64,000 bases of DNA, from NCBI GenBank assembly GCA_043820105.1, contig JBDREC010000001.1, positions 1 through 64,000 on the forward strand, in the 5' to 3' direction. This stretch comes from Pseudomonadota bacterium. Its GTDB lineage: Bacteria; Bdellovibrionota_F; JAHFAK01; JBDREC01. The translations under genes were made by a program, and so were the position numbers. How positions within the stretch are numbered: the first letter of the stretch is position 1; each line of letters begins with the position of its first letter. This document shows positions 1-64,000 of this stretch, in pieces. The notes under the pieces were generated by a model, which saw only the letters and a list, made by a program, of their open reading frames with translations, was not told the origin of the DNA and made no database searches.

Positions 1-210
1 TATAAAAAACATTACAAAACCTCTTTTTCAAAAAGCTAATGCCCACACTCCTTATTCAAGCAATAAAAATATTTTATTATTAAAGGCTTATTGTATTCCC
101 ACTGTCATGCAATAAACCTTTATAATAAATATATTTTTATTGCTTTCATGCAGTCGTGTTCTGAGCATTTTTATGCTTTTTGAAAAAGAGGTTTTGTAAT
201 GTTTTTTATA
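1..210. repeat. Long nested inverted repeat (hairpin; may extend past the window start)
   Basis: 1-36 is the exact reverse complement of 175-210; inner imperfect arms at ~60-96 and ~108-143. Confidence 0.9.
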
Positions 211-509
211 CCAATTTATTAAGAGCAGTTCTTAACTTAGTCCATATTGTATTAAGCTTATTTATATCTTTTTATTTAGAAACAGTGGCAGATAAAAGAG
301 ATCTGTTAAAACTTTTAGCTTAGGTATGCAATTTGGAGATGACCCTAATATATCTTATTTAACAAATTGTTTCCCATTTTATAATTTTTCATTTATCGGA
401 GCAAGTTCTAGTTCTTTTAAACCAATAGATTGTAATTAATATTCTGGTAATTAGTAACAAAATTTAGTATAAAATTCATTAACATGTTTTTTTAATAAAA
501 GGATTTATT

Positions 510-1019
510 ATGGCAGATGAATGTGATGAATTACTCAAGCAATGCACTGATGATGAAAAAAATACTGAGAATAATCTCACTCAGAGTGATGATTCCAACG
601 GCTTTGTTTTGAAAGTTAAGGGCCATGTGATAAAATCAGTTGAAGAACTTCCCATTTATCCAATTATTAGACAAGTAGTAAATTGCAGTTATGAAATTTC
701 ACGGCGACCTACTTTTGTAAAGGATACTATTTTGGTTGAAGACGTTCGAAGGGTTTCCATTAAGATGCTGGGTTCTTTAGTTTCTGGTTTTGATATGGGA
801 TCAAAGGAATTTTTAATTGATCACCTTCTTATTGTTAAAGGTTTTTGTGGGGAATTAAAAGCTTATTACACTCTTGCTTTTGATCAGCGTTACATTGATG
901 ATGGAATGTATCTTGACATGCTTGAAAAATGCAAAAAAATCACCCAATATGCAGATAAAATTATATTATGTTTAAAGGGCAATAAGATTAAACAGATGAT
1001 GAATAAAAAAATTGGTTAA
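510..1019 (+). CDS. Divergent four-helix-bundle protein (23S rRNA IVS protein family)
   Basis: IKSVEELPIY...DVRRVSIKMLGSLVSGFDMGSKEFLIDHLLIVKGFCGELKAYYTLAFDQRYID follows the family pattern (FEDL.VW...QIRRAA.SI.SNIAEG..R.S.KEF...L.IA.GS..E....L..A.D.GYI). Confidence 0.7.
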   Translation: MADECDELLKQCTDDEKNTENNLTQSDDSNGFVLKVKGHVIKSVEELPIYPIIRQVVNCSYEISRRPTFVKDTILVEDVRRVSIKMLGSLVSGFDMGSKEFLIDHLLIVKGFCGELKAYYTLAFDQRYIDDGMYLDMLEKCKKITQYADKIILCLKGNKIKQMMNKKIG

Positions 1020-1078
1020 TTATTTGCTTTATTAGTTTTGCAGCTTTATCAATGTTTCCATTATAAATTTCAGCTTTA

Positions 1079-1450
1079 GTGGAAGCCTATAAAAAAGATG
1101 ATTATGCTTTAGCTATGGAGACTTTGAAAAGTCTTGGAATAAAGATTAAGGAAAAGAAAAAACAAGAGGCCTTAAATGAATTTTTTATAAAATGGTGTAA
1201 CTGGTTCGCTCGGCTTGTTAAAGAAGAGTTTTTTGATTTTGCCAAAAATAAAGACTATATGATTGAGGGAATAAAACTAAGAACAAACTTTTTTAGATTT
1301 GTAAGTGAGGTTAACAATACTTTTATTTTCTACGAAAGAGCCTTTCACGGTTTGTATAGAATTTTACATAAGCTAGCCCAAGTTGGGCAACTTGGGTTAA
1401 CACTCAACATTGGACCTTATGCTGGGATACATGGTGATGATTGGGATTAA
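1079..1450 (+). CDS. Hypothetical protein, possibly a 5'-degraded gene
   Basis: 123-aa ORF with GTG start; in-frame upstream sequence reads like a signal peptide (KNWLIICFISFAALSMFPL) interrupted by TAA at 1064-1066. Confidence 0.4.
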   Translation: MEAYKKDDYALAMETLKSLGIKIKEKKKQEALNEFFIKWCNWFARLVKEEFFDFAKNKDYMIEGIKLRTNFFRFVSEVNNTFIFYERAFHGLYRILHKLAQVGQLGLTLNIGPYAGIHGDDWD

Positions 1451-1479
1451 GATTAAGATTAGGCTTAAGATAAAGATAA
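1445..1479. repeat. Hexamer tandem repeat (GATTAA-like)
   Basis: gattaa gattaa gattag gcttaa gataaa gataa. Confidence 0.7.
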
Positions 1480-1532
1480 TACTTTTGGCCTGCATATTGC
1501 AAGATTAAGCCCTTGCTCTGTGTAGGTAATAA

Positions 1533-3566
1533 TTATTTAACGCTATCAAAAAGATCTAGCGTTTCAGTTTCTCCAAAAGATCCTGTCGCTGATCTTGTAA
1601 AATCTTCATATAACCAATTATGAATACTAAAAGTATTTGGATCCCACATTAATATATCAACATCAGAGTCTCCGTCATAATCGGCAAGTGTTGCTATCTC
1701 GAAGTCAGCTGCATTTGCATATTCAATTGTATCTATATCATTCATTATTCTTGTACTTGAGTCTACGATTTGCCAAACTTGCATTTCCTGGCTTGTATTG
1801 TGTCTAAAAAGCATATCGTAATTTCCATCTGAGTCGAAATCACCCACTCCGCTTAGTTCCCAGTCCATAGAAAGGGTTCCGTAAAGTCCTTTGCCTGTAA
1901 TAGTAAATCCTGCCATATACCAGACATGAATTTCTCCATGGTTTAGTGGTTTATCTGGATTGTAGGAGGTTCTGCGGGCAACAAGATCAGTCCTGCCGTT
2001 GCCATTGAAATCACCCATTTCAACTAATTCAGTGTCTGATTCAACTGCAGGACTTACAGAATTTTTATATGTAACATCTCCAAGTCTTCTCCAGACAACA
2101 AAGGAAGAACTATCTGCATCAAAAAAGATAAGGTCAGTTAAGTCATCTGTATGGAACTCTCCAATTCCAAGAAGGCTTAAGTTGTCTTCAGGAATTCCAA
2201 ATTCATAGGTTTCTTGTAAATCAGCTCCATTGAGAATCCACACATCAAGCATTTTAGTGCTGGTATTCTGCCATAAAATATCTGCTTTATCATCAAAATC
2301 AAAATCTTCAATTGCTAATATTGTGTAATTTAGGTTTCTATTTTCAGTGAAATTTAATTCTGAATAAGTTATTCCTCCCATTTTCCAAATTTTCAATATT
2401 CCGGAGGTTTCATGACGCCAGAGCAGATCTGTTTTCGAATCTCCGTCAAAATCGCCATTTCCTATATATATATAATCAGGATCAGCCTGAAGATCGTTAG
2501 ATGCTGTGCTTTCGCTTATTTCAGTTCCATTCATCAAATGAATTCTAACAAGATTAGTGCTTGAATTTCTTATTAAAACATCAGATTTACCATCACCGTT
2601 AAAATCAAGTTGTTTATGAAATCCATTAAAAAGACTATTTGCTTCAGTAATTTCTACTGTTTCTTCGGCTGTTTCTGCTTCATCTTCGTTTGTATCGTTT
2701 TCACTTGTTTGCGAAGTATTGTTGCTACTTTGATTTTCAGATGTGTTTGCAGAAGTTTCATTAGAATCTTGCTCTTGTTCAGTTTCCTCTTCAGAAAAAT
2801 CAATTGTCCAACCAGATGGATTTACAGAAACAGAGCCATCTTCTTCGAAAATTAGATCTGCATTAATTCTGGCTGATACATTGGAACCTTCTGTGAGATT
2901 CTCTGCATCTAATCCCAAGGAAGTCCTATTTATCCTTAATCTGCTTACTCCATCAGCTGATAAAACTTCCCCAATGTTTAAATAAGAAATAGCATCTGTT
3001 GAAGTTTCCCTGATTGGTAAGTAAAGGGTTAGCATTGAAGCATCATTTGCTGTTTGAGAAAATTGCAGCGTATAATCGCCATTTTCATCAGTAATTTCAT
3101 TGTCATTGTCAATTATTTCATCAGCTGTTTTAATTGTATCTGAGGCAGTGCTATATTTGAAAAATTCACTTTCAGTTTCTAAAGATGCAGAAATAATTAC
3201 AATTAAATCATTGGAGTCTGTAATCTGGGCTTTTGTTTGGTCTAATTCAAGGGTTTTAAAGTAGCCTGAGGTATTGTTTTCAGGAAGTACGTCTTCTGCG
3301 TTTGTAACACCTGAGCGCGAGATAATGTCCTGTCTGGTTATAATATCGGATCGAATTAAAATGCTTTCAAGATCAACATTACCACTAAAATCAATATTTA
3401 TTGTAATTGTATCATATAAGGAATCTTCCTCGTTTTGCTTATCTGATTCATCTTGGAAATTAGTGGGTTTATTTTGGGTACTTGTACAAGCAAAAAAGAT
3501 AAATGTACAAACATATAAGCAAAAGACGTAACATGTTAATATGATTTGTTTATTTCCCATCCCCAA
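1533..3566 (-). CDS. Acidic lipoprotein with C-terminal FG-GAP/VCBS-type repeats (beta-propeller)
   Basis: Lipobox FFAC; repeats DFNGDGKSDVLIRN, GDFDGDSKTDLLWRH, GDFNGNGRTDLVAR, GDFDSDGNYDMLFRH. Confidence 0.85.
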   Translation of the reverse strand: MGMGNKQIILTCYVFCLYVCTFIFFACTSTQNKPTNFQDESDKQNEEDSLYDTITINIDFSGNVDLESILIRSDIITRQDIISRSGVTNAEDVLPENNTSGYFKTLELDQTKAQITDSNDLIVIISASLETESEFFKYSTASDTIKTADEIIDNDNEITDENGDYTLQFSQTANDASMLTLYLPIRETSTDAISYLNIGEVLSADGVSRLRINRTSLGLDAENLTEGSNVSARINADLIFEEDGSVSVNPSGWTIDFSEEETEQEQDSNETSANTSENQSSNNTSQTSENDTNEDEAETAEETVEITEANSLFNGFHKQLDFNGDGKSDVLIRNSSTNLVRIHLMNGTEISESTASNDLQADPDYIYIGNGDFDGDSKTDLLWRHETSGILKIWKMGGITYSELNFTENRNLNYTILAIEDFDFDDKADILWQNTSTKMLDVWILNGADLQETYEFGIPEDNLSLLGIGEFHTDDLTDLIFFDADSSSFVVWRRLGDVTYKNSVSPAVESDTELVEMGDFNGNGRTDLVARRTSYNPDKPLNHGEIHVWYMAGFTITGKGLYGTLSMDWELSGVGDFDSDGNYDMLFRHNTSQEMQVWQIVDSSTRIMNDIDTIEYANAADFEIATLADYDGDSDVDILMWDPNTFSIHNWLYEDFTRSATGSFGETETLDLFDSVK

Positions 3567-3782
3567 CCCCTTTAAAAACTAATAAATTATATCATAATAT
3601 TGATATATTTACAATGGATATTATGCTGTAATCTTGCAAAGCAATGTATTTAAATGATTATTTCCTTTTTTGACAAAAAACATGCTTCTGTCTTGACCAA
3701 AATTTATTATGTCTATATACTTTTTTGATATAAATCCCGGTTTGTTAACTGAAAAATTTTTAAGGAAAAATACGAGGAATAT

Positions 3783-5978
3783 ATGTCTCCAATTTCACTC
3801 AAAACAGTTATTAAAAGAAATAATTCAAAACAAAATTTTAAAAAAGATAAACTTGAAAATGCGATATGGACAGCTGCTAGAAATGTTGGTGGAAAAGATC
3901 AGGAGCTTGCAAAGAAGCTAACAGAAACTGTTTGCGAATATTTGGCTAAAATCTATCCGCACAATAAAGAATTAACGTCTTCTGATATTGGTTCAGCTGT
4001 TGAAAAAATACTTGTTGAACAAGGTCACTATAAGACAGTTAAAGAATTTATTTTATCCCGTGAGCATAAAAGACAAGTCTATATTAGAAAACATCAGCTT
4101 GGAGTTAAGGATGATATAGGAACTTTAGATTACAATGCTTTATTTATTCTAAAAAAACGTTATTTAATGAGAGATGAAAATGGCAAGACCATTGAAACAC
4201 CAAAGGGAATGCTGAAAAGAGTTGCTAAGTTTATAGCAAAGGCAGAAAAGAATGCTGCCCTAAGAAAGAAGTGGGAAAAAGAATTTTTTGCAATTATGGA
4301 TAACTGGGAATTCTTGCCTGGCACCAGGGTTTTAGCTAATGCTGGAGGCAAAAACCCCCAAATGGCGAATTGTTTTGTTTTTGAAATAGATGATTCAATT
4401 GAATCAATTTTCAAAACTCTTTATGAATCAAGTTTAACAAAAAAATATGGCGGTGGTTGTGGATATAACTTTTCAAGGTTAAGGCCAAAAGGCGATAGAG
4501 TTGGTAAAGATGCAGGACTAGCAGCTGGCCCTGTTGACATTATGCAAATGTTTGACACTCCAACAAGCATCTTCAGGCAGCAGGGACGCTATGAAAGCGG
4601 TAATATGGCCGTTTTAAATGTTGATCATCCAGATATTTTAGAATTTATCGCAGCCAAAAATGACGATGGAATTTTGCCAAAAACAAATATTTCAGTTGGA
4701 ATTAGTGATGCCTTTATGGAAGCTGTTAAAAAGGATACCAAGTGGGATCTGATTAATCCAAGAACAAGGGAAGTTGTTAATTCTATTAATGCTAAAGCGA
4801 TCTTTGAACTTATTGCAAATTATGCACATAGAACAGGTGATCCTGGTATTTTATTTTTAAATAGAATTAATGAAGATAATCCTGTCTTAAAACTTTTAGG
4901 TCCAATTACTGCCACAAACCCATGCGGTGAAGAACCTTTATTTCCATATGAATCATGCAACCTGGGTTATTTAAACTTACAATCCTATATTAGGATTAAT
5001 AGTAAAGGAAAGGCGGAATATGATTTTAAGCGCCTTGCTGAAGTTTGTCAGGTGGCAACAAGGTTCATGGATGATGTTATAGACGTTTCCTGGTATCCTG
5101 TTGATATGCAAACAGAAACTATTAAAAATCGTTTCAGAAGAATAGGAGTTGGAATTTGTGGATGGGCAGATGTTTTGGTTGATATGGGTTTATCTTATGA
5201 TGATTCCGAAGCCTTTGTCCTTGCTGAAAAAATTATGAAAACTATCGGTGATTCCTGTCATAAGGCTTCAATGGATCTTGGAGTTGAAAAGGGTCCTTTT
5301 GGTTATGTTAAATATTCTTCCTGGGCAAATTCAAAAACCAAACCAAGAAATATTGCAACAAATACAATACCTCCAAGCTCAAGTAATGCTGTTATTTTCA
5401 ATACCTCTTTTGGTATTGAACCTTATTTTGCACTAGCCTTTCATCAAAATGTCTTAGGTGGTATGAGGATAGAAAATATTTGTTATAAGCTCGTAGAAGT
5501 ACTAAAAAGAGAAGGCATTGAGGTTGATAATTTATTTGAAAGAATTTTCGAAGCTCATGGCAGCATAAAAGATATTCAGGAAATACCAGCTAAGATTAAA
5601 AAACTTTTCCTAACAGCCCATGAAATTCATTGGCGCGATCACATTCGAATGCAATCAGCCTGGCAAAAGCATAATGATGGAGCTATTACCAAAACTATTA
5701 ACATGTCTTCAAGGGCTTCTGTTATTGATTTTGAAAGAGCATATTTTATGGCTTGGGAATCTGGGTGCAAGGGTATTACTCTATATCGCGATCAATCAAA
5801 AGCAGATCAGGTTATTGAGTTTGGAAAGAAAAATGAAGCCCCAGTTAAACCAAAGCACATAACAAGGCAAAAGAAGTTAAGAGCTGGAGATAAATGCCCT
5901 GAGTGTGATCATATCTTGGTTGCAAATGAGGGCTGTATTAAATGCATGAACTGTTCTTTTAGTTTGTGTGAATTATAG
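3783..5978 (+). CDS. nrdJ: Adenosylcobalamin-dependent (class II) ribonucleotide reductase with N-terminal ATP cone and C-terminal Zn ribbon
   Basis: VIKRN ATP cone; ANCFV, TNPCGE, SCNLG catalytic motifs; KTIN, GCKGITLYRD; C-terminal CPEC...EGCIKCMNC; no adjacent beta-subunit gene. Confidence 0.9.
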   Translation: MSPISLKTVIKRNNSKQNFKKDKLENAIWTAARNVGGKDQELAKKLTETVCEYLAKIYPHNKELTSSDIGSAVEKILVEQGHYKTVKEFILSREHKRQVYIRKHQLGVKDDIGTLDYNALFILKKRYLMRDENGKTIETPKGMLKRVAKFIAKAEKNAALRKKWEKEFFAIMDNWEFLPGTRVLANAGGKNPQMANCFVFEIDDSIESIFKTLYESSLTKKYGGGCGYNFSRLRPKGDRVGKDAGLAAGPVDIMQMFDTPTSIFRQQGRYESGNMAVLNVDHPDILEFIAAKNDDGILPKTNISVGISDAFMEAVKKDTKWDLINPRTREVVNSINAKAIFELIANYAHRTGDPGILFLNRINEDNPVLKLLGPITATNPCGEEPLFPYESCNLGYLNLQSYIRINSKGKAEYDFKRLAEVCQVATRFMDDVIDVSWYPVDMQTETIKNRFRRIGVGICGWADVLVDMGLSYDDSEAFVLAEKIMKTIGDSCHKASMDLGVEKGPFGYVKYSSWANSKTKPRNIATNTIPPSSSNAVIFNTSFGIEPYFALAFHQNVLGGMRIENICYKLVEVLKREGIEVDNLFERIFEAHGSIKDIQEIPAKIKKLFLTAHEIHWRDHIRMQSAWQKHNDGAITKTINMSSRASVIDFERAYFMAWESGCKGITLYRDQSKADQVIEFGKKNEAPVKPKHITRQKKLRAGDKCPECDHILVANEGCIKCMNCSFSLCEL

Positions 5979-7644
5979 TTTTCTTGCCGGACTTACGATT
6001 AAATAAAAATATTGTAATGAATAAAAAAATCGTAATTGTTGCTGAAAACCAGGTGTTATAAATAAAGCAGTAAATAACTTTATCTTCAATTATATATGCA
6101 ACTAACATTATTAAAAACAAAGACATTAGCATTATTTTTCCTTTTGTGCTTTCAATCCAATTAAAAAAGATAAGAGGTAGTCCCAAAAGACCTGCGTAAT
6201 AATACCGCACCGTACTGAATAAAAGGAAAAACAATGTAAAACCAAATAGGGTTATAAAGCTTACGTCATCCATATATCTTGAAATTTTTATCAGGTAAAT
6301 GATGAAAAACAATATGAATAAAAAATATACATGTTTCAACGAAAAATATAAATACAAGGGTTTTTTGAATTTATTTTGCCTTGGTTCATAATCAAGTTGT
6401 TTGGCTGATTTGTGAAATTCTTTTGGAAAAATGAAGTTATAAATAAATCCAATTCTTCCTGAGGCCATTCTTCCTGAGTTTATTTTCATTTGATGAACAA
6501 AACCGGTCCAATTTTCAAAGCCGCGCCCAACTGTAAGGCTTAGGCAAAAAAGAATAATAATAGTGAGCATTGTTGAGATTAAAAAACGCCTATATTTGCG
6601 AACAACTAATTTTTTTTCATGTATGATTTTATAAATATATTTAATGCAAATTCCAATGATAAAGAAGATTGGGAAAATTATTAACATGGTTGATAATGAG
6701 ATTAATATTCCAGCTAAGCTATATTTATTAAGTTTTAATAAAGAAATTCCAGCCACTAAAGCAGAAATCCAAAAATACCTTAAAAAGGCACCTCCAAGTA
6801 AATAGGAATCAGGTACATTGATCCAAAAGAAAATAATAAAAAGCAGTCCAATTTTCCAATCAAATGCATAAAGCACCAAAATAAACATTATTAGTACCAT
6901 GACAAGATTAAGTAAGCTTAACATGGTCATGTTGAAAAAGTTTACAGGCACAAGGTTTGAAAGAGTTGAGGCAAAGAAATTGTATACAGGCGTTCCGTTG
7001 TAACCATGATCAATAAACCTTCTTTGCCAACCTCTCTTTCCGTGCCAGGAATGATAAATTTTTATATCTTTTCTAAATTCATTCCATCTTTCTTTGCTAA
7101 ATACATTTTTGCAGAAAGTTTTTGCTTCATTATTTAAAAACTTTGAGGTTTTTTTAACTTGGTTTATTTTTAGGTTACGTACATATTTAGGAATATCTAA
7201 TTTTAATTCATCTAAAGCAATTAGCGAACAAATATAATGATTTTCATAGCCCAATTCAAAAAAATATTTTGGTCCTAAATAGTAATGAAAAGTATCACCT
7301 GCATCAAAGTATTTGTCTCGAGTTATACCATATCGATAGAGTGTAATAAAGGATGAAAAAATAGTTAATAAAATTAAACTTATAAATAATATTTTTTCAA
7401 ACCAAGCCCTTTTTATAAACAAAGATAGAAAAAGTAATAAGATTACCAGGGCTGAAACATATAACAGACAATCACTTAAATCACTTTTTGATATTTTATC
7501 GTCATTTATTTGATAATCATATATCTGTAAATGTCCAACACTTTGAATTGAACGATTTTGATTAGATTTGTTTGAAATTATTAAAATTAATGTGAGTAAA
7601 AATGTGATCAATAGAATTAATATGGGAATAGTTTTTTTGTTCAT
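5959..7644 (-). CDS. Polytopic membrane protein, probable GT-C fold glycosyltransferase (GT87-like)
   Basis: Many hydrophobic helices; loop motifs DTFHYYLGPKYF and DHGYNGTP; start moved to ATG 7644 (track gives 7743); overlaps the nrdJ 3' end by 20 bp. Confidence 0.55.
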   Translation of the reverse strand: MNKKTIPILILLITFLLTLILIISNKSNQNRSIQSVGHLQIYDYQINDDKISKSDLSDCLLYVSALVILLLFLSLFIKRAWFEKILFISLILLTIFSSFITLYRYGITRDKYFDAGDTFHYYLGPKYFFELGYENHYICSLIALDELKLDIPKYVRNLKINQVKKTSKFLNNEAKTFCKNVFSKERWNEFRKDIKIYHSWHGKRGWQRRFIDHGYNGTPVYNFFASTLSNLVPVNFFNMTMLSLLNLVMVLIMFILVLYAFDWKIGLLFIIFFWINVPDSYLLGGAFLRYFWISALVAGISLLKLNKYSLAGILISLSTMLIIFPIFFIIGICIKYIYKIIHEKKLVVRKYRRFLISTMLTIIILFCLSLTVGRGFENWTGFVHQMKINSGRMASGRIGFIYNFIFPKEFHKSAKQLDYEPRQNKFKKPLYLYFSLKHVYFLFILFFIIYLIKISRYMDDVSFITLFGFTLFFLLFSTVRYYYAGLLGLPLIFFNWIESTKGKIMLMSLFLIMLVAYIIEDKVIYCFIYNTWFSATITIFLFITIFLFNRKSGKKTIIHTN

Positions 7645-7823
7645 ATAAATAAATAATAATATTAAATTTAAAAATGTCAAAGAGGGCTTGATAGTTTTTA
7701 ATGCCATTAGAATGCCACTAATTTCCATTTGGCGCTCTAGCAAAAAATAGAAATAGTTGCTTTTTTAAAAAAATTCTTATAGTCATTTTTTTTAAACCAA
7801 ATATTTCAATTTTGGGGGTTAAA

Positions 7824-9152
7824 ATGGGAACGCCTTTTCAGCGTGGCCAGTGGACTGGCAAATTGGGTTTTATCTTAGCTGGCGCAGGTTCAGCCATTGG
7901 ACTTGGGAATATCTGGAAATTTCCTTATATGATAGGGGTTTCAGGTGGCGGGGCTTTTGTCTTTATTTATCTTTTAGCAATTCTATTGCTAGGTTTACCA
8001 ATTATCATGTCAGAATTCCTGATCGGAAAATCTACACAAAAAAATCCAGTGGGTGCATTCAAAATTCTTTCACCTAACAAACCATTTTGGCTAGTTGGAG
8101 CCTTTGGTGTTATTTGTGCCTGTATTATTATGAGTTTTTATAGTGTTGTTGCTGGATGGTCTTTACATTTTATTTATGAAGCTGTTTTAGGATTTTCAGG
8201 CGGTGATGGTGAGATTCAGGGAATTTTTGGAAAGCTTTATGAAAATGGACTTGCTAATTGTTTTTGGCATACAGTGTTCATGCTTTTTTGTGTTGGAATT
8301 GTTGTTGGTGGAATTAAAGACGGGCTTGAAAAATATAATAAAATATTAATGCCTGCCTTATTTCTAATTCTGATTTTGCTAATGATTTATTCTTTAATGA
8401 CTGAAGGGGCTATGAGGGCATTATCATTTCTATTTAAACCTGATTTTTCAAAAATTACTCCACAAGTTGTTCTTGATGCCTTGGGACAGGCTTTTTTTAC
8501 ATTGTCTTTAGGCGTTGGAACAATGATTACCTATGGAAGTTATTTGAAAAAAGAAACTCAAATTCCTTCCTGTTCATTCACAATAGTTGGTCTTGATACT
8601 GTGATCGCTATTATGGCAGGAATTGTTATTTTTCCAATAGTTTTTACTTTTGATATTGAGCCAAGCTCTGGCCCTGGTCTAATTTTTTCATCTCTACCTG
8701 TTTTATTTAGCAAAATTCCTTTTGGTTATTTTTTCTCAATTGCCTTTTTTGTTTTACTCTTTTTCGCTGCCCTTACCTCAGCTGTGTCTCTTTTGGAAGT
8801 GCCAGTTGCTTATTTAATTGATGAATGGAAAATTTCCAGAAGAAAAGCAACGATAGGAGTTGGTCTTGCCATTTATCTTTTAGGAATAGCATGTTCCTTT
8901 GATAATTTTGGAATATTTGGAATGAGCTTTTTTGAAATTTTTGATAAAGCAGCAACAAATGTTATAATGCCATTGGGTGGTTTAATGATCACAATTTTTG
9001 CAGGCTATTTTATTTCCCAAAAAGTTAAAGAAGAATATTTTCCAGATTCTTGGAAGCCTTTATTATTAAAGGTTTATGATGTTTTAATTAAAACAATTAC
9101 GCCTATTTTAATTCTTATTGTTTTAATTGCAAAGATTTATGAGTTGTTTTAA
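7824..9152 (+). CDS. Sodium-dependent transporter, neurotransmitter:sodium symporter (NSS/SNF) family
   Basis: RGQW...GFILAGAGSAIGLGNIWKFPY, GGGAF, GQAFFTLSLG, GPGLIF, AALTS motifs; ATG 7824 follows GGGGG. Confidence 0.95.
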   Translation: MGTPFQRGQWTGKLGFILAGAGSAIGLGNIWKFPYMIGVSGGGAFVFIYLLAILLLGLPIIMSEFLIGKSTQKNPVGAFKILSPNKPFWLVGAFGVICACIIMSFYSVVAGWSLHFIYEAVLGFSGGDGEIQGIFGKLYENGLANCFWHTVFMLFCVGIVVGGIKDGLEKYNKILMPALFLILILLMIYSLMTEGAMRALSFLFKPDFSKITPQVVLDALGQAFFTLSLGVGTMITYGSYLKKETQIPSCSFTIVGLDTVIAIMAGIVIFPIVFTFDIEPSSGPGLIFSSLPVLFSKIPFGYFFSIAFFVLLFFAALTSAVSLLEVPVAYLIDEWKISRRKATIGVGLAIYLLGIACSFDNFGIFGMSFFEIFDKAATNVIMPLGGLMITIFAGYFISQKVKEEYFPDSWKPLLLKVYDVLIKTITPILILIVLIAKIYELF

Positions 9153-9259
9153 TTAATATGATGTTATTAATAATTTTTTTTCAGTTGAGATATCCAGTTT
9201 GACTTTATTCTTACATTTGACTACTGTTTTTGTAGATTAATTTCTTGGAGACAATTTAA

Positions 9260-10417
9260 ATGAAAAGAGCAATTTTTATTTTTCTAAGCCTTTTGTTGTC
9301 ATCAATTTTATTTTCCTGTCTGGAAAGTGGTAGTAGTGATGATAGCTCAGGCGGGACAGATGTAAATAATACAGGTATTTCAGAGATCGCTGAGATTATT
9401 CAAAATGTTAGTGATAATATGTTGCCTGAGACTTTGCAATATGTTGAAGCCGCAATTCCTGGCGTGCTCAAAGGTTTTAAGAATTCTGGAGATAGTAATC
9501 CTTGTGCTGCTTTTACGGGGGATGATGGTTTGTTTGCTTGTCAGCCAATTCTTCTGCAGCTTTACTTGAGCATGGTTAGTGATTTTATTGATGTGCCAGT
9601 TAGTATCATTTCTGAAACAGAAGCAGAAGTTGACGCTGCCACAGACGGATCAACTGGAGAAGTTTCTTCAGTCAGTCTTCCTTATTTTGAGGGTACAATA
9701 GAAACAGATATTGTATTTGAAAAAACTGATAGCGAAAATATTGTATATAATATATATGCTGATAATACATATATTGCTTACTTAAGTGTTACTAATGGAG
9801 ATACATTTCAATTTATCCATTCCTCTAGTTTTCGTGATGAGACAATAGCATTTGAAGCTGATATAAGTTACACTGATGAAGATAATTTCGAAATTTCCAC
9901 AGTTTTATCTTCTCCAGATTGTAATGATAATGATGTTGCAGCTCCAGATACTATTCAGCTTATAAATACAATTACAAATGGTTTGTCTGTGGGCGCTGCG
10001 CATTTATATAGTGATCTTTGGCTGGGAGATGGTGGAGTGGAAAATACTTGTGACACAACTCCTTCTGACGATACAGCTGCTTCAATTGTAACTCGATTTG
10101 TTGGAAATGATACAGCAGCTAAAGGTGAACCCACGATTATGTTACAAACACAAACAACATTAAATGAAGATGACTTTTCAACATATGCTATGAATAATTT
10201 TGCAACAACATTTGGAATGTTTGATTATCCAATTGATCTTACTTCTTATGTAAATCCTTTTTGTATTGAATCAAGTGACATTGATACTGCTATTTGGGAT
10301 GATAACTGTGAGGATTATGATACAGATGTTTCTGGTGCAAGTTTTTCAAGTGCTGGTTTAATTGCCCCTAATACATTTAAAGATTATGAAGTAACATCTT
10401 TACCTTCTGCTATTTAA
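9260..10417 (+). CDS. Acidic lipoprotein of unknown function
   Basis: Signal peptide with lipobox LFSC, GGAG RBS, several paired Cys. Confidence 0.8.
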   Translation: MKRAIFIFLSLLLSSILFSCLESGSSDDSSGGTDVNNTGISEIAEIIQNVSDNMLPETLQYVEAAIPGVLKGFKNSGDSNPCAAFTGDDGLFACQPILLQLYLSMVSDFIDVPVSIISETEAEVDAATDGSTGEVSSVSLPYFEGTIETDIVFEKTDSENIVYNIYADNTYIAYLSVTNGDTFQFIHSSSFRDETIAFEADISYTDEDNFEISTVLSSPDCNDNDVAAPDTIQLINTITNGLSVGAAHLYSDLWLGDGGVENTCDTTPSDDTAASIVTRFVGNDTAAKGEPTIMLQTQTTLNEDDFSTYAMNNFATTFGMFDYPIDLTSYVNPFCIESSDIDTAIWDDNCEDYDTDVSGASFSSAGLIAPNTFKDYEVTSLPSAI

Positions 10418-10573
10418 ACTTTATAAGTAAAAAATATAAAATATAAAAACCTCAGCAAGGTCTCAATAATAGTCGCAGTACTAGTAAATTTTCCTTAGAG
10501 TTTAACAAAATGATTTATTGTCTCAATATTCTAAGTCTCTAAAATGAAATAAGAAATGTTCATGGTATTTCAT

Positions 10574-10588
10574 TGGCATTAAGCTTGC
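10574..10588 (+). promoter_or_regulatory. Putative sigma-54 promoter in a convergent intergenic gap
   Basis: TGGCAT-TAAGC-TTGC; degenerate upstream box TTTAACAAAATGA at 10501-10513, 70 bp upstream. Confidence 0.5.
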
Positions 10589-10674
10589 TCTTTATTTTAA
10601 TGTTACTGTGAAATTTATTTATTTCCCAAAGGGGTGTTCACTTGCACCATAAGGCATTTTGTTATGGAAACGGA

Positions 10675-11445
10675 CTATTTTTTTAAAGCTGCTTTTGTGA
10701 ATTTATAATCTGGGATTTTTTGATTAAATTTAATTGATTCTACGATCCATACAGTTCCCTTGCCTTTTCCTAATTCATCTTTAAATACTATTTTTTGGGG
10801 ATAAAAACGATCATCTACTTTCATCACCTCTTCAATTTTGATTGTTTTTAAAAGTTTTCCGCTTTTTGCATAAAGCTCTTCTTTAATTGGAAGCCATTTT
10901 TCTTTGTTAACCCATAGCAAGCGAGAATGGTAAGAAACATTATCTTTTTTCGCGGTAAGTTTCAGTTTCAATATGGTGCCAACCAAGGTTTTATTCAAGT
11001 CGGGCACCTCCATTTTTTCTTCTCCAATAATTTTAGCATCATATTGGTCTATTAATTTTTCATTTTGCATGAAATCTTCATAGGAAAGATCAGATCCCAT
11101 TATAGATTGCCTTAACAAATGCCCTGAAATGGTTATTATCCTGTCACTTGGAAAGGGAGTGTAGTTCCAAAGCTTATCACCAACTCTTAACATCTTTTTA
11201 CCTTTTTCTCTTTTTGGTGAAAGATATTCAGTGAAAACTTTGTTTTTTCCTTTAACCCATGATCTCGATTTTATTTCACGAGTTCCAGAACGGCTGTGAA
11301 TTATCATGGTTGAAGTACTAATAGCCTCAATGACAACTTTATTATCATCTATTTTATTTAAAATCTGGGCGCCAGTTAGATCCGCTTCTTCTGCGATTAA
11401 CAAGATCGGCGAAAAAAAAAGAGCAAATAAAATTATTTTTTTCAT
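10675..11445 (-). CDS. Outer membrane lipoprotein-sorting (LolA-like) protein
   Basis: Signal peptide; MGSDLSYED and ELYAKSGKLLKT motifs; last gene of the ABC cluster. Confidence 0.85.
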   Translation of the reverse strand: MKKIILFALFFSPILLIAEEADLTGAQILNKIDDNKVVIEAISTSTMIIHSRSGTREIKSRSWVKGKNKVFTEYLSPKREKGKKMLRVGDKLWNYTPFPSDRIITISGHLLRQSIMGSDLSYEDFMQNEKLIDQYDAKIIGEEKMEVPDLNKTLVGTILKLKLTAKKDNVSYHSRLLWVNKEKWLPIKEELYAKSGKLLKTIKIEEVMKVDDRFYPQKIVFKDELGKGKGTVWIVESIKFNQKIPDYKFTKAALKK

Positions 11446-12713
11446 CCTTCAAGCTCCTTAAATAAAGTTGAGGTTTGTCTTTTAAAAATAGCGATTCCAG
11501 ATAGCATGGCGCCAAACAGGACTGCCAATAATCCTGGAATAAAGCCAATAAAAAAACTTGTTGTTGTTATTTGGGCACGAATCACATTTGACATCAATAA
11601 ACTTGAGCCTTTAACCATGTCAGAAATGTCAAAACCAACTTCTTGCAAATAATATGAAAATCCCAGGCCAATGGAAGTGCCAATTATCGAACCAACAATA
11701 CCAATGAGTAAAGATTCGTAAATAAGTGTTTTATAAACACCTGTTTTTGATTCACCAATAGCAAGACGCACTCCCATTTCTCCGTATCTTCTTATTCCAG
11801 ACATAAGGCCAGTGTTCCATAGCACTATTGACATTGAAATAAGAAAAATCAAAACAACAAGATAAGAAGAATATCCATAAAACTCCAACATAGTACCTAA
11901 ATCATTTTGATCTTTAAGTGCAAGCATAACTGGCGAAAAATCTTCTTCCTCTGAATATTTATTGTTAAAACTTGCAACTAATTTTTCAGCTTTTTTATCA
12001 TCATATAACATATTTTTAAAAAAGCCTAAAATTTCACCTGCTCCGTCATCCATATATAAAGCGCTTTGCACATCACTAATATCTGCGATCAAAGCTCCTC
12101 TATCCATTACTTCCACGCCAAAATTAATGGTTCCTGTTATTTTAAAATTATAAATAGCCATGCTGCCATTTGCTGTTGAGCTAATCAAAGTGGCAACATC
12201 CCCAATGTTTGCTTTCATTTTTTCTCTAAATTTTTCAGTGATTAAAATTTCACCTCGGTTTTTGGGCAACTTTCCTTTTACTAATGCTTTTGAAATATTT
12301 AAGCGTTTCAACTCATTACTTGAAGGATTAAATAGATCCATTGCTACACCAACGACTGGCCCTTGATCCCGAGTTTCACCCTTTTCATCAGGGAAATCGA
12401 GAAGGCCGCCAAATTTGATTCTTGGAGAAAAATCAATATCTGGATGTTCTTTTTTAAGATCTTCGAGCAAACTTGATACATTTACTAATCCAAAATCATT
12501 AGGCATTTGATTTGATATCTTCTTGTACGCGTTTGTCATTATCTTCACATGTCCTGTTTCAAAAACTGCATTTGTTGAAATCAGATCAGACATAAAACCA
12601 TTTAGATAGCTATACATAAGGGTTGAAACCATTACTCCCATAAAAATTATTATAATTGGGAAAAAAGATCTGTTTCGGTCTCGAATTAAACCCTTTAACA
12701 AAAAGCTAAGCAT
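11442..12713 (-). CDS. ABC transporter permease, FtsX/LolE-like
   Basis: N-terminal TM, large periplasmic loop, RRYGEMGVRLAIG, C-terminal TMs. Confidence 0.9.
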   Translation of the reverse strand: MLSFLLKGLIRDRNRSFFPIIIIFMGVMVSTLMYSYLNGFMSDLISTNAVFETGHVKIMTNAYKKISNQMPNDFGLVNVSSLLEDLKKEHPDIDFSPRIKFGGLLDFPDEKGETRDQGPVVGVAMDLFNPSSNELKRLNISKALVKGKLPKNRGEILITEKFREKMKANIGDVATLISSTANGSMAIYNFKITGTINFGVEVMDRGALIADISDVQSALYMDDGAGEILGFFKNMLYDDKKAEKLVASFNNKYSEEEDFSPVMLALKDQNDLGTMLEFYGYSSYLVVLIFLISMSIVLWNTGLMSGIRRYGEMGVRLAIGESKTGVYKTLIYESLLIGIVGSIIGTSIGLGFSYYLQEVGFDISDMVKGSSLLMSNVIRAQITTTSFFIGFIPGLLAVLFGAMLSGIAIFKRQTSTLFKELEG

Positions 12714-13903
12714 TAGTAATTCCCCCTTAAAGCGTTCGTTGGTTCCATCTTTGATATTTTCCTGGTTGGCAGGTAACTGACTATTATTACTGTCATTGAA
12801 AGAATTGAAGTTGTAGTTAATATTAATGCCAATGAGTAAGTTGGGTAAAGTGCTGAACCTAATGCAATTCCAAAGTTGTCTGTTCCTTCTGGCATTGGAA
12901 TGCCTTTGACTGAAGTTAAAATGAGCAATGGGATTCCATAAATGGCGCCAAAAACCCAGGCAAAGATTCCAAACATAACTCCTTCTAAAGTAAAAAGCTT
13001 AATGACGCCAAATCTTGTCATTCCAAGAGCCATTAGCGTTCCAATTTCTTTTCGTCTTCTGAAAATTGACAAAACTTGTGTGTCAAAAATCGCAAGCAGT
13101 GCCATTATAAGAAACAAGGAATACATAATAGTTCCACCAATCTGTTTTTGTTTAACCATTTTGGTGATCTCTTTTAATAAAAAAGCCTGGCTTTTATATA
13201 TAAAATTTCCATGATCCATAAAACTTGTAACATAATCTTTTTTTAAGATCGCAATAGTTGCCTCCCCTTCCATGTTTAAAATCTTTTGCAAAGAAAAAAG
13301 AGGTAACCAAATCTGGCCATTGTCCATAGATGGAACAATGGTTTTCATAATGTGAATGATTTCAATATCAATAGCATCAAAAACATCATTTTTATCGCGA
13401 AAGCGGGCTGTTACAATATCGCCAACTTTTAAATTTGTTGTTTTGGACATTCTTGTGCCAATAATACCAGGTATCATAAGCAATTCATCTTTCTTGTAAT
13501 TATCTTTCAACTCTTTTATGGGAAAATTAATTATATCCTGTTCTAAGTCTATTCCTTTAAGTATTGCAGCTTGGATGCGACCATCTGGAAAAATTGAGGC
13601 AGGTGCAATTAGAATTGGGGTCGCGTTTTTTTGCTTAATTAGATCTGTTAATTCAGGCGACAATTTTGTATGGCTATCTTTAATTGAAAAAGGATCAAAG
13701 GGATCATATTTAACCGACCAATATTGACCAGCTCCAACTTCTGTATCTATCATTGCTGTTTTAATTTGTGTGCTCATCCCCTCATACATCCCCTGTCCCC
13801 AAATGATTACAACGAATGAAAATGAAAGCGCTAAAACATTTAAAAAACTTCTAAGACGTGCTCCATAAATATTTTTAAATGCTAATTTTAAACTTAAAGT
13901 CAT
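12713..13903 (-). CDS. ABC transporter permease, FtsX/LolC-like
   Basis: RRRKEIGTLMALG motif; C-terminal PTRKISKMEPTNALR. Confidence 0.9.
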   Translation of the reverse strand: MTLSLKLAFKNIYGARLRSFLNVLALSFSFVVIIWGQGMYEGMSTQIKTAMIDTEVGAGQYWSVKYDPFDPFSIKDSHTKLSPELTDLIKQKNATPILIAPASIFPDGRIQAAILKGIDLEQDIINFPIKELKDNYKKDELLMIPGIIGTRMSKTTNLKVGDIVTARFRDKNDVFDAIDIEIIHIMKTIVPSMDNGQIWLPLFSLQKILNMEGEATIAILKKDYVTSFMDHGNFIYKSQAFLLKEITKMVKQKQIGGTIMYSLFLIMALLAIFDTQVLSIFRRRKEIGTLMALGMTRFGVIKLFTLEGVMFGIFAWVFGAIYGIPLLILTSVKGIPMPEGTDNFGIALGSALYPTYSLALILTTTSILSMTVIIVSYLPTRKISKMEPTNALRGNY

Positions 13904-13910
13904 TTTAACC

Positions 13911-14597
13911 TCATTTATCCTCTAAAATTATTCCATCATTCAAAATAATTTTTCTGTTTAAATATTGGATAACTTTATTGTCATGTGTTGCAAATATGAA
14001 AGTTGTTTTAAGTTGCTCATTCAATTTAAGCATCATTTCTAAAATGTTGTGAGAATTTTGAGCATCCAAATTGGCTGTAGGTTCATCAGCTAATACAATT
14101 TTAGGGACTTTAACCATTGCACGCGCTACAGCTACACGCTGACATTCGCCACCTGAGAGCTGCGCTGGTCTTGAATTCACTTTGCTTGTAAGACCGACCC
14201 ATTCAAGAGCATTCATTATCTTTTCTTTTCTCTCCTTGTCAGGAGTTTTAAGCAAAAGCAGTGGAAGCTCAACATTTTCAAAAACAGAATAAAAAGGAAG
14301 AAGATTAAAAGTTTGGAAAATAAAACCAAGCGATTTATTTCGAAGGGAGGCTGATTCTCTATGTTTCATGTTTTCAATATATTTGCCAAGCACTTCAACA
14401 GATCCCGAAGAAGGAATATCGAGTGCTCCAACAATATTTAACAAAGTCGTTTTACCTGAACCGCTTGGACCAACAAGTCCTAAAAATTCACCTTCATTGA
14501 TTGAAACATTTATATTCTTTAACGCTGTAAAACTGCCTCCTCCAATAGGAAATGATTTGGTAAGTTCTTTTGTCACAATAATTTGACTTGATTCCAT
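13911..14597 (-). CDS. ABC transporter ATP-binding protein (LolD/MacB-like)
   Basis: Walker A GPSGSGKT, signature LSGGECQR, Walker B VLADEPT, H-loop ATHD. Confidence 0.95.
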   Translation of the reverse strand: MESSQIIVTKELTKSFPIGGGSFTALKNINVSINEGEFLGLVGPSGSGKTTLLNIVGALDIPSSGSVEVLGKYIENMKHRESASLRNKSLGFIFQTFNLLPFYSVFENVELPLLLLKTPDKERKEKIMNALEWVGLTSKVNSRPAQLSGGECQRVAVARAMVKVPKIVLADEPTANLDAQNSHNILEMMLKLNEQLKTTFIFATHDNKVIQYLNRKIILNDGIILEDK

Positions 14598-14607
14598 GAT
14601 TTCTCCA

Positions 14608-15738
14608 TTAGTGGTTAAAAATAATCATTAGTTGTAATCCTAATCCTGAATATGCTGTATTGCTCGTTAAAAGTGAACTTGAATCAGATGAAGGCAAGTA
14701 AAACAAACTTAAATCAAAAATCCAGTTGTCATAGGTTCTGCTCCATCCTAAATATTGATAATACTGTCTTTGCTCATGTAGATAATATCCTTGTGTTCTT
14801 ATTGAATCTATAATTCCGATTGGATAACTTATTGAATAAGCAGAGATGTTGTTTTTTAAATCAAATCCAAATATATCCAGTGATGAATATGAAAACATAT
14901 GTTCTAATAAAAAATAAATTCCTTGCCCAACATTAAAAGTGTAATCACCACCTAGTGTAAGCATTTTGGTAAAGTTATAAGGAAAAAGTGTTGTTTCTTT
15001 TGTGCTATTTAAAACTAATTCAAACCATGCCCCAATTGTAAAATCAAAACGTCCATCTAAAGCGAAGCGATTTTCCCAATAATCGCTTTCGGTTTGTAAT
15101 GATTCATCTTCAATTAGAATGTTAGAGTCGACTTTTCTCGCGTGATAAGTTGCTGCTATCTCACTATTAAAAACTGGATATTGAAAACGTCCGCCAAATT
15201 CAGGATACCTTGACTTTGTTGGAAGAGCTTCGTAACCTTTTATATCAGTATTGCCGTAAAATCCCCAAACCCAGATATTTGCATTATTAAGAAAATAATA
15301 TTTGTTAACAAATGACCACACACCATTTGTCAAAGCAAGTGGATCATTAGTATCAACAGAATCAAACCAGCGTAAAGATCTAAGTATTTGAGCAGGACCA
15401 AAATTGATCTGCTGAAGCCCAATTTTGGATTCAAATTGAGTCGTTAAAAAGCTTAATTGCAATCGGTAAAGATCTAGATCATAATTTTCATTGATAATAT
15501 AAGCATTTACTGAAGTATCAAAAGCAAGTTTATAATCTCTCCATACATTTTGTGAAAAGTTTATTCGAGGGATATAGCGAATTCCCCCATTAAAAGAATA
15601 CTCATCATTTTCATAACTGCCGATTCCCCAACCAGAAGCCTGCCCAGATAGAAAATCATAATTAGCGCACAAATTTGTGCCCAAGCTTAGAAGAAATATA
15701 AATAAAACAAATATTTTTTTATATTTCAATAGTTGCAC
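14608..15738 (-). CDS. Probable outer-membrane beta-barrel protein of the ABC/LolA-like cluster
   Basis: Signal peptide, aromatic-rich alternating strands, IGLQQINFG; first gene of the operon. Confidence 0.65.
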   Translation of the reverse strand: MQLLKYKKIFVLFIFLLSLGTNLCANYDFLSGQASGWGIGSYENDEYSFNGGIRYIPRINFSQNVWRDYKLAFDTSVNAYIINENYDLDLYRLQLSFLTTQFESKIGLQQINFGPAQILRSLRWFDSVDTNDPLALTNGVWSFVNKYYFLNNANIWVWGFYGNTDIKGYEALPTKSRYPEFGGRFQYPVFNSEIAATYHARKVDSNILIEDESLQTESDYWENRFALDGRFDFTIGAWFELVLNSTKETTLFPYNFTKMLTLGGDYTFNVGQGIYFLLEHMFSYSSLDIFGFDLKNNISAYSISYPIGIIDSIRTQGYYLHEQRQYYQYLGWSRTYDNWIFDLSLFYLPSSDSSSLLTSNTAYSGLGLQLMIIFNH

Positions 15739-15802
15739 CTAAAATTTAAGAAACTTCTTTAATTTATAGCCCTACAAGATACATTTGTAAAACAAATAAA
15801 AT

Positions 15803-15901
15803 AACAATCTCAAAATATTGTTATTATAAACCTCTAATACTAATACGAGTTGCTTTATTTTAATGTCCTTTGTAGTGGAGGGGCTTGTCCCCTCCTTATT
15901 T
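15803..15901. repeat. Left arm of a ~100-bp inverted repeat containing a GTAG-type REP
   Basis: 15858-15901 is the exact reverse complement of 16332-16375 (44 bp); REP core GTAGTGGAGGGGCTTGTCCCCTCC at 15872-15895. Confidence 0.9.
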
Positions 15902-15976
15902 GTAAAAAGTAGGTCAAAAAGTAGGTCAGGCCTTGTCGCCGAAATGACAAACAGTCGGAAGTTCAGAAAAATCAAA

Positions 15977-16050
15977 TGCGCCCAGGAGGATTCGAACCTC
16001 CAACCTTTAGATTCGTAGTCTACTGCACTATCCAGTTATGCTATGGGCGC
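15977..16050 (-). tRNA. tRNA-Arg(ACG)
   Basis: Minus strand GCGCCCATAGCATAACTGGATAGTGCAGTAGACTACGAATCTAAAGGTTGGAGGTTCGAATCCTCCTGGGCGCA; cloverleaf, anticodon ACG, T-loop GTTCGAATC; CCA not encoded. Confidence 0.97.
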
Positions 16051-16331
16051 ATTGTTGTTTGTAAGTTTCTTATATTAAAAGCATTATTTATAAGTCAAGT
16101 GATTTTTGTTTTAAGCATGTTTGTTAAAACGTTATTTCTTGTTAATGCGCTATTGATGCCAAAAAAATGGAATTTTTAATTATCCCATTTTATTAAGACA
16201 TTAGGTCAACATTGTTTGCATTTTATATTTTAAAACAACAATTTTTTAACCTTTTTGTAAAGATATTTTTTTTCTAAGCACGGGGACAGACAGGGGTTTA
16301 AAGAATGTATATCAATAAAACGATTTTCTTT

Positions 16332-16424
16332 AAATAAGGAGGGGACAAGCCCCTCCACTACAAAGGACATTAAAACAAACCAACTCGTATGAGAGGTTTA
16401 TAAAAATAATGTTTTGAGATTGTT
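16332..16424. repeat. Right arm of the inverted repeat (REP on minus strand)
   Basis: GGAGGGGACAAGCCCCTCCACTAC at 16338-16361; similarity to the left arm continues to ~16424. Confidence 0.9.
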
Positions 16425-16476
16425 GATAAATTGCGAAATCCTTTTTCAAATGATTCTGCAATTTATCAACAATCTC
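16416..16476. repeat. Perfect 19-bp-stem hairpin
   Basis: GAGATTGTTGATAAATTGC (16416-16434) pairs with GCAATTTATCAACAATCTC (16458-16476). Confidence 0.85.
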
Positions 16477-16483
16477 CACTTAT

Positions 16484-16514
16484 AAAAAAAGCCCTAGGTT
16501 TCCTAACCTAAGGC
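16484..16514 (-). terminator. Intrinsic terminator
   Basis: Minus strand GCCTTAGGTT-AGGA-AACCTAGGGC followed by T7. Confidence 0.85.
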
Positions 16515-16549
16515 AATTTGCTTTGGGGGGCGTATATTATGAAACTATT
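16484..16549 (-). ncRNA. Candidate sigma-54-dependent small RNA (~66 nt)
   Basis: Lies between the sigma-54 core (16561-16575) and the terminator, with no ORF on this strand; 5' end inferred from -12 spacing. Confidence 0.6.
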
Positions 16550-16560
16550 AAGATACTATT

Positions 16561-16647
16561 TCAACTTGTGTGCCAATTCAGCACAAAACTTTTTAATCTA
16601 TCATTACATTAACTTATGCTCGCCAAGGGTAAATTCTTTTTTTCAAA
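16561..16647 (-). promoter_or_regulatory. Sigma-54 promoter plus upstream box
   Basis: TGGCAC-ACAAG-TTGA (16575-16561); TTTGAAAAAAAGA (16647-16635); spacing 69 bp. Confidence 0.75.
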
Positions 16648-16704
16648 CATAACACATTATTCCAATAAATCATGAAATATGGGATACTACTGGGGTATTT
16701 TTAT

Positions 16705-19700
16705 TTAAAACAAAAGCTTTCCAAACTCAATCTTCCCATAATTTATTTTAGTAAAAATATCAAAAAACTGATCAAAGCTAATGACAATATCCTCATTGGG
16801 TCGCCATGGATTTACAACTATCACCATTTTTCTATGTCTATCAACTGATTTTATTGAATACCCATGAAAATAAACCCATTTTTTACCATGCCTATAGAAA
16901 AAGATATCTTCATTAGTATCATCTCCACCCTTGTGATTTTGCTTGCCCTTTGGAGCTGCTTCAGTTGAAGCCGTAGCTGCATATCTTCCATTGTGAAACC
17001 TTGACAAAAATTTCTCGGCTAACCTTTTATAATAAATCTTACTTGCTGAACTAAGGGGCTTTGTTCCTGAGCCAATTTTTCTGTATTTAAGATTTTTGCC
17101 AAAAAAGATCTCAAAAACCTGCCCAGTTGATACTGTTTCAAGTTTTGCTCTATCAATATTTCCAAATCTTTCAAGCATAATAACTGCCTCTAATACTTTC
17201 CACCCCTCACTTCCACTTGGCGGATATAAGGTTTCCCTAGTATCAATTTCTCCTGTTTTTGAATATAAAAGTGGCTTTCCAAAATTCTTATTTTGATGAG
17301 CTTGGATGTCTTGAGGTAAAACCCTTATAGTTCTTCCATGACTTAAACCAAATGGAATTTTAACATCAAAACTTCCATCGTGATTTTTTCTTATTGAATA
17401 CTGCATTAAAGCCATAAAGTTTGGATCTTTATCAAAGCTATTAAAAAGGGCAATAATATTACAGTTACCAACATTGGCTTGCCTTGGAGGGTTAAGAAAA
17501 AAGCCATTAACCTCTGCATGAGATGACATAACTCGATCATCCATTCCAGCTTCTGCTTTAAATCTTCTTCTTGCAAACCTTGCCCTAACAGACGCGATAG
17601 TATGGGTCATGCCTATTTCAGAACTTTCAATTAAGCTTTTTGGCCAAACTGTTTTATATGAACTTAGGCCTTTGACAAACTCTACAGGCTCGTCTTCATT
17701 TGCTTGGCGATATGTAACTTGCCCTCTTTTTTCTTCCTTTATTAAGCGCCTTGCTATCATCTTTCCATCTTCAGAAATATAAATGATTTCAAAACCTTCT
17801 TCCACTACATCCGAACTTGGCCTTCTTACATAAACATGATCAAAAAGAGCAAAGCCATCATACTCTTTTAAAGGAGAATCAGCAAGCACAGCTGGCATCC
17901 TAAGCGCTGTTTGATTTGCTCCAGTATCATCAATAAAAAACCCAATATCTTCTGTTGATAATAAGACTTCTGAACTTACCTCACTTTTATCCATAGGAAG
18001 TTTTTCAGGAAATATTCTGCGAATTGTTTTTAAAAAAGCTTTCCTTGCTTTTGAAATTTTAAAATCAATCCTTATCCTGGTTCTTCCAAAATGCAAAATA
18101 TTACCTGGTTTTATTTTTACTCTTTGTCCATATTCAATATTTTCAACATGCCCATCTTCATAAATAATATATAAGTCATGTCTTGCATTTAGATTCTCTA
18201 CAAAAACTTGATCCAATTGTCGTGAAAACCTAAGATGTTCAGAAGAAATTTGACTATCTGAAAAATCTAGATTCCCAATTAGCTCTCCCCTTCCAATAAC
18301 AAGAGGTTTTTTTTCTTTTAATCTTCTTGAAAGATCAAAATTCTGAACCCAAGGACTTAACTCAGAAAGTTTTGCTGTTCTGAAAGCAGGAATAGCTCCA
18401 GGTCTTTGATCCTTTTCTGCAGACTTATAATATAATGTAGCGCTATCACCTTCAATATATGATATTATGAAAACTTGTGGCTGATTATTGACTCTAACAT
18501 AATCACCAATTGATAATCTTTCTATTCTAAAAGGCACTCTAAATTCCAGGTCTCCAATTTTAATCACATCATAAGCATCAACTAAAACCCACCCATCTGA
18601 TTCTCTAATCTTTTCACCATTTATAAACGTTCCATTTTTTGATCCTCTATCCATAATTTCATATTGATTTTCATAAAAACGTATTGCGGCATGTTTTCTG
18701 CTTATCAAAATAGAAGCAAGCTCAAAAGACTCAAATACAGCCCCTTGAGACAGATAACAAATTTCACCTTCATCAAACTTATTTAAATCCCTTAAAACTG
18801 GAACATATTTTTTTACTTGAGAGGCATCAATAACTCTCATTGAAAAACCATCTTCTCCCTCAGAAAAAATACCATTATCAAAACGGGAAACAACTAAATC
18901 ATTATCACCAATTCTTTCCATAACTTCCCAAACCCCTGTTTCTCCTTGAACCTTAACCTGATCTGCAACATTAAAGTTATGATCTGCTCTTGTAATCGGA
19001 TCAGCCTCTGAGGGGGCAGGGGCAGCTGCTTCTCTTTGAGCAAAAGCTTGCACTTCCTCTGGGTGTGTTAAAGCTGCCTGCATTGCCAAAGTTTCTTCAT
19101 AAACCTTTTCAAGTTCAGCCCTTGCTTCTGCATCAAGTAATGGAAAAATTCTAGCAAGAACTTTTGCTTGTTTATTGACTAATTCTAAGGCTATTTTTAC
19201 TCGAAGCTCTTCACTTTTTTCAAGCTCTAATCTTTGCCTTAGTTCTCTTGTCTGACTATCTAGAAGCTCAAGCTCTGCTTTTGCTTGTTTCTGACGAATC
19301 GCAAGTACAAAACGTGTACTTAAGGGCTTCACAAGCCTACCTGCTATTCTATAGCTAAGCACTGTAGAAAAAGTACCTTTAACAGAATCTACAGCAACAT
19401 TAAGATTTATGATATCTTTTATAGATTCAACTTTCTTAACTTCTCCATTAACAATTACATAAACATCATCAGCACCCATGGCGTAGCGAGCGGCTTCAAC
19501 CGTCAATCCACCCATACCCATACCTGTCATTTCAGCTAAAAAAGAAATACCATGTCCAAATGTTGAATCTGTAATATAACCTTTTTGCATCGCAATTTGT
19601 GCTGAATGAGTTAAACTTTTTAAAACACCCAAACTAACGACTGTGTGAGAATATTCGCTTACAAGTTCTTTGCCTGATTCAAATGAAACTGTATCTGCAG

Positions 19701-21315
19701 CTTGTGCAAGAGATTGAGAAACACTTCTTCCTTCTAAAAGGTCTTCAGCCAAATCAACTGCAGCCACTATTTGCCTGTGGCCAAGCAGAAAAATTAAACT
19801 CTCAACTGAAAGGCCTATTATTGCTGAACTAAAAGTTGCACCAAGTGTAGCAACTCCAAAGATGGCTCCGCCCATATAACTGCCAATTAAAGATCCAAAA
19901 GGTCCTGCTACTGTAAAAAGTCCAACCATTAATGTAGTAGTAACTGCAAATTTTGTGCTGGCTTTAAGACATTGTCTAAATCTTTCTTTTCTTTTTATAT
20001 ACTCCCAACCAGCATCATGTATAATCCCATCAGGACCGACATGAAGCTTTCCAAATGAATTTTGATAGGCCTTTTGCGCCTGACTGGCCTTTTCCTCAAT
20101 TTTTGAAAGCAGTTCTTCTTTGGCTAATGTCTCATCAGGATCCTGTAAAAACTCATAAGCTTTTATAAGCTTTTGCTTTGCATTTATTAGTCCATTATAA
20201 GTTTCCATTGTAGACACATTATGATCTTTATATTTTCTTGCTAAAGATAAGGCCTCTTCTATTTCTACAATTTGCATAATCATTGATATAAAAGAAGATC
20301 CCAAATAAAAATATCCTGATGCCTCTTCAAAATTACTTTTTTCATGTGACTCAATGGCTAGGTCATAATATAGGTAGATACCTTTTAAAATTGGAACTAA
20401 AAACTTTATATTTTCTTCTGAAGTCTTTGATAAATCCCCACTTGTCGATATCTCTTCTAAAAAAGAAATGTTTTGAGCTCTTTGAGATCCAAGAGCCAAT
20501 ATGTTAAATAATAAAAGCAGTCTGTCTATTTGATTCGCGTCAACAATTGATTCTCCGTCTTTTAGTTTTTCAAACAATAATTTGAGCTTCTCTACTTCAA
20601 GCGAATATTTTTCCTTAACTGTGCCAGGAATCAATTCTAAATAAGCAGCAAGTTTTGCTTCTTTTTTTATTATAGAAACTTTTTCTTCATCTATTTCCAA
20701 AAACTGCTGATAATTTTCAGGAAGCTTAACAAATATTTCATTATAGTAATAGTTTGCGCCAAGCTCATTTTTCACATCATAAATAAATTTCAAAAACATT
20801 TTTTTATTGTCAGTTACTTCAATCATTTTTTGAAATAAATAAAGACCAGTATAAGAATCAATTTGAAATATATTTGAAAACAATAAAGCAGCCATAGAAA
20901 TATCGATATTTTTTAACTCATCAACAACAATACCTGCTCTTAAAAACTGAGTAGTTGAATTGAATGTTTGTCGTGTTAAAATCAGTTCTTTTACAAAAAT
21001 CATACTAACAAATTCACATCTTTTCTTTGAATCAAATTCTTGTAAGACAATCATTGGTGGATTATTTATATATTCATAAACATCTTGCCTTGAAATGCTT
21101 TCTTTATTAGCATCAATTTTTGCAAGTTTTAAAGCATCAGCTCTATCAGCTCCTAGTCTAGTGCTAATAATCTTTAATCCTTCTGAATACTTTTCTTTTA
21201 ACTCTAACCTTTCATTATTATTAAAGATATCAAATGCATATAATATTCCTGGAGAAATGGCATAAAAAAACAAAAATATTGCAAAGAATATGATTTTTTT
21301 GATTTTGCTCAACAT
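16705..21315 (-). CDS. Large secreted/membrane protein with two FHA domains and a C-terminal papain/calpain-like cysteine peptidase domain
   Basis: Signal peptide from ATG 21315 (GGGGAG RBS); ISRKHAAI...DRGSKNGTFING and IGRG...ISSEHL...ENLN (FHA); QANVGNC, HGYSI, VVNPW (C/H/N triad). Confidence 0.75.
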   Translation of the reverse strand: MLSKIKKIIFFAIFLFFYAISPGILYAFDIFNNNERLELKEKYSEGLKIISTRLGADRADALKLAKIDANKESISRQDVYEYINNPPMIVLQEFDSKKRCEFVSMIFVKELILTRQTFNSTTQFLRAGIVVDELKNIDISMAALLFSNIFQIDSYTGLYLFQKMIEVTDNKKMFLKFIYDVKNELGANYYYNEIFVKLPENYQQFLEIDEEKVSIIKKEAKLAAYLELIPGTVKEKYSLEVEKLKLLFEKLKDGESIVDANQIDRLLLLFNILALGSQRAQNISFLEEISTSGDLSKTSEENIKFLVPILKGIYLYYDLAIESHEKSNFEEASGYFYLGSSFISMIMQIVEIEEALSLARKYKDHNVSTMETYNGLINAKQKLIKAYEFLQDPDETLAKEELLSKIEEKASQAQKAYQNSFGKLHVGPDGIIHDAGWEYIKRKERFRQCLKASTKFAVTTTLMVGLFTVAGPFGSLIGSYMGGAIFGVATLGATFSSAIIGLSVESLIFLLGHRQIVAAVDLAEDLLEGRSVSQSLAQAADTVSFESGKELVSEYSHTVVSLGVLKSLTHSAQIAMQKGYITDSTFGHGISFLAEMTGMGMGGLTVEAARYAMGADDVYVIVNGEVKKVESIKDIINLNVAVDSVKGTFSTVLSYRIAGRLVKPLSTRFVLAIRQKQAKAELELLDSQTRELRQRLELEKSEELRVKIALELVNKQAKVLARIFPLLDAEARAELEKVYEETLAMQAALTHPEEVQAFAQREAAAPAPSEADPITRADHNFNVADQVKVQGETGVWEVMERIGDNDLVVSRFDNGIFSEGEDGFSMRVIDASQVKKYVPVLRDLNKFDEGEICYLSQGAVFESFELASILISRKHAAIRFYENQYEIMDRGSKNGTFINGEKIRESDGWVLVDAYDVIKIGDLEFRVPFRIERLSIGDYVRVNNQPQVFIISYIEGDSATLYYKSAEKDQRPGAIPAFRTAKLSELSPWVQNFDLSRRLKEKKPLVIGRGELIGNLDFSDSQISSEHLRFSRQLDQVFVENLNARHDLYIIYEDGHVENIEYGQRVKIKPGNILHFGRTRIRIDFKISKARKAFLKTIRRIFPEKLPMDKSEVSSEVLLSTEDIGFFIDDTGANQTALRMPAVLADSPLKEYDGFALFDHVYVRRPSSDVVEEGFEIIYISEDGKMIARRLIKEEKRGQVTYRQANEDEPVEFVKGLSSYKTVWPKSLIESSEIGMTHTIASVRARFARRRFKAEAGMDDRVMSSHAEVNGFFLNPPRQANVGNCNIIALFNSFDKDPNFMALMQYSIRKNHDGSFDVKIPFGLSHGRTIRVLPQDIQAHQNKNFGKPLLYSKTGEIDTRETLYPPSGSEGWKVLEAVIMLERFGNIDRAKLETVSTGQVFEIFFGKNLKYRKIGSGTKPLSSASKIYYKRLAEKFLSRFHNGRYAATASTEAAPKGKQNHKGGDDTNEDIFFYRHGKKWVYFHGYSIKSVDRHRKMVIVVNPWRPNEDIVISFDQFFDIFTKINYGKIEFGKLLF

Positions 21316-21338
21316 TTTTATTAAATGCTCCCCTATTT

Positions 21339-21368
21339 TAAGTCGCAAGTCGTATGTCATAAGTCGTA
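21339..21368. repeat. Heptamer tandem repeat (TAAGTCG-like)
   Basis: taagtcg caagtcg tatgtca taagtcg. Confidence 0.65.
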
Positions 21369-21539
21369 AATAATGCAAATCCTATACCATTTAAATGCAT
21401 TTGTTTTTATCGTTTAATATCAATAATATATATCAATAAAACAGGCTTTCTTTTTTTCAAAACCAGGAAAACACAAAGGATTTAAAAAAAAATAAAAAAT
21501 GGCTATTTCAAGTCGCAGAAAAAAAATAAAAAGAAAAAC

Positions 21540-21634
21540 TTCCCAAATTATAAAAAAAGAAAATCAAGCAATTTCACCTAACACTTTATTTTCTTTAACC
21601 AATCTCTTAACGTGCCCTTTGGAACAAGAAATGC
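21540..21634 (+). promoter_or_regulatory. Sigma-54-like promoter plus upstream box (variant)
   Basis: TTCCCAAATTATAAAAAAAGA (21540-21560) and TGGAAC-AAGAA-ATGC (21620-21634); spacing 69 bp. Confidence 0.6.
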
Positions 21635-21674
21635 ATTCATAATTGCAGGACTACAATTTAATTTTGGAGAAATT

Positions 21675-22175
21675 ATGAAAGTCTTATTACTATCAATTTG
21701 TATATCAATAATAGGTTTAGCAACAATTGCAAATTCTTTTGAATGCACTTCAGTTCAAAGAGAGAGCTATTTAAGAGAAATAATTGCTAATGAATGGACT
21801 TATTCAAGACCAGTTAAATATGATAAACCTATGAGGTGGGAAGATAGACAAACCTATGTTTTTAAAATAACTTTTCGTGAATTCAGTGATCACAAGGATG
21901 AAATTGATGTAATTGGAAATATAATTGAAAGTCAATGTATGCCAAGTGGAGCATGTTCCTTTGAAAAACACCTTAGATCAGATTATGTTTTTGTTGATGA
22001 TGATTGCGAAGAACTCGTTTTTCAGAATGTAATAAATGTTAATCGGGATATGCCAACTGAAATATCTAAAAAATTTCAGTTAATATATAAAGATGAAAAA
22101 ATAATTAAATTAAGAAAAATTGATTATGAAGGAAATTTAACACCCGTGATTTTACAAAAGCTTACTAGCAAATAA
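21675..22175 (+). CDS. Secreted hypothetical protein
   Basis: ATG 21675 with GGAG RBS; signal peptide MKVLLLSICISIIGLATIANS. Confidence 0.75.
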   Translation: MKVLLLSICISIIGLATIANSFECTSVQRESYLREIIANEWTYSRPVKYDKPMRWEDRQTYVFKITFREFSDHKDEIDVIGNIIESQCMPSGACSFEKHLRSDYVFVDDDCEELVFQNVINVNRDMPTEISKKFQLIYKDEKIIKLRKIDYEGNLTPVILQKLTSK

Positions 22176-22197
22176 GCGTTAATCGCAGAGCAGGCAC

Positions 22198-23313
22198 TTA
22201 TTCTTCAGTAATTTCAAATGACAGTCTAGGAAGTGCTGGAAAAATTTCTTCGTCAAGATCCCACAACTGGTTTTCATTTTGATCTACAAAATTTAAGGAG
22301 TTTGAGTTATCAAAATCAACAACAACATTGTATGTTACGCCTTCTTCTAAAACGTCAGTAATTTCAACAAGTTCCTCTTCGTTTGCTTCAGCCTGAGCAT
22401 CCAAAGTTTCACTTGGATCTGGTTCAACAAAAAATTCCACAGCTGCATCCGGAGCTTCAACTGTAGGATTATTTGGTATTAAATATACCATGTTATGAGC
22501 GATTCCATCAGAATGTGCAGGCCATTCTCTTGGAACATAGATTCCCCTTGTGGCATCCGCGGCACCTGCTTCATAAATTGAATAATCTTCAGGTCTTACA
22601 TTTGTTAATTCCTGAGTCGCTTCATCCATAAATAAGAAAATCTCTTCATTATCAAAATCTGGATCATCAAATAAAAAGTCTCCTCTTTCCAAAGTATCTT
22701 CAACATCATCATCAACAAAATCAGCAATATCTGTGATCAAATCTGTCATAACTAGTTGAAAATCCAAATATCCTGATTCATTATCATAAGGTATTCTCAT
22801 CTGTTCAATTAAAGAAGAAACTGAAAAACCACCGATACAGTTATTGGTCAACTGAGTAAGATCAATGTCAGCCTCAATTGTCACGGGATTTGCAAAATCA
22901 TATTCATATGCAGAGGCCCAGTTTGTTATTCTATAGGTTTCCTCAACAAGATTAGAATCATCTTCTTGAGCTAAATAAAAGCCGGTACTGCAACTATAAC
23001 AGGTATTATCAGATGAATCATAACAGCTTAGTATGTCAATGTAATCCATTACCCAGAGATGTTCTTCAGGTTGATCAACAAAAGTCGTAGCTTTAAAATT
23101 AGATCCAGAAGCAAGTTCAAAGCTAAATTTAATTGATGCTTTGCTATCAGAGTCTGTCGTACTACCTTCAATAGTACCTGTACCATCAGCAGTATCAGTA
23201 CCATCAATAGTATCACTTCCATCACCTGAGCTTCCATCAGAATTAGATAACATTTCACAAGAAGCAAATATTAATGAAATTGATAAAATAAAGATAAGTA
23301 ATAAATGTCTCAT
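22198..23313 (-). CDS. Acidic lipoprotein of unknown function
   Basis: AAGGAGG RBS; lipobox FASC; DGTDT-like linker. Confidence 0.8.
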   Translation of the reverse strand: MRHLLLIFILSISLIFASCEMLSNSDGSSGDGSDTIDGTDTADGTGTIEGSTTDSDSKASIKFSFELASGSNFKATTFVDQPEEHLWVMDYIDILSCYDSSDNTCYSCSTGFYLAQEDDSNLVEETYRITNWASAYEYDFANPVTIEADIDLTQLTNNCIGGFSVSSLIEQMRIPYDNESGYLDFQLVMTDLITDIADFVDDDVEDTLERGDFLFDDPDFDNEEIFLFMDEATQELTNVRPEDYSIYEAGAADATRGIYVPREWPAHSDGIAHNMVYLIPNNPTVEAPDAAVEFFVEPDPSETLDAQAEANEEELVEITDVLEEGVTYNVVVDFDNSNSLNFVDQNENQLWDLDEEIFPALPRLSFEITEE

Positions 23314-23476
23314 ACCCGGCCCTCCTTAGATAGTAATAAAGTTTTACTGAATTTCTAATTATATCATACCTTATATATAAACACAAATCTGTAATATTGG
23401 TCACAAGGGATAAATTAATTCAAAATTCAAAATTTGAATTTCAAAAGAGTGTAAAATTCAATAAAAAAATGATAGT

Positions 23477-23571
23477 TTCCCAAATTTGAAAAAAAGAAAG
23501 CAAAACACCTCGACATAACTGTTTGTTTTAATTGAGCTATTAGATTGTTGCTGAAATGGCACCAACTTTGC
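23477..23571 (+). promoter_or_regulatory. Sigma-54 promoter plus upstream box
   Basis: TTCCCAAATTTGAAAAAAAGA (ends 23497); TGGCAC-CAACT-TTGC (23557-23571); spacing 69 bp. Confidence 0.85.
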
Positions 23572-23618
23572 TATAAATAGAAATAGGTTTAACATAAAAC
23601 ATTTTAAAGGGAGGATTT

Positions 23619-24491
23619 ATGAGAAATATTATAGTAAGGACAGAAAAAAGGATTATAACCTTAATAATAGGCTTGTTTTTATCAAGCATGATAGTTATTG
23701 GATGTGGAGCAACAAATAATCCATCATTTAATGAATCAGAAGAAGGCTTTTTAAATTCAGAATCAATGGCGAATGTAAATGTTACAGTAAAATCAAGTGT
23801 AACCTTATCTAACCTGTTATTATCAGCTGATGATGAATCAGGTGAACCTGTATTAGAAAACATTTCTTTAGCTGAAATCTCAGGCGATTACCAAGCAAAT
23901 TTTAGTCAGCTTCCAGGAACATATACATACACCTTAACGGGTTTTGCAAATTCAACAGCCTTTACCTTAGAACAAGAAGCCACAATTACATTATCTTCAA
24001 GCTTAAATGTAATTGAATTTACATATTTTGAAGGTGGATCTCAAGTTCAAGATGATCTTTTTGATGCTCCTGAAGCTTCAGTTCAAACTGAACTTATTAT
24101 TAAAGAATATAATATTAGTATTGAAGACCTGCAAATCAATTATGTAAGTGACATTGTAACAACAGTAAATTTTAATTTATCATCTGATATTACCTCAATG
24201 GTTGAATTTAGTACTGAAAAAGTTGAACTAGAATATGATTATTTAATTTCTTATCAACTTTTAGATAAAACTGGCAATGTACTTGATATATTTATAGATC
24301 CAAGTGCAAGCATGGCAGTAACATATGATATCAATGATGATTTCGACATAAGTATCAGCTCCGTATTTAATTCATCCTACTCAGGTAGCGAAGCTGCAAG
24401 TGTTTCAATCAGTATTGATGTTAACACAACATCACCAAATAATACAGCATCTGAGGCACATACAGAAGTTAATGGAAGTTTTGATATATAA
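23619..24491 (+). CDS. Acidic lipoprotein (paralog family A)
   Basis: GGAGG RBS; lipobox VIGC; beta-strand-rich. Confidence 0.8.
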   Translation: MRNIIVRTEKRIITLIIGLFLSSMIVIGCGATNNPSFNESEEGFLNSESMANVNVTVKSSVTLSNLLLSADDESGEPVLENISLAEISGDYQANFSQLPGTYTYTLTGFANSTAFTLEQEATITLSSSLNVIEFTYFEGGSQVQDDLFDAPEASVQTELIIKEYNISIEDLQINYVSDIVTTVNFNLSSDITSMVEFSTEKVELEYDYLISYQLLDKTGNVLDIFIDPSASMAVTYDINDDFDISISSVFNSSYSGSEAASVSISIDVNTTSPNNTASEAHTEVNGSFDI

Positions 24492-24600
24492 ACCCCAATA
24501 AAATCATTCCTCCAAATGGCTGGTACAAAATGCCTAAAGCAAGTTAACATAATCAAAATGCTTAATCACAATTATAATTCCTCATTATAAACCTTTACAT

Positions 24601-24695
24601 TTCCCTTTTTGAAAAAAAAGATTTTCACATAACACCCGGCAAGCTTTTATTTTCATTATCAAATGCAAACCAATTCACCTTGGCACACAATTTGA
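24601..24695 (+). promoter_or_regulatory. Sigma-54 promoter plus upstream box
   Basis: TTCCCTTTTTGAAAAAAAAGA (24601-24621); TGGCAC-ACAAT-TTGA (24681-24695); spacing 70 bp. Confidence 0.8.
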
Positions 24696-24785
24696 ATAAA
24701 AAAAACAAAGCAATTGTGAAAAAATACATCTTTTGGTTATTTCAGAGAAGAAGACAGATTTTATCTTTAACCAAAGGAGGAAAGT

Positions 24786-26201
24786 ATGAAAGCACAATTA
24801 TGGAAAATTTCCCTTTCAATGGCCACATTTATTATTCTAATAGGTTGTGGCGATTTTCAAAACTCTGATTTTATCCAAGAAAACATTGAAAACAGTCAAG
24901 AGATCCAAGGGCTTGATAATGAAACAAATCATAACGCAAGTGATATGAAAATGCAAATAAGTCTTGAAAAATCTCCTCAACTTCAAAGCATATCATACTG
25001 CAATGGAGAAGCCTTTACAACAATCCAGGCTGCAATTGATGATGCACCTGACTATTCCACAATAAAACTTCCAGATGGATTTTATACTGAAAAATTTTAC
25101 ATTTCAGATAGAAGTGGCCTAACAATTAAACCCTGCAGTAAAAATAGTGTTATTTTATTTAGACCATACAATGAAAATACTATTTTAATATCAAGTTCAA
25201 CAGATATAAACATCCAAGGTTTTATTTTTACTGAAGGAAGTAATAACAATGGAAAGGCTCAGATTGATGCCACTGGCAACAAAACGACAAATCTTAAAAT
25301 AATTCAGAACATATTTGAAAATGTAAAAACTGGTCTTAAGATTAACTATTATTCAAATGATCTTTTAATAAAATATAATGTTTTTAGGAATATTGAACAA
25401 GGAATCAGCATTACAGATAAAACTCAAAGTGCATTACAAGATAACATTGTTCTGGGCAATCATTCCATTAATGTTCTAAAAAACAACTTTGAAAATACCG
25501 CGAGTGCTTTACAGTTTTATGGATATAATCCTAATGTTAGTAATTATTTTGAATATTCAAGAATTATTGACTCCAATCAAATGATTTTTAACGAATATTC
25601 TAGTAACGATCCCTATATACTATACAGGGGTATATTTTTGAACTTGCAAGGTCCCCATCAGCATACTACAGCTATTACAAACAATATTATCTCTGGATAT
25701 GAAAAAGGAATTAGTCTTAGTCATTTTTCAAGCACTTATGCAGATTTTGAAAATTTTTATCTCATAAATAATACATTTGCCAATAATGGCTCAGCCCTTT
25801 ATTCCCAGTACATGAGCAATAATCTTAGTAGCATAAGCATGTTAAACAATATTTTTATTGATAATGATTATGTATGGTTTACAGAAAATCCTTTTGATAC
25901 TTTTCCTTCTTTTCATTATTCACTGTTTTTTAACAATACTTCCCTTTTGGGAGAAATAAGAGGCATTAGAATCAGTGCCTATGGAATTAAGTATTTATCA
26001 GGATATGCAAATATTACTAACCAAGATCCAATGCTCGATTCCAATTTGAGATTAAAACAGGGATCTCCTTGTATTAATACAGGAACAAGTTCACCCCTTA
26101 CCCCTAGCCATGACATTGATAATAACCCAAGACCTCTTTATAACAACTATGACATAGGTGCTTCTGAATATAAGATAAAAATATCCAAGAGAAGCTCTTA
26201 A
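24786..26201 (+). CDS. Lipoprotein with right-handed parallel beta-helix repeats and a choice-of-anchor-Q-like tail
   Basis: Lipobox LIGC; FTTIQAAIDDA; repeated I..N.F.N; C-terminal LKQGSPCINTG...DIDNNPR...DIGASEY. Confidence 0.85.
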   Translation: MKAQLWKISLSMATFIILIGCGDFQNSDFIQENIENSQEIQGLDNETNHNASDMKMQISLEKSPQLQSISYCNGEAFTTIQAAIDDAPDYSTIKLPDGFYTEKFYISDRSGLTIKPCSKNSVILFRPYNENTILISSSTDINIQGFIFTEGSNNNGKAQIDATGNKTTNLKIIQNIFENVKTGLKINYYSNDLLIKYNVFRNIEQGISITDKTQSALQDNIVLGNHSINVLKNNFENTASALQFYGYNPNVSNYFEYSRIIDSNQMIFNEYSSNDPYILYRGIFLNLQGPHQHTTAITNNIISGYEKGISLSHFSSTYADFENFYLINNTFANNGSALYSQYMSNNLSSISMLNNIFIDNDYVWFTENPFDTFPSFHYSLFFNNTSLLGEIRGIRISAYGIKYLSGYANITNQDPMLDSNLRLKQGSPCINTGTSSPLTPSHDIDNNPRPLYNNYDIGASEYKIKISKRSS

Positions 26202-26280
26202 AATTAGAATTTCTCAGACTAGAAGCCATTTCTATAGCCTGGGATAGTATTTTGAACTTAAAAAAACCAAGGAGGAAATC

Positions 26281-26782
26281 ATGAAAGACAGCATAGTCAA
26301 GGCCTTATTTTCAACAATTATAATAAGCATCATAATGGGTTGCGGTGACTACCAAAACTCAAATACAAGTTCTATAGATCCTTCCAAAAACATTTTAAAT
26401 GTAAAAGCATATGAAAAAATTCAGTGCTATTGAGGGGCTTGGTACAGTTGACATGATGTTCAATGGGTCTAATTCCGAAAGTCTGGCTTTTCCAGATACT
26501 TGTGACGATGCAGGCACACCATCGCAAACCCCAACTCCTTATCCAAATACAGGAAGCACAAGCGACTCAAAAGGTTCAAAAGATGAGGATGGTGAAGAAA
26601 GTGATGAAGATAAAAAAGGAAGCAATGCAGGTCAAGGAGATGACATTATTATGGTGGATATTCCTTCAGATTGGATAGGTGCAAATCATGCAAATGTTGA
26701 ACAACTGTCTGAACTTTCTATTGACCAAATCAACTTAGCACTAAATTTTCTTGTAAACATACAAAATATCATCGAACAATAG
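26281..26782 (+). pseudogene. Frameshifted lipoprotein gene carrying a PAAR-like (DUF4150-type) motif
   Basis: 26281-26433 = MKDSIVKALFSTIIISIIMGCGDYQNS... (AGGAGG RBS); removing one A from the A6 run (26414-26419) fuses it to the 26411-26782 ORF containing AFPDTC...TPTPYPN. Confidence 0.6.
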
Positions 26783-26809
26783 GTTCCTGTTTTAAAACCT
26801 ATGATTTTC

Positions 26810-27964
26810 TTAAGTCATGATCTTTTCAAAACAATCCTTCCAAAAAATGCAATCTACATTCATTATTTTCTTATTCACGGGATCCTTTGAAATGCAAAAA
26901 GCCTGGGAATTTTCAATATCTTTATTAAAACTAACAAGATTACGAATATGCCTTTCATCAACTTTTTCTGTGGATTTAATTTCAATCAAGGCAATTGGCT
27001 TTCCAGGTCTTTCAATTATCAGATCAATTTCTGCATCATCTTTTGTTCTAAGATATGAAAACTTCCAATCCCTGGATTCATATGAGTTTAATCTAAACAT
27101 TTCATTTATAATAAACTGCTCAAAAGCAATACCATATTCAAAAGTCTTAGGAGCTAGATCTAAAGTTAAGGTTCTATCTAAGGCCCTTTTTACCCCATTA
27201 TCAAAAAAATAAAATTTAGGGTTAGATCTTTGACGCTTACGGATAGACTTTGAAAAAGGTTCTAAAAGATGTCCAATTAATGTATCTTCTAAAATTTCAA
27301 AATAGGACTGAACAGTTTTAACATCAGTCCCAACATCTTTTGCAATGTTAGAAAAATTAATAATCTCACCGTTCATTTGAGCAGCCACATCTAAAAAACG
27401 TCGAAAAGGATCTAGCTTTCTAACAAGCTGTTCTTCTTTAATTTCTTCTTTTAAATAAGTAAGAGCATAAGCCCTTAAAAATGCCTGAATCTCATCTTCA
27501 GTATCAAAATCGAATATTTTGGGTAATGTTCCATATTTTAAGGCTTTATCTAAATCAAAAGCATCTCCTATCTCTAGAAATGCAAGAGAATAAAGGTTAT
27601 AAACAAAAGCGCGTCCTGCCAATAAATTTGAAGCCCCTCTTTTCAACTTTCTAGCACTTGATCCTGTTAATGCAAATTTTAATTTACTTTTTTCAATATA
27701 ATCATGAACAACATTTAGAAGTTTCGGCAGCTTTTGAATTTCATCAATAAAAACCCATTCAAGATTCTTTTTATTATCTATTAAATGTCCTAATATTTCA
27801 GGATTTCTATTTAAATCATCTTCCAGTTCTGGCTCAAGGAGGTTTATAAAAAGACAGGTTTCAGGATCTAGCAAAGACCTTAACAAAGTAGTCTTTCCTG
27901 TCCCCCTGGCCCCAAACAGAAAAAAGCTGTTTGATTTTATTGGATTAATCATTCTTTTAAACAT
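26810..27964 (-). CDS. AAA+ ATPase (AAA_14) with C-terminal DUF4143 domain
   Basis: GARGTGKT, FIDEIQK, LTGSSA, LAGRA, PKFYFFDNG, EIDLIIE...IEIK. Confidence 0.9.
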   Translation of the reverse strand: MFKRMINPIKSNSFFLFGARGTGKTTLLRSLLDPETCLFINLLEPELEDDLNRNPEILGHLIDNKKNLEWVFIDEIQKLPKLLNVVHDYIEKSKLKFALTGSSARKLKRGASNLLAGRAFVYNLYSLAFLEIGDAFDLDKALKYGTLPKIFDFDTEDEIQAFLRAYALTYLKEEIKEEQLVRKLDPFRRFLDVAAQMNGEIINFSNIAKDVGTDVKTVQSYFEILEDTLIGHLLEPFSKSIRKRQRSNPKFYFFDNGVKRALDRTLTLDLAPKTFEYGIAFEQFIINEMFRLNSYESRDWKFSYLRTKDDAEIDLIIERPGKPIALIEIKSTEKVDERHIRNLVSFNKDIENSQAFCISKDPVNKKIMNVDCIFWKDCFEKIMT

Positions 27965-28037
27965 ACTCCATAAATGTACGCCAATTTTGGGGTTTAGTCA
28001 AGCAATAAATTTAAAAATAAATTTCCCTGATGTAAAA

Positions 28038-28130
28038 TCCTATTTTTGAAAAAAAGATTATTGCCCACCATCCATACATCTATGTTTTTATTGCAAATTA
28101 TCTCTCATGTCTAATTGGCACACAATTTGC
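28038..28130 (+). promoter_or_regulatory. Sigma-54 promoter plus upstream box
   Basis: TCCTATTTTTGAAAAAAAGA (ends 28057); TGGCAC-ACAAT-TTGC (28116-28130); spacing 68 bp. Confidence 0.85.
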
Positions 28131-28215
28131 TCCTTATCTATGCAATAGTAAAAAATGGTTTTAGGGGAGCATATTTTCAAATATCCTAAAACCAAAAAAA
28201 AGCAAGGAGAGGAAA

Positions 28216-29808
28216 ATGAAAACATTGGCATTTCATATTAATCTACTAATATTATTAATCATTTTTCCAGTTTTTATAATATCATGTTCAAGCGGAGTAA
28301 CCCAGCTTACAAAACCAGATACAATGGATTGTGCAGACTGCACAGATGATACAGGATCTGGTGGAGAAGGTGAAAACACTGATCAAGATCCAAATCTTGA
28401 TATAGATACTGATTTAGATGGAATAATTGATCAAAATGATAATTGTATTGATACTCCCAATGAAGATCAACTCGATTCAGATGAAGATGGTCTTGGAGAT
28501 GCTTGTGATGATGAAAATGATTTAGATGGAGAAAATGACACTGTAACTTACAGTCTTAATGACATGGAACTTTTTTATTCAAATGGAAACTCTGAATCAT
28601 TAAAATATGAAAATACCCTTAGTAAAGTAATAATTACAAACCTAACAAGAGCTGGTCAAATGGGAGCATATGCCATATCTGCTAATTCTACAGCTGAAGG
28701 AAAGTTATTTAGATATTCATTTTCAAGCCCATCTTCAATGAAAGAGGATTTTTCACAGGAAATAAACACAGACATAAACCCAACAGATATAGCTATTTGT
28801 AATATAGATGGAAATCCATATACAGTAGTTGCAACAGATTCAACAACTGAAAACCAAGCAAGAATATTCATCTATAACAATAATGGTAACCTAAACAGCT
28901 CAGGTGCTGATGACTTACCTGATTCAGTTTATATCTCAAGCATTGCATGTGGAGATGCAGATGGAGATGGAGATGATGAAGTATTAGCAGGCACTATGTC
29001 CACTGGAAATTTTAGCTCAAAAACGATCCAAAGATGGTATCTATATGATACTCCAAAGCCTGAGGCCACAATAGCTCTAGTCACAATAGCAGCAGGTGGT
29101 GGACAATCCACAAGTGATCCTAATTATATTGGTGGCACATGGGGAACAAATTCCTCTGTAACCAGCGTTGCAATTGGAGATATCGACAATAATGGTTTTT
29201 CTGAAATAGCAATTGGTAGAAAAGGTGGAGCTGATATAAACGCAAAGCTTTTTATTTATGAACTTAATCCTGATAATTCTTTATACGAACAAAAATTTAC
29301 AATGCCTCTAGGCTCCTTTTTTATAAAAGACATTGCTTATGGCTTTCAAAATGGCGAAAATGTTATTGCCGTTGCCTCAAGTTCAGGCACACAAGGCGAA
29401 AATAGAATTCAAATATTTTCATATGAAAATGCTACTTATAATTTTGTAAAATCATATGCAAGTGAATGGGAAAATAACATTGTTACATCAAGCATTGCAT
29501 TTGGTGATATTGATGGAAATGGTAGTGAAGAGCTGGTAGCTGGAAGATACACTTATTATTCAAGTTCCATTCAAGATTTCAATAATTCAAGTGATAAAAG
29601 ATGGGTCTTATATGATGACAACACCTCAGCTGAAATCTTTGCTGGTGGTGGAGAAACAGATGCCTGGGATGAAAATATTTGGGTAACTGATGTTTCAATG
29701 GGTGACTTAAATGGTGATGGAATAAACGAACTTGCAGTCTCCCTTAATAGTAATCCAAGCCAAGATAAGATTATTTTTTACACACCTGACCTAACAGAAA
29801 ATCAATAG
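28216..29808 (+). CDS. Lipoprotein with thrombospondin type-3 repeat and FG-GAP-like propeller
   Basis: Lipobox IISC; DNCIDTPNEDQLDSDEDGLGDACD; GDADGDGDDEV, GDIDNNGFSEI, GDIDGNGSEEL, GDLNGDGINEL. Confidence 0.85.
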   Translation: MKTLAFHINLLILLIIFPVFIISCSSGVTQLTKPDTMDCADCTDDTGSGGEGENTDQDPNLDIDTDLDGIIDQNDNCIDTPNEDQLDSDEDGLGDACDDENDLDGENDTVTYSLNDMELFYSNGNSESLKYENTLSKVIITNLTRAGQMGAYAISANSTAEGKLFRYSFSSPSSMKEDFSQEINTDINPTDIAICNIDGNPYTVVATDSTTENQARIFIYNNNGNLNSSGADDLPDSVYISSIACGDADGDGDDEVLAGTMSTGNFSSKTIQRWYLYDTPKPEATIALVTIAAGGGQSTSDPNYIGGTWGTNSSVTSVAIGDIDNNGFSEIAIGRKGGADINAKLFIYELNPDNSLYEQKFTMPLGSFFIKDIAYGFQNGENVIAVASSSGTQGENRIQIFSYENATYNFVKSYASEWENNIVTSSIAFGDIDGNGSEELVAGRYTYYSSSIQDFNNSSDKRWVLYDDNTSAEIFAGGGETDAWDENIWVTDVSMGDLNGDGINELAVSLNSNPSQDKIIFYTPDLTENQ

Positions 29809-29824
29809 CGTAAATAAAAAAACT

Positions 29825-29919
29825 TTCCCTTTTTTGAAAAAAAGATTCCCTTGTAATATGACATAAGCCTTCAATATATTTAAACTTATCAAACCATGCC
29901 GAAATGGCACACAATTTGC
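29825..29919 (+). promoter_or_regulatory. Sigma-54 promoter plus upstream box
   Basis: TTCCCTTTTTTGAAAAAAAGA (ends 29845); TGGCAC-ACAAT-TTGC (29905-29919); spacing 69 bp. Confidence 0.85.
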
Positions 29920-29960
29920 GATATAAATAACAAAACAAAGAATTTCAAGGAGAGCAAGAA

Positions 29961-31124
29961 ATGAAAAAAATTATATCAATTATATCATTAAGCATATTAT
30001 TAGTTTATATATCACTCCTTATTATTAGTTGTGGTGGTTCCGCTCAAGTCCAAAAACCTTCGACACCAGATGATTCACTAACACTTCCACCAATTGGAGA
30101 TGGGGATAGTGATATTATCGGTGACGGCGGTGGTGATGGTGACGGCGATGGTGATGGTGACGGCGATGGTGATGGCGACGGCGATGGTGATGGTGATGTT
30201 GATGGCGATGGTGACGGTGAGGGAGATGGTGACGGTGAGGGAGATGGTGATGGTGACCTTGGGCTTCCAATTCAACTAAACTTTCAAGATTCTCTACTTA
30301 TTACAAAAAAATCAAGTTACTGCCAAGATAGTGATCAAGATGGATATGTAAACGAATCATCTTGTAGTATGTATCAGGCAAGCGCAAAACCAGCAAACTA
30401 TATACTTGCTAGTACAAGTTTGGGAAATGATTGTGACGATAACAATAACACTATCAATCCTGGTGTAATCGAATCGTATGGAGACAGAATAGATAATGAT
30501 TGTGATGGTGGCGTTGATAATAATATAGCTATTGGAGGAGAACATGAAATTTCAACTCATATACAACATGGTTCTGGAGGCAATTGGTATAGAGCGGATT
30601 GCCCACAAAAAAAAGTAATAACAAGACTCACTGCTTATGAATCAACGGAGGGCCTGGAAGATATTACAAAAATAATTGCTCGATGTAATGAAGTAACTTC
30701 TAATGGAAGTTATAATCCTGACGAAGACTCAAATCAGTGGGTTCGCTCATGCTCTGATGAATATGTCTCAGATCAATATCAACATTCATATATTGATAGT
30801 ATTTATAAGAACAATGACCAAACTAAACCTCAACTACCAGTAGGTGTAACGGTTAAATATGCTTCATCAAGCAATGCTTATCTGATTCAAAGACTACAAT
30901 TAAGATACAGTTTTTTAGATAATATTCTGTATAAAAATCTTGGAAATAACGAGTATGAACCATACAAGGGGCGTGAAATCATAGAAAACTACGGAAACCC
31001 ATATTGGACAACAGATTTGTTTTGCAATAACAATCAAGTATTAACCTCAATAGCCCTTTACTCTCACGAGGGATATAATAAGGGTATAAAAATTTGGTGT
31101 CGTGATATAGGCATTGCTGAATGA
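29961..31124 (+). CDS. Lipoprotein with Gly-Asp tract, MopE-like putative metal-binding motif and Cys-containing C-terminal domain (family B)
   Basis: Lipobox IISC; GD repeats; DCDDNNNTINPGVIE..GDRIDNDCDG. Confidence 0.85.
   Translation: MKKIISIISLSILLVYISLLIISCGGSAQVQKPSTPDDSLTLPPIGDGDSDIIGDGGGDGDGDGDGDGDGDGDGDGDGDVDGDGDGEGDGDGEGDGDGDLGLPIQLNFQDSLLITKKSSYCQDSDQDGYVNESSCSMYQASAKPANYILASTSLGNDCDDNNNTINPGVIESYGDRIDNDCDGGVDNNIAIGGEHEISTHIQHGSGGNWYRADCPQKKVITRLTAYESTEGLEDITKIIARCNEVTSNGSYNPDEDSNQWVRSCSDEYVSDQYQHSYIDSIYKNNDQTKPQLPVGVTVKYASSSNAYLIQRLQLRYSFLDNILYKNLGNNEYEPYKGREIIENYGNPYWTTDLFCNNNQVLTSIALYSHEGYNKGIKIWCRDIGIAE
30120..30257 (+). repeat. Coding hexamer repeat, imperfect (Gly-Asp)n
   Basis: GGY-GAY units over 46 codons. 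Confidence 0.9.
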
Positions 31125-31152
31125 GGATTAACATTAAAAAGGATAACAAGTT

Positions 31153-32661
31153 ATGCAAAAAATATATTTAAACCTTTTAATAATAATTACAATAATAGCA
31201 GCATTCCTATCTATTGCTTCCTGTTCTGGAACATCCTCAGTAGATATGCCCTCGTCAGAAACTAAAGATGGTATTGTTAACACAAGTGAAGACATAGATA
31301 ATAAAATTGATCAAAGCGAAGATGATGGAACTGATAATAGTGCAGGAGATGGTGATGGCGATGGAGACATAGATATCAATGATTTTGATCTTGATACAAT
31401 TCTAAACGATTTAGACAATTGTCCAGAAATATTTAACCAAGATCAATTAAATCTAGATGATGATGAATTTGGTGATGCATGTGATAATGATCTTGATGGT
31501 GATAGTCATGATAATTCTATTGATAATTGTGAATTAGTTCCAAATCCAAACCAAGAAGACCAAGATGAAGATGGAACAGGTGACCTTTGTGAAGATGATC
31601 TTGATGGAGATACAATACATAATAATAATGATAACTGTCCTGATGTTTTCAACCAAGACCAATTAAACCTAGATGGTGATGAGCTTGGTAATGCCTGTGA
31701 TGATGATGACGACAATGATGGTGTTTTGGATGGATCTGACAACTGTCCTCTAGATGCTAATTCAGACCAAGCAAATAATGATTCTGATTCAAGTGGTGAT
31801 ATTTGTGATGACGATGATGATAATGATGGTGTTAATGATAACCATCCAGACAATTGCCTATTCACAGCAAACCCTGATCAGAATGATACCGACTCAGATG
31901 GCCAAGGAGATGAATGTGATACAGATATCGATAATGATTCCTTATCCAATAATGATGAAACAAGTACTTATGGAACAGATCCACTTGACCCAGACACAGA
32001 TGATGATGGTCTAACAGATGGAGAAGAAATAATCGGTGATACTGATCCAAATAATCCTGATTGTGATGATGATGGAATTTTAGATGGAGATGATAACAAT
32101 CCTTTATCTCCTGATATGCCAATAAGTGTAAGTTTATGTATATCAGATGAATATATTAACAACTGGGATAATAATAGTTCAAATAACTCTTCAAACAAAA
32201 CATTCGCAACTAAATTAAGATTTAGAAGAGCCCTTGGTTATGCAGTTTATGTTATCGAAGTATTAAAAGGAAGAACCGGACCTGAGATTCAATATTATTA
32301 TATCGGTGGCACACAAAACACCTGGAAAACTGTAAAGCAACTTTCAAGACCAGCAGGAGATGTAATTACAAGTTTTGAAAGTGAATCACTAGACTCTAAT
32401 GATTTTGAAGCACATGCCGCAAATGGATACTATAAGTTTAACACAACTTCAGAGTGGGTAAACATATGGATTTCCAATTTCAGACTAGATTCAAAAGATA
32501 ATTTGGTATCTGGCAACAAAACTTTAGCAGACTCAGACAATAATATAAAAATAAGAGTAAAGGGAGCTTATATGGATTCATCGGCTTATTCAGAAACTGA
32601 ATGGAGCACAACAATTGGACCATTAACACCAGCAGATATGCAAGATTGCTGGTCTGAATAA
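31153..32661 (+). CDS. Lipoprotein with multiple thrombospondin type-3 Ca-binding repeats (family C)
   Basis: Lipobox IASC; five DNCx3xNxxQxxxDxDxxGDxC units plus DPLDPDTDDDGLTDGEE. Confidence 0.9.
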   Translation: MQKIYLNLLIIITIIAAFLSIASCSGTSSVDMPSSETKDGIVNTSEDIDNKIDQSEDDGTDNSAGDGDGDGDIDINDFDLDTILNDLDNCPEIFNQDQLNLDDDEFGDACDNDLDGDSHDNSIDNCELVPNPNQEDQDEDGTGDLCEDDLDGDTIHNNNDNCPDVFNQDQLNLDGDELGNACDDDDDNDGVLDGSDNCPLDANSDQANNDSDSSGDICDDDDDNDGVNDNHPDNCLFTANPDQNDTDSDGQGDECDTDIDNDSLSNNDETSTYGTDPLDPDTDDDGLTDGEEIIGDTDPNNPDCDDDGILDGDDNNPLSPDMPISVSLCISDEYINNWDNNSSNNSSNKTFATKLRFRRALGYAVYVIEVLKGRTGPEIQYYYIGGTQNTWKTVKQLSRPAGDVITSFESESLDSNDFEAHAANGYYKFNTTSEWVNIWISNFRLDSKDNLVSGNKTLADSDNNIKIRVKGAYMDSSAYSETEWSTTIGPLTPADMQDCWSE

Positions 32662-32694
32662 AACTTATGTTTATACCAAATTTCAGGAGGAAAA

Positions 32695-34293
32695 ATGAAA
32701 AGAAACTTAAGAAACTACTTATCAATGGTTCTAACATTAACAATTGCCTTATTTTTTGTAGGCTGCACAAGCTCAAACAATTCAAGTTATGAAAACAGTG
32801 CTTTTTCAGAAATGCTTGTTAGTAGCGGAGTTGATGCATCTGAACTTGGAACACTTGGAATTGTCGTTAAAAATATTTCAGCACCACTTGATTCAGTATC
32901 AATTTCAATTTCATATACTAATGACATGGATAATCCAATTTATAATGCTGTTGATCTAGTAGAATCAACTGGAACATATGCATCTGAAGTGGAATTACTT
33001 TTAGAAAACAACTATACAATTACCTTAAATGGAAACATCGCAAGTCATGCAGTTGAAATTATAAAAACAATTAATTTCACTGCTTCTGGACAACTTGTAG
33101 AATTCAACTACTTTACTGCTTTGCAAGAATCTGGTGTATGTAATGATATAATTCTAACATTTGATCCCCAAATTATTGAAGATCCTTCAAGCTCTACATT
33201 AAAAACAATTGAATTTGCAATTACTGATCATACAACAGGGTCTTTATTTGACCTCTCTACATCAAATGTTGACTTAGATATAACAAAAAATGGAAACCCT
33301 CTTGCTGTTAATGAAGTTTCAGTTACAAATCCAATTCAATATAGCTTTGATATTGCAAGCTCAGGTGATGGATATTTTGATTTTGATCTTTCAATAAGCA
33401 ATGACTGCTTTGCAATTGATTTTGATGTTAGTGAATTAATTGCCTCACCAATTGGTATAACAGCAAATGAAGTTTTATTTTCAAATAACATTGACAGCCT
33501 TTCAAGTGATGTAAATGGAAAAGGTTTTGTGAGTGTATTCTATGATGTATCACTTTCATTTGATAGTACAGAAGATTTTTCAAGCTATGACATTGAACAT
33601 TACGCAACAATTATTTTAAAAGTTGAAGATGCAACAGAAGCTGATGGTTTTGCTGAAATTGAAACCTTTGATCATATTTTAATTGAAGACAGTGGCCTTA
33701 TTACTTTTAATGAACGCCTACAAACAGATGGCCTTGTATACTATATAGACTTTGAACTTGAATCAACAGTAGTTGACAACACAATTTATCCGGCCAGCTC
33801 TTCTATGACTGCCATAGGCAACTATATTGAATCAACTGACACTATAAATGTAAATGTTGCTTCAGTTTATTATGAAGATCCAGCCACTGAAGATACACCA
33901 ATGATAATAGAATTATCACAACTTATTTTCAGAGCTTTTAAGTATAATAATGAGGGAGACGCTGATCTTGATAATGTTGTAAAATGTCTAGATGGCCATA
34001 TTGCATGCGATTCAAGCAATTTGTTTGAAATCGGAATTGAACCTGTTTCACTTCAATACTCAGGAGAATATGGTGTTTTAGATTTTACAATCACAAATGA
34101 TGAAGATGATTTTAACTGGTTTGATAATCTTTTAGTTGTAATAGATGGACCAATCACATGGGCAAAAGAAAGTTTTATAATTGAAGTTGATCAAGCTTAT
34201 GCTAGCGGTACAGCTAGTTTTAGCTATATGGCACCTAATTGCACAAGTTATGAAAACTCAGCAAGTAGCGCAGCGATAACTAGCGCACAATAG
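32695..34293 (+). CDS. Acidic lipoprotein (paralog family A N-terminus)
   Basis: AGGAGG RBS; lipobox FVGC. Confidence 0.8.
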   Translation: MKRNLRNYLSMVLTLTIALFFVGCTSSNNSSYENSAFSEMLVSSGVDASELGTLGIVVKNISAPLDSVSISISYTNDMDNPIYNAVDLVESTGTYASEVELLLENNYTITLNGNIASHAVEIIKTINFTASGQLVEFNYFTALQESGVCNDIILTFDPQIIEDPSSSTLKTIEFAITDHTTGSLFDLSTSNVDLDITKNGNPLAVNEVSVTNPIQYSFDIASSGDGYFDFDLSISNDCFAIDFDVSELIASPIGITANEVLFSNNIDSLSSDVNGKGFVSVFYDVSLSFDSTEDFSSYDIEHYATIILKVEDATEADGFAEIETFDHILIEDSGLITFNERLQTDGLVYYIDFELESTVVDNTIYPASSSMTAIGNYIESTDTINVNVASVYYEDPATEDTPMIIELSQLIFRAFKYNNEGDADLDNVVKCLDGHIACDSSNLFEIGIEPVSLQYSGEYGVLDFTITNDEDDFNWFDNLLVVIDGPITWAKESFIIEVDQAYASGTASFSYMAPNCTSYENSASSAAITSAQ

Positions 34294-34311
34294 TACAACA
34301 ATATTTTTAGG

Positions 34312-34525
34312 TTGAAAAATTAAAAGGTTAAATCATGTATTTATATTTACTTTTATATTAATACTTATTGGTTGTAATGCATCAAATAATCCAAGCGTAC
34401 AAGAAGCCTCAAATCAAGCCCTGACAATACTAATTGCTGTTATGAATTTTTCAAATGGTCATTATACGGATTTTGGAGAAACATCAGATACATTTGTTCC
34501 CTCACAATTACCCTTATGCCAATAA
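34312..34525 (+). pseudogene. Lipoprotein gene remnant
   Basis: Frame reads KIKRLNHVFIFTFILILIGCNASNNPSVQE..., similar to IGCGATNNPSFNE of 23619; TTG start at 34312 is one base out of frame across an A5 run. Confidence 0.5.
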
Positions 34526-34614
34526 ATAAAATAAAATCTAGCAACAAATAATTTATAATCCAGGATCGAACTGCTTACAGGGAAGTTTACATTCGTTTAC
34601 AATTCAGGAAATTT

Positions 34615-34707
34615 TTCCGCGTTTTGTAAAAAAGAAAAATTACAGCCCTCTGTAACCACTTATAATAACAGCGATTTAACTCAAAAGGCCAATGGCACAC
34701 CTCTTGC
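34615..34707 (+). promoter_or_regulatory. Sigma-54 promoter plus upstream box
   Basis: TTCCGCGTTTTGTAAAAAAGA (ends 34635); TGGCAC-ACCTC-TTGC (34693-34707); spacing 67 bp. Confidence 0.8.
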
Positions 34708-34753
34708 GATAAATAGAAATATATAACAAATTTTTTTCCCAAAATGGAGAAAT

Positions 34754-34849
34754 ATGAATGTTTTAATTAAACTTCAAACTGAATCTGCTTGGTCAGGTGC
34801 TTATGGTTCTTTTACAGCACCAAAATTATCTGACTGTGGATTTTTTTAA
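34754..34849 (+). CDS. Candidate 31-aa small ORF/leader peptide MNVLIKLQTESAWSGAYGSFTAPKLSDCGFF
   Basis: GGAG RBS; first ORF after the sigma-54 promoter. Confidence 0.4.
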   Translation: MNVLIKLQTESAWSGAYGSFTAPKLSDCGFF

Positions 34850-34886
34850 AGAATATAAAATAAAATTTTTCAATCAGGAGGAAAAA

Positions 34887-36464
34887 ATGGGAAAGTTTAA
34901 AAAGAGTTTAATTTTAATTAGTGCAACTGCCCTTGCATCAATGATGCTTTTTTCATGTGGTGATGTTGTAATTGATAAAATTAATGTAGCAATGAATGCA
35001 GAAGGAGAGATTTCAATAGATGAAGCAGATTACGTAGAACCTCAAGTTTCAGATGAAGTATTAGAATTAGATGGAAACATTGATATCGATGCTGAGATTG
35101 ATATAAATATAGATTCAGGAAATACCAGTGATGCGATAGAAGATATTGAGAACGATAGTATTAATGATGAAAATGATTCTAATCAAAATATTCCATCAGA
35201 ACCAGAAGATGGAAATACAATTGATATCGGCGACGGCGATGGTGATGGTGATGGCGATGGCGATGGTGATGGTGATGGCGATGGTGATGGTGACGGCGAT
35301 GGTGATGGTGATGGCGATGGTGATGGTGATGGCGATGGTGATGGTGATGGTGACGGCGATGGTGATGGTGATGGTGACGGCGATGGTGATGGTGATGGCG
35401 ATGGTGACGGTGATACGGTAACAATTTTAGATTCAGATAGAGACAGAGTAGCAGATGCAATTGACAATTGCCCCACAACACCAAATCGTGATCAAAGTGA
35501 TGTAGATAAAGATGGAATTGGTGATGTATGCGATTCAGATTATCTATCTGGTGATGGCGATGGTGACGGTGATTCCAATTTTAACATTAGACCAACAAGT
35601 GATATCAGATATTATGCGGATGTTGACAGAGATGGATATGGAGATCTTTTCAACTCAACAACAGCGCCAGCCGACAGAATGCCAAAAGGTTATGTTACTA
35701 ATTCAGATGACTGCGACGATACAGATGCTGCGATAAATCCAGCAGCCGTAGAACTAGAAGATGGCATTGACAATAACTGTGATGGAATCATTTCTGACAC
35801 TTTAACAACAAGTGGCTACACAGTAGAATCAAGCACCAACCAGGATGGCCATTATAGCCTCATCCAAGGCGGCTCCTGGTATCATAAAGTCTGTGATGAA
35901 TCCAAGGTTATTACAAAGCTTGTTTCTCATTATTCGACAAATCACATCGATAACTTCGCTGCTAGACTTGGATTTAGATGCAATGAAGTAAATGAAGAAG
36001 GCTTCTATAATACAAGTGGTCACACTTCTTATGCCCTTGAAACGGTTTCTTCTTACACAGGCACAAATAGAAGAGACGCTGAATTTTCATATTTATCAGG
36101 AAATGGTTATGTGCTTCCGATTGGAATGAATGTTATTTATGATAATGTTCTTAAATCAATTACAAAGTTTGACCTTGTTTATGCAAGAACAAGTGAAATC
36201 GCTGCTCAAGATATTCAGGTTGCAAACATGACACCAAGTGATCCAGTTGACGGTAACTTTGTCCGTAACAAAACTCTTACCTGCCCTGAAGGCAAAGTAT
36301 TAAGAGGAATCGGAATCAAAAAAGCAGACATCAATGATTATCTGGATGAATTTCAAACAACAGATCCATTGTTATATGCAGCCAAATTACCTTTCAGAGA
36401 CTTAGATGAATCAAGGAAATTTGCAGGCTTCAGAATTTATTGTTCTGATTTAGCCGAAAACTAA
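34887..36464 (+). CDS. Lipoprotein with (Gly-Asp)31 tract, TSP3 repeat, MopE-like motif and family-B C-terminal domain
   Basis: ATG 34887 with AGGAGG; lipobox [30 protein letters not shown]. Confidence 0.85.
35229..35414 (+). repeat. Coding hexamer repeat encoding (Gly-Asp)31
   Basis: 186 bp of uninterrupted GGY-GAY. Confidence 0.95.
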
Positions 36465-36474
36465 AATTTAACAT

Positions 36475-36499
36475 GTAGGGGAGGGGCTTGTCCCCTCCC
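36475..36499 (+). repeat. GTAG-type REP element
   Basis: GTAGGGGAGGGGCTTGTCCCCTCCC; near-identical to the copies at 15872 and 16361. Confidence 0.85.
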
Positions 36500-36516
36500 T
36501 CTTAAGGGAGGATACC

Positions 36517-37416
36517 ATGAAAAAACTACAAGGAACAAAACAATTTTTAACAATTATAATTCTACTAATTACAAACAGCTTTTTTATTTTAAACTGCGGA
36601 TCCGCGGGAAACAACCTTGGCATAAACCTGGAAGAAAAAGAAACATATTTTGAAGAAATAATTCTTGAAGAATATGTTGAGTCAGGCACAGAAGTTACAT
36701 TTAATTTTAAAAATGCATCACCACAACCAGCTTCTCAGCCTTCAACACAGGATGTTTCTTTAGCAATTCATGCAGGTTCTGATCTTGATAACTTAGGTGA
36801 GACTGTAGTAACAGCTTCCTTTAACTCAGATGCAACATATGCAACAACATTACAGGCTCAAGATTATGTTGCAGTAGCAACTTTAATATATAACACAGAA
36901 ACCATAGTTATAAAAAAAGTTTTTACCGTTGGATCTACGGCAATTACAGTGACCATGGAATATTTCTACGGCACAAACGAAACAGCTCCAGCAAAACCAG
37001 CAATAACTAGAGCTGTAGCAACAGACGTTTCAGTAACTGAACATTCTGTTATGTTTTCAGGATTTCCTACAATTTGTTATCAAAAAGCAAGCTCAACATT
37101 AGCTGGCAAAGTTTATATAGATTTCACAGGAATTTCAGAACTCGTAACAGTTCATGGTTATAACATAGAGGATTTATCCTGGAGAACCGAAATTGAAGTA
37201 TCAGAAATTGCAGCTCTTAGAATTGCAAGAGCAAACAATACTCCTAGAGGTCAAGATAGCAATGTTTTCGATGAACTCGTTGAAAGTGCTGATCTTGAAA
37301 CAGACTCCGTTAATGTTGAAATTGTTTTATTTGTTGAGGATTTAAATGATGATAATGTTTCAGAAGCAAGTATTACTTATAGCGAAATTGTAACTTCTGA
37401 ATTTTTTTGCAATTAA
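36517..37416 (+). CDS. Lipoprotein (paralog family A)
   Basis: GGGAGG RBS; lipobox ILNC. Confidence 0.8.
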   Translation: MKKLQGTKQFLTIIILLITNSFFILNCGSAGNNLGINLEEKETYFEEIILEEYVESGTEVTFNFKNASPQPASQPSTQDVSLAIHAGSDLDNLGETVVTASFNSDATYATTLQAQDYVAVATLIYNTETIVIKKVFTVGSTAITVTMEYFYGTNETAPAKPAITRAVATDVSVTEHSVMFSGFPTICYQKASSTLAGKVYIDFTGISELVTVHGYNIEDLSWRTEIEVSEIAALRIARANNTPRGQDSNVFDELVESADLETDSVNVEIVLFVEDLNDDNVSEASITYSEIVTSEFFCN

Positions 37417-37445
37417 AATATTTAAGTATATTAAAAGGAATAAAA

Positions 37446-38432
37446 ATGAAAACTTTAATTAATCATACATTATTAACAATCTTATTTAGTCTTGTAATTT
37501 CATTCATTATAAGCTGCGGAACAGAGGCCTCAAACATAAAAGACACTGGTCTTGAAAACCAGGAAGATTTGGCTCTTTTAGTTGAAGATTCGGAACAAGC
37601 CTTGATTGATAAAGTTGAATCAGACGATGAAGAAGCTTTAAATCAAATTTCAGAAAACCAGGATCCGTCTGAAATAGCAGTGGAACAAGACACAGAAGCT
37701 TCTATAAATGAGCCCCCCTTAGCAGAACCTGAAAATATCGTAATTATAATAGACTCAGACTCAGATGGTATTTCTGATGAACATGAAGCCTTACTAGGAA
37801 CCAATCCATTCAGCGCAGATTCTGATTATGATGGATTAGAGGATTTTTATGAACTAAGTATTTTGCATACAGATCCATTAAGCCAGGACACTGACCTTGA
37901 TGGAATCCTTGATGCAGATGATGTAAATCCTCTTTCAAATGATGTGCCAATTACTTTATCAATATGTAAAAGTGATCAAGATTTATGGGGACCCTCTGAT
38001 ACTCTTGATGGTAACACTGCCTCAAGAATCAGCTTTAAAGCGGTGGAGGGTTTTACTTATTATCTTATAGAAGTAGAAAAAACCAGAATTTCGGGTCTCG
38101 GAAAATATGAATATCTACTAATAGATTTGTCAAAAACGGAATCATTTAATATTAGATATGCAAATTCCGAAACTCAAATAACAGAAGAAACAGGATTCCT
38201 AGCAGTTTTTAAATATTCTTCAAGACAAGCCTTTACAGAAATAAATGGAGACTATATTAGCCATTATATTGACAACTATACTTTTGATTCTTATGACTAT
38301 TCATCAGCAATAGACAATCACTTAAACATAAAAATCTCAGCTTATGATATAAATACCGACACAAGGCAAGCTTGGTCAATAGAACATTTATTAAACATAA
38401 GCCCAGCTAATTCAATCGATTGTCTTGATTAA
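37446..38432 (+). CDS. Lipoprotein with bacterial TSP3-like repeats and family-C C-terminal domain
   Basis: ATG 37446; lipobox IISC; DSDSDGISDEHE..GTNP...DSDYDGLED; C-terminal half similar to 31153-32661. Confidence 0.85.
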   Translation: MKTLINHTLLTILFSLVISFIISCGTEASNIKDTGLENQEDLALLVEDSEQALIDKVESDDEEALNQISENQDPSEIAVEQDTEASINEPPLAEPENIVIIIDSDSDGISDEHEALLGTNPFSADSDYDGLEDFYELSILHTDPLSQDTDLDGILDADDVNPLSNDVPITLSICKSDQDLWGPSDTLDGNTASRISFKAVEGFTYYLIEVEKTRISGLGKYEYLLIDLSKTESFNIRYANSETQITEETGFLAVFKYSSRQAFTEINGDYISHYIDNYTFDSYDYSSAIDNHLNIKISAYDINTDTRQAWSIEHLLNISPANSIDCLD

Positions 38433-38483
38433 GGGAAAAAGTCCCTGGTTCAAACCCACAATTCTGCAGCAAACACCTTTTAA

Positions 38484-38578
38484 TTCCAATTTTTGAATAA
38501 AAGACAGCCAAAAACCAAACAATATCACCCCAATATCATTAAACAATATCCATTCCTCTCAAATGGCACAGATTTTGA
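38484..38578 (+). promoter_or_regulatory. Sigma-54 promoter plus upstream box
   Basis: TTCCAATTTTTGAATAAAAGA (ends 38504); TGGCAC-AGATT-TTGA (38564-38578); spacing 69 bp. Confidence 0.8.
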
Positions 38579-38621
38579 ATTAATTTTCGTTATACTTAGG
38601 ATAATTTCAAGGAGATAAGAA

Positions 38622-40784
38622 ATGAATTCTTTAATTAAAATAATATCTATTTTAGGTTTAAATCTGATTCTAATATTATTTGCTGTTAATGAAATTAAAG
38701 CTTCTGATTTAGATCGTGCCTGCAGGGCATGCAAGGATACAAAACCTTCCCAAAATCAATGCTGCCATAATGCCTTAAGTGATATGGGATTTTTTGGCGA
38801 CAGCTTGGACTTTGTCGAATATGAAGTGTTATGTAAGGATGTAGATATAACAATAAGAAGTATAGATCCTGATGCATGTGAAAATAGAAACCTTGATTTA
38901 AAAGACAGAGACACTGTCAGTGACCTAAGGTGGTGCCTGATTGACGGTGTTATCAAAGCCAGTGAAGATAATATAGAAGGAATTAAAGCAGCTCCAAAAG
39001 CTTTAAAAGAAATGGGAATATTGTTAGGTGAAGCAAACCTTGGCTTATTTAGACGAGTTGGAAGAGTTGGAAAAGCTGCTTTTTCACCAAAGAAAACTGT
39101 TAAAGAAGAACTGTCAGAAATATATTCTGAAGAAAAAGACCGATTAATTAAAACAAATGAAAAACTTGATGATTTTGTAGCTAATTTAGGTGAAATGGTC
39201 AGCGAATTCAATAAGGACTATGACTGCCTAACTCCAGAAAGAAAAGTCATCATGATGTGCAATGTCCTGGGATATCTAGAGCTAGAAGTAATGCTAGCAC
39301 TTGCAACTTCTGGAGTTGGTTTTGTAGCTAAAACATCAAAACTTGGATTTGAAGTACAACATGCCATATCCCAGGCAGCCCATGGCATGGGGCTTGTAGC
39401 TTCTACTGGATCAAAAGTCAGAAGAACTACATATGTAGCAGAAAAAATAGTTGATAAAACAACAGACTCAACAGAAGATGCGCTATCTAAAGCTGCAAGA
39501 AAAGCACCAAGTTCCTCAGATGGCAAAACACGCACATCAACCAAAGGAAGAAAAAGATATGAACCTGTTGAATCTTTCGCTTCAGATGCAGAAAGATTAG
39601 CTGAGGCAAGAAGAATTATTGGAAAAGACCTTACACCAGAACAAATAGATGCAATCCAAAGAGCTCATGCTGTTCCTTCAAAAACATATCCAATTGATCC
39701 ACATGGAAAGGCAGCACAAGCAAAAAAAGGAATCTTAAGACAACATTTTTCACATGAAGAAGCTATGAATTTAATGGATAGAGGGGTGGCGGGTGCTCCA
39801 TCAAGAAGAAAGTTAACAGCAGCTGAAATTGAACTGGGTCTTAAATCTGGAATATCAGAAGGAGATATTCCAGCTTATGGAGGCAGAGGACCTGGTGGAG
39901 GAGATTATGGTGGAGGAGCACCTGATGTAACAACCTCTGGTCCCAGTGAAAGACAGTTAAGAAGAATGCAAGCCGAAGGCAGAGAAGAAGCATTAAGATC
40001 CATGCAAGAAACTTCAAATCCAGGGTCTGCCCAAGGACCGGATTCAAGGTTGGCAGGTACAGACATTCACAGTGGCCCAGATAAAGGCCCAAGAGATGTC
40101 ACAACAGCAGGACCTTCAGAAGCTAAAAATCGAGCCACCCAAGCAGCTAGAAGGGGCACAGAATATGACGCTCCAGAATCAAGAGGAAGCGGTCAAGGCA
40201 CTGAATTTGATAGAGAACTAGATGGTGTAACAATACATGGCTCTGAAGCTAGAGAAGCAAGAAGAGTTGCACAAGCTGGTCCTTCTGAAGCTAAAAATAG
40301 AGCCACCCAAGCAGCTAGAAGGGGCACAGAATATGACGCTCCAGAATCAAGAGGAAGCGGTCAAGGCACTGAATTTGATAGAGAACTAGATGGTGTAACA
40401 ATACATGGTTCTGAAGTTAGAGAGCCTAGGCATGTCGTTCACGGAAAATCACCTGAGCCTGTCCCAACACCACAAGAGCTCGCAACACCAGAACCAGCAT
40501 GGAAATCTACAAGTAGACCAGACTATGCTACTAATCCTGACGGAAGCAGACCAAGAACAAGAAGAGGACAAGGAATGATCAAAGAAACTCCAAAAAATCC
40601 TAGAATCGATGAAATTCAATCCAGGAAAGCTGTAATAGACAAAGAAATTATAAAGAAAAAAGCACATAGATTACATGCCCCTGATGACGTTGAAGCCCAA
40701 AGGATTCAAAGAGAAATTGATTCCTTAACTGAACAAAGGTCTCAACTTGATGCGGAGTTTGAACAAATATCTGATGCTGCATAA
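38622..40784 (+). CDS. Secreted protein: Cys-rich N-terminus, helical/hydrophobic core, 56-aa repeats, coiled-coil C-terminus (polymorphic-effector-like)
   Basis: AAGGAG RBS; signal peptide; hydrophobic LEVMLALATSGVGFVA segment; internal duplication. Confidence 0.75.
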   Translation: MNSLIKIISILGLNLILILFAVNEIKASDLDRACRACKDTKPSQNQCCHNALSDMGFFGDSLDFVEYEVLCKDVDITIRSIDPDACENRNLDLKDRDTVSDLRWCLIDGVIKASEDNIEGIKAAPKALKEMGILLGEANLGLFRRVGRVGKAAFSPKKTVKEELSEIYSEEKDRLIKTNEKLDDFVANLGEMVSEFNKDYDCLTPERKVIMMCNVLGYLELEVMLALATSGVGFVAKTSKLGFEVQHAISQAAHGMGLVASTGSKVRRTTYVAEKIVDKTTDSTEDALSKAARKAPSSSDGKTRTSTKGRKRYEPVESFASDAERLAEARRIIGKDLTPEQIDAIQRAHAVPSKTYPIDPHGKAAQAKKGILRQHFSHEEAMNLMDRGVAGAPSRRKLTAAEIELGLKSGISEGDIPAYGGRGPGGGDYGGGAPDVTTSGPSERQLRRMQAEGREEALRSMQETSNPGSAQGPDSRLAGTDIHSGPDKGPRDVTTAGPSEAKNRATQAARRGTEYDAPESRGSGQGTEFDRELDGVTIHGSEAREARRVAQAGPSEAKNRATQAARRGTEYDAPESRGSGQGTEFDRELDGVTIHGSEVREPRHVVHGKSPEPVPTPQELATPEPAWKSTSRPDYATNPDGSRPRTRRGQGMIKETPKNPRIDEIQSRKAVIDKEIIKKKAHRLHAPDDVEAQRIQREIDSLTEQRSQLDAEFEQISDAA
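40113..40423 (+). repeat. 168-bp-period intragenic direct repeat
   Basis: Units start at 40113 and 40281 (PSEAKNRATQAARRGTEYDAPESRGSGQGTEFDRELDGVTIHGSE); a diverged 57-aa unit precedes them. Confidence 0.95.
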
Positions 40785-40977
40785 CAATAGAGAATAATAT
40801 TAGCAAAACATGGCTTCCAACTTCTGATCAAAAATATGCCACCCACTTTAAACCCCCGTTTTTGAAAAAAAGACAATCATCAATAATTTAATAACCGCTT
40901 ATTATTTAAACGCTTTTTAAGGAAACAACTTTATATAAAATGGCTGGCAAGTAACTAACAATTCCGGGGCAAACAAG

Positions 40978-41265
40978 GTGAAATATGGCATCCAACTTCT
41001 GACCAAAAGCACCCACCCTCAAGATGGCAGAAAAAGAACAAGAAGAGGCCGAGGCAAAGCTACTAGAAAACCAAATCCCAGAGTCGCGGAACTTGAAATT
41101 GAAATAGAAGCTTTACAAACTCAAAAAAACGATTTGCACATAGAGTTATATGATTCAAAAAAAAGTTCTGAAGTGGAAAGTCGAATAAAAAAACAATTGG
41201 ACGAAACATTTGAAATGATATCAAGCCATCATAGAGAATTAGCTAAAATCAACCCACCAAACTAG
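40978..41265 (+). CDS. Orphan module homologous to the C-terminus of 38622-40784
   Basis: DGRKRTRRGRGKATRKPNPRVAEL versus DGSRPRTRRGQGMIKETPKNPRIDEI; shared DNA AGAACAAGAAGAGG. Confidence 0.6.
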   Translation: MKYGIQLLTKSTHPQDGRKRTRRGRGKATRKPNPRVAELEIEIEALQTQKNDLHIELYDSKKSSEVESRIKKQLDETFEMISSHHRELAKINPPN

Positions 41266-41905
41266 CCAATTTATGTACCGATAAAACAATTCCCTCCTTT
41301 CTTTTAATCGAAATCTCGGGCTTGCGAACAAGCTGCATAATTGGAATATTTAATAATTTATGATAGTAAAGGCTGGCAGAGGTGAATTTAACATCACTTA
41401 GTTTTGCTTCAATTAGAAAAAGAGGTTTATTATCTTTTAACAATACAAAATCAACCTCTCTCCTGCTCTGATCTCTTAGATAGTTTAGCGAATAATCTCC
41501 CAAAGTCTGTTCATTCATGGAACTTACCCACTTCAAAAGCAGCAAAGCAATCATATTCTCAAATCTCTTGCCAGCGTCATCAGCAACAATAAAATAAAAA
41601 AAATACAGCTTTTTTTCTTTTTTAATAATTTTTTTTAAATCCTTAAAATAGGGACAGATTTCAAAGGAAATAAAGACTTGATTTAAAGCTTTTATGTACC
41701 TTTTCATAGTAGAGTGAGCACAATTTAAATCCTCTCTCAAAGCATTTATAGATAAAGGAGAACCAATTCTTTGAGGTAAAATTATTAAAAGATCTCGTAT
41801 CATATCAAGAGATTCCAGTTTTGTAAGATCTCTGATGTCTTCTTCTGTAACCCTAATCTTGTATTGCTGTCACCATCTTTTTGCTTTATTTTCAGTCTTA
41901 TCTCT
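41249..41905 (-). pseudogene. Truncated AAA_14/DUF4143 ATPase gene
   Basis: C-terminal half only (EDIRDL, GSPLSINAL, FENMIA, REVDFVL, IEAK); in-frame TGA at 41870-41872; no Walker A upstream. Confidence 0.75.
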
Positions 41906-41979
41906 AAAAAAAAAATACCAATCCATCAATTTCCATGATCTTCAAATTGAAATAAATATTTCTATGCATGAAATTACTG

Positions 41980-42072
41980 GATTAAGCTTAGGATTATGAT
42001 TAGGATTAAGATGAGGCTTTAGATTCTCTTTATACTCTAAATTCTATAAACTCTATTAAATTAAATTCTATC
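41980..42072. repeat. Hexamer (GATTAR) and ~9-mer (AAATTCTAT-like) degenerate tandem repeats
   Basis: gattaa gcttag gattat gattag gattaa gatgag, then actctaaattctataaactctat. Confidence 0.55.
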
Positions 42073-42193
42073 TTTCCTAATTTATGTATATTAAATTGAG
42101 TGAAAAAAATTGCGTAGTTGTAAGTCAATCAATAATTGACTTATTGCAAATCATATATTACAATAAGACAGTAGTCACAATTACAGGAAATTT

Positions 42194-42727
42194 ATGATGC
42201 TTAGTAATAATATGATTTCAAAGGCTTTTATTCGCTTGGATGTGATTTTAGACGAAAAGGTTAACTTATTAATTGGTGGTGGGGCTGCTTTATTAATTTT
42301 GGATATTATGCCAATTTCTACTATGGATGTTGATGCTATACCATTTAAATCAATTATTGGACCAGAGGACTTGAAAAAATATAGCCAAGCTGTTGCAAAA
42401 GAGCTGGATTTACCCGCAGACTGGTTGAATGAATACTTTTATCAGTTTACTCATTGTCTTCCAGATGATTATGGTGATAGATTAAAAGAAGTGTTTAGTG
42501 GTGAAAAGTTAACCTGTTTTTGCTTAAGTCCAACGGATATTGCAATCATGAAGTTTTTTGCACATAGAGGAAAGGATCAGAGTCATTTAAGATATTTAAT
42601 AAAAAACAAGCACCTTGATCTTGATTTTATTGATAATTATCTTGATGAAATGGTTGAAAAAAATCATCCTGGGGCAGAAGACGCACTTGCTTGTTTTCAT
42701 GATTTGCTTGAAGCCTTGGGGATATAA
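42194..42727 (+). CDS. Nucleotidyltransferase-fold protein (DUF6036/AbiEii-like)
   Basis: IGGGAAL, STMDVDA (GG...DxD), DWLN, KFFAHRGKD. Confidence 0.7.
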   Translation: MMLSNNMISKAFIRLDVILDEKVNLLIGGGAALLILDIMPISTMDVDAIPFKSIIGPEDLKKYSQAVAKELDLPADWLNEYFYQFTHCLPDDYGDRLKEVFSGEKLTCFCLSPTDIAIMKFFAHRGKDQSHLRYLIKNKHLDLDFIDNYLDEMVEKNHPGAEDALACFHDLLEALGI

Positions 42728-42730
42728 TTT

Positions 42731-43438
42731 ATGCAATGCTATCCTTTATCACAAGACGAACTTACATCTCTTTACTTTCAACTCAATAAAAATGGTGCTT
42801 TATGTTGGGGAGAGGATACTGGTTATTTTACCAATATTTCCTATGAAAAGATATTAGCAATTGCAATTGAAGCTTCCAGGTGGGATATTCGGCTTTTATG
42901 CATTTTGACAGAGCATTTTGCTAATAAATATAAAAATATAAAGCCCTTTATTTTGAGACAATTTATTGGTGAAAATAAATATCCATTTATTATTGGAGTT
43001 ATTAAAGAATTTTCATTGCTTATTTCTCAAAATGAGGACTTAAAAGATTTTTTTAAACTTCTACTAAAGAACATAAGCCCTTCGAATAACTACCTTTTAT
43101 TCAATGTTGGCCTAAGCTTTTCGCAAAAACAGATAAAATACGAGACTTATAAATCACTAAATGAATATAAAAAATGGGGGTTTCTTTGTTCGGAATTGCC
43201 AATTTTAAAGCATTTAATTAAAAATAATGATAATTTTCATCATTATGCACCAAATGAACGCAAAATTACCCTTAAAAATCTTTTTGAAACTAAAAATCCA
43301 ATTTCAATAAATGATTATTTAGAAGCAATTAATTATTCAATAAGCAGGCAACATGCTAGGCTGGATTTAATAAATAGCGAATTTATTATTTCTAAAGGCA
43401 AAACAAAGTCTTGCTTATATTATTTGAAAAACAAATAA
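42731..43438 (+). CDS. Hypothetical partner of the nucleotidyltransferase, possible C-terminal winged HTH (antitoxin-like)
   Basis: 3-bp gap after the NTase gene; C-terminal ISRQHARLDL...GKTKSCLYYL. Confidence 0.55.
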   Translation: MQCYPLSQDELTSLYFQLNKNGALCWGEDTGYFTNISYEKILAIAIEASRWDIRLLCILTEHFANKYKNIKPFILRQFIGENKYPFIIGVIKEFSLLISQNEDLKDFFKLLLKNISPSNNYLLFNVGLSFSQKQIKYETYKSLNEYKKWGFLCSELPILKHLIKNNDNFHHYAPNERKITLKNLFETKNPISINDYLEAINYSISRQHARLDLINSEFIISKGKTKSCLYYLKNK

Positions 43439-43528
43439 AATTTTCAAAATAATAAAATTGTTTTTTTTATTATAAATGGTATTATTAATTAAGTTATAAT
43501 ATTATTAAATTTAAAATTAGGAAATGTT

Positions 43529-43672
43529 ATGCCAAAAAGAATTAATGCAAAAGAACCTAAGGAAAAAAATGATATGAGTAGCTATGGCAGTCATAAGACT
43601 ACAGCGCCTTTGCAGACTAAAGACCCTCAGCAAAAAACTGCTAAAAAGCCTGCTTCCAGAACAAAAAAATAA
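43529..43672 (+). CDS. 47-aa small ORF, candidate RiPP precursor MPKRINAKEPKEKNDMSSYGSHKTTAPLQTKDPQQKTAKKPASRTKK
   Basis: Not in the ORF track; AGGA RBS; ends 44 bp before the radical SAM start; more GC-rich than its flanks. Confidence 0.65.
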   Translation: MPKRINAKEPKEKNDMSSYGSHKTTAPLQTKDPQQKTAKKPASRTKK

Positions 43673-43716
43673 AGATTTAATTGGCTTTTTTTCTTAAAAA
43701 TTAATACTTCTAACTT

Positions 43717-46137
43717 ATGCTATTATTATGTCCACCATCTGATCCATATAATAATGAATTCAATATTTCCCATTATTATCTCGGTGCTTTTTTAAAATCA
43801 AAAAGTATATCAGATTTTAATTGTTTAGAAATATCTTATGATGATACAATTTCAGATACTGTTTCCAGAATAAATAAAACCAAAGAAAAAATAATTGGCT
43901 TTACTTGCTATGATTCAAATTATTTAAAAATAAAAATATTAGCTAAAGAAATAAAAAAACATATAAAAAATTCCATAATTATTTTGGGTGGTCCAACAGC
44001 TATTGCGATTGGAGATTTAATTCTTAAGGATTGTCCTTATATTGATCTTGCTATTAGATCTGAATGTGAATCAATTCTTCCAATTCTTTTTCACAAGATT
44101 TTGTTGTCAAAGGCAAAGAAAATCACTTATGATAAAGTGCCCGGTATTTCATATAGGAAAAACAATGAAGTGCTAAGCACTAAAAAGGGCGCACTAATAA
44201 AAAATCTTGATAGCTTGCCCTCTCCTTATTTGTTAAAACTTGTGCCTGTTAAAGAATTAATTCATAATAATATGATTTTTGGAATATCACTTTCAAGGGG
44301 GTGTGTATACAAATGTGATTTTTGTAATTATTCTACAATTTATAATCATACAGTGCGCTTCTATTCGATTGATAGAATTATAAAAGAATTAAAATATGTT
44401 CAGAGAATCTGTAAGAAAGAAAACAGAGCAGCTTTAGTTTTTTTTATTGAAGATAATTTTTGCTTAAATTTAAATAGAGCTAAAGAAATATTAAAAACAA
44501 TTATTAAGAAAAATCTTAATCAATATCTTTACTATTATGCTCACACTAGACCTGAAAATTTAAGTTATGAAATATTAGATTTGTTTAAAAAAGCTAATTT
44601 TAAGAGCGTAAATATTGGCCTGGAAAGTGCTTCAATTAAAGTTTTAAAACAAATCAATAAAACATTATCAAAAAATAATAAATATGATTTTTCAAAGGAA
44701 AAAGAATATGTCCTTACAACTCAAAAGGCTCTGTTGTATTCCAAAAAAATTGGTCTTAAATTAATTGTTAGTTTAATTTTTGGTTTAGAAGCTGATTCAA
44801 TTGCTGGTGGAAAGCAAACACTAGCATTTATTAAAAAACAAGATCACATGGAAATATATGGGCATAATATTTATTCTATTTTATCTGGGGCTAATAATTT
44901 AAAAAAAGAGGAATTTGAACATAAATTTTTTTATGATAGAATTTTTAATCCAAAAGTATTGCCTCTTATTCCTAGTTATAAAATTCATCCTAGTTTTTTT
45001 CCACGCTTACCTAATACCGACATTTTTCGAAGTTTAGAAAGAAGATTTTTTAAGTATAATATCGCAATGGAACAGTACTCAGTTAATATCATTTTTCAGA
45101 AAAATTTTGATCAGATTCTTGGGTGGCTTTTTACTTGGTTTAAAGTTGGAACTAATTATTGGTTTGATGTCAGCAACAATAAGGAATCGCTTGAATTGGG
45201 AAAAGAACTTAATGAATTTCCTATATTTTTAAATGAATATTTTGTGAGCAAGAAATTTTTTCAAGCCTCAATGGAAACTTCAGAAAAAGTTTGTCATAAA
45301 GCTACACCCTTTAGCTCGATTTCAAATTTAAAATTTACTAATTATAATAAGCAAATTCAAATTATAAAGCATAAAGGCTTCAAGCGGACCGCAGATAATA
45401 CTTCCTTTATTTTTTCTATATCAAATGAGGTAGATAATAGAGCATTAAGTGAAATAATGCAAAGACTCCTGATTGATGGGAAATTCATTTTTGAAACATC
45501 TATTACTTCTAATTATTGGAGCTTTTTATTGAATGCTTGTATGTTTTACGCAGATGTATGTCCATCTATGAAATTAAATAATTTGCTTATTGATAAAAAT
45601 GCGAAAATTAGAACCTGTAATGGAGGAAAGCATTTAGCTTCAATACCGATTGACATTGATGAATTAAAACAAACAGTTCAAAAAGAAACTAAGAAATTGC
45701 ATGCAAGGCGAGATTGCAAGTTATGTAGAATATTTCCAATATGTCCAAAGTGCCTCAGCACACATTTTATGTCTGAAGCTAAATATTGTAAATTTATGAA
45801 AAGCACTCCATATTTAAAATTGTTTTTTCAAACCTGGTACTTTGTTTCTGAAAATATCCACATAGATAATTATTGTAATAAAAAGAAAAAAATAAAACTT
45901 CATCTTTTTTTATCTTATTCTCACGCTAAGCTTTTTGATAATTTAAAGTTTCGGATTAAAGAGTTTAAGCATATTAAAAAAAGCTTTTCGATAATAGTTG
46001 TTAAAGACAAAACTTATATGTTTATTCCTGGACAAGAGCAGAAATATTATGAAATTGATAAAAGTGTTTATAAAGATATTGTACTTAAAAATTTTAATAA
46101 AAAAGATCTCTTAGGTTTAGATTTGTTTTATCAATAA
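43717..46137 (+). CDS. Cobalamin-binding radical SAM enzyme with C-terminal SPASM-like Cys cluster
   Basis: B12-binding domain (IIGFTCY, ILGGPTA, ECE); SRGCVYKCDFC; EDNF, IGLES; C-terminal CMFYADVC...RTC...CKLCRIFPICPKC...YC. Confidence 0.9.
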   Translation: MLLLCPPSDPYNNEFNISHYYLGAFLKSKSISDFNCLEISYDDTISDTVSRINKTKEKIIGFTCYDSNYLKIKILAKEIKKHIKNSIIILGGPTAIAIGDLILKDCPYIDLAIRSECESILPILFHKILLSKAKKITYDKVPGISYRKNNEVLSTKKGALIKNLDSLPSPYLLKLVPVKELIHNNMIFGISLSRGCVYKCDFCNYSTIYNHTVRFYSIDRIIKELKYVQRICKKENRAALVFFIEDNFCLNLNRAKEILKTIIKKNLNQYLYYYAHTRPENLSYEILDLFKKANFKSVNIGLESASIKVLKQINKTLSKNNKYDFSKEKEYVLTTQKALLYSKKIGLKLIVSLIFGLEADSIAGGKQTLAFIKKQDHMEIYGHNIYSILSGANNLKKEEFEHKFFYDRIFNPKVLPLIPSYKIHPSFFPRLPNTDIFRSLERRFFKYNIAMEQYSVNIIFQKNFDQILGWLFTWFKVGTNYWFDVSNNKESLELGKELNEFPIFLNEYFVSKKFFQASMETSEKVCHKATPFSSISNLKFTNYNKQIQIIKHKGFKRTADNTSFIFSISNEVDNRALSEIMQRLLIDGKFIFETSITSNYWSFLLNACMFYADVCPSMKLNNLLIDKNAKIRTCNGGKHLASIPIDIDELKQTVQKETKKLHARRDCKLCRIFPICPKCLSTHFMSEAKYCKFMKSTPYLKLFFQTWYFVSENIHIDNYCNKKKKIKLHLFLSYSHAKLFDNLKFRIKEFKHIKKSFSIIVVKDKTYMFIPGQEQKYYEIDKSVYKDIVLKNFNKKDLLGLDLFYQ

Positions 46138-46168
46138 TTTTATTCATTTACCAGCAACGAGCAACCAT

Positions 46169-47812
46169 CTATGCCTCAGGTTCACTGGGCTCTTCATCTT
46201 CACTGTCATCTGCTTGCTCTTCAATAAAAGACATTTCTCTGTATTGTAGATAAAAATCAATATGAGCACGGGCTCCATCTTCTTTTCCTTCAAAGCCCAT
46301 TCCAATAATTGCAAAGTCAAAACTAGACCCTTGTGCAAGGCCTTTGGCTAAAATATCCATTTCAATGTCTTGAGGTGTAACTTCAACATCTCTTGATTCT
46401 GGCCATTTTCCACCACTTGAATCTGTTCCAATATAATACTGTGTAAAGGAATTATCTAAAAAACTATTAACTGGATTATCAAGGACAGTTTTTCTATGTA
46501 ATTTTATTAAACCAATGGCAGCGTTATCTTGTGTGTCTTCAGCTTGGGCGCCACCACCATTTCCCGATCTTGCTCTAAATCCTGTGACAATTTTTGTTGA
46601 AGAAGCAGAAGGTGCTTCACTTTTATCAATAAAAGTTTCTGGGCCAGCATTGCCTTCAGAATCATCCCAAGTTTCATCACTATTTCCAACAAGAGTACAT
46701 CCTCTTTCTTCTGTTTCATATTCTCCTGAACCATTCATATCATTGCCATATGAATCTTGATCACCAGAGTCAGCTCCTCTGTATATTATTCCTGTTGATC
46801 CAAAAGTTCCATCAGATTCGATTATAACATATCTAACGTGAACACATTGTATATCTCTTGAATCATGATCAGTTGTGTCATTTCCAGCATTTTCTGTTCC
46901 ATGAGTTTCAATTGCAATTCCCTGGATAACTGAATTGTAAAGGACATTTTCTTCTGCTGCTTCCTCATCATCATGAATGAAGATATTTGTATTTGCTTGA
47001 GCATGAGAATAACTGGTGACAGGTTCGGTTTCTATATTATCAAACATATCAAACATAGCTTCTGTATCTCCATCACAATCTTTTTGATCATGAGCTGTTT
47101 CAGTATCGTAATTCCAGCAAGAGCTTTTCCATGTATAATCTTCATGAAGGTCAAAGTGACCTGCTTGGACTCCTTCACCTTCTTGCTCGCAATTAGCTAA
47201 ACATGCGCTTTCATCAAACAATGGATCTTCAGCGCCTGTACAATCGCAAGTTGCAATGCAAGCAAGCGCTGTCCCAAAACCTGCTGTATATTGTTCCTGC
47301 ATTTCTTCATATCTATCTGTTTCTGGAATTGAAGCAGCATCTTCAGGATCAGTTCCATAGTATTCTTCAATTACATCATATACATTATCATCATCAGAAT
47401 CTGCCATCGATTCTCCGTAACCGTTATCAACACCACTTAAAAGTTCAATAAATTCTTCTGAACATACACCAAATTCAGCAGCTGCATCACAGAGGTCAAC
47501 ATAGATTGCTGAATAGAGGTCATCAGCGCAAATAGCATCAACAAGTGAACCCCAGGTGTCAGACCAGCAAGCCATTCTTTCTGTATCTAAACATTCAAAA
47601 TCTTCACCACAGGTTGAGTATGCTGTTGTTAGACATTCTGTTAAACTTATTTCTGCGTCTTCTACACCTGTGATAATTCCACCAAAGCCAGATCCATTTA
47701 AAATTTCATCTTCAATGGCTGGTGTTACTTCTTTGCGATCTTTCTTTGCGCAGGAATTAAGCATTGCCGTGGACAGGCAAATTATTGAAAATATTATGAT
47801 ATATCGTTTCAT
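46169..47812 (-). CDS. Acidic Cys-rich lipoprotein
   Basis: True start ATG 47812 (MKRYIIIFSIICLSTAMLNSC) with AAGGGG RBS; DSDDDNVYD..EEYYGTDP repeat. Confidence 0.8.
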   Translation of the reverse strand: MKRYIIIFSIICLSTAMLNSCAKKDRKEVTPAIEDEILNGSGFGGIITGVEDAEISLTECLTTAYSTCGEDFECLDTERMACWSDTWGSLVDAICADDLYSAIYVDLCDAAAEFGVCSEEFIELLSGVDNGYGESMADSDDDNVYDVIEEYYGTDPEDAASIPETDRYEEMQEQYTAGFGTALACIATCDCTGAEDPLFDESACLANCEQEGEGVQAGHFDLHEDYTWKSSCWNYDTETAHDQKDCDGDTEAMFDMFDNIETEPVTSYSHAQANTNIFIHDDEEAAEENVLYNSVIQGIAIETHGTENAGNDTTDHDSRDIQCVHVRYVIIESDGTFGSTGIIYRGADSGDQDSYGNDMNGSGEYETEERGCTLVGNSDETWDDSEGNAGPETFIDKSEAPSASSTKIVTGFRARSGNGGGAQAEDTQDNAAIGLIKLHRKTVLDNPVNSFLDNSFTQYYIGTDSSGGKWPESRDVEVTPQDIEMDILAKGLAQGSSFDFAIIGMGFEGKEDGARAHIDFYLQYREMSFIEEQADDSEDEEPSEPEA

Positions 47813-47865
47813 AATTTTGACCCCTTGAAAAAATGTATAAAAATTCAGTTTCAATGGGATATAGA

Positions 47866-47880
47866 GCAAAAGGTGTGCCA
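47866..47880 (-). promoter_or_regulatory. Sigma-54 promoter
   Basis: TGGCAC-ACCTT-TTGC, 54 bp upstream of ATG 47812. Confidence 0.8.
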
Positions 47881-47888
47881 AGTGGGAA

Positions 47889-47926
47889 AAGTGGTAAGTG
47901 GTAAGTGGTAAGTGGTAAGTGGTAAG
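47889..47926. repeat. Perfect heptamer tandem repeat (AAGTGGT)x5
   Basis: Five exact units plus AAG. Confidence 0.95.
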
Positions 47927-48116
47927 GTTTATTTATTAATTATTAACTATTGGTTATTAATTGTTTTTCCGCTCTTTTTAAAATAATCAATAATTAACAA
48001 TTAATAATTAATTTTCAATGTTAAGAAAATAGCTATGTATTGATTTATTGTATGTATTAGGTCAAATTCTAGCAAATAATGCTAATTTCTGGTGAAAATC
48101 AGGCAGCTTTTGCTGG

Positions 48117-48155
48117 TGCACTTGTTCCCATGTTCTCTTGCGCTCTTGTTCTCTT
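48117..48155. repeat. Octamer array (CTTGTTCT/CTTGCGCT)
   Basis: cttgttcc catgttct cttgcgct cttgttct; abuts the stop codon of 48154-49773. Confidence 0.8.
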
Positions 48156-49773
48156 ATTTCGTAAACCCTTCTTCATAAACCGGAGTATCTGGTAACGTAT
48201 ATCCACGATTCTGAATTGTTTCCCAAATTGTTGCTGTGCCATCACCATCAACATCTGTTGCTGCATATAGGTCAAACTCCAGACCTGTTGTTATTGGATC
48301 TGTTACTATTATTACATCATTTGAATCTAATATGTCATCAAGGTTTCTATCATATATAAAATCTCCACCTGCATATAAACAGGTATTTGTTGGGGCATAT
48401 GTAATATTTGAAGCAGCAGCATTTGTTGGTTCATAAATTCCTGTTTGTGGATTATAGGTAATATGCTGTCTTTGAGCGTATTGTAAATAGTTGCTAAAAT
48501 TACTTCCTGGTGCCATCCAATTGCAGAAAAATCCTATAAGTGAGCCATCAGCATCTTCAACATCTTCACCAAATCCATACCAGGCTTCGCCAGAAATTAT
48601 TCCATCCTCATTTGCTTCATTTAAGCCAAGTAGTAGTGTTCGTGTAGAACCATCACCTTTGCCTGCTTGCCAAGACAAGACATATTCACCTGATAAAAAG
48701 TCATCACTATCTGTATCTGGATTAAAGTTCATGGTTGCTATTGTAAAATAATCAAGCCAACTTGAATCTTTATCAACTAAACCATCATTATCAATAAGCC
48801 AAGTGTCAATGCCACTTCCAATAGCGGAAAGTGCTTCAACATGAAGTTCTGATGCAGATTTTTTGTTATAAACAACAGATCCATTAACACTTATATCACC
48901 TGTTGCTTTTAGGTTGTAAAAAGAATCACCATTAACCATATAGGTTAAGCGTCCAGAAAAATCATCATCTGTATCACCTTCTTTATGGCTCAAATAAATT
49001 ACTATATGTGTTTGTTCAGAATTTGAATCTGTGTAATCAAAATCTAATTTATAATTCCAGACTTCATAATCAGCTCCATCATTTCCATTAGCATCAACAG
49101 TATGTTCGATTGTGGCTTCATTGACAGTTACATCTGAAATTGATAAATCATTTGTTAAATCTACTGTTGAATTAAGAGCCGGTTCCCATGCACCATTTTG
49201 GTCAGCTTCATAGATCATGTAGGCAAATAAAGCAAAAGATGCAAAAGATATTTCACTGAGCATTTCAAGTTTTTTATTTAACTGGGCAATAGCGCAAGCT
49301 TCATCTGTGTCAGGTTCAGTTTCAAGCCATATTCCAAGGTCTCCAAGGAGTAAAGTTCCATCAGAATCATCATATTCGTGATTTTCATATATTAATTCTG
49401 GTCCATAACAATCAGCGTCTGTAAAACTAGGTTCAAAGTTTTGAAGGATTGTAGAAAAATTATATTGGCTTGCCTGTCCAAGTAAAATGTATTGTATGGT
49501 TTCAACTTGATACTCATATTCAAAAAGTTCAACAACTAAGTTATTAACAACAGTTTCAGATTTAAGAGCTGCGGAAACAGCTTCTTTTTTTTGACCAGGT
49601 GAGGTGACAGCAACCCCTTCAGGAAAGGCTCCACTTATTTCAGCAAGAGAATATGAAGGGGATGGTCCATCAGTGCCTGAATCTGCTACACTTGTATCGT
49701 CAGAACTCAAACAAGCAGAAAGTATTAGGATTAAAATTGAAAAAAATAAAAATGTTATACATGTTCGTTTCAT
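48154..49773 (-). CDS. Acidic lipoprotein of unknown function
   Basis: GGAGG RBS; lipobox LSAC; CYGP, GDLGIW, WQAG, FFCNW motifs. Confidence 0.8.
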   Translation of the reverse strand: MKRTCITFLFFSILILILSACLSSDDTSVADSGTDGPSPSYSLAEISGAFPEGVAVTSPGQKKEAVSAALKSETVVNNLVVELFEYEYQVETIQYILLGQASQYNFSTILQNFEPSFTDADCYGPELIYENHEYDDSDGTLLLGDLGIWLETEPDTDEACAIAQLNKKLEMLSEISFASFALFAYMIYEADQNGAWEPALNSTVDLTNDLSISDVTVNEATIEHTVDANGNDGADYEVWNYKLDFDYTDSNSEQTHIVIYLSHKEGDTDDDFSGRLTYMVNGDSFYNLKATGDISVNGSVVYNKKSASELHVEALSAIGSGIDTWLIDNDGLVDKDSSWLDYFTIATMNFNPDTDSDDFLSGEYVLSWQAGKGDGSTRTLLLGLNEANEDGIISGEAWYGFGEDVEDADGSLIGFFCNWMAPGSNFSNYLQYAQRQHITYNPQTGIYEPTNAAASNITYAPTNTCLYAGGDFIYDRNLDDILDSNDVIIVTDPITTGLEFDLYAATDVDGDGTATIWETIQNRGYTLPDTPVYEEGFTK

Positions 49774-49849
49774 TGAAATGCCTCCATAAATGCTTTAAAA
49801 AATAAGGCTTACACTTTACCATAAAAAAAATATATTGCAAGATGTTAAT

Positions 49850-50039
49850 TAAGGGAACAAGATCGCAAGAGCGCAGGGGAACAAGAGTGCAAGGAGAGAG
49901 GGGAATAGGGTGTTTATTTTAGTTGTTTTAAAATAGTTTTATACATCTGGTTTCTCTGGATTCTGGGTTCTGAGTTCTTGGTTCTTTTTCTACTTTCTTT
50001 TCTCCTTGTGCTCTTGCGCTCTTGTTCTCTTGTTCTCTT
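49850..50039. repeat. Inverted pair of octamer arrays enclosing a heptamer array
   Basis: GAACAAGA/GCGCAAGA-like units at 49850-49894, complementary units at 50004-50039, TTCTGGG-like heptamers at 49946-49985. Confidence 0.8.
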
Positions 50040-53000
50040 CTATAAGAACCCACCTCCCAAACCAAGATAGATACGAATTGGATTGTCATATTCTGTGAAA
50101 GCATTTGATGCTGTTTCCTGAAAACCATAGGCAACTGTTAAGAAAGAATACCATGGGGAATAATAAAAGCTAAAAAGCTGCATTCTTAGATTAAGGCCAG
50201 CATCAAATAATACGCGATCGCGGGTTCTTGCGCTGACCAGGCTTCCTTCATCATTGTAGGTAAGATAGGTTCTATATGTTTTGCCATAATCCCAACAGTT
50301 TCCGGCATCAGCAAAAAGCTCCATGTAGAAATCATCAAAATATAGAAACCACAATTTTTTATCTATGTTTCTATAGAGTGGGAATCTGTATGTCATTCTT
50401 CCTAAAAATCTAGTTTCACCTGATATGGAAAATTCATTGTAGCCAGGAAAACTTAAAGAGTTGTTAACATCTCTGAAGGTTTGAAAAACAGGTTTGCCAC
50501 CTAAGTAAAGTTCATCATTACTGGCAACATCTCTTGATTGCCATCCACCAAGAATGTAGAATTCAAGGGCTTGGTATCTGCTAAGTGGAACTGAATATAA
50601 AAAATCACCAGTAATACTGTGAAAGATATAATCATCGGATGGGTCATCTGCTTGAAAGAAAAACAGGAATCCTGTTGAGTCAATTGCTTCATCAACATTT
50701 GTTTTTGTTAAGGAGTATGAAAGGTTAAATCTATATCCATGAGGGTTGATTAAACTTTCTTTTTCTGCTCTATGTCTGTTTTTAGTTAAAGTGTAAGTAA
50801 CTGTATCTAATTGATCTAATGTATATGTTATGCTGCCAGCATTGTTTTGAAGTATTCTAAAGTTAGAGACATCTCCCCATGTTCCTGTTGGGTCAGTGGA
50901 ATCTGTAAAAGACGAATCATCAAGGTCTGCTCCAAAAAAGCTTGATCCCATTTTTCCTTTTAGATCTCTAAAATAATATTCAAGTTTGAGTTCATGGGAT
51001 CTGAATGGAAATTTTATACTGGCTTTAAAAATGTCTTGGCTTAAAGATCTGTAAAGCTCCGTTGGGTTATTATCAAGACCAAGTAAGGTAAGGGCATCTT
51101 CTGATAAGATGCCTTCTAAAACCGAATTAATATCATCTAAGTCGTAAGTGGTAATTGCCCTTAAATATTTTAAAGTTATTTCAGGATACCATTGATGGTT
51201 AATATATGTCAGGCCGTAAAGAGAGTCTTTGTCAAAAAATCCACGCATTGATAATTTATGCTTTGAAAGATAATCTTCTATAATACCAGTAAATCCAAGG
51301 CCAGCTTGTTCATTTACTGCTTGGAATTCAGGGATTATTTGAAAGGGCATAAAATTACCAAGTCTTGGAATAGGAGTGTATTTATAATAATAGGATTTAG
51401 AAGAAAGCATGTCGAATTTTTCTGGGTCAGAAACGGGCAAAGGATTTTCTTTTGTTATCTCTTCTCTTTTTACGGTTTTATTTTTTTGCATGGTTTTGCT
51501 TTGTTTAAAAAGCTTAAAACCATAAGATGAAAAATTGGAATATAATAAGTCTCCTGCTTGAACTTCAGCTGTTTCACTGTATGTATCAACAAGGGGTGCT
51601 TCAAAAGGCATAAAAATGCCGCCATAAACACTAGTTAATCTTTTTGTATTTCCAGTTGAAATATTTGTTTCATAGACATTAAAAATTCCATCCTTGTCTG
51701 AAGAATAAATAATTTTAGTTGGATCAATTTTTGACCAATAGGGATCTCGGTCTTCAGCCTTGTCATTAGTAAGCCTTGTAAATTCGGAGTTTTCCAGGTT
51801 AAAGATCCAAATATCTTGTTTTTTTCCATCGAATAAATGGAATGCAAGCTTCTTGCCATCACTTGAAAAGCTAGGATTTCCTGCTTGAGAGCCATCGGTA
51901 GCTTCTAATATATATTTACTTTCATTAGTTTCCAGGTTGTAGAGGCAAAGTGATTTATTTCCATCACTGTTTTTAATGTAAGCAAGGTGCTTTTTATCAG
52001 GAGACCAGGCCACTTCTAATGCTCTTTCGTTGTAAGTAATAAAATTATATTTTGTTCCCCAAATAAAGCTTGAAAAGAAGTTTGTCTTTTCCTGGATTGC
52101 ATATGAAAAGCTTTCCAGGTCTTTTGCTTTTGCTGCATATTTACTTAAGAATTCACTTAAATCAAAGATTGCCAGATCATGATATTTAAAGCCATCAAAG
52201 TATTTCTTTGTTCTTCTGTTCCTGGTGGATAAGATAAGTTTGTTCGAATCAGGTGACCAGTCATAAGAGTTAATTCCAGATGCGTACGCCGTAGCTCTAA
52301 AATATGTTTCATCTTTTTTAAGAATATTTTCATTGTTTACTATAAAGAGTGTTTCATCTGAAAGATAAGAAATCCATTTGCCATCAGGGGAAAGTTTTGC
52401 ATAATTATTTCTCATTCCTTCATCTTTAAGACTGTTTTTTTCTGCTTCTGTAAGGGGTTTGTAGCCTTTATCTATTATTAATGGGGGATTAAAAGCTTTA
52501 GAATCTTTTGTTGATTTAATTAATAATTTTTCTGCTTTTGTTATTGTGGGTGCAAGTTCAAAAGCTTCTTTTTCATACTCAGTATTCTTTTGCTTTTTCC
52601 ATTCTTCAAATAAATCACGTGGATCAACTCCAAGTTCATTTTTAATAGTGTCTTCATATGCAAAATTATATTCTTTTGATTGTCGTTCCATGAATTTTGT
52701 ATGGATCTCCACGCCATATTTAGCAGTTAACCAAGCAACAAAGGAAAAGCCTTGATTATAGCCTAGTTCTCCATAAATAAAATCAAGAGCTCTTGGATGA
52801 CCCATTAAATTAAATGACAATACGTTGTTTTCCAGAAACGCCATTCTCAAGAACATTTGCCTTGTAGTATCATAAGATTCAAAACCAAATTTTGTGGCAT
52901 CATTTTGCGCTATACCTTCAACCCACCAATAAGGAGCTATTTTACTTTCTAATCTGAAAAGCCCAAAAATTTCATATTTATTTTTATCATCATCTTGAAT

Positions 53001-53465
53001 TCCAACTGGAGGAACTCCATAAGTTGATACTCTGTTGCCAAATGCAGCACCTTTCTTGCCGTGAACAATATGTGCAAATTCATGAGCAAAAACATTTCTT
53101 ATCCAGTCAGTTCTTCCTCTTAAGTTAAAGGTATTTAAATATAGATTTGTGGCTTCTGCATTTACCATATCTAAAGAATAAATAGCAAAACCATTTGTTG
53201 AATCCCTAAAGTCAGATAAAATACAATGGACCTTGTATTTGAATTTGTAGTTGTGGTAAGATGTTACTTCGTCATATACACTATCAGCAATGGCAGCAAC
53301 TTTTTGGGCAGTGAATTCAATATCTTTGTAATAGTGAATAATCCAATGTTTGGTTTCAGTTGAAATCCATTTTATACCAATAGCCTTGTCAACTATTTGG
53401 GCATTTGCAGAAAAAGCTAGCCCTAAATAAACAACAATAAACAAGATGTGAAACCTTTTAAACAA
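50040..53465 (-). CDS. Secreted HExxH metallopeptidase-like domain + PD40/TolB-like propeller + C-terminal outer-membrane barrel
   Basis: Signal peptide; AHEFAHIV...WWVEGIAQ; LSPDGKWI, WSPDSNKL, WSPDKKHL, FSSDGKKL; LFADAGNCW and terminal YLGLGGGFL. Confidence 0.8.
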   Translation of the reverse strand: MFKRFHILFIVVYLGLAFSANAQIVDKAIGIKWISTETKHWIIHYYKDIEFTAQKVAAIADSVYDEVTSYHNYKFKYKVHCILSDFRDSTNGFAIYSLDMVNAEATNLYLNTFNLRGRTDWIRNVFAHEFAHIVHGKKGAAFGNRVSTYGVPPVGIQDDDKNKYEIFGLFRLESKIAPYWWVEGIAQNDATKFGFESYDTTRQMFLRMAFLENNVLSFNLMGHPRALDFIYGELGYNQGFSFVAWLTAKYGVEIHTKFMERQSKEYNFAYEDTIKNELGVDPRDLFEEWKKQKNTEYEKEAFELAPTITKAEKLLIKSTKDSKAFNPPLIIDKGYKPLTEAEKNSLKDEGMRNNYAKLSPDGKWISYLSDETLFIVNNENILKKDETYFRATAYASGINSYDWSPDSNKLILSTRNRRTKKYFDGFKYHDLAIFDLSEFLSKYAAKAKDLESFSYAIQEKTNFFSSFIWGTKYNFITYNERALEVAWSPDKKHLAYIKNSDGNKSLCLYNLETNESKYILEATDGSQAGNPSFSSDGKKLAFHLFDGKKQDIWIFNLENSEFTRLTNDKAEDRDPYWSKIDPTKIIYSSDKDGIFNVYETNISTGNTKRLTSVYGGIFMPFEAPLVDTYSETAEVQAGDLLYSNFSSYGFKLFKQSKTMQKNKTVKREEITKENPLPVSDPEKFDMLSSKSYYYKYTPIPRLGNFMPFQIIPEFQAVNEQAGLGFTGIIEDYLSKHKLSMRGFFDKDSLYGLTYINHQWYPEITLKYLRAITTYDLDDINSVLEGILSEDALTLLGLDNNPTELYRSLSQDIFKASIKFPFRSHELKLEYYFRDLKGKMGSSFFGADLDDSSFTDSTDPTGTWGDVSNFRILQNNAGSITYTLDQLDTVTYTLTKNRHRAEKESLINPHGYRFNLSYSLTKTNVDEAIDSTGFLFFFQADDPSDDYIFHSITGDFLYSVPLSRYQALEFYILGGWQSRDVASNDELYLGGKPVFQTFRDVNNSLSFPGYNEFSISGETRFLGRMTYRFPLYRNIDKKLWFLYFDDFYMELFADAGNCWDYGKTYRTYLTYNDEGSLVSARTRDRVLFDAGLNLRMQLFSFYYSPWYSFLTVAYGFQETASNAFTEYDNPIRIYLGLGGGFL

Positions 53466-53476
53466 TCTTTTTCCTT

Positions 53477-54484
53477 TTAATCAAAGTAAAAGTTAAAACC
53501 AGCGCTTACATCAAGCATTCCAGATAAGGAAACAACTTCAGAAATATAAGCAACAGGATATCTGGTGCCCATTAAAGGTATTTCATTTTGAACAAAAATT
53601 TCTATGTTTTTAATGGGCGCATAAACGATTTTTGGAATTATTGATAAGATATATCCTTGACTGTCAGTGCTTCCAGCATTTGTATCAATTGCAGTGCTAA
53701 TATAAGGTATATAGCTGTCATCTATTTTAGTTTTAAAATTATAAATAAAACGACCACTAACTTGAAGATTTAGTTGTTTTATTGGAGAGAACATTAGGTC
53801 TAGCCTCGTGTCAATGTCATCTCCAAAGTCAATTTTTCTGTTTCCTATATCATAGCTGCCTGTTGAGTCTGTTATGCTAATTTTTAGATATTCAGCTATT
53901 GCTGCAAATTTATATGTATATAAGGATGTTACTTGTGCTGCGAAATATTCAAGAAATTGTTGCTTGATTCTTAGGCCAGCTCCAATTTCAATTTGACCAT
54001 TGCCCAAAGGAAGTTGAGTTTCTCCATTAATTGAGCTGCTTGTTGAACCAGATGGAAACTTAGGGCAAACATAAACAGCAATAGAAGTAGTTGGATCCTC
54101 AAGGTTTAATACTTCATAAAAAAGATCAAAATATACATCAGCAAGACCTATTGTTGAGTAGCCTGCTGTTTTTGAAATTTTTCTAAAGGCCAGGGGAATA
54201 TTTATTCCCATTGAAAAATGATCAGTTATTCCATAATCAATGCTTAAAGTTGTAAAATTATTATAATACGTTAAATCTGTAACCTCTAAAAAATTTCCCA
54301 GAGAATCATAAAAATGATAAGATTGGCTAAAACTGTTATCCAGGGATACTTGAAGAATATCTCTTGGTAAGTTGGCTTTTCTGGCACTAGGTAAAAGCGA
54401 AAAAAAGTCTGTTGATGCAAAACAAATAAAAGGAAAAGCTATGAAGATTATTATAAAATATGTAAATATAATTTTTATTTTCAT
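53477..54484 (-). CDS. Probable outer-membrane beta-barrel (transporter/MetA-pathway-like)
   Basis: Signal peptide; IDYGITD, GLADV, KFPSG, PLGNG; ends GFNFYFD. Confidence 0.65.
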   Translation of the reverse strand: MKIKIIFTYFIIIFIAFPFICFASTDFFSLLPSARKANLPRDILQVSLDNSFSQSYHFYDSLGNFLEVTDLTYYNNFTTLSIDYGITDHFSMGINIPLAFRKISKTAGYSTIGLADVYFDLFYEVLNLEDPTTSIAVYVCPKFPSGSTSSSINGETQLPLGNGQIEIGAGLRIKQQFLEYFAAQVTSLYTYKFAAIAEYLKISITDSTGSYDIGNRKIDFGDDIDTRLDLMFSPIKQLNLQVSGRFIYNFKTKIDDSYIPYISTAIDTNAGSTDSQGYILSIIPKIVYAPIKNIEIFVQNEIPLMGTRYPVAYISEVVSLSGMLDVSAGFNFYFD

Positions 54485-54616
54485 TGCTAGAAATTTTAGC
54501 AAATAATAGACAGGAAAGACAAGTGAAAAGAAAAAATAATTGCTTTGTTTTTATTAAATAGGTATATTTTTTTTTTAATCGTGACCAATTGCATGTTTAA
54601 CTAATAGGTAATACAT

Positions 54617-55288
54617 ATGAAGAAAATGATTTTAATTTTTATCTTAATTTTTTGCTTTAATAATTTTCCATTAATAGCTCAAGATGAGTTAGAAGTTAGT
54701 GATGAAGAGCTTGATTCCTTGTTTGCAGATGAGGAAAAAGCCCCGGAAAAAAAGACAGATAAAAAAGAAGTGAAAAATGATAGGGATGAAAATATGTCTG
54801 GTTGGGATACTACAGAAGATGAAAAAACTGCAGTAGAATTTGAGTCACCATCATCTGGTGAACCTTTAAAACTTAGCCAAGGTTTAGCTGGCAGGAAAAA
54901 ATCCTATGTTGCTGCTATTGTATTATCTCTGTTACCAGGCTTTGGAGCTGGAAGCTTTTATGCAAAAGATATTCCAAATGGCTTTTTGTGCTTTATGCTT
55001 GAGTTTTTGGGTGTTGCTGTACTAGGAGGTGGAATCGCAGCCTATTATGCTGATCCTGATGCTGATACAGCTGACAGTGTGTTTTCACCAAGCGAGGGAA
55101 TGATGTATGGGGGTATTGCAGTTTTTGGTGTTACAAAGATTTATGATTTAGTTAGCACAATTTTAGCAATTAATAATTACAACAAACAATTTGCTTTTCG
55201 TTATGGTAAAAATGAATATCAATTTAAACCATCTTTTGTTATAGCAGCATCCAATGAAGCTTTTCTGGGAATTCAGTTGGACTTTTAA
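54617..55288 (+). CDS. Secreted/membrane hypothetical protein with TM2-like segment
   Basis: KKSYVAAIVLSLLPGFGAGSFY. Confidence 0.65.
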   Translation: MKKMILIFILIFCFNNFPLIAQDELEVSDEELDSLFADEEKAPEKKTDKKEVKNDRDENMSGWDTTEDEKTAVEFESPSSGEPLKLSQGLAGRKKSYVAAIVLSLLPGFGAGSFYAKDIPNGFLCFMLEFLGVAVLGGGIAAYYADPDADTADSVFSPSEGMMYGGIAVFGVTKIYDLVSTILAINNYNKQFAFRYGKNEYQFKPSFVIAASNEAFLGIQLDF

Positions 55289-55301
55289 AGATCATTTCTC
55301 T

Positions 55302-55523
55302 ATGTATAATGATAATAAAATAAAAAATCAGTGGTTATACAAGCTTGGAAAAGTCTCTGTGATCTCCTCAGAACTTGTGATTCCAATTGTTGGATCCTTG
55401 CTTTTAGGTTTATATCTGGATAAAAAATTTCTGCTAGAACCAATTTTGACCTTGTGTTTTTTTGTTATTGGTATTTTTATCACCATAGCACGAATGAAAA
55501 AATATTTTAAAAAGAAATGGTAA
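55302..55523 (+). CDS. atpZ: AtpZ/AtpI family protein
   Basis: GSLLLGLYLDKKF..EP motif, two TMs, position before atpI-atpB. Confidence 0.75.
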   Translation: MYNDNKIKNQWLYKLGKVSVISSELVIPIVGSLLLGLYLDKKFLLEPILTLCFFVIGIFITIARMKKYFKKKW

Positions 55524-55526
55524 AGA

Positions 55527-55868
55527 ATGCTTTCAATTAAAAAAACAATTTTTACTTCAGTTGTATTAGGATTTTTACTTACTCTAGCCTCTTATATAGT
55601 TTACAGTGATTTGAAAATTACTTTAAGCTTAATTGCTGGTTGCTTGATTTCAAACCTTAACTTTATTTTACTTGCCCATATTATAAAAAAAATGTTTGCA
55701 GGTGAGGGTAGTAAAGCAAAACCAGCTATTTTACTTTTTTTTAAATTCTTTCTATTGATTTTGTTAATAATAGTGCTCTTTAAATATTTTAACGTTGATA
55801 TTATTTCATTAGCCATTGGTCTGGGAACTCCAATTTTAGCACTAATTCTTTCAAATTTAATATTATAA
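55527..55868 (+). CDS. atpI: ATP synthase protein I
   Basis: Four TMs, G.LIS.LNF motif, upstream of atpB. Confidence 0.75.
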   Translation: MLSIKKTIFTSVVLGFLLTLASYIVYSDLKITLSLIAGCLISNLNFILLAHIIKKMFAGEGSKAKPAILLFFKFFLLILLIIVLFKYFNVDIISLAIGLGTPILALILSNLIL

Positions 55869-55882
55869 GCGGTGGTTTTTTT

Positions 55883-55914
55883 ACTACAAGCTACCAGCTA
55901 CAAGCTACAAGCTA
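55883..55914. repeat. Heptamer tandem repeat (AGCTACA)
   Basis: actaca agctacc agctaca agctaca agcta. Confidence 0.75.
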
Positions 55915-56000
55915 ATTTTAAGCCATTTTTCCTTTGACTTTTATCGCATATTTTGGATTTTATGCTCTGCAAATTTTAATAATTAATTTTAGATTTTATA

Positions 56001-56693
56001 ATGAAACATCACGTAACACTATTTGATATTATTCCAGGGCTTAATCAACTGCCCTCTCATATTGCTGGAGCTTTACTTGTTTGTGTGCTTTTGTGTATCT
56101 TGTCGGTTATTTTCTATTTAAGAATTAGAAAACAAGAAGATGCTGAGGTTCCTCCTGATAAGTTTTGTTTAAGAAATGTATTTGAGTTAATTGTTGAGTA
56201 TGTGCTTGATTTGGTAGAAAACATGACTGGTCCTAAGGGCAGACGCTTTTTTCCAATTATTGGCGCAACTTTTTTATTTATTTTAGTTTCAAATATTATG
56301 GGTTTAATCCCTGGTTTAGTGCCACCTACTGATAATGTTAATACTAACGCTGCTTGCGCAATTTTTATTTTTCTTTCTACTTATTATTTTGGAATAAAAG
56401 AACATGGTCTTGCTTATTTTAAAAAATTAGCAGGTCCTGTTTGGTGGTTAGCCTTTTTATTTTTACCAATAGAAATCATAAGTCATTGTATTCGGCCAGT
56501 TTCTTTAACACTTCGACTTTACGGAAATATTTTTGGAGATCACGCTGTTTTAGCTATCTTTTCTGATTTGATTCCTTTAATTGTGCCAATTCCATTTTTA
56601 GCGCTTGGAACTTTAGTTTCAGTTATCCAGGCCCTGGTTTTTACACTTCTATCAATAGTATATATATCAGAAGCGATTTCACACGAACATTAG
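56001..56693 (+). CDS. atpB: F0F1 ATP synthase subunit a
   Basis: FILVSNIMGLIPG, PPTDNVN, RPVSLTLRLYGNI, IQALVFTLL. Confidence 0.97.
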   Translation: MKHHVTLFDIIPGLNQLPSHIAGALLVCVLLCILSVIFYLRIRKQEDAEVPPDKFCLRNVFELIVEYVLDLVENMTGPKGRRFFPIIGATFLFILVSNIMGLIPGLVPPTDNVNTNAACAIFIFLSTYYFGIKEHGLAYFKKLAGPVWWLAFLFLPIEIISHCIRPVSLTLRLYGNIFGDHAVLAIFSDLIPLIVPIPFLALGTLVSVIQALVFTLLSIVYISEAISHEH

Positions 56694-56694
56694 G

Positions 56695-56728
56695 TTGGTA
56701 TTTGGTATTCAGTATTTGGTATTCAGTA
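56695..56728. repeat. Heptamer tandem repeat (TTGGTAT/TCAGTAT)
   Basis: ttggtat ttggtat tcagtat ttggtat tcagta. Confidence 0.75.
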
Positions 56729-56865
56729 GGAAGAAATTTTATTGAACTTTAGGTTAGAAATTATAAATAATTTTCCTTGGTTTTTTTGGTTGATTTTAAT
56801 TTTTTACTACTATATTTACCGTGCAAGTTTTTGGAAATAAATTCATTTGAAAGGATAAATTTAAA

Positions 56866-57198
56866 ATGAAAGCACTAAAATTTATAAAAATTATAACACT
56901 TAGTTTTGTGGCTTATTTAGGGCATTCTGCCTTTGTTTTTGCTGAAGAAACAGTTGAAATCGCTACTACAGATTCAAGTGGCTGGTATGCAATTGCAGCA
57001 GCTTTTGCTATTGGAATTGCAGCGTTTGGTGGTGCCTTAGGACAGGGAAAGGCAATTTCAGCTGCCCTTGAAGGTATTGCAAGAAATCCTTCTGCTACAT
57101 CAAAAATTCAAATGCCTATGCTTATTGGTCTTGCTTTTATTGAATCATTAGTTATTTATGTGCTTTTGATTTCTTTTTTTATTGTTTTCAAGTTCTAA
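56866..57198 (+). CDS. atpE: F0F1 ATP synthase subunit c
   Basis: [28 protein letters not shown]-terminal extension. Confidence 0.97.
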
Positions 57199-59056
57199 TT
57201 TTATCATACAGAAAACATTTATTTCGTCCATTTTCTTTTGCATAATATAAAGCCTTGTCTGCTTTTGAAATAAGCTCTGAACGTTTTTCTGAATCATCAG
57301 GGAAGGTTGAAATTCCTGCTGAAATAGTAACCTTAAGCTCACGTAAACTACCATCAAATCTTTCTATTTCAACATTTTGTCTAATTCTTTCCCCAAGGTT
57401 ATTAGCTTCTTTTTTGCCTGTGTTTGGTAAAATAACTGCGAATTCTTCTCCGCCATATCTTGAGGCAATATCAATTTTTCGAATACTGCTTTTTATTACA
57501 CTTGATATCTTTTTTAAAACTTTATCTCCATATATATGGCCATAGGTATCATTTATTGATTTGAAATAATCTATATCAAGAAACATTAGGGATATCTTTT
57601 CTGAAAACCTATGAGCTCTTGCAAGGTTTTGCTCGAAGGTCTCCTGGAAATATCTATGGTTATATAAACCAGTCATAGAGTCAGTTGTCGCGAGTGTTTC
57701 CATTTTTTCAAAAAGGCGCGAGTTTTGTATAGAAAATGATGTTTGTTTTGCTATAACTTCAATCATATTAATTTCATTTTCAGAAAACTCATCATTTTCA
57801 TAGCTTCCAACAGCCATGCTTCCAATATTACCTGCAGTAGTAAAAAGCGGAACAATTAAAAGTGAATTTAATCCATGATTAAAGGGTAGGCTTCTATCAA
57901 AAATAATTACTTCTTTTTTTGCCTCTATTATATTTTTATAATGCAAGGAACGGTTATTTTTAATAACCCAGGAAGCTAGAGAAGTCGCAGGATCAAAACT
58001 AAAATTTAAATTTTCATATTCTGGCAAATCTTTATTATCTTCATGGACTATCATTATCTTATTTTCACCTTTATCGCTATCATGAAGAATAATCGCCCCA
58101 AAATCAATATTACAAGTGGTTTTAACTGCTTTGATTAATTCTTTTGTTATATCATTTGTATAAATGTGTGATGAAAGATCCTTGCTTGATTCGTATAAAT
58201 TTTTAATTTCATTTGCCATGAAAACAAGAGTTTTTGTTCTCTTTTTTTCATTATATAATGATGAAAAAAGATTTATTAATAATTTAACTCTTGTATCATT
58301 TCTCTTGGTAGTCATTTTTGGACAAAAACTATCATTTGCAGCTATGGCTATTATTTCTTTGTTATCATTAAATATTGGAAAACCTAAAAAAGATTTAACA
58401 TCAGGTCTTATACTCTCTTTGTAATAACTTAGCCCATGATAAGTTTCTTGAATAGGAGACATTGAAATAAGGCATTTTTCTTTGAAAATTCCAGATAAAA
58501 CCCCAGATGAAAAGCTAATTCTTTCATTAAATAGATTGCCTGATTTACAAAATTTATTTTCAAGCACAAATTCCTTGTTTTCATAATCAACCTTATATAT
58601 AAGAGAAGAATTTGTATCTAAAAATTTGTGAGTAAATAGTATTAGATCATAAAGAGTCTCAGGAAAATTGCTATGTAAATTTAGTTCACTTTCATTTTCA
58701 GCTGTTTTTATATCTAGTTTGTTGTCAGGATTCGCAGCTTTTGGTTTGCCCTGCTCAGGGATGTGCTCTTTTTCAAAGAGAATGGGAATAATTAATATAA
58801 GCATCCAGACTGGTAAAAGATAAAGCAGTATGAACTTGGGTAAGGGGCTAATTGATATAAATGTGAACTCAAATATTGCCGAAAAGGCAAGTGGCAGTGT
58901 GTAGTTTTTAATTGGCTTAAATCTTATAAAGGAAAGCAGCACTGCGATATAAAAAATATGCATGTATAAAAAAATATCACTATAAAGTGAGAAAAATACG
59001 TTATTTAATAAGCAAAAGGAAAAAAAAGTAAGAAAGAAGACTACAATGCTATTCAT
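57188..59056 (-). CDS. Membrane-anchored GAF-GAF diguanylate cyclase
   Basis: [26 protein letters not shown]-site RKID, RYGGEEF; start uncertain (59056 or 59092). Confidence 0.92.
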
Positions 59057-59369
59057 TTTTTGTTTTATCCCCAAATATATAAACGACTTCAAATTTTTCT
59101 AACATTCCTAAATTATCTTTTATCTTTTGTGAAATATAATAGGAATTAAATTTTAATTGTTTTATTTCAGATTTTAAATTTAAATTTTCGTGTTTTAATT
59201 TTTTAATATTTCTTTGAACCTTTTGTTTTTCAACAAAGAGGTTATAGGTGTTTACAAGGCCTTTTTCTCCAGAGAAAGTAAAAAATACGGTGAAAAAAGA
59301 AGAAACAACTATAGTGCAAATAATTAATAACAAGACAAGTTGGTTTTTTGATTTTTTTCCTCCAGACAT
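59049..59369 (-). CDS. ftsB: Septum formation initiator (FtsB/DivIC family)
   Basis: Single TM, GEKG, coiled coil, LGM...EVVY. Confidence 0.75.
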   Translation of the reverse strand: MSGGKKSKNQLVLLLIICTIVVSSFFTVFFTFSGEKGLVNTYNLFVEKQKVQRNIKKLKHENLNLKSEIKQLKFNSYYISQKIKDNLGMLEKFEVVYIFGDKTKNE

Positions 59370-59420
59370 GGGGCTTATATTACTATATTTGAATGCATTC
59401 GTAAAGGAGAAAATTATTTA

Positions 59421-59448
59421 TAAGTCGTAAGTGGTAAGTGGTAAGTTG
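59421..59448. repeat. Heptamer tandem repeat (TAAGTGG-like)
   Basis: taagtcg taagtgg taagtgg taagttg, just after the fusA stop. Confidence 0.75.
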
Positions 59449-59451
59449 ATT

Positions 59452-61530
59452 TTAGTAGTATTTATTTAAGATAGAATCTTGAATGTTTTTTGGGACTATT
59501 TCGTATTTAACAAATTCCATCGTATGATTTGCACGTCCTTGAGAGAGTGAGCGAATTTCTGTTGCATAGCCAAAGAGTTCAGATAAAGGAATTTCTGCTT
59601 TAACTGTTTTGAGATTAGCTTTTGCTTGCATATTAATAATTTTGCCTCTTCTTGCATTCATATCTGATATGATATTGCTAAGGAAATCTTCTGGAACTGC
59701 CACTTCAACACTCATAATTGGTTCAAGTAAAACAGGATCTGCATCTCTTAAGGCATTATTAATTGCCATGGAGCCTGCCATTTTAAAGGCCACTTCAGTG
59801 AAGTTTTCTTCTTGATATGCACCACCTACTAAGGTGACAATTATATCCATGACCGGATAGCTGCACAAATATCCGCTTTCAAGCGAGAGTTTTACACCCT
59901 CTTCAATTATAGGAATAACTGATTTTGGAATAATTTCATGATGCACTTTATTTACAAAGGTGTTTCCTGCTGATCTTTTGTTTGGCTGGATTTCAATGAC
60001 AACATGTGCAAATTGAGATTGTGTTTGGGTCATTTTATCAAATTTGCTTTCAGAACGAACCTTTTTAGTAATAGATTCTTTATAAGCTACCTGGGGTTTT
60101 CCAACATTTGCATTAGCAGAATATTCTCTTAATAATCTATTCACAATAATTTCTAAATGTAATTCACCCATGCCTGAAATAATTCTTTGACCTGTTTCTT
60201 CATCCATTTTAACTTTAAAGGAAGGATCTTCAATTTCCAGTTTTGCAAGAGAATCAGCTAGTTTGTCTTCATCTTGTTTTGTCTTTGGTTCTATTGCAAC
60301 TGAAATAACAGGATCAGGAAAATCAAGTTTTTCAAGGTATATTGGCTTATCTATTCTGCAAAGAGTGTCGCCAGTCCTTGTAAATTTTAGTCCAGATACA
60401 GCAACAATATCACCAGTTCTTATACTTTTAGTTTCTTCTCTTTTGTTTGCGTGCATTATAAAAATTTTAGTTAATCTTTCTTTTTTGTTTTGCAGTGAAT
60501 TAAGAGCAACACTTCCTGAATCTAGGGTTCCTGAATAGACTCTTAAATAGGTTAATTGACCAATAAAATTATCATGTACAATTTTATATGCTAAAGCTGT
60601 AAATGGCTCGTTGTCATCAGGTCGTCTTTCAATTCTTTTATCATCATTTGGGTTAAAGCCTCTAACAGGAGGTTTATCAAGCGGTGATGGAAAATAGGAA
60701 ACAACTGCATCTAAAATTTTTTGAACACCTTTATTTTTAAAAGAGGAACCACATAAAACAGGGATTATTTCATTTGCTAAGGTTAATTTGCGAATAGCAT
60801 TATTAATTAATTCTTCATTTATAAATCCATCAGAAAGATATTCTTCTAAAAGATCATCATCTGCTTCAGCTATTGTTTCTAGAAGAAAATGTCTGAACTG
60901 ATTGGCCTGGTCTAAATAATCCTCTGGAATATCTTTATATTCATACTTACTGCCCAAAGATTCTTCATCATAATAGATAGCCTTCATTTTTATAAGGTCA
61001 ATAATTGCCTCAAAATTTTCACCTTCTCCAATTGGGATTTGTAAAGGGCAGGCTTGGCCACCAAGTTTTTCTTTTATCTCATTATATACTCTAAAATAAT
61101 CTGCTCCAAGTCTATCCATTTTATTAATAAAAACAATTCTTGGAACATTATATTTGTCAGCCTGTCTCCATACCGTTTCTGATTGAGGTTCAACACCGCC
61201 TACAGAGCAAAGCACAACAACCGCAGCGTCTAGTACCCTTAAGGACCTTTCTACTTCTAAGGTGAAATCAACGTGACCTGGAGTATCAATAATGTTAATC
61301 TTATGATCATTCCAAAAGCAAGTTGTTGCAGCTGAAGTAATTGTGATGCCGCGTTCTTTTTCCTGAGCCATCCAGTCCATTACAGCGAGACCATCGTGAA
61401 CTTCTCCCATTTTATAGGACTTTCCAGTATAATATAATATTCTTTCAGTTGTAGTTGTTTTCCCAGCATCAATATGTGCAATAATGCCTATATTGCGAAC
61501 TATAGATAAATTCATGTTCTCTTTCGCCAT
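59452..61530 (-). CDS. fusA: Elongation factor G
   Basis: [49 protein letters not shown]. Confidence 0.99.
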
Positions 61531-61609
61531 ATAAAAAAATTCATGTAAGTTAATAATTTAAGTAAAGTGTAATAATTGATTATATTTTAAAAATCAAGAT
61601 GCTTTTAAG

Positions 61610-62083
61610 CTACCAGCGGAAGTGAGCAAATGCCTTGTTGGCGTCTGCCATTTTGTGAGTGTCTTCTCTTTTCTTAATTGCAGCGCCTCTTTTATGAAAG
61701 GCATCAATGAGTTCACCTGCAAGTTTTTCATACATTGTTTTTTCGCCTCTAGCTCTTGAGTATTTAATTACCCAACGAAAAGCAAGGGCTTCTCTTCTAG
61801 GAGCTCTAATTTCCATTGGCACCTGATATGTTGCACCACCAACTCTTCTTGATTTAACTTCGATTAGTGGTTTGATATTTTCAATGGCAATTTTAAAAGC
61901 TTCAATTGGTTCTTTTTCTTTAACTTCTTTTTGAATAATATCTAAAGATTTATAAAGAATTGATCTCGCAGTTGATTTTTTTCCACCTTGCATCATGCAG
62001 TTTACAAATTTTTCAGCTAGCACACTTCCATATTTGGGATCTGCTATGATGGGTCTTTTGGGTACTTCTCTTCTTCTTGGCAT
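61610..62083 (-). CDS. rpsG: 30S ribosomal protein S7
   Basis: [32 protein letters not shown]. Confidence 0.99.
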
Positions 62084-62101
62084 ACTATAACCTCTTTTAG
62101 T

Positions 62102-62470
62102 TTACGATTTCTTTGCGCCGTATTTTGAACGACTTTGTTTTCTGTCAGCTACACCTACTGTATCAAGTGTTCCTCGAACAACGTGATATCTAACACCAGG
62201 TAAATCTTTAACTCTTCCGCCTCTGATTAAAACAACTGAGTGCTCTTGAAGATTGTGACCAACTCCTGGAATGTAAGTTGTAACTTCAAATCCATTGGTT
62301 AATCTAACCCTTGCAACTTTTCTCAAAGCTGAGTTAGGTTTTTTGGGTGTTACAGTATAAACTCTAAGACAAACTCCTCGTTTTTGAGGGCATTTTTTTA
62401 GTGCAGGAGACGATGTTTTTACTTTAATTTTTTTCCTGCCTTTTCTAACTAACTGATTAATTGTTGGCAT
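62102..62470 (-). CDS. rpsL: 30S ribosomal protein S12
   Basis: [34 protein letters not shown]. Confidence 0.99.
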
Positions 62471-62591
62471 TTAAACCTTCCTATAACATATTATAACTTA
62501 AGCAAATATCAAAAAAGTAGCTGGGCTTATAGCAGTGAAACCCAGGCTTGTCAACATAAAAGGTCGAAAAAAAATCTGAACTTGCGCACTT

Positions 62592-62620
62592 GCCTGATTT
62601 CCTTTTCAATAAAATCAGGC
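62592..62620. terminator. Hairpin between tadB and rpsL (possible terminator)
   Basis: GCCTGATTT...AAATCAGGC stem; no clear U-tract. Confidence 0.4.
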
Positions 62621-62657
62621 CAATATTTTCATAAAAAATAAGTGTGTGAAATGGCGG

Positions 62658-63548
62658 TTAAATATCGATAGTTACGATTTTTTTGATAACGAAAAAAGCT
62701 AGACCTATGATACAACATGCAGCTATTGTTAAGCCTAAACCAATTGGAGTTGTTACAAAAAGCTTCATTTCGTCTGGGTTTGAAAGATAAAACATGCCAG
62801 CTAAAGCAAAAGGAAGGCATGAAAGCATGGCACCTTGAAAAAGGCCTAAGTGTGTGAGGGATTTGATTTTTCCATCAATCTTTTTTCTTTCACGGATTGT
62901 GTTTGTCAAGGTGTCAAAGGTTTCTGTTAAATCACCACCAGTTTCTCGTAAAATAGTAATTGAGCTAACAACCATATGTAAATCGTCAGAAGGAATTCTT
63001 TCACCTAATGATTCAAGTGCTTCATCAATTGACGATCCAATTTGCTGTTGATGTAGGACTAGTTGAAATTCCTGGGACACTGGGTTTGGCATGTTTTTTG
63101 ATATTAACTGCATGCCTTGAAGAAAAGATAGACCTGACTTTAATGTGTTTCCAAGCATTGCAAGACAGTCCACTAATTGTGCATCAAATTTAGCTACTCG
63201 TCTATTAAAAAGAAAACCAACGATGAATTTAGGGGCTACCCAGGCTATTATACATATTAGTGCTGTAAGTACTATGGCAACAATGAAATGCATGTTTGAT
63301 AAAAACATCATTATAACGCCCAAAAGCAGACAAGCAACAAATGGACCAAAAGAGAGGATATAGATTCTTTCAATAGGCCATTTATCCTTAATAAACATTT
63401 TTTCAAATTTATCTTCAAAAAATTCGATTCTATTTCTATATTTATTTGCTGCCCAAGACTCCATTCCCTCATATGAGCCTATGACAAAAATAAAAACTGC
63501 AAATCCAATAATTATTGCAATGACTGTTGTTAGTCCAAAGAAAAACAT
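62658..63548 (-). CDS. tadB: Tad pilus assembly membrane protein TadB (T2SS F family)
   Basis: FDAQLVDCL..L.NTLKSGLS, P.PVSQEF, RETGGDL, TIRERKK; follows cpaF. Confidence 0.88.
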   Translation of the reverse strand: MFFFGLTTVIAIIIGFAVFIFVIGSYEGMESWAANKYRNRIEFFEDKFEKMFIKDKWPIERIYILSFGPFVACLLLGVIMMFLSNMHFIVAIVLTALICIIAWVAPKFIVGFLFNRRVAKFDAQLVDCLAMLGNTLKSGLSFLQGMQLISKNMPNPVSQEFQLVLHQQQIGSSIDEALESLGERIPSDDLHMVVSSITILRETGGDLTETFDTLTNTIRERKKIDGKIKSLTHLGLFQGAMLSCLPFALAGMFYLSNPDEMKLFVTTPIGLGLTIAACCIIGLAFFVIKKIVTIDI

Positions 63549-63562
63549 AATTCGCCTTTCAT

Positions 63563-64000
63563 TTAAGCTTTTGGTGTAAACATACCCTTGGGCAATCTTA
63601 TACCCTTTTCTTTTAGTGTTGTTACGAATTTTGGAATTAAACCAGTTGAAATGTATTCACCGATTACCTTGCCTTTTGCATCAACCCCTTTTTGTTTGTA
63701 TAAAAAGATATCCTGCAATACAACTGCGCTTCCTTCCATGCCAGTTATTTCAGTAATATGAGTTATTTTTCTTGAACCATCTGAAAATCTGTTAAGTTGC
63801 ACTACCATATGAACTGCCCCAGCGATTTGTTGCTTGATTGCAGTTGAAGGCAGATCAAAACCAGCGAACATAACTAAGGTTTCAAGTCTTTGTATACAAT
63901 CTCTAGGAGTATTTGAGTGAATTGTTGTTAATGAACCGTCATGCCCTGTGTTCATGGCCTGGAGCATATCAAGGGCTTCAGCGCCACGACATTCTCCAAC
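63563..64000 (-). CDS. cpaF: Tad pilus ATPase CpaF/TadA (3' part; truncated by the window edge)
   Basis: VGECRGAEALDMLQAMNTGHDGSLTTIHSN, RLETLV, DGSRKITHITEI. Confidence 0.93.
   Translation of the reverse strand, partial: VGECRGAEALDMLQAMNTGHDGSLTTIHSNTPRDCIQRLETLVMFAGFDLPSTAIKQQIAGAVHMVVQLNRFSDGSRKITHITEITGMEGSAVVLQDIFLYKQKGVDAKGKVIGEYISTGLIPKFVTTLKEKGIRLPKGMFTPKA

Follow-up and report, generated by a model that had tools for sequence, protein, structure and literature searches.

What does a complete sigma-54 promoter do when it points at no gene? The stretch at 16,484-16,647 of the window, as we call the whole 64,000-nt stretch of DNA that was analysed, raises this question. A preliminary description of the locus had placed on its minus strand an upstream box, a sigma-54 core, an unpaired stretch, a hairpin and a run of seven Us, and all of them are found where it put them. 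The box-to-core spacing of 69 nt that it gave is the same spacing counted from the box G; measured start to start it is 72 nt. The unit is laid out as follows.

16647-16635, minus strand: upstream box A, TTTGAAAAAAAGA, starting 72 nt before the sigma-54 core
59 nt, minus strand: spacer between box A and the core
16575-16560, minus strand: sigma-54 core TGGCAC-ACAAG-TTGAA (TGGCACACAAGTTGAA) with the -24 and -12 elements
16549, minus strand: predicted +1, an A, placed by sigma-54 geometry 12 nt past the -12 position
16549-16484, minus strand: predicted sRNA of 66 nt, with a putative 5' end
16549-16515, minus strand: unpaired 35-nt 5' part, AAUAGUUUCAUAAUAUACGCCCCCCAAAGCAAAUU
16545-16534, minus strand: seed core GUUUCAUAAUAU, the anti-AUG part, complement of AUAUUAUGAAAC and identical in all six siblings described below
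16532-16525, minus strand: C-run CGCCCCCC, the anti-Shine-Dalgarno part, complement of Shine-Dalgarno (SD) sequences made of G-runs; CCCC in all six siblings
16514-16491, minus strand: terminator hairpin GCCUUAGGUU-AGGA-AACCUAGGGC, with a 10-bp stem and an AGGA loop
16490-16484, minus strand: U7, which closes the intrinsic terminator (16514-16484)

The TGGCAC-N5-TTGA part of the core covers 16575-16561, and about 11 nt separate the core from the 35-nt stretch. That the promoter points at no open reading frame is correct: on the minus strand, none of 40 aa or more lies between it and the terminator. Next on the same strand come a palindromic repeat of 59 bp, another hairpin and a tRNA-Arg, with no protein gene; on the other side, the sRNA promoter follows the end of a gene for an FHA-domain protein (stop at 16705) at a distance of 130 nt. 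In three DNA runs over 12000-21500 we obtained short, mostly identical fragments, and the listed differences lie only in the tRNA, none at the sRNA.

The predicted RNA folds with a minimum free energy (MFE) of -16.3 kcal/mol into an unpaired 5' segment of 17 nt and the terminator hairpin followed by U7, and the hairpin was scored as a terminator in our consensus scan. It is the weakest fold among the siblings (z -1.78; 11 of 200 shuffled sequences were equally stable). A sigma-70-like match, TTGAAA-17-CATAAT (10/12 positions), overlaps the core and the seed; the 5' end of the window RNA could therefore fall after the anti-AUG part.

The promoter motif is present in the window more often than chance provides. 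TGGCAC-N5-TTG with at most one mismatch occurs 29 times, 10 of them exact, against 12.5 ± 3.6 in shuffled sequence, and none of 100 shuffles reaches 29. Box A stands at the same distance upstream of seven of the ten exact cores, those of six protein genes (23619, 24786, 28216, 29961, 34797 and 38622) and that of the sRNA unit. The -12 element of the latter reads TTGA, not TTGC, and the TTGAA variant also occurs at the protein genes 24681 and 38564. Throughout the 3.8-Mb genome we counted 142 strict sigma-54 cores; 14 of them have box A at 70-73 nt upstream, and 25 have a second element, box B, at 71-75 nt upstream. A single rpoN was found in the same genome, together with 33 matches to the Sigma54_activat domain, corresponding to about 30 activators. 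Box A is presumed to be the site of an enhancer-binding protein, and both boxes are presumably activator sites.

BLAST of 16400-16700 against its own assembly (3.8 Mb in 113 contigs, 92.9% complete) returned related stretches on other contigs. Pattern searches and alignment fixed the set of siblings at six units, named here by the position of the core.

Window 16575, minus strand: box A
C10:114454, minus strand: box A
C90:46304, plus strand: box A
C98:6182, plus strand: box B
C105:542, minus strand: box B, in tandem with C105:229
C105:229, minus strand: box B, in tandem with C105:542

All six share a common plan: TGGCAC-N5-xTG(C/A), about 17 nt, GUUUCAUAAUAU, 1-3 nt, CCCC, a hairpin and a U-run. 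Their scores with model R1 range from 50.8 to 66.8 bits (E from 4e-13 to 4e-18). In each of them the box starts exactly 72 nt before TGGCAC, being A in three and B, TTTAACATAAAA, in the other three (C98 and both C105 copies). As one seed stands behind two boxes, the siblings are probably fed by at least two activators.

Pairwise identity among the six is very uneven along the unit. It amounts to 1.00 over the 12-mer of the seed and 0.77 over the 7 nt after the seed core, then falls to 0.26 over the following 40 nt, which make up the terminator and whose stem differs in each sibling. Upstream, it is 0.78 in the box, 0.41 in the spacer between box and core and 0.36 beyond the box. Selection would therefore have kept the 5' portion of the transcript and, further on, a terminator of whatever sequence; such a profile is in keeping with an RNA seed. 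When each of the six RNAs (62-69 nt) is folded by itself, most of the seed is free of base pairs. RNAalifold on their MAFFT alignment gave no pairs common to the six, since the terminators are too dissimilar to be aligned, and the single-sequence folds were used instead. The window copy (C1) and the C10 copy share 77% identity along 137 nt, suggesting that they were duplicated recently. Conservation of promoter and seed, on which the preliminary description had staked its reading, thus takes the form of six paralogues whose seed is invariant and whose terminators are unrelated, within one genome only.

Model R1 also matched the same genome with lower scores at three places where the promoter-proximal sequence is the same and the seed is different, and these led to a related subfamily. 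It counts five units, three of them with sigma-54 cores, and shows CCUCCUCC in a hairpin loop.

C24:8181: unit with sigma-54 core, 38 nt upstream of a same-strand gene
C80:20888: unit with sigma-54 core, followed by a convergent gene
C10:21458: unit with sigma-54 core
C90:207247: seed copy without sigma-54 core, the core being displaced by a repeat element
C30:52627: seed copy without sigma-54 core, reading CAA where the others have CAU

The seed of this second subfamily is CUUUUUC-AUAUUCCUCCUCCUU-GAAAAAG, and each of the three cored units has a terminator of its own. The predicted fold is a single hairpin module, in which a stem of 8 bp carries a 13-nt loop with CCUCCUCC. Part of this loop is CCUCCUU, the anti-SD found at the 3' end of the 16S rRNA of this genome. 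Two different seeds, that of the siblings and that of the second subfamily, both mirror a start region in register.

Taken together, the nine promoter-bearing units have an invariant TGGCAC and a terminator hairpin of 10-15 bp with a U-run, and their seed is predicted to be unpaired or in a loop (MFE from -16.3 to -24.2 kcal/mol, z from -1.8 to -8.0). A slightly looser scan for cores gave 20 with a terminator within 260 nt; among these, the nine units cluster tightly at 62-73 nt.

Outside this genome, model R1 matched none of 60 other genomes, only three of which share its class. These three nearest genomes hold no full-length match at E<=1, only partial weak ones; the 7 of 19 weak matches that we inspected are ordinary sigma-54 promoters or coding DNA. 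The pattern of promoter plus seed (the anti-start-region) is also without a match in the three. Its exact form occurs once in the genome collection and twice in the metagenome collection, in unrelated contexts and without -12 element or terminator, and these three matches are taken as chance. With no homologue found beyond this genome, the conservation is therefore that of the paralogues only. A search of the full-text literature, supplementary files aside, found no description of such a family. Judged by its sequence, the six-copy family to which the window element belongs is a previously undescribed family of putative sRNA genes whose kind is known.

Which messages would such RNAs meet? We took 2943 gene starts from a simple home-made rule combining ORF and SD, and calculated duplex energies between the seeds and positions -30 to +21 of each start, target accessibility being ignored. 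We counted as sigma-54-driven the 63 genes that have a strict core no more than 160 nt upstream, and compared them with the others, about 2870-2880. Start regions give better duplexes with the seeds than windows inside genes do, and none of 60 shuffled seeds reaches the real mean duplex energy (over the 63 sigma-54 genes and 300 of 2870 others). The window seed averages -11.1 on sigma-54 genes and -9.0 on the others (p=1.3e-4); the C98-type seed, -13.6 and -10.3 (Mann-Whitney U test, p=1e-8). Five of the 40 top predicted targets have a strict core where 0.86 are expected (p=0.0014). This enrichment is partly confounded, because sigma-54 genes in any case have stronger SDs, with more GGAG/GAGG, and begin more often with AUGAAA (40-50%, against 15.6%).

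The preference is distributed unevenly among the sigma-54 genes. For the window seed, the genes with neither box (n=35) form the best class at -12.3 kcal/mol (p=3e-4 against background), box-B genes (n=18) average -10.3 kcal/mol, and box-A genes (n=10) stay at background with -8.4 against -9.0 kcal/mol (p=0.81). The RNA had been described as the post-transcriptional arm of its own regulon, a proposal that the box-A starts do not bear out. The CCUCCUCC seed gives means of -21.9 kcal/mol on box-A, -20.9 on box-B and -15.1 on neither-box genes, with a background of -12.3. SDs in the form of G-runs occur in 26% of the neither-box genes, in 0% of box-A and box-B genes and in 6.8% of the others.

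Three candidate sites lie within the window.

47806-47824, minus strand: candidate target, the start GGGGUCAAAAUUAUGAAAC of a 547-aa gene, with a sigma-54 core at 47880-47865
28164-28182, plus strand: candidate target of the box-B siblings, in the 5' leader of the box-A gene 28216 (FG-GAP protein)
21315-21333, minus strand: candidate target of the box-B siblings, in the SD region of the large FHA-domain gene, with 11 bp, UAGGGGAGCAU

Two starts had been named as targets beforehand. The one at 47812 reads GGGG-UCAAA-AUUAUGAAAC as claimed, and with the window seed it forms a predicted duplex of 10 bp plus 5 bp at -19.9 kcal/mol. The one at 21675 also reads as claimed, UUGGAGAAAUUAUGAAA, and its pairing is at background (-9.1, with a genome mean of -9.0) behind a looser core, TGGAAC-N5-ATGC at 21620-21634; we rejected it as a target. 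The leader of 28216 holds a perfect complement of 16 nt to the C98-type seed (-27.2 kcal/mol, and -15.8 with the window copy), in a site that reads by eye as a hairpin, GGUUUUAGG...CCUAAAACC. For the SD of the FHA gene, the C98-type seed reaches -21.0 kcal/mol and the window copy -11.9.

Elsewhere in the genome, the strongest site among ungapped near-matches to the seed complement is C4:30940 (-30 to -32 kcal/mol), a pseudo start region with a 16-aa uORF inside a sigma-54-driven 5' UTR. About 11 of the 28 non-self matches at 15 or more of 19 positions fall in register at real gene starts. The top sigma-54 targets are FG-GAP, TrAA12-like or TSP3 repeat proteins, or have no family match.

Sibling sRNAs that depend on sigma-54 are known mainly from Vibrio, where they are called Qrr. 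According to the sections cited, Qrr1-5 depend on sigma-54 and LuxO; there are several short siblings per genome, each with its own sigma-54 promoter and terminator, and they share a seed and repress translation by pairing at mRNA 5' regions (10.1101/2021.07.01.450815; PMC4211561). The units described here resemble them in these respects, and a sigma-54 promoter motif precedes each of the six siblings. They differ from Qrr in that same-seed siblings carry two upstream boxes and so probably answer to more than one activator, in that the seed covers the whole start region from the SD through the second codon, and in that the host belongs to a nearly orphan uncultured lineage, not to Vibrio. The Qrr covariance model has no match at gathering score in the window and none at E<=1 in eight unit loci. 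Any chaperone for these RNAs is putative; Hfq was found in the genome only as the C-terminal domain of a 243-aa fusion with a cold-shock domain.

A second parallel is with the cuckoo or alpha-r14 RNAs of Alphaproteobacteria (CcsR1-4, NfeR1). In the portions cited, they are multi-copy RNAs in which only the anti-SD CCUCCUCCC is conserved, in hairpin loops above variable stems, and NfeR1 silences its targets by occluding the ribosome-binding site (PMC4615179, PMC10746234). The second subfamily, with CCUCCUCC in its 13-nt loop, is similar; it has one module where those RNAs have 2-4 hairpins with CCUCCUCCC loops. The subfamily of the window has a linear 5' seed instead, CCCC plus anti-AUG, with no CCUCCUCCC loop, and the promoter type here is sigma-54. 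One copy of the second subfamily scored 32.9 bits with the ar14 family of Rfam (RF02344), where the gathering score is 58.8, and part of the alignment falls on the promoter; the window unit has no ar14 match at E<=1.

Transcription of Pxr in Myxococcus depends on sigma-54. Pxr has paralogues in the cited account, and like the RpoN-dependent flagellar sRNA of Campylobacter jejuni it is comparable to the present units as a stand-alone sRNA in a sigma-54-rich network (PMC5568312, PMC11187230); the difference here is the higher copy number and a seed that is a full antisense of a start region. The Rfam search that had been suggested for the locus returned only the tRNA for the window at gathering score, hence no sRNA family, and scattered sub-threshold matches for eight loci at E<=1. 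The AGGA loop had been read as a CsrA-type motif, which does not hold up: it occurs only in the window copy, and the CsrA gene was not found in the 92.9%-complete genome. An RNA titrating CsrA/RsmA, of the CsrB/RsmY type, was also rejected, as there are no repeated GGA loops, and none in the other five siblings. Altogether, the family is by its features one that would work like Qrr and the anti-SD cuckoo/alpha-r14 sRNAs while being a member of neither.

The flagged stretch is thus very likely the gene for a regulatory RNA of about 66 bases, one of at least six siblings. The promoter motif, the paralogy, the invariance of the seed, the terminators, the lack of coding potential and the complementarity can all be read in the DNA itself. 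They include what is generally expected of a trans-acting sRNA at this level: a promoter, a terminator, no conserved ORF and a single-stranded seed complementary to starts. An undescribed stand-alone unit of sigma-54 type, encoding a short non-coding RNA with an anti-SD/anti-AUG seed, is what the preliminary description had proposed, and our results support it.

As for its action, our preferred reading, with a probability of roughly 0.65, is that of a trans-acting sRNA of about 66 nt transcribed by sigma-54 polymerase and activated through box A, which pairs by its seed across the ribosome-binding site and blocks the 30S subunit. An enhancer-binding protein at box A, 72 nt upstream, would activate transcription of the sRNA by the sigma-54 RNA polymerase. 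The seed is the antisense of a whole initiation region: a G-rich SD, the spacer, the AUG and the second codon, AAA-C. Since it mirrors that entire region, its most likely action is to pair across the ribosome-binding site in mRNAs that combine a GGGG-type SD with an AUGAAAC start. Binding of the 30S subunit would then be prevented and translation repressed. Many mRNAs of the target type come from sigma-54-driven genes for secreted or surface proteins, and the window RNA probably blocks the translation of certain secreted-protein genes. Transcription from the promoter, the exact 5' end, pairing in vivo and repression are what we infer here.

A wider proposal, tentative and rather unlikely as it stands, would make of the eleven units an RNA cross-talk layer between sigma-54 regulons, a mutual-exclusion switch for sets of surface or secreted proteins. 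The secreted-protein genes would use two start dialects, with GGGG-type and GGAGG-type SDs, and the two seed classes of the sRNAs would be the antisense images of these dialects. The enhancer box of each sRNA copy would differ from that of its best-paired genes, and turning one regulon on would silence the translation of the others. In our calculations, the box-A-driven seeds avoid box-A genes and prefer those with neither box, the box-B-driven seeds prefer box-A genes, and the neither-box units carrying CCUCCUCC prefer box-A and box-B genes. Such a cross-regulon wiring, drawn from small classes and simple energy calculations, is suggestive.

It is unlikely that the locus works at the level of DNA, its conserved stretch, TGGCAC through to the C-run, serving as a promoter with a proximal protein site or as a decoy promoter that titrates sigma-54 holoenzyme or enhancer-binding proteins, the transcript being without function. 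The block from -11 to +5, AATAGTATCTTAATAG, would suit such an element: it lies mostly upstream of +1 and is kept in five of the six siblings and in the second subfamily. The best-conserved part, at 100%, is nevertheless downstream of +1, in the predicted transcript, and two versions of the seed are each complementary, in register, to SD, spacer and AUG. Every copy also has a strong terminator of unrelated sequence, for which a pure DNA site has no need. The direct repeat AATAG-N6-AATAG around +1 is an example of a possible protein site.

We give somewhat less weight to a genuine RNA whose action is not repression through an occluded ribosome-binding site. It could be a sponge or decoy for another RNA, could bind a protein or the 30S subunit, or could activate by opening structured leaders such as those of 28216 and C4:30940. 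The two strongest sites, the C4:30940 site and the 28216 leader, do lie away from true start codons, and the loop of the second subfamily copies the 16S anti-SD. This has to be set against a seed that covers both SD and AUG at their natural spacing, against the in-register near-matches, which on checking fall at real gene starts in about 11 of 28 cases, and against the negative search for a CsrA gene.

Slightly less probable again is that the unit is no independent gene, being the terminator of the FHA gene, or a cis-acting leader or attenuator whose orphan promoter is a remnant of duplication. No further terminator-like site lies between the FHA stop (16705) and 16514, C24:8181 sits just before a same-strand gene, and the C1 and C10 copies have the look of a recent duplication. 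The window hairpin may also end the transcripts of the FHA gene, which leaves six copies in six different contexts unexplained. A leader or attenuator was rejected as a general reading: a convergent gene follows three of the nine units (C90:46304, C98:6182 and C80:20888). The window unit is followed on its strand by a repeat, a hairpin and a tRNA rather than a protein gene, and the seed is invariant while its flanks are nearly random.

A small protein on the plus strand (MKLLRYY...), its ATG opposite the seed and the G-run serving as SD, is highly improbable and was rejected: that strand does read as a strong SD, a spacer and ATG AAA ahead of an ORF of 37-44 aa in the window (16518-16652), but the corresponding frames are 37, 69, 3, 18, 3 and 71 aa long in the siblings, two stopping after 3 codons, and 77, 32 and 19 aa in the second subfamily, hence unconserved at 3-77 aa across the units, with unrelated sequences past the first seven or so codons, which are fixed by the conserved DNA, and with a conserved TGGCAC that would be an odd coding constraint.

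The preferred reading, a family of seed-bearing sRNAs behind sigma-54 promoters, amounts by sequence to a Qrr-like design in an isolated lineage whose class is shared by only three reference genomes. The copy number is higher, with six siblings and five relatives, and the seeds copy the entire landing site of the ribosome. For the annotation of sRNAs in metagenome-assembled genomes, the comparison of paralogues within one genome can replace missing relatives. If confirmed, the family would illustrate, in a compact natural system, how several signalling inputs can meet in a single RNA seed, and would add a post-transcriptional layer to an unusually large sigma-54 network, with its 142 strict cores in 3.8 Mb.

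A 5′ untranslated region elsewhere in the assembly might serve the predicted sRNA as a primary target, or else as a sponge:

C4:30840-30990 (contig 4), minus strand: sigma-54 core, then a 5′ UTR that contains a pseudo start region

The pseudo start region reads G6-CAUAUUAUGAA, has a 16-aa uORF and precedes a 799-aa gene. Over ~25 nt it is almost an antisense copy of the 5′ end of the sRNA. One gene among the best-ranked predicted targets is driven by sigma-54, has a GGGGG Shine-Dalgarno sequence and encodes 420 aa. At C80:17897-20985 it stands between a sigma-54 activator gene and, consecutively, a unit of subfamily 2, the related sRNAs with a different, anti-Shine-Dalgarno seed in the hairpin loop.

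The only Hfq-type match in the assembly is a fusion protein, a candidate RNA chaperone:

C19:36059-36790 (L034:952-1683), plus strand: cold-shock/Hfq fusion protein, 243 aa

The cold-shock domain, at its N-terminus, scores 57.6 bits; the Hfq-like domain, at its C-terminus, scores 31.6 and 33.9 bits.

Two A-rich, non-palindromic elements, box A (tTCC-N4-5-TTTGAAAAAAAGA) and box B (TTTAACATAAAA), precede 14 and 25 strict sigma-54 cores genome-wide, respectively, at a nearly constant distance of 70-75 nt; spacing this rigid is unusual for enhancer sites. Several sigma-54 genes without either box, including the 47812 gene (a candidate target of the sRNA), carry tandem heptamer arrays (e.g. CTTACCA or GCTTACA repeats), which adjoin the sigma-54 core or sit within the 5′ leader. 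About 10 of the 33 sigma-54 activator-domain matches, on several contigs, sit in open frames that are 1650-2000 aa long, a very large size for enhancer-binding proteins.

Window 23485, 24609, 28044, 29833, 34621 and 38492, plus strand: examples of upstream boxes
Window 47881-47925, minus strand: tandem heptamer array of the 47812 gene
C88:58890, C75:13891, C24:1469 and C75:20723: other tandem heptamer arrays
C27:11540, C90:168091 and C10:100023: examples of activator-domain matches in long frames

Immediately 3′ of the sRNA terminator lies a palindromic repeat that looks like a small MITE-type element. Further copies occur at C10:25164, C90:207132 and C90:207220, and in the subfamily-2 unit on C90 a longer version (C90:~207110-207240) has supplanted the sigma-54 core. 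The strand that encodes the sRNA also carries a tRNA gene and a second hairpin, both downstream of it; the closest sibling of the sRNA, on C10, likewise has a tRNA, ~700 nt upstream.

Window 16418-16476, both strands: palindromic repeat, inverted ends of ~19 nt (GAGATTGTTGATAAATTG ... CAATTTATCAACAATCTC)
Window 15976-16051, minus strand: tRNA-Arg(ACG)
Window 16338-16356, minus strand: GC-rich, terminator-like hairpin

Four more strict cores are followed by a terminator 71-105 nt on, with unrelated sequences; these are possible additional sigma-54-driven sRNAs.

C102:16523, C108:4370, C28:31819 and C12:77984, minus strand: strict sigma-54 cores with a terminator downstream

Finally, a sigma-70-like promoter motif overlaps both the -12 element and the seed:

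Window 16536-16564, minus strand: TTGAAA-17 nt-CATAAT (10/12 matches)

If it were used, the 5′ end of the RNA would lie downstream of the anti-AUG part of the seed.

Follow-up and report, generated by a model that had tools for sequence, protein, structure and literature searches.

Does the short open reading frame that precedes a large radical SAM gene in this locus encode the substrate of that enzyme, and do the two form a new RiPP system? The question was raised for a 64,000-nucleotide stretch of contig JBDREC010000001.1 (the window), in which a sequence-only reading had picked out an ORF with a ribosome-binding site 44 bp upstream of a gene for an 806-aa enzyme. The exact sequence bears this layout out. 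The ORF (43529..43672, forward strand) encodes 47 aa from an ATG start, a Shine-Dalgarno-like AGGA (43519..43522, forward strand) stands 6 nt upstream of that start, and the ORF listing gives a gap of 44 bp to the enzyme gene (43717..46137, forward strand). The explanation that we consider reasonably probable overall is that the 806-aa gene is intact and belongs, as an extremely diverged member, to a widespread family of radical SAM enzymes that are built from several modules and are uncharacterised. The place of the 47-aa peptide is a separate matter, and the evidence on it points in several directions.

The N-terminal half of the enzyme resembles that of cobalamin-dependent radical SAM proteins. 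The Pfam Radical_SAM profile (PF04055) matches residues 190-316 (44284..44664, forward strand) at 49.9 bits against a cut-off of 29.5, and this core carries the CxxxCxxC motif (C196/C200/C203, nt 44302-44325), which is invariant in 32 of 32 full-length relatives. A cobalamin-binding-type region lies ahead of it at residues 38-123 (43828..44085, forward strand). Pfam B12-binding (PF02310) scores 28.5 bits here, just below its cut-off of 32.1, and matches all 32 family members at E<=1, with a best value of 4.7e-22. In addition, the family profile matches CysS (51-401), OxsB and TokK (28-230) across the B12-binding region. The best NCBIfam matches of the enzyme, ApyD (NF050148, E 1.3e-26) and TIGR03975 (E 1.9e-24), cover the N-terminal half only, and the BchE, HpnJ, KedN5 and AprD4 families score about equal to these RiPP enzymes on the same region. 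Such matches suggest an enzyme of the cobalamin-dependent (class B) radical SAM type, for which use of cobalamin is predicted.

The C-terminal half is of another kind. It appears to consist of a further alpha/beta region and, after it, an eight-cysteine SPASM-type domain that is predicted to hold clusters. The eight cysteines (C608-x6-C615...C634...C667-xx-C670-x5-C676-xx-C679...C691; 45538..45789, forward strand) are invariant in all 32 aligned full-length relatives, and in a wider set of 82 sequences seven are invariant and C691 is conserved in at least 90%. Profile support for a SPASM domain falls below threshold, with TIGR04085 reaching E 0.02 and 15.3 bits on residues 618-686 against a 27-bit cut-off, and Pfam SPASM (PF13186) matching one of 32 members at E 0.047. 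When the C-terminal 407 aa were compared with 48,161 chains using VIA-align, the ten best matches were all SPASM/twitch-type radical SAM enzymes, at Z 4.8-7.0 on a scale regarded as safe from 8. The best of these was TigE (8vpo, Z 7.0, 235 aligned residues, rmsd 5.0), and the others were anSME (4k36, 7.0), SuiB (5v1q, 6.5), 5wgg (6.4), ChlB (9gm3, 6.3), PqqE (6c8v, 6.1), MoaA (1tv7, 5.4), BlsE (7vob, 5.4), BtrN (4m7s, 5.1) and SkfB (6efn, 4.8). A 217-aa model of the SPASM-like domain and tail alone gave only matches of Z<5, located on the tail. Foldseek against the PDB returned nothing at E<=1e-3 for either enzyme model, and phmmer with residues 590-806 found no match among PDB sequences at E<=10.

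Beyond the cysteines, most family members appear to carry a PqqD/RRE-like tail. PqqD is a peptide-binding fold with a module of three strands and three helices. The tail measures 60-95 aa in 20 of 32 relatives, and in the window enzyme it seems to be shortened to about 50 aa (45985..46134, forward strand), which the structure models fold into three strands and a single helix. The tails of those 20 members, the window protein not being among them, aligned with five stand-alone PqqD proteins from family loci over 72 columns (hhalign, probability 93.3%, E 2.6e-7), and the Pfam PqqD profile itself matched three of the 32 members at E<=1.

The cobalamin-binding region, the CxxxCxxC motif and the far C-terminal eight-cysteine pattern that had been read from the letters are thus all upheld by Pfam and by the alignment, and the union of B12-binding, radical SAM and SPASM-like modules in a single chain is real. 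B12-dependent and SPASM-type radical SAM enzymes form separate subgroups in the accessible parts of the literature on the superfamily (PMC9477430, PMC8950095, PMC8326336), and a full-text search that left subscription journals mostly uncovered found no description of an enzyme joining the two. The architecture is not peculiar to this locus, since we collected 80 distinct full-length relatives. A homolog search gave 81 matches, of which 32 (the query included) cover at least 77% of its length. The members are uncharacterised proteins of about 700-830 aa, and according to their record titles they come from Asgard archaea, methanogens and several bacterial phyla. With at most 28% identity to the rest, the window enzyme is the most divergent member seen; its branch length of 2.13 comes from a FastTree tree whose deep branching is unreliable, as is the position of the window enzyme in it. 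A search of viral contigs, sensitive to close relatives only, found no relative of the enzyme.

The gene neighbourhoods of the family offer a guide to possible substrates. In many loci the enzyme gene is preceded, at a distance of 8-160 bp, by a small partner gene. We built an HMM for the leader-type partners, in which a helical module of the form h..K[IL]..h...G....E[IV]... is followed by a variable tail, and it detected 30 ORFs in 28 of 158 loci. For at least 19 of the 80 distinct enzymes, which cluster in a few clades, such a small helical protein is encoded on the same strand no more than 1 kb away; 49 of the 80 have at least 500 bp of flanking DNA on both sides and no detected leader-type partner. 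These partners match no Pfam or NCBIfam family. The HMM missed two ORFs ending in ELDIC at L102 and NHLP-like 64-mers at L092, L095 and L097, the latter matching NF038399 at E about 0.01. Stand-alone PqqD genes occur in L004, L109 and L098. Other contexts do not look like RiPP clusters, among them rnf operons (L003, L005, L015), loci with glycosyltransferase neighbours (L013, L018, L028) and a tandem array of family paralogues (L020, L022, L023). Because conserved small proteins are encoded next to many of these enzymes, a role for the family in peptide or small-protein maturation is plausible from gene context, and the PqqD-like tails and stand-alone PqqD genes point the same way.

At the window locus the surroundings are different in kind. 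Immediately upstream is a DUF6036 nucleotidyltransferase gene (42194..42727, forward strand) followed by a gene for its 235-aa partner (42731..43438, forward strand). This two-gene module (42194..43438) is kept in a genome of the same order (G002) without peptide or enzyme and with a convergent gene directly after it, so the pair is a separate conserved module outside the candidate peptide-enzyme system. In two genomes of the same order and one of the same class no full-length relative of the enzyme was found. Between 43.2 and 46.2 kb the GC content falls to 24-29%, from about 35% on either side. The peptide and enzyme genes are a genome-specific, low-GC addition behind the conserved nucleotidyltransferase pair. 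Repeats within 41.0-46.6 kb are limited to AT-rich two-copy matches, and no flanking repeats mark an insertion. The scan found no terminator between peptide and enzyme genes, and the fold of 43625-43720 has z = 0.07. A TATAAT hexamer can be read at 43495-43500, which the consensus scan did not list as a full promoter. Rfam gave no riboswitch, including the cobalamin riboswitch, in 41-47 kb at E<=5, where only two chance snoRNA-like matches were returned. No protease or exporter is encoded among the ORFs of 41-50 kb, so the statement that none is adjacent extends across that interval; RiPP clusters need not contain a leader peptidase or exporter.

The neighbours of the locus also include a truncated DUF4143 ATPase that matches PADLOC PDC-S01. 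This gene, the DUF6036 pair and the low GC content could together be taken to mean that the locus lies in a defence or accessory island and that the enzyme has a conflict-related role, and the N-terminal half of the enzyme does match PADLOC PDC-M51A (E 6e-23). However, that match is limited to the B12-radical SAM portion, which is generic, and many NCBIfam families match at least as strongly. In G002 the nucleotidyltransferase pair is present and the enzyme is not, and no close relative was found in viral contigs. We regard a defence role as very improbable.

Whether the 47-codon ORF is a gene at all was examined through its coding signals. AGGA-type 4-mers precede about half of the 1,539 long ORFs of the same genome, indicating that the organism uses Shine-Dalgarno sites, and the site before the small ORF is at ideal spacing; no such 4-mer precedes the start of the enzyme gene. 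The intergenic DNA on its flanks has a GC content of 12%, the ORF itself one of 36%, and its GC3 (0.27) lies below GC1 (0.38) and GC2 (0.44). Its codon log-odds of 0.315 is close to that of 47-codon chunks taken in frame from real genes (0.329 +/- 0.127) and exceeds all 3,000 off-frame chunks. One antisense frame scores 0.311, so the codon test does not settle the strand. Only 8.5% of the peptide consists of ILMFVW residues; when intergenic DNA was shuffled, none of the 3,038 resulting open frames was so low. The protein is a called gene in a public protein collection (P0160), and an ATG at codon 16 would yield a 32-aa product. We conclude that a real gene is the more probable reading of the small ORF.

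The opposite reading is that the ORF is non-functional, arising by chance or decaying, and that the enzyme was acquired by itself as an orphan and may have a non-peptide substrate. When the intergenic stretch of 278 bp was shuffled 5,000 times, 227 shuffles (4.5%) gave an ATG ORF of at least 47 codons on either strand, the codon score is matched in antisense, and the ORF offers no conservation to examine. BchE, HpnJ, AprD4 and OxsB act on non-peptide substrates, and the NCBIfam scores of BchE, HpnJ, KedN5 and AprD4 on a par with those of RiPP enzymes agree with a substrate of that sort. The base composition, ribosome-binding site and hydrophobic content of the ORF argue against this reading, as does the PqqD-like tail of the family, and we find it rather unlikely.

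If the ORF is translated, peptide and enzyme may make up a new RiPP system of two genes, in which the peptide would be the precursor, methylated or cross-linked by the enzyme within S-S-Y-G-S-H-K-T-T. It is encoded on the same strand 44 bp upstream, within the range of partner genes in many family loci, has its own Shine-Dalgarno site and a coding-like composition, and jointly with the enzyme makes up the genome-specific part of the locus. Furthermore, ApyD, the best N-terminal NCBIfam match, methylates the beta-carbon of Tyr in its own precursor, as far as the accessible part of the source goes (PMC13192836), and the 47-aa peptide has a single Tyr. Comparative evidence runs the other way. No homolog was found among 5.8 billion proteins, which returned only the peptide itself, and no paralogue exists in its own genome. 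The earlier expectation that short ORFs upstream of homologous enzymes would share MPKRIN...YGxHK failed, as none was present near 87 enzyme genes; the 2,347 small ORFs beside these genes showed no link to the peptide at E<=1e-4, and in a relaxed comparison the best matches had E>=3.6. An HMM search found the leader module of the family partners absent from the peptide. Across all stop-to-stop frames of at least 20 aa in the 3.81-Mb genome the same HMM found no such protein, its best matches (E 0.25-0.43) falling inside unrelated long ORFs on other contigs. The peptide is nearly free of hydrophobic residues: ILMFVW make up 8.5% of it, while the 30 partner proteins have 26-33% or more. It also lacks the RRE motif of YxxP type when read against the motif in the accessible part of PMC13381572. 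The shortened RRE-like tail of the enzyme is a further point against this reading. Two complex predictions of enzyme and 47-mer scored 0.00, which counts neither for nor against binding.

The peptide may instead be real but unrelated to the enzyme, for example a disordered, basic small protein with nucleic acid or the ribosome as its binding partner. The substrate of the enzyme would then be encoded elsewhere or be a larger protein. The 47-mer is rich in Lys, Pro and Thr with a net charge of +9, and its fold was uncertain (pLDDT <50) in at least one complex run, a result that is uninformative on binding. Family members in rnf operons (L003, L005, L015) are without a small partner, which suggests that part of the family acts on protein substrates in trans. 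On the other hand, housekeeping small proteins are usually conserved, whereas this one has no homolog, and its ORF lies within the low-GC accessory segment. An unrelated basic protein seems to us fairly unlikely.

Since the 47-aa peptide has no feature of the family's partner proteins, we hold its identification as the substrate of the 806-aa enzyme to be doubtful, and a new RiPP system centred on it is likewise possible only in a tentative sense. By position the ORF is the sole candidate substrate in cis. The proposal of a new RiPP system survives in so far as the family context points to peptide or small-protein substrates, but not in the peptide itself, which has neither homolog nor leader module. 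Methylation or Tyr/His cross-linking of the S-S-Y-G-S-H-K-T-T segment is purely conjectural. It is unlikely, to our mind, that the 47-mer represents a precursor type of its own, for whose recognition neither a canonical RRE nor a helical leader would be needed and which would be modified at its S-S-Y-G-S-H core. If it did, the locus would be an undescribed RiPP class in its minimal form, with two genes.

For the enzyme as a member of the widespread multi-module family, we infer the chemistry and the substrate as follows. The radical SAM cluster would cleave SAM to a 5'-deoxyadenosyl radical, which would abstract hydrogen from the substrate, a peptide or small protein. Cobalamin would then give a methyl group or mediate another cobalamin-dependent step, while two auxiliary [4Fe-4S] clusters might serve as a built-in electron relay or in substrate binding. 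The target across the family would most likely be the C-terminal part of the small proteins encoded alongside. A family that joins B12-binding and SPASM-like modules, often with an RRE-like tail and a small partner, could perform chemistry beyond either class, for instance methyl transfer that draws on an electron relay within the same chain. With the window enzyme the family gains a distant outlier, and the locus shows that such an enzyme can move between genomes in a small cassette. As its candidate substrate has no comparative support, the window locus is a poor first experimental target. Better choices are L012, where the partner has 100 aa, L007/L010, where it is a 46-mer, and the Asgard loci.

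RiPP clusters of the LPP/YxxP-leader type have a YxxP motif in the accessible part of their description (PMC13381572), and two family loci, L021 and L135, encode 47-aa Lys-rich YxxP peptides beside a family enzyme, adjoining an S26-type peptidase and an HprK/ScmC-like gene. The window locus too has a nucleotidyltransferase nearby, but in a separate conserved pair; its peptide has no YxxP motif, and an SpI peptidase, a kinase and an RRE gene are absent. The window peptide resembles the 47-mers of L021 and L135 in a pattern SSY...TAP, a likeness that BLAST did not pick up and that was treated as chance. A second group of loci, from Asgard archaea (L024, L025, L030, L031, L040), combines the family enzyme and a partner of leader type with a TPR gene downstream; the window locus is bacterial and has neither the leader-type partner nor the TPR gene.

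PoyB/PoyC-type enzymes are cobalamin-dependent radical SAM methyltransferases of RiPP pathways. They are named in PMC5682303. The window enzyme shares the N-terminal B12-binding region and CxxxCxxC core with ApyD and TIGR03975, the 'RiPP maturation radical SAM C-methyltransferase' family, and a peptide substrate is probably also common to it and these enzymes, the PoyB/PoyC type included. The likeness is partial, however. ApyD scores 93.2 bits against a cut-off of 750, with residues 38-370 aligned to positions 55-361 of a 645-position profile, and TIGR03975 scores 86 bits against 282 on residues 43-317. No eight-cysteine SPASM-like domain or PqqD-like tail was seen in the named families of RiPP cobalamin methyltransferases, and the small partners of the window family fall outside Pfam and NCBIfam families. 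The solved cobalamin-radical SAM enzymes CysS (9n1b), OxsB (5ul2), TokK (7kdx), AprD4 (6fd2) and TsrM (6wte) match the family profile at E 6e-26 to 3e-9, at about positions 21-535, and none extends into the eight-cysteine region.

That region finds its counterpart in the SPASM/twitch maturases such as anSME, TigE, SuiB, PqqE and SkfB. The hallmark of SPASM proteins, in the accessible part of the RadicalSAM.org description (PMC9477430), is seven or eight conserved cysteines C-terminal to the barrel, and the window enzyme shares with these maturases a conserved cysteine set C-terminal to an alpha/beta barrel. Entire SPASM enzymes can be superposed on its last 407 aa (Z 4.8-7.0, below the safe value), and a PqqD/RRE-like module appears to be present in its family as well. 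In contrast, SPASM HMMs remain sub-threshold on the window family, and its RRE-like module is C-terminal, unlike that of the maturases, and shortened in the window protein. The barrel-equivalent of the window enzyme is without CxxxCxxC, and the predicted catalytic cluster is housed in a separate B12-type core upstream.

We found that the window enzyme (806 codons, 43717-46137, +) joins, in a single chain, a B12-type radical SAM core to a SPASM-like region with eight Cys, and that it is a member of a broad, unnamed family. Pfam Radical_SAM matches residues 190-316, and Pfam B12-binding matches residues 38-123 with 28.5 bits, slightly below its cut-off of 32.1. In addition, 18 NCBIfam B12-radical SAM families, with ApyD, BchE, TIGR04013, HpnJ, KedN5 and TIGR03975 at the top, match within the first ~390 residues, all far below their own cut-offs. 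When 5.8 billion proteins were searched, 81 of the 7,999 candidates scored were matches at E<=1e-3. The top non-self match is 28% identical across 98% of the query, and 32 of the 81, self among them, cover at least 77%. Across the alignment of these 32 sequences, C196, C200 and C203 are invariant, and so are C608, C615, C634, C667, C670, C676, C679 and C691; the CxxxCxxC motif and far C-terminal eight-Cys pattern pointed out in the sequence-only reading are reproduced exactly. When the C-terminal 407 residues were searched against 1.84 billion representatives, 80 proteins including self were retrieved at E<=1e-3, with the best-matching stretches mostly around the eight-Cys region; 54 of the 79 non-self proteins are 700-892 aa long. 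In the family tree the window enzyme has the longest branch, at 2.13 changes per column, and the position of that branch is not firm. Other contigs of the same genome (C43, C72, C53, C29, C4 and C88) hold at least six more B12-radical SAM-like genes, which match in the N-terminal half only (tblastn E 1e-26 to 4e-11), and the organism is therefore a heavy user of such enzymes.

The C-terminal Cys domain appears to be SPASM-like, short of a proven SPASM domain. TIGR04085 matches residues 618-686 below threshold (E 0.02, 15.3 bits, cut-off 27), and Pfam SPASM matches one of 32 family members. An AlphaFold2 model of residues 400-806 reached a pLDDT of 76.3 overall and 91-97 over the Cys region. 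With this model, Foldseek returned no match. The ten best rows from VIA-align, which is independent of Foldseek and covered 48,161 chains, were all SPASM/twitch-type radical SAM enzymes (TigE, anSME, SuiB, 5wgg, ChlB, PqqE, MoaA, BlsE, BtrN and SkfB). Their Z runs from 7.0 to 4.8 over 144-235 aligned residues (rmsd 4.3-5.0); a Z below 8 may reflect a common arrangement, and the weight rests on the agreement of the ten. Because the alignments cover model residues 54-384, the alpha/beta stretch that separates the catalytic core from the Cys region is predicted to superpose on the barrel of SPASM enzymes, even though this stretch lacks a CxxxCxxC motif. It is possible that the enzyme arose by fusion of a B12-type core to a degenerate SPASM-type enzyme.

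Beyond the Cys region, 20 of the 32 aligned family members have at least 60 aa. A profile of these 20 tails matched a profile of five PqqD proteins that stand alone in loci gathered here, over 72 columns (93.3% probability, E 2.6e-7). The window enzyme retains only ~50 aa here, forming three strands and one helix both in the 400-806 model and in a second model covering residues 590-806 (pLDDT 78.6), and its RRE-like module is therefore considered truncated. Structure searches with the 590-806 model gave no informative match.

The candidate substrate is encoded by a 47-codon ORF with an ATG start (43529-43672, +), 44 bp upstream of the enzyme. Both ORFs and the peptide translation of the sequence-only reading were reproduced, as was the ribosome-binding site, a Shine-Dalgarno-like AGGA at 43519-43522 (+), 6 nt 5' of the first ATG; no AGGA-type 4-mer was found before the enzyme start. 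Length is weak coding evidence by itself, since 227 of 5,000 shuffles of the 278-bp intergenic stretch produced an ATG ORF as long as this (47 codons) or longer. Composition is the stronger evidence. GC is 36% inside the ORF and 12% in the DNA on each side, and GC3 (0.27) is below GC1 (0.38) and GC2 (0.44). Its codon log-odds of 0.315 compares with 0.329 +/- 0.127 for real in-frame chunks of the genome and exceeds all 3,000 off-frame chunks, with one antisense frame scoring alike (0.311). The peptide contains 11 Lys and 2 Arg (net charge +9) and only 8.5% ILMFVW; all 3,038 open frames obtained by shuffling intergenic DNA were richer in hydrophobic residues. It also exists as a called gene in the public protein collection. 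The small ORF is therefore likely to be a real gene.

GC falls to 24-29% across ~43.2-46.2 kb, against ~35% on both flanks, and whole-genome searches of two same-order genomes and one same-class genome found no full-length relative of the enzyme. Upstream of the small ORF come two genes, one for a DUF6036 nucleotidyltransferase and the other for a 235-aa protein with no assigned family. This pair recurs in the same-order genome G002, where the 235-aa protein is 49% identical and a convergent gene comes directly after the pair, indicating a separate module. The genome-specific part of the locus is the peptide ORF and the enzyme. The two upstream genes abut in two genomes of the order (window 42194-43438; L163:4802-6036, -, with a 234-aa version) and may form a toxin-antitoxin-like module; atlas clusters resembling them are labelled mostly Bdellovibrionota and Myxococcota. 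Further upstream, a 184-aa ORF (41249-41803, -) resembles DUF4143 / PADLOC PDC-S01 ATPases in their C-terminal half only and is probably a truncated gene. A 720-aa protein of no Pfam family (38622-40784, +), in a stretch of raised GC (45-47%), has a duplicated ~55-aa internal segment (AGPSEAKNRATQAARRGTEYDAPESRGSGQGTEFDRELDGVTIHGSE, present twice), and the following 95-aa ORF (40978-41265, +) resembles its C-terminal end (RTRRG.G...KNPR...E). Downstream, the genes at 46169-47881 and 48154-49773 are on the opposite strand, so that the enzyme is the last gene of its transcription unit; neither has a Pfam family, and there is no adjacent protease or exporter, as the sequence-only reading stated. 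Both products are large, very acidic and Cys-containing, and each begins with a signal/lipoprotein-like N-terminus. The window encodes several secreted proteins of TSP3/FG-GAP type, these two among them.

Family neighbourhoods were drawn from 78 loci of species-representative genomes, 73 metagenomic loci and 8 from a whole-genome search of the window's relatives. Within 1.5 kb of 87 full-length family genes lie 2,347 small ORFs (25-130 aa). Small partner genes and PqqD modules are frequent in the family. One recurring small protein has a helical module (~h..K[IL]..h...G....E[IV]...), after which comes a C-terminus that varies and is often aromatic or hydrophobic (...HWVTVG, ...WWVTLGG, ...VWEIVVVYTGTK, ...AIYGYVVREAMS). 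An HMM built on this leader module settled on 30 ORFs, spread over 28 of 158 loci. The distance to the enzyme is 8-160 bp for those upstream and 1-33 bp for those downstream. These ORFs matched no Pfam or NCBIfam family and are mostly labelled 'hypothetical protein' or unlabelled in public sources, with other automatic labels in three JGI entries. Among 80 distinct full-length enzymes, 19 have this partner on the same strand within 1 kb, 49 lack it although 500 bp or more of sequence is available on each side, and 12 are too near a contig end to decide. The label clusters on the enzyme tree (6 changes against 17.4 expected with shuffled labels).

Nineteen is a minimum, since several other partners escaped the HMM. 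These include two related helical ORFs flanking one enzyme and both ending ELDIC (L102:3657-3863 and L102:6520-6771), and a conserved 64-aa ORF ~150-460 bp downstream (L092:6814-7008, L095:5554-5748, L097:3627-3821), which ends ...CAYGPGPCGIC or ...CANGPGPCGIC and weakly matches the NHLP clan (NF038399, E ~0.01-0.03). Stand-alone PqqD genes occur in three loci (L004, L109, L098). A further arrangement, known from Asgard archaea, recurs in four loci (L024, L025, L030, L037), where small proteins with a conserved tail and a TPR gene accompany the enzyme. Some contexts are not RiPP-like. In three MAG loci (L003:357-4705, L005:3276-9115, L015:805-4709) the enzyme lies inside an rnf operon between rnfA and rnfB, flanked by an Rnf-Nqr membrane subunit of 192 aa and an RnfB-like 4Fe-4S protein of ~260 aa, with no small partner gene detected; this placement may point to a protein substrate or to a connection with electron transfer. 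Other enzymes have glycosyltransferase neighbours, and one Chloroflexota contig (L020, L022, L023) carries tandem paralogues of ~750-800 aa (eight distinct tree rows), beside which the leader HMM found no small partner.

The window's family member is adjoined by an orphan, coding-like small ORF. The proposed comparison with short ORFs beside homologous enzymes came out against the peptide: it had no link at E<=1e-4 to any of the 2,347 small ORFs, and under relaxed BLAST settings no hit was better than E 3.6. No homolog was found among the 5.8 billion proteins and no paralogue in its own genome. The leader module was matched nowhere in the frames of the window or across the 3.81-Mb genome, the best scores (E 0.25-0.43) lying in long unrelated ORFs on other contigs. 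Partner proteins contain a mean of 33% ILMFVW (minimum 26% across 30), against the 8.5% of the window peptide. That this peptide is the enzyme's substrate is favoured by position and co-acquisition, but it is conserved nowhere, shares no feature with known family partners and faces an enzyme with a truncated RRE-like tail, and we regard the pairing as rather doubtful. The window locus is an outlier, and its candidate precursor is not supportable by comparison.

The family as a whole probably consists of peptide or protein maturases. Its members would act on small-protein tails, through Cbl-dependent methyl transfer or a similar radical reaction in which the auxiliary clusters would pass on electrons or bind the substrate, and the window peptide might be a substrate of this tail-modifying kind. 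Also missed by the leader HMM were 47-aa, Lys-rich YxxP peptides convergent with the enzyme in two loci (L021:8467-8610, -; L135:6763-6906, -). Each is followed by an S26-type signal peptidase-like gene, with an HprK/ScmC-like gene next in L021, resembling the LPP clusters of PMC13381572. Full-text searches, which cover few subscription journals, turned up no description of a single-chain B12 and SPASM enzyme. In PMC9477430, PMC8950095 and PMC8326336, B12-dependent and SPASM radical SAM enzymes are treated as separate subgroups; the enzyme described here combines B12-type and SPASM-like features.
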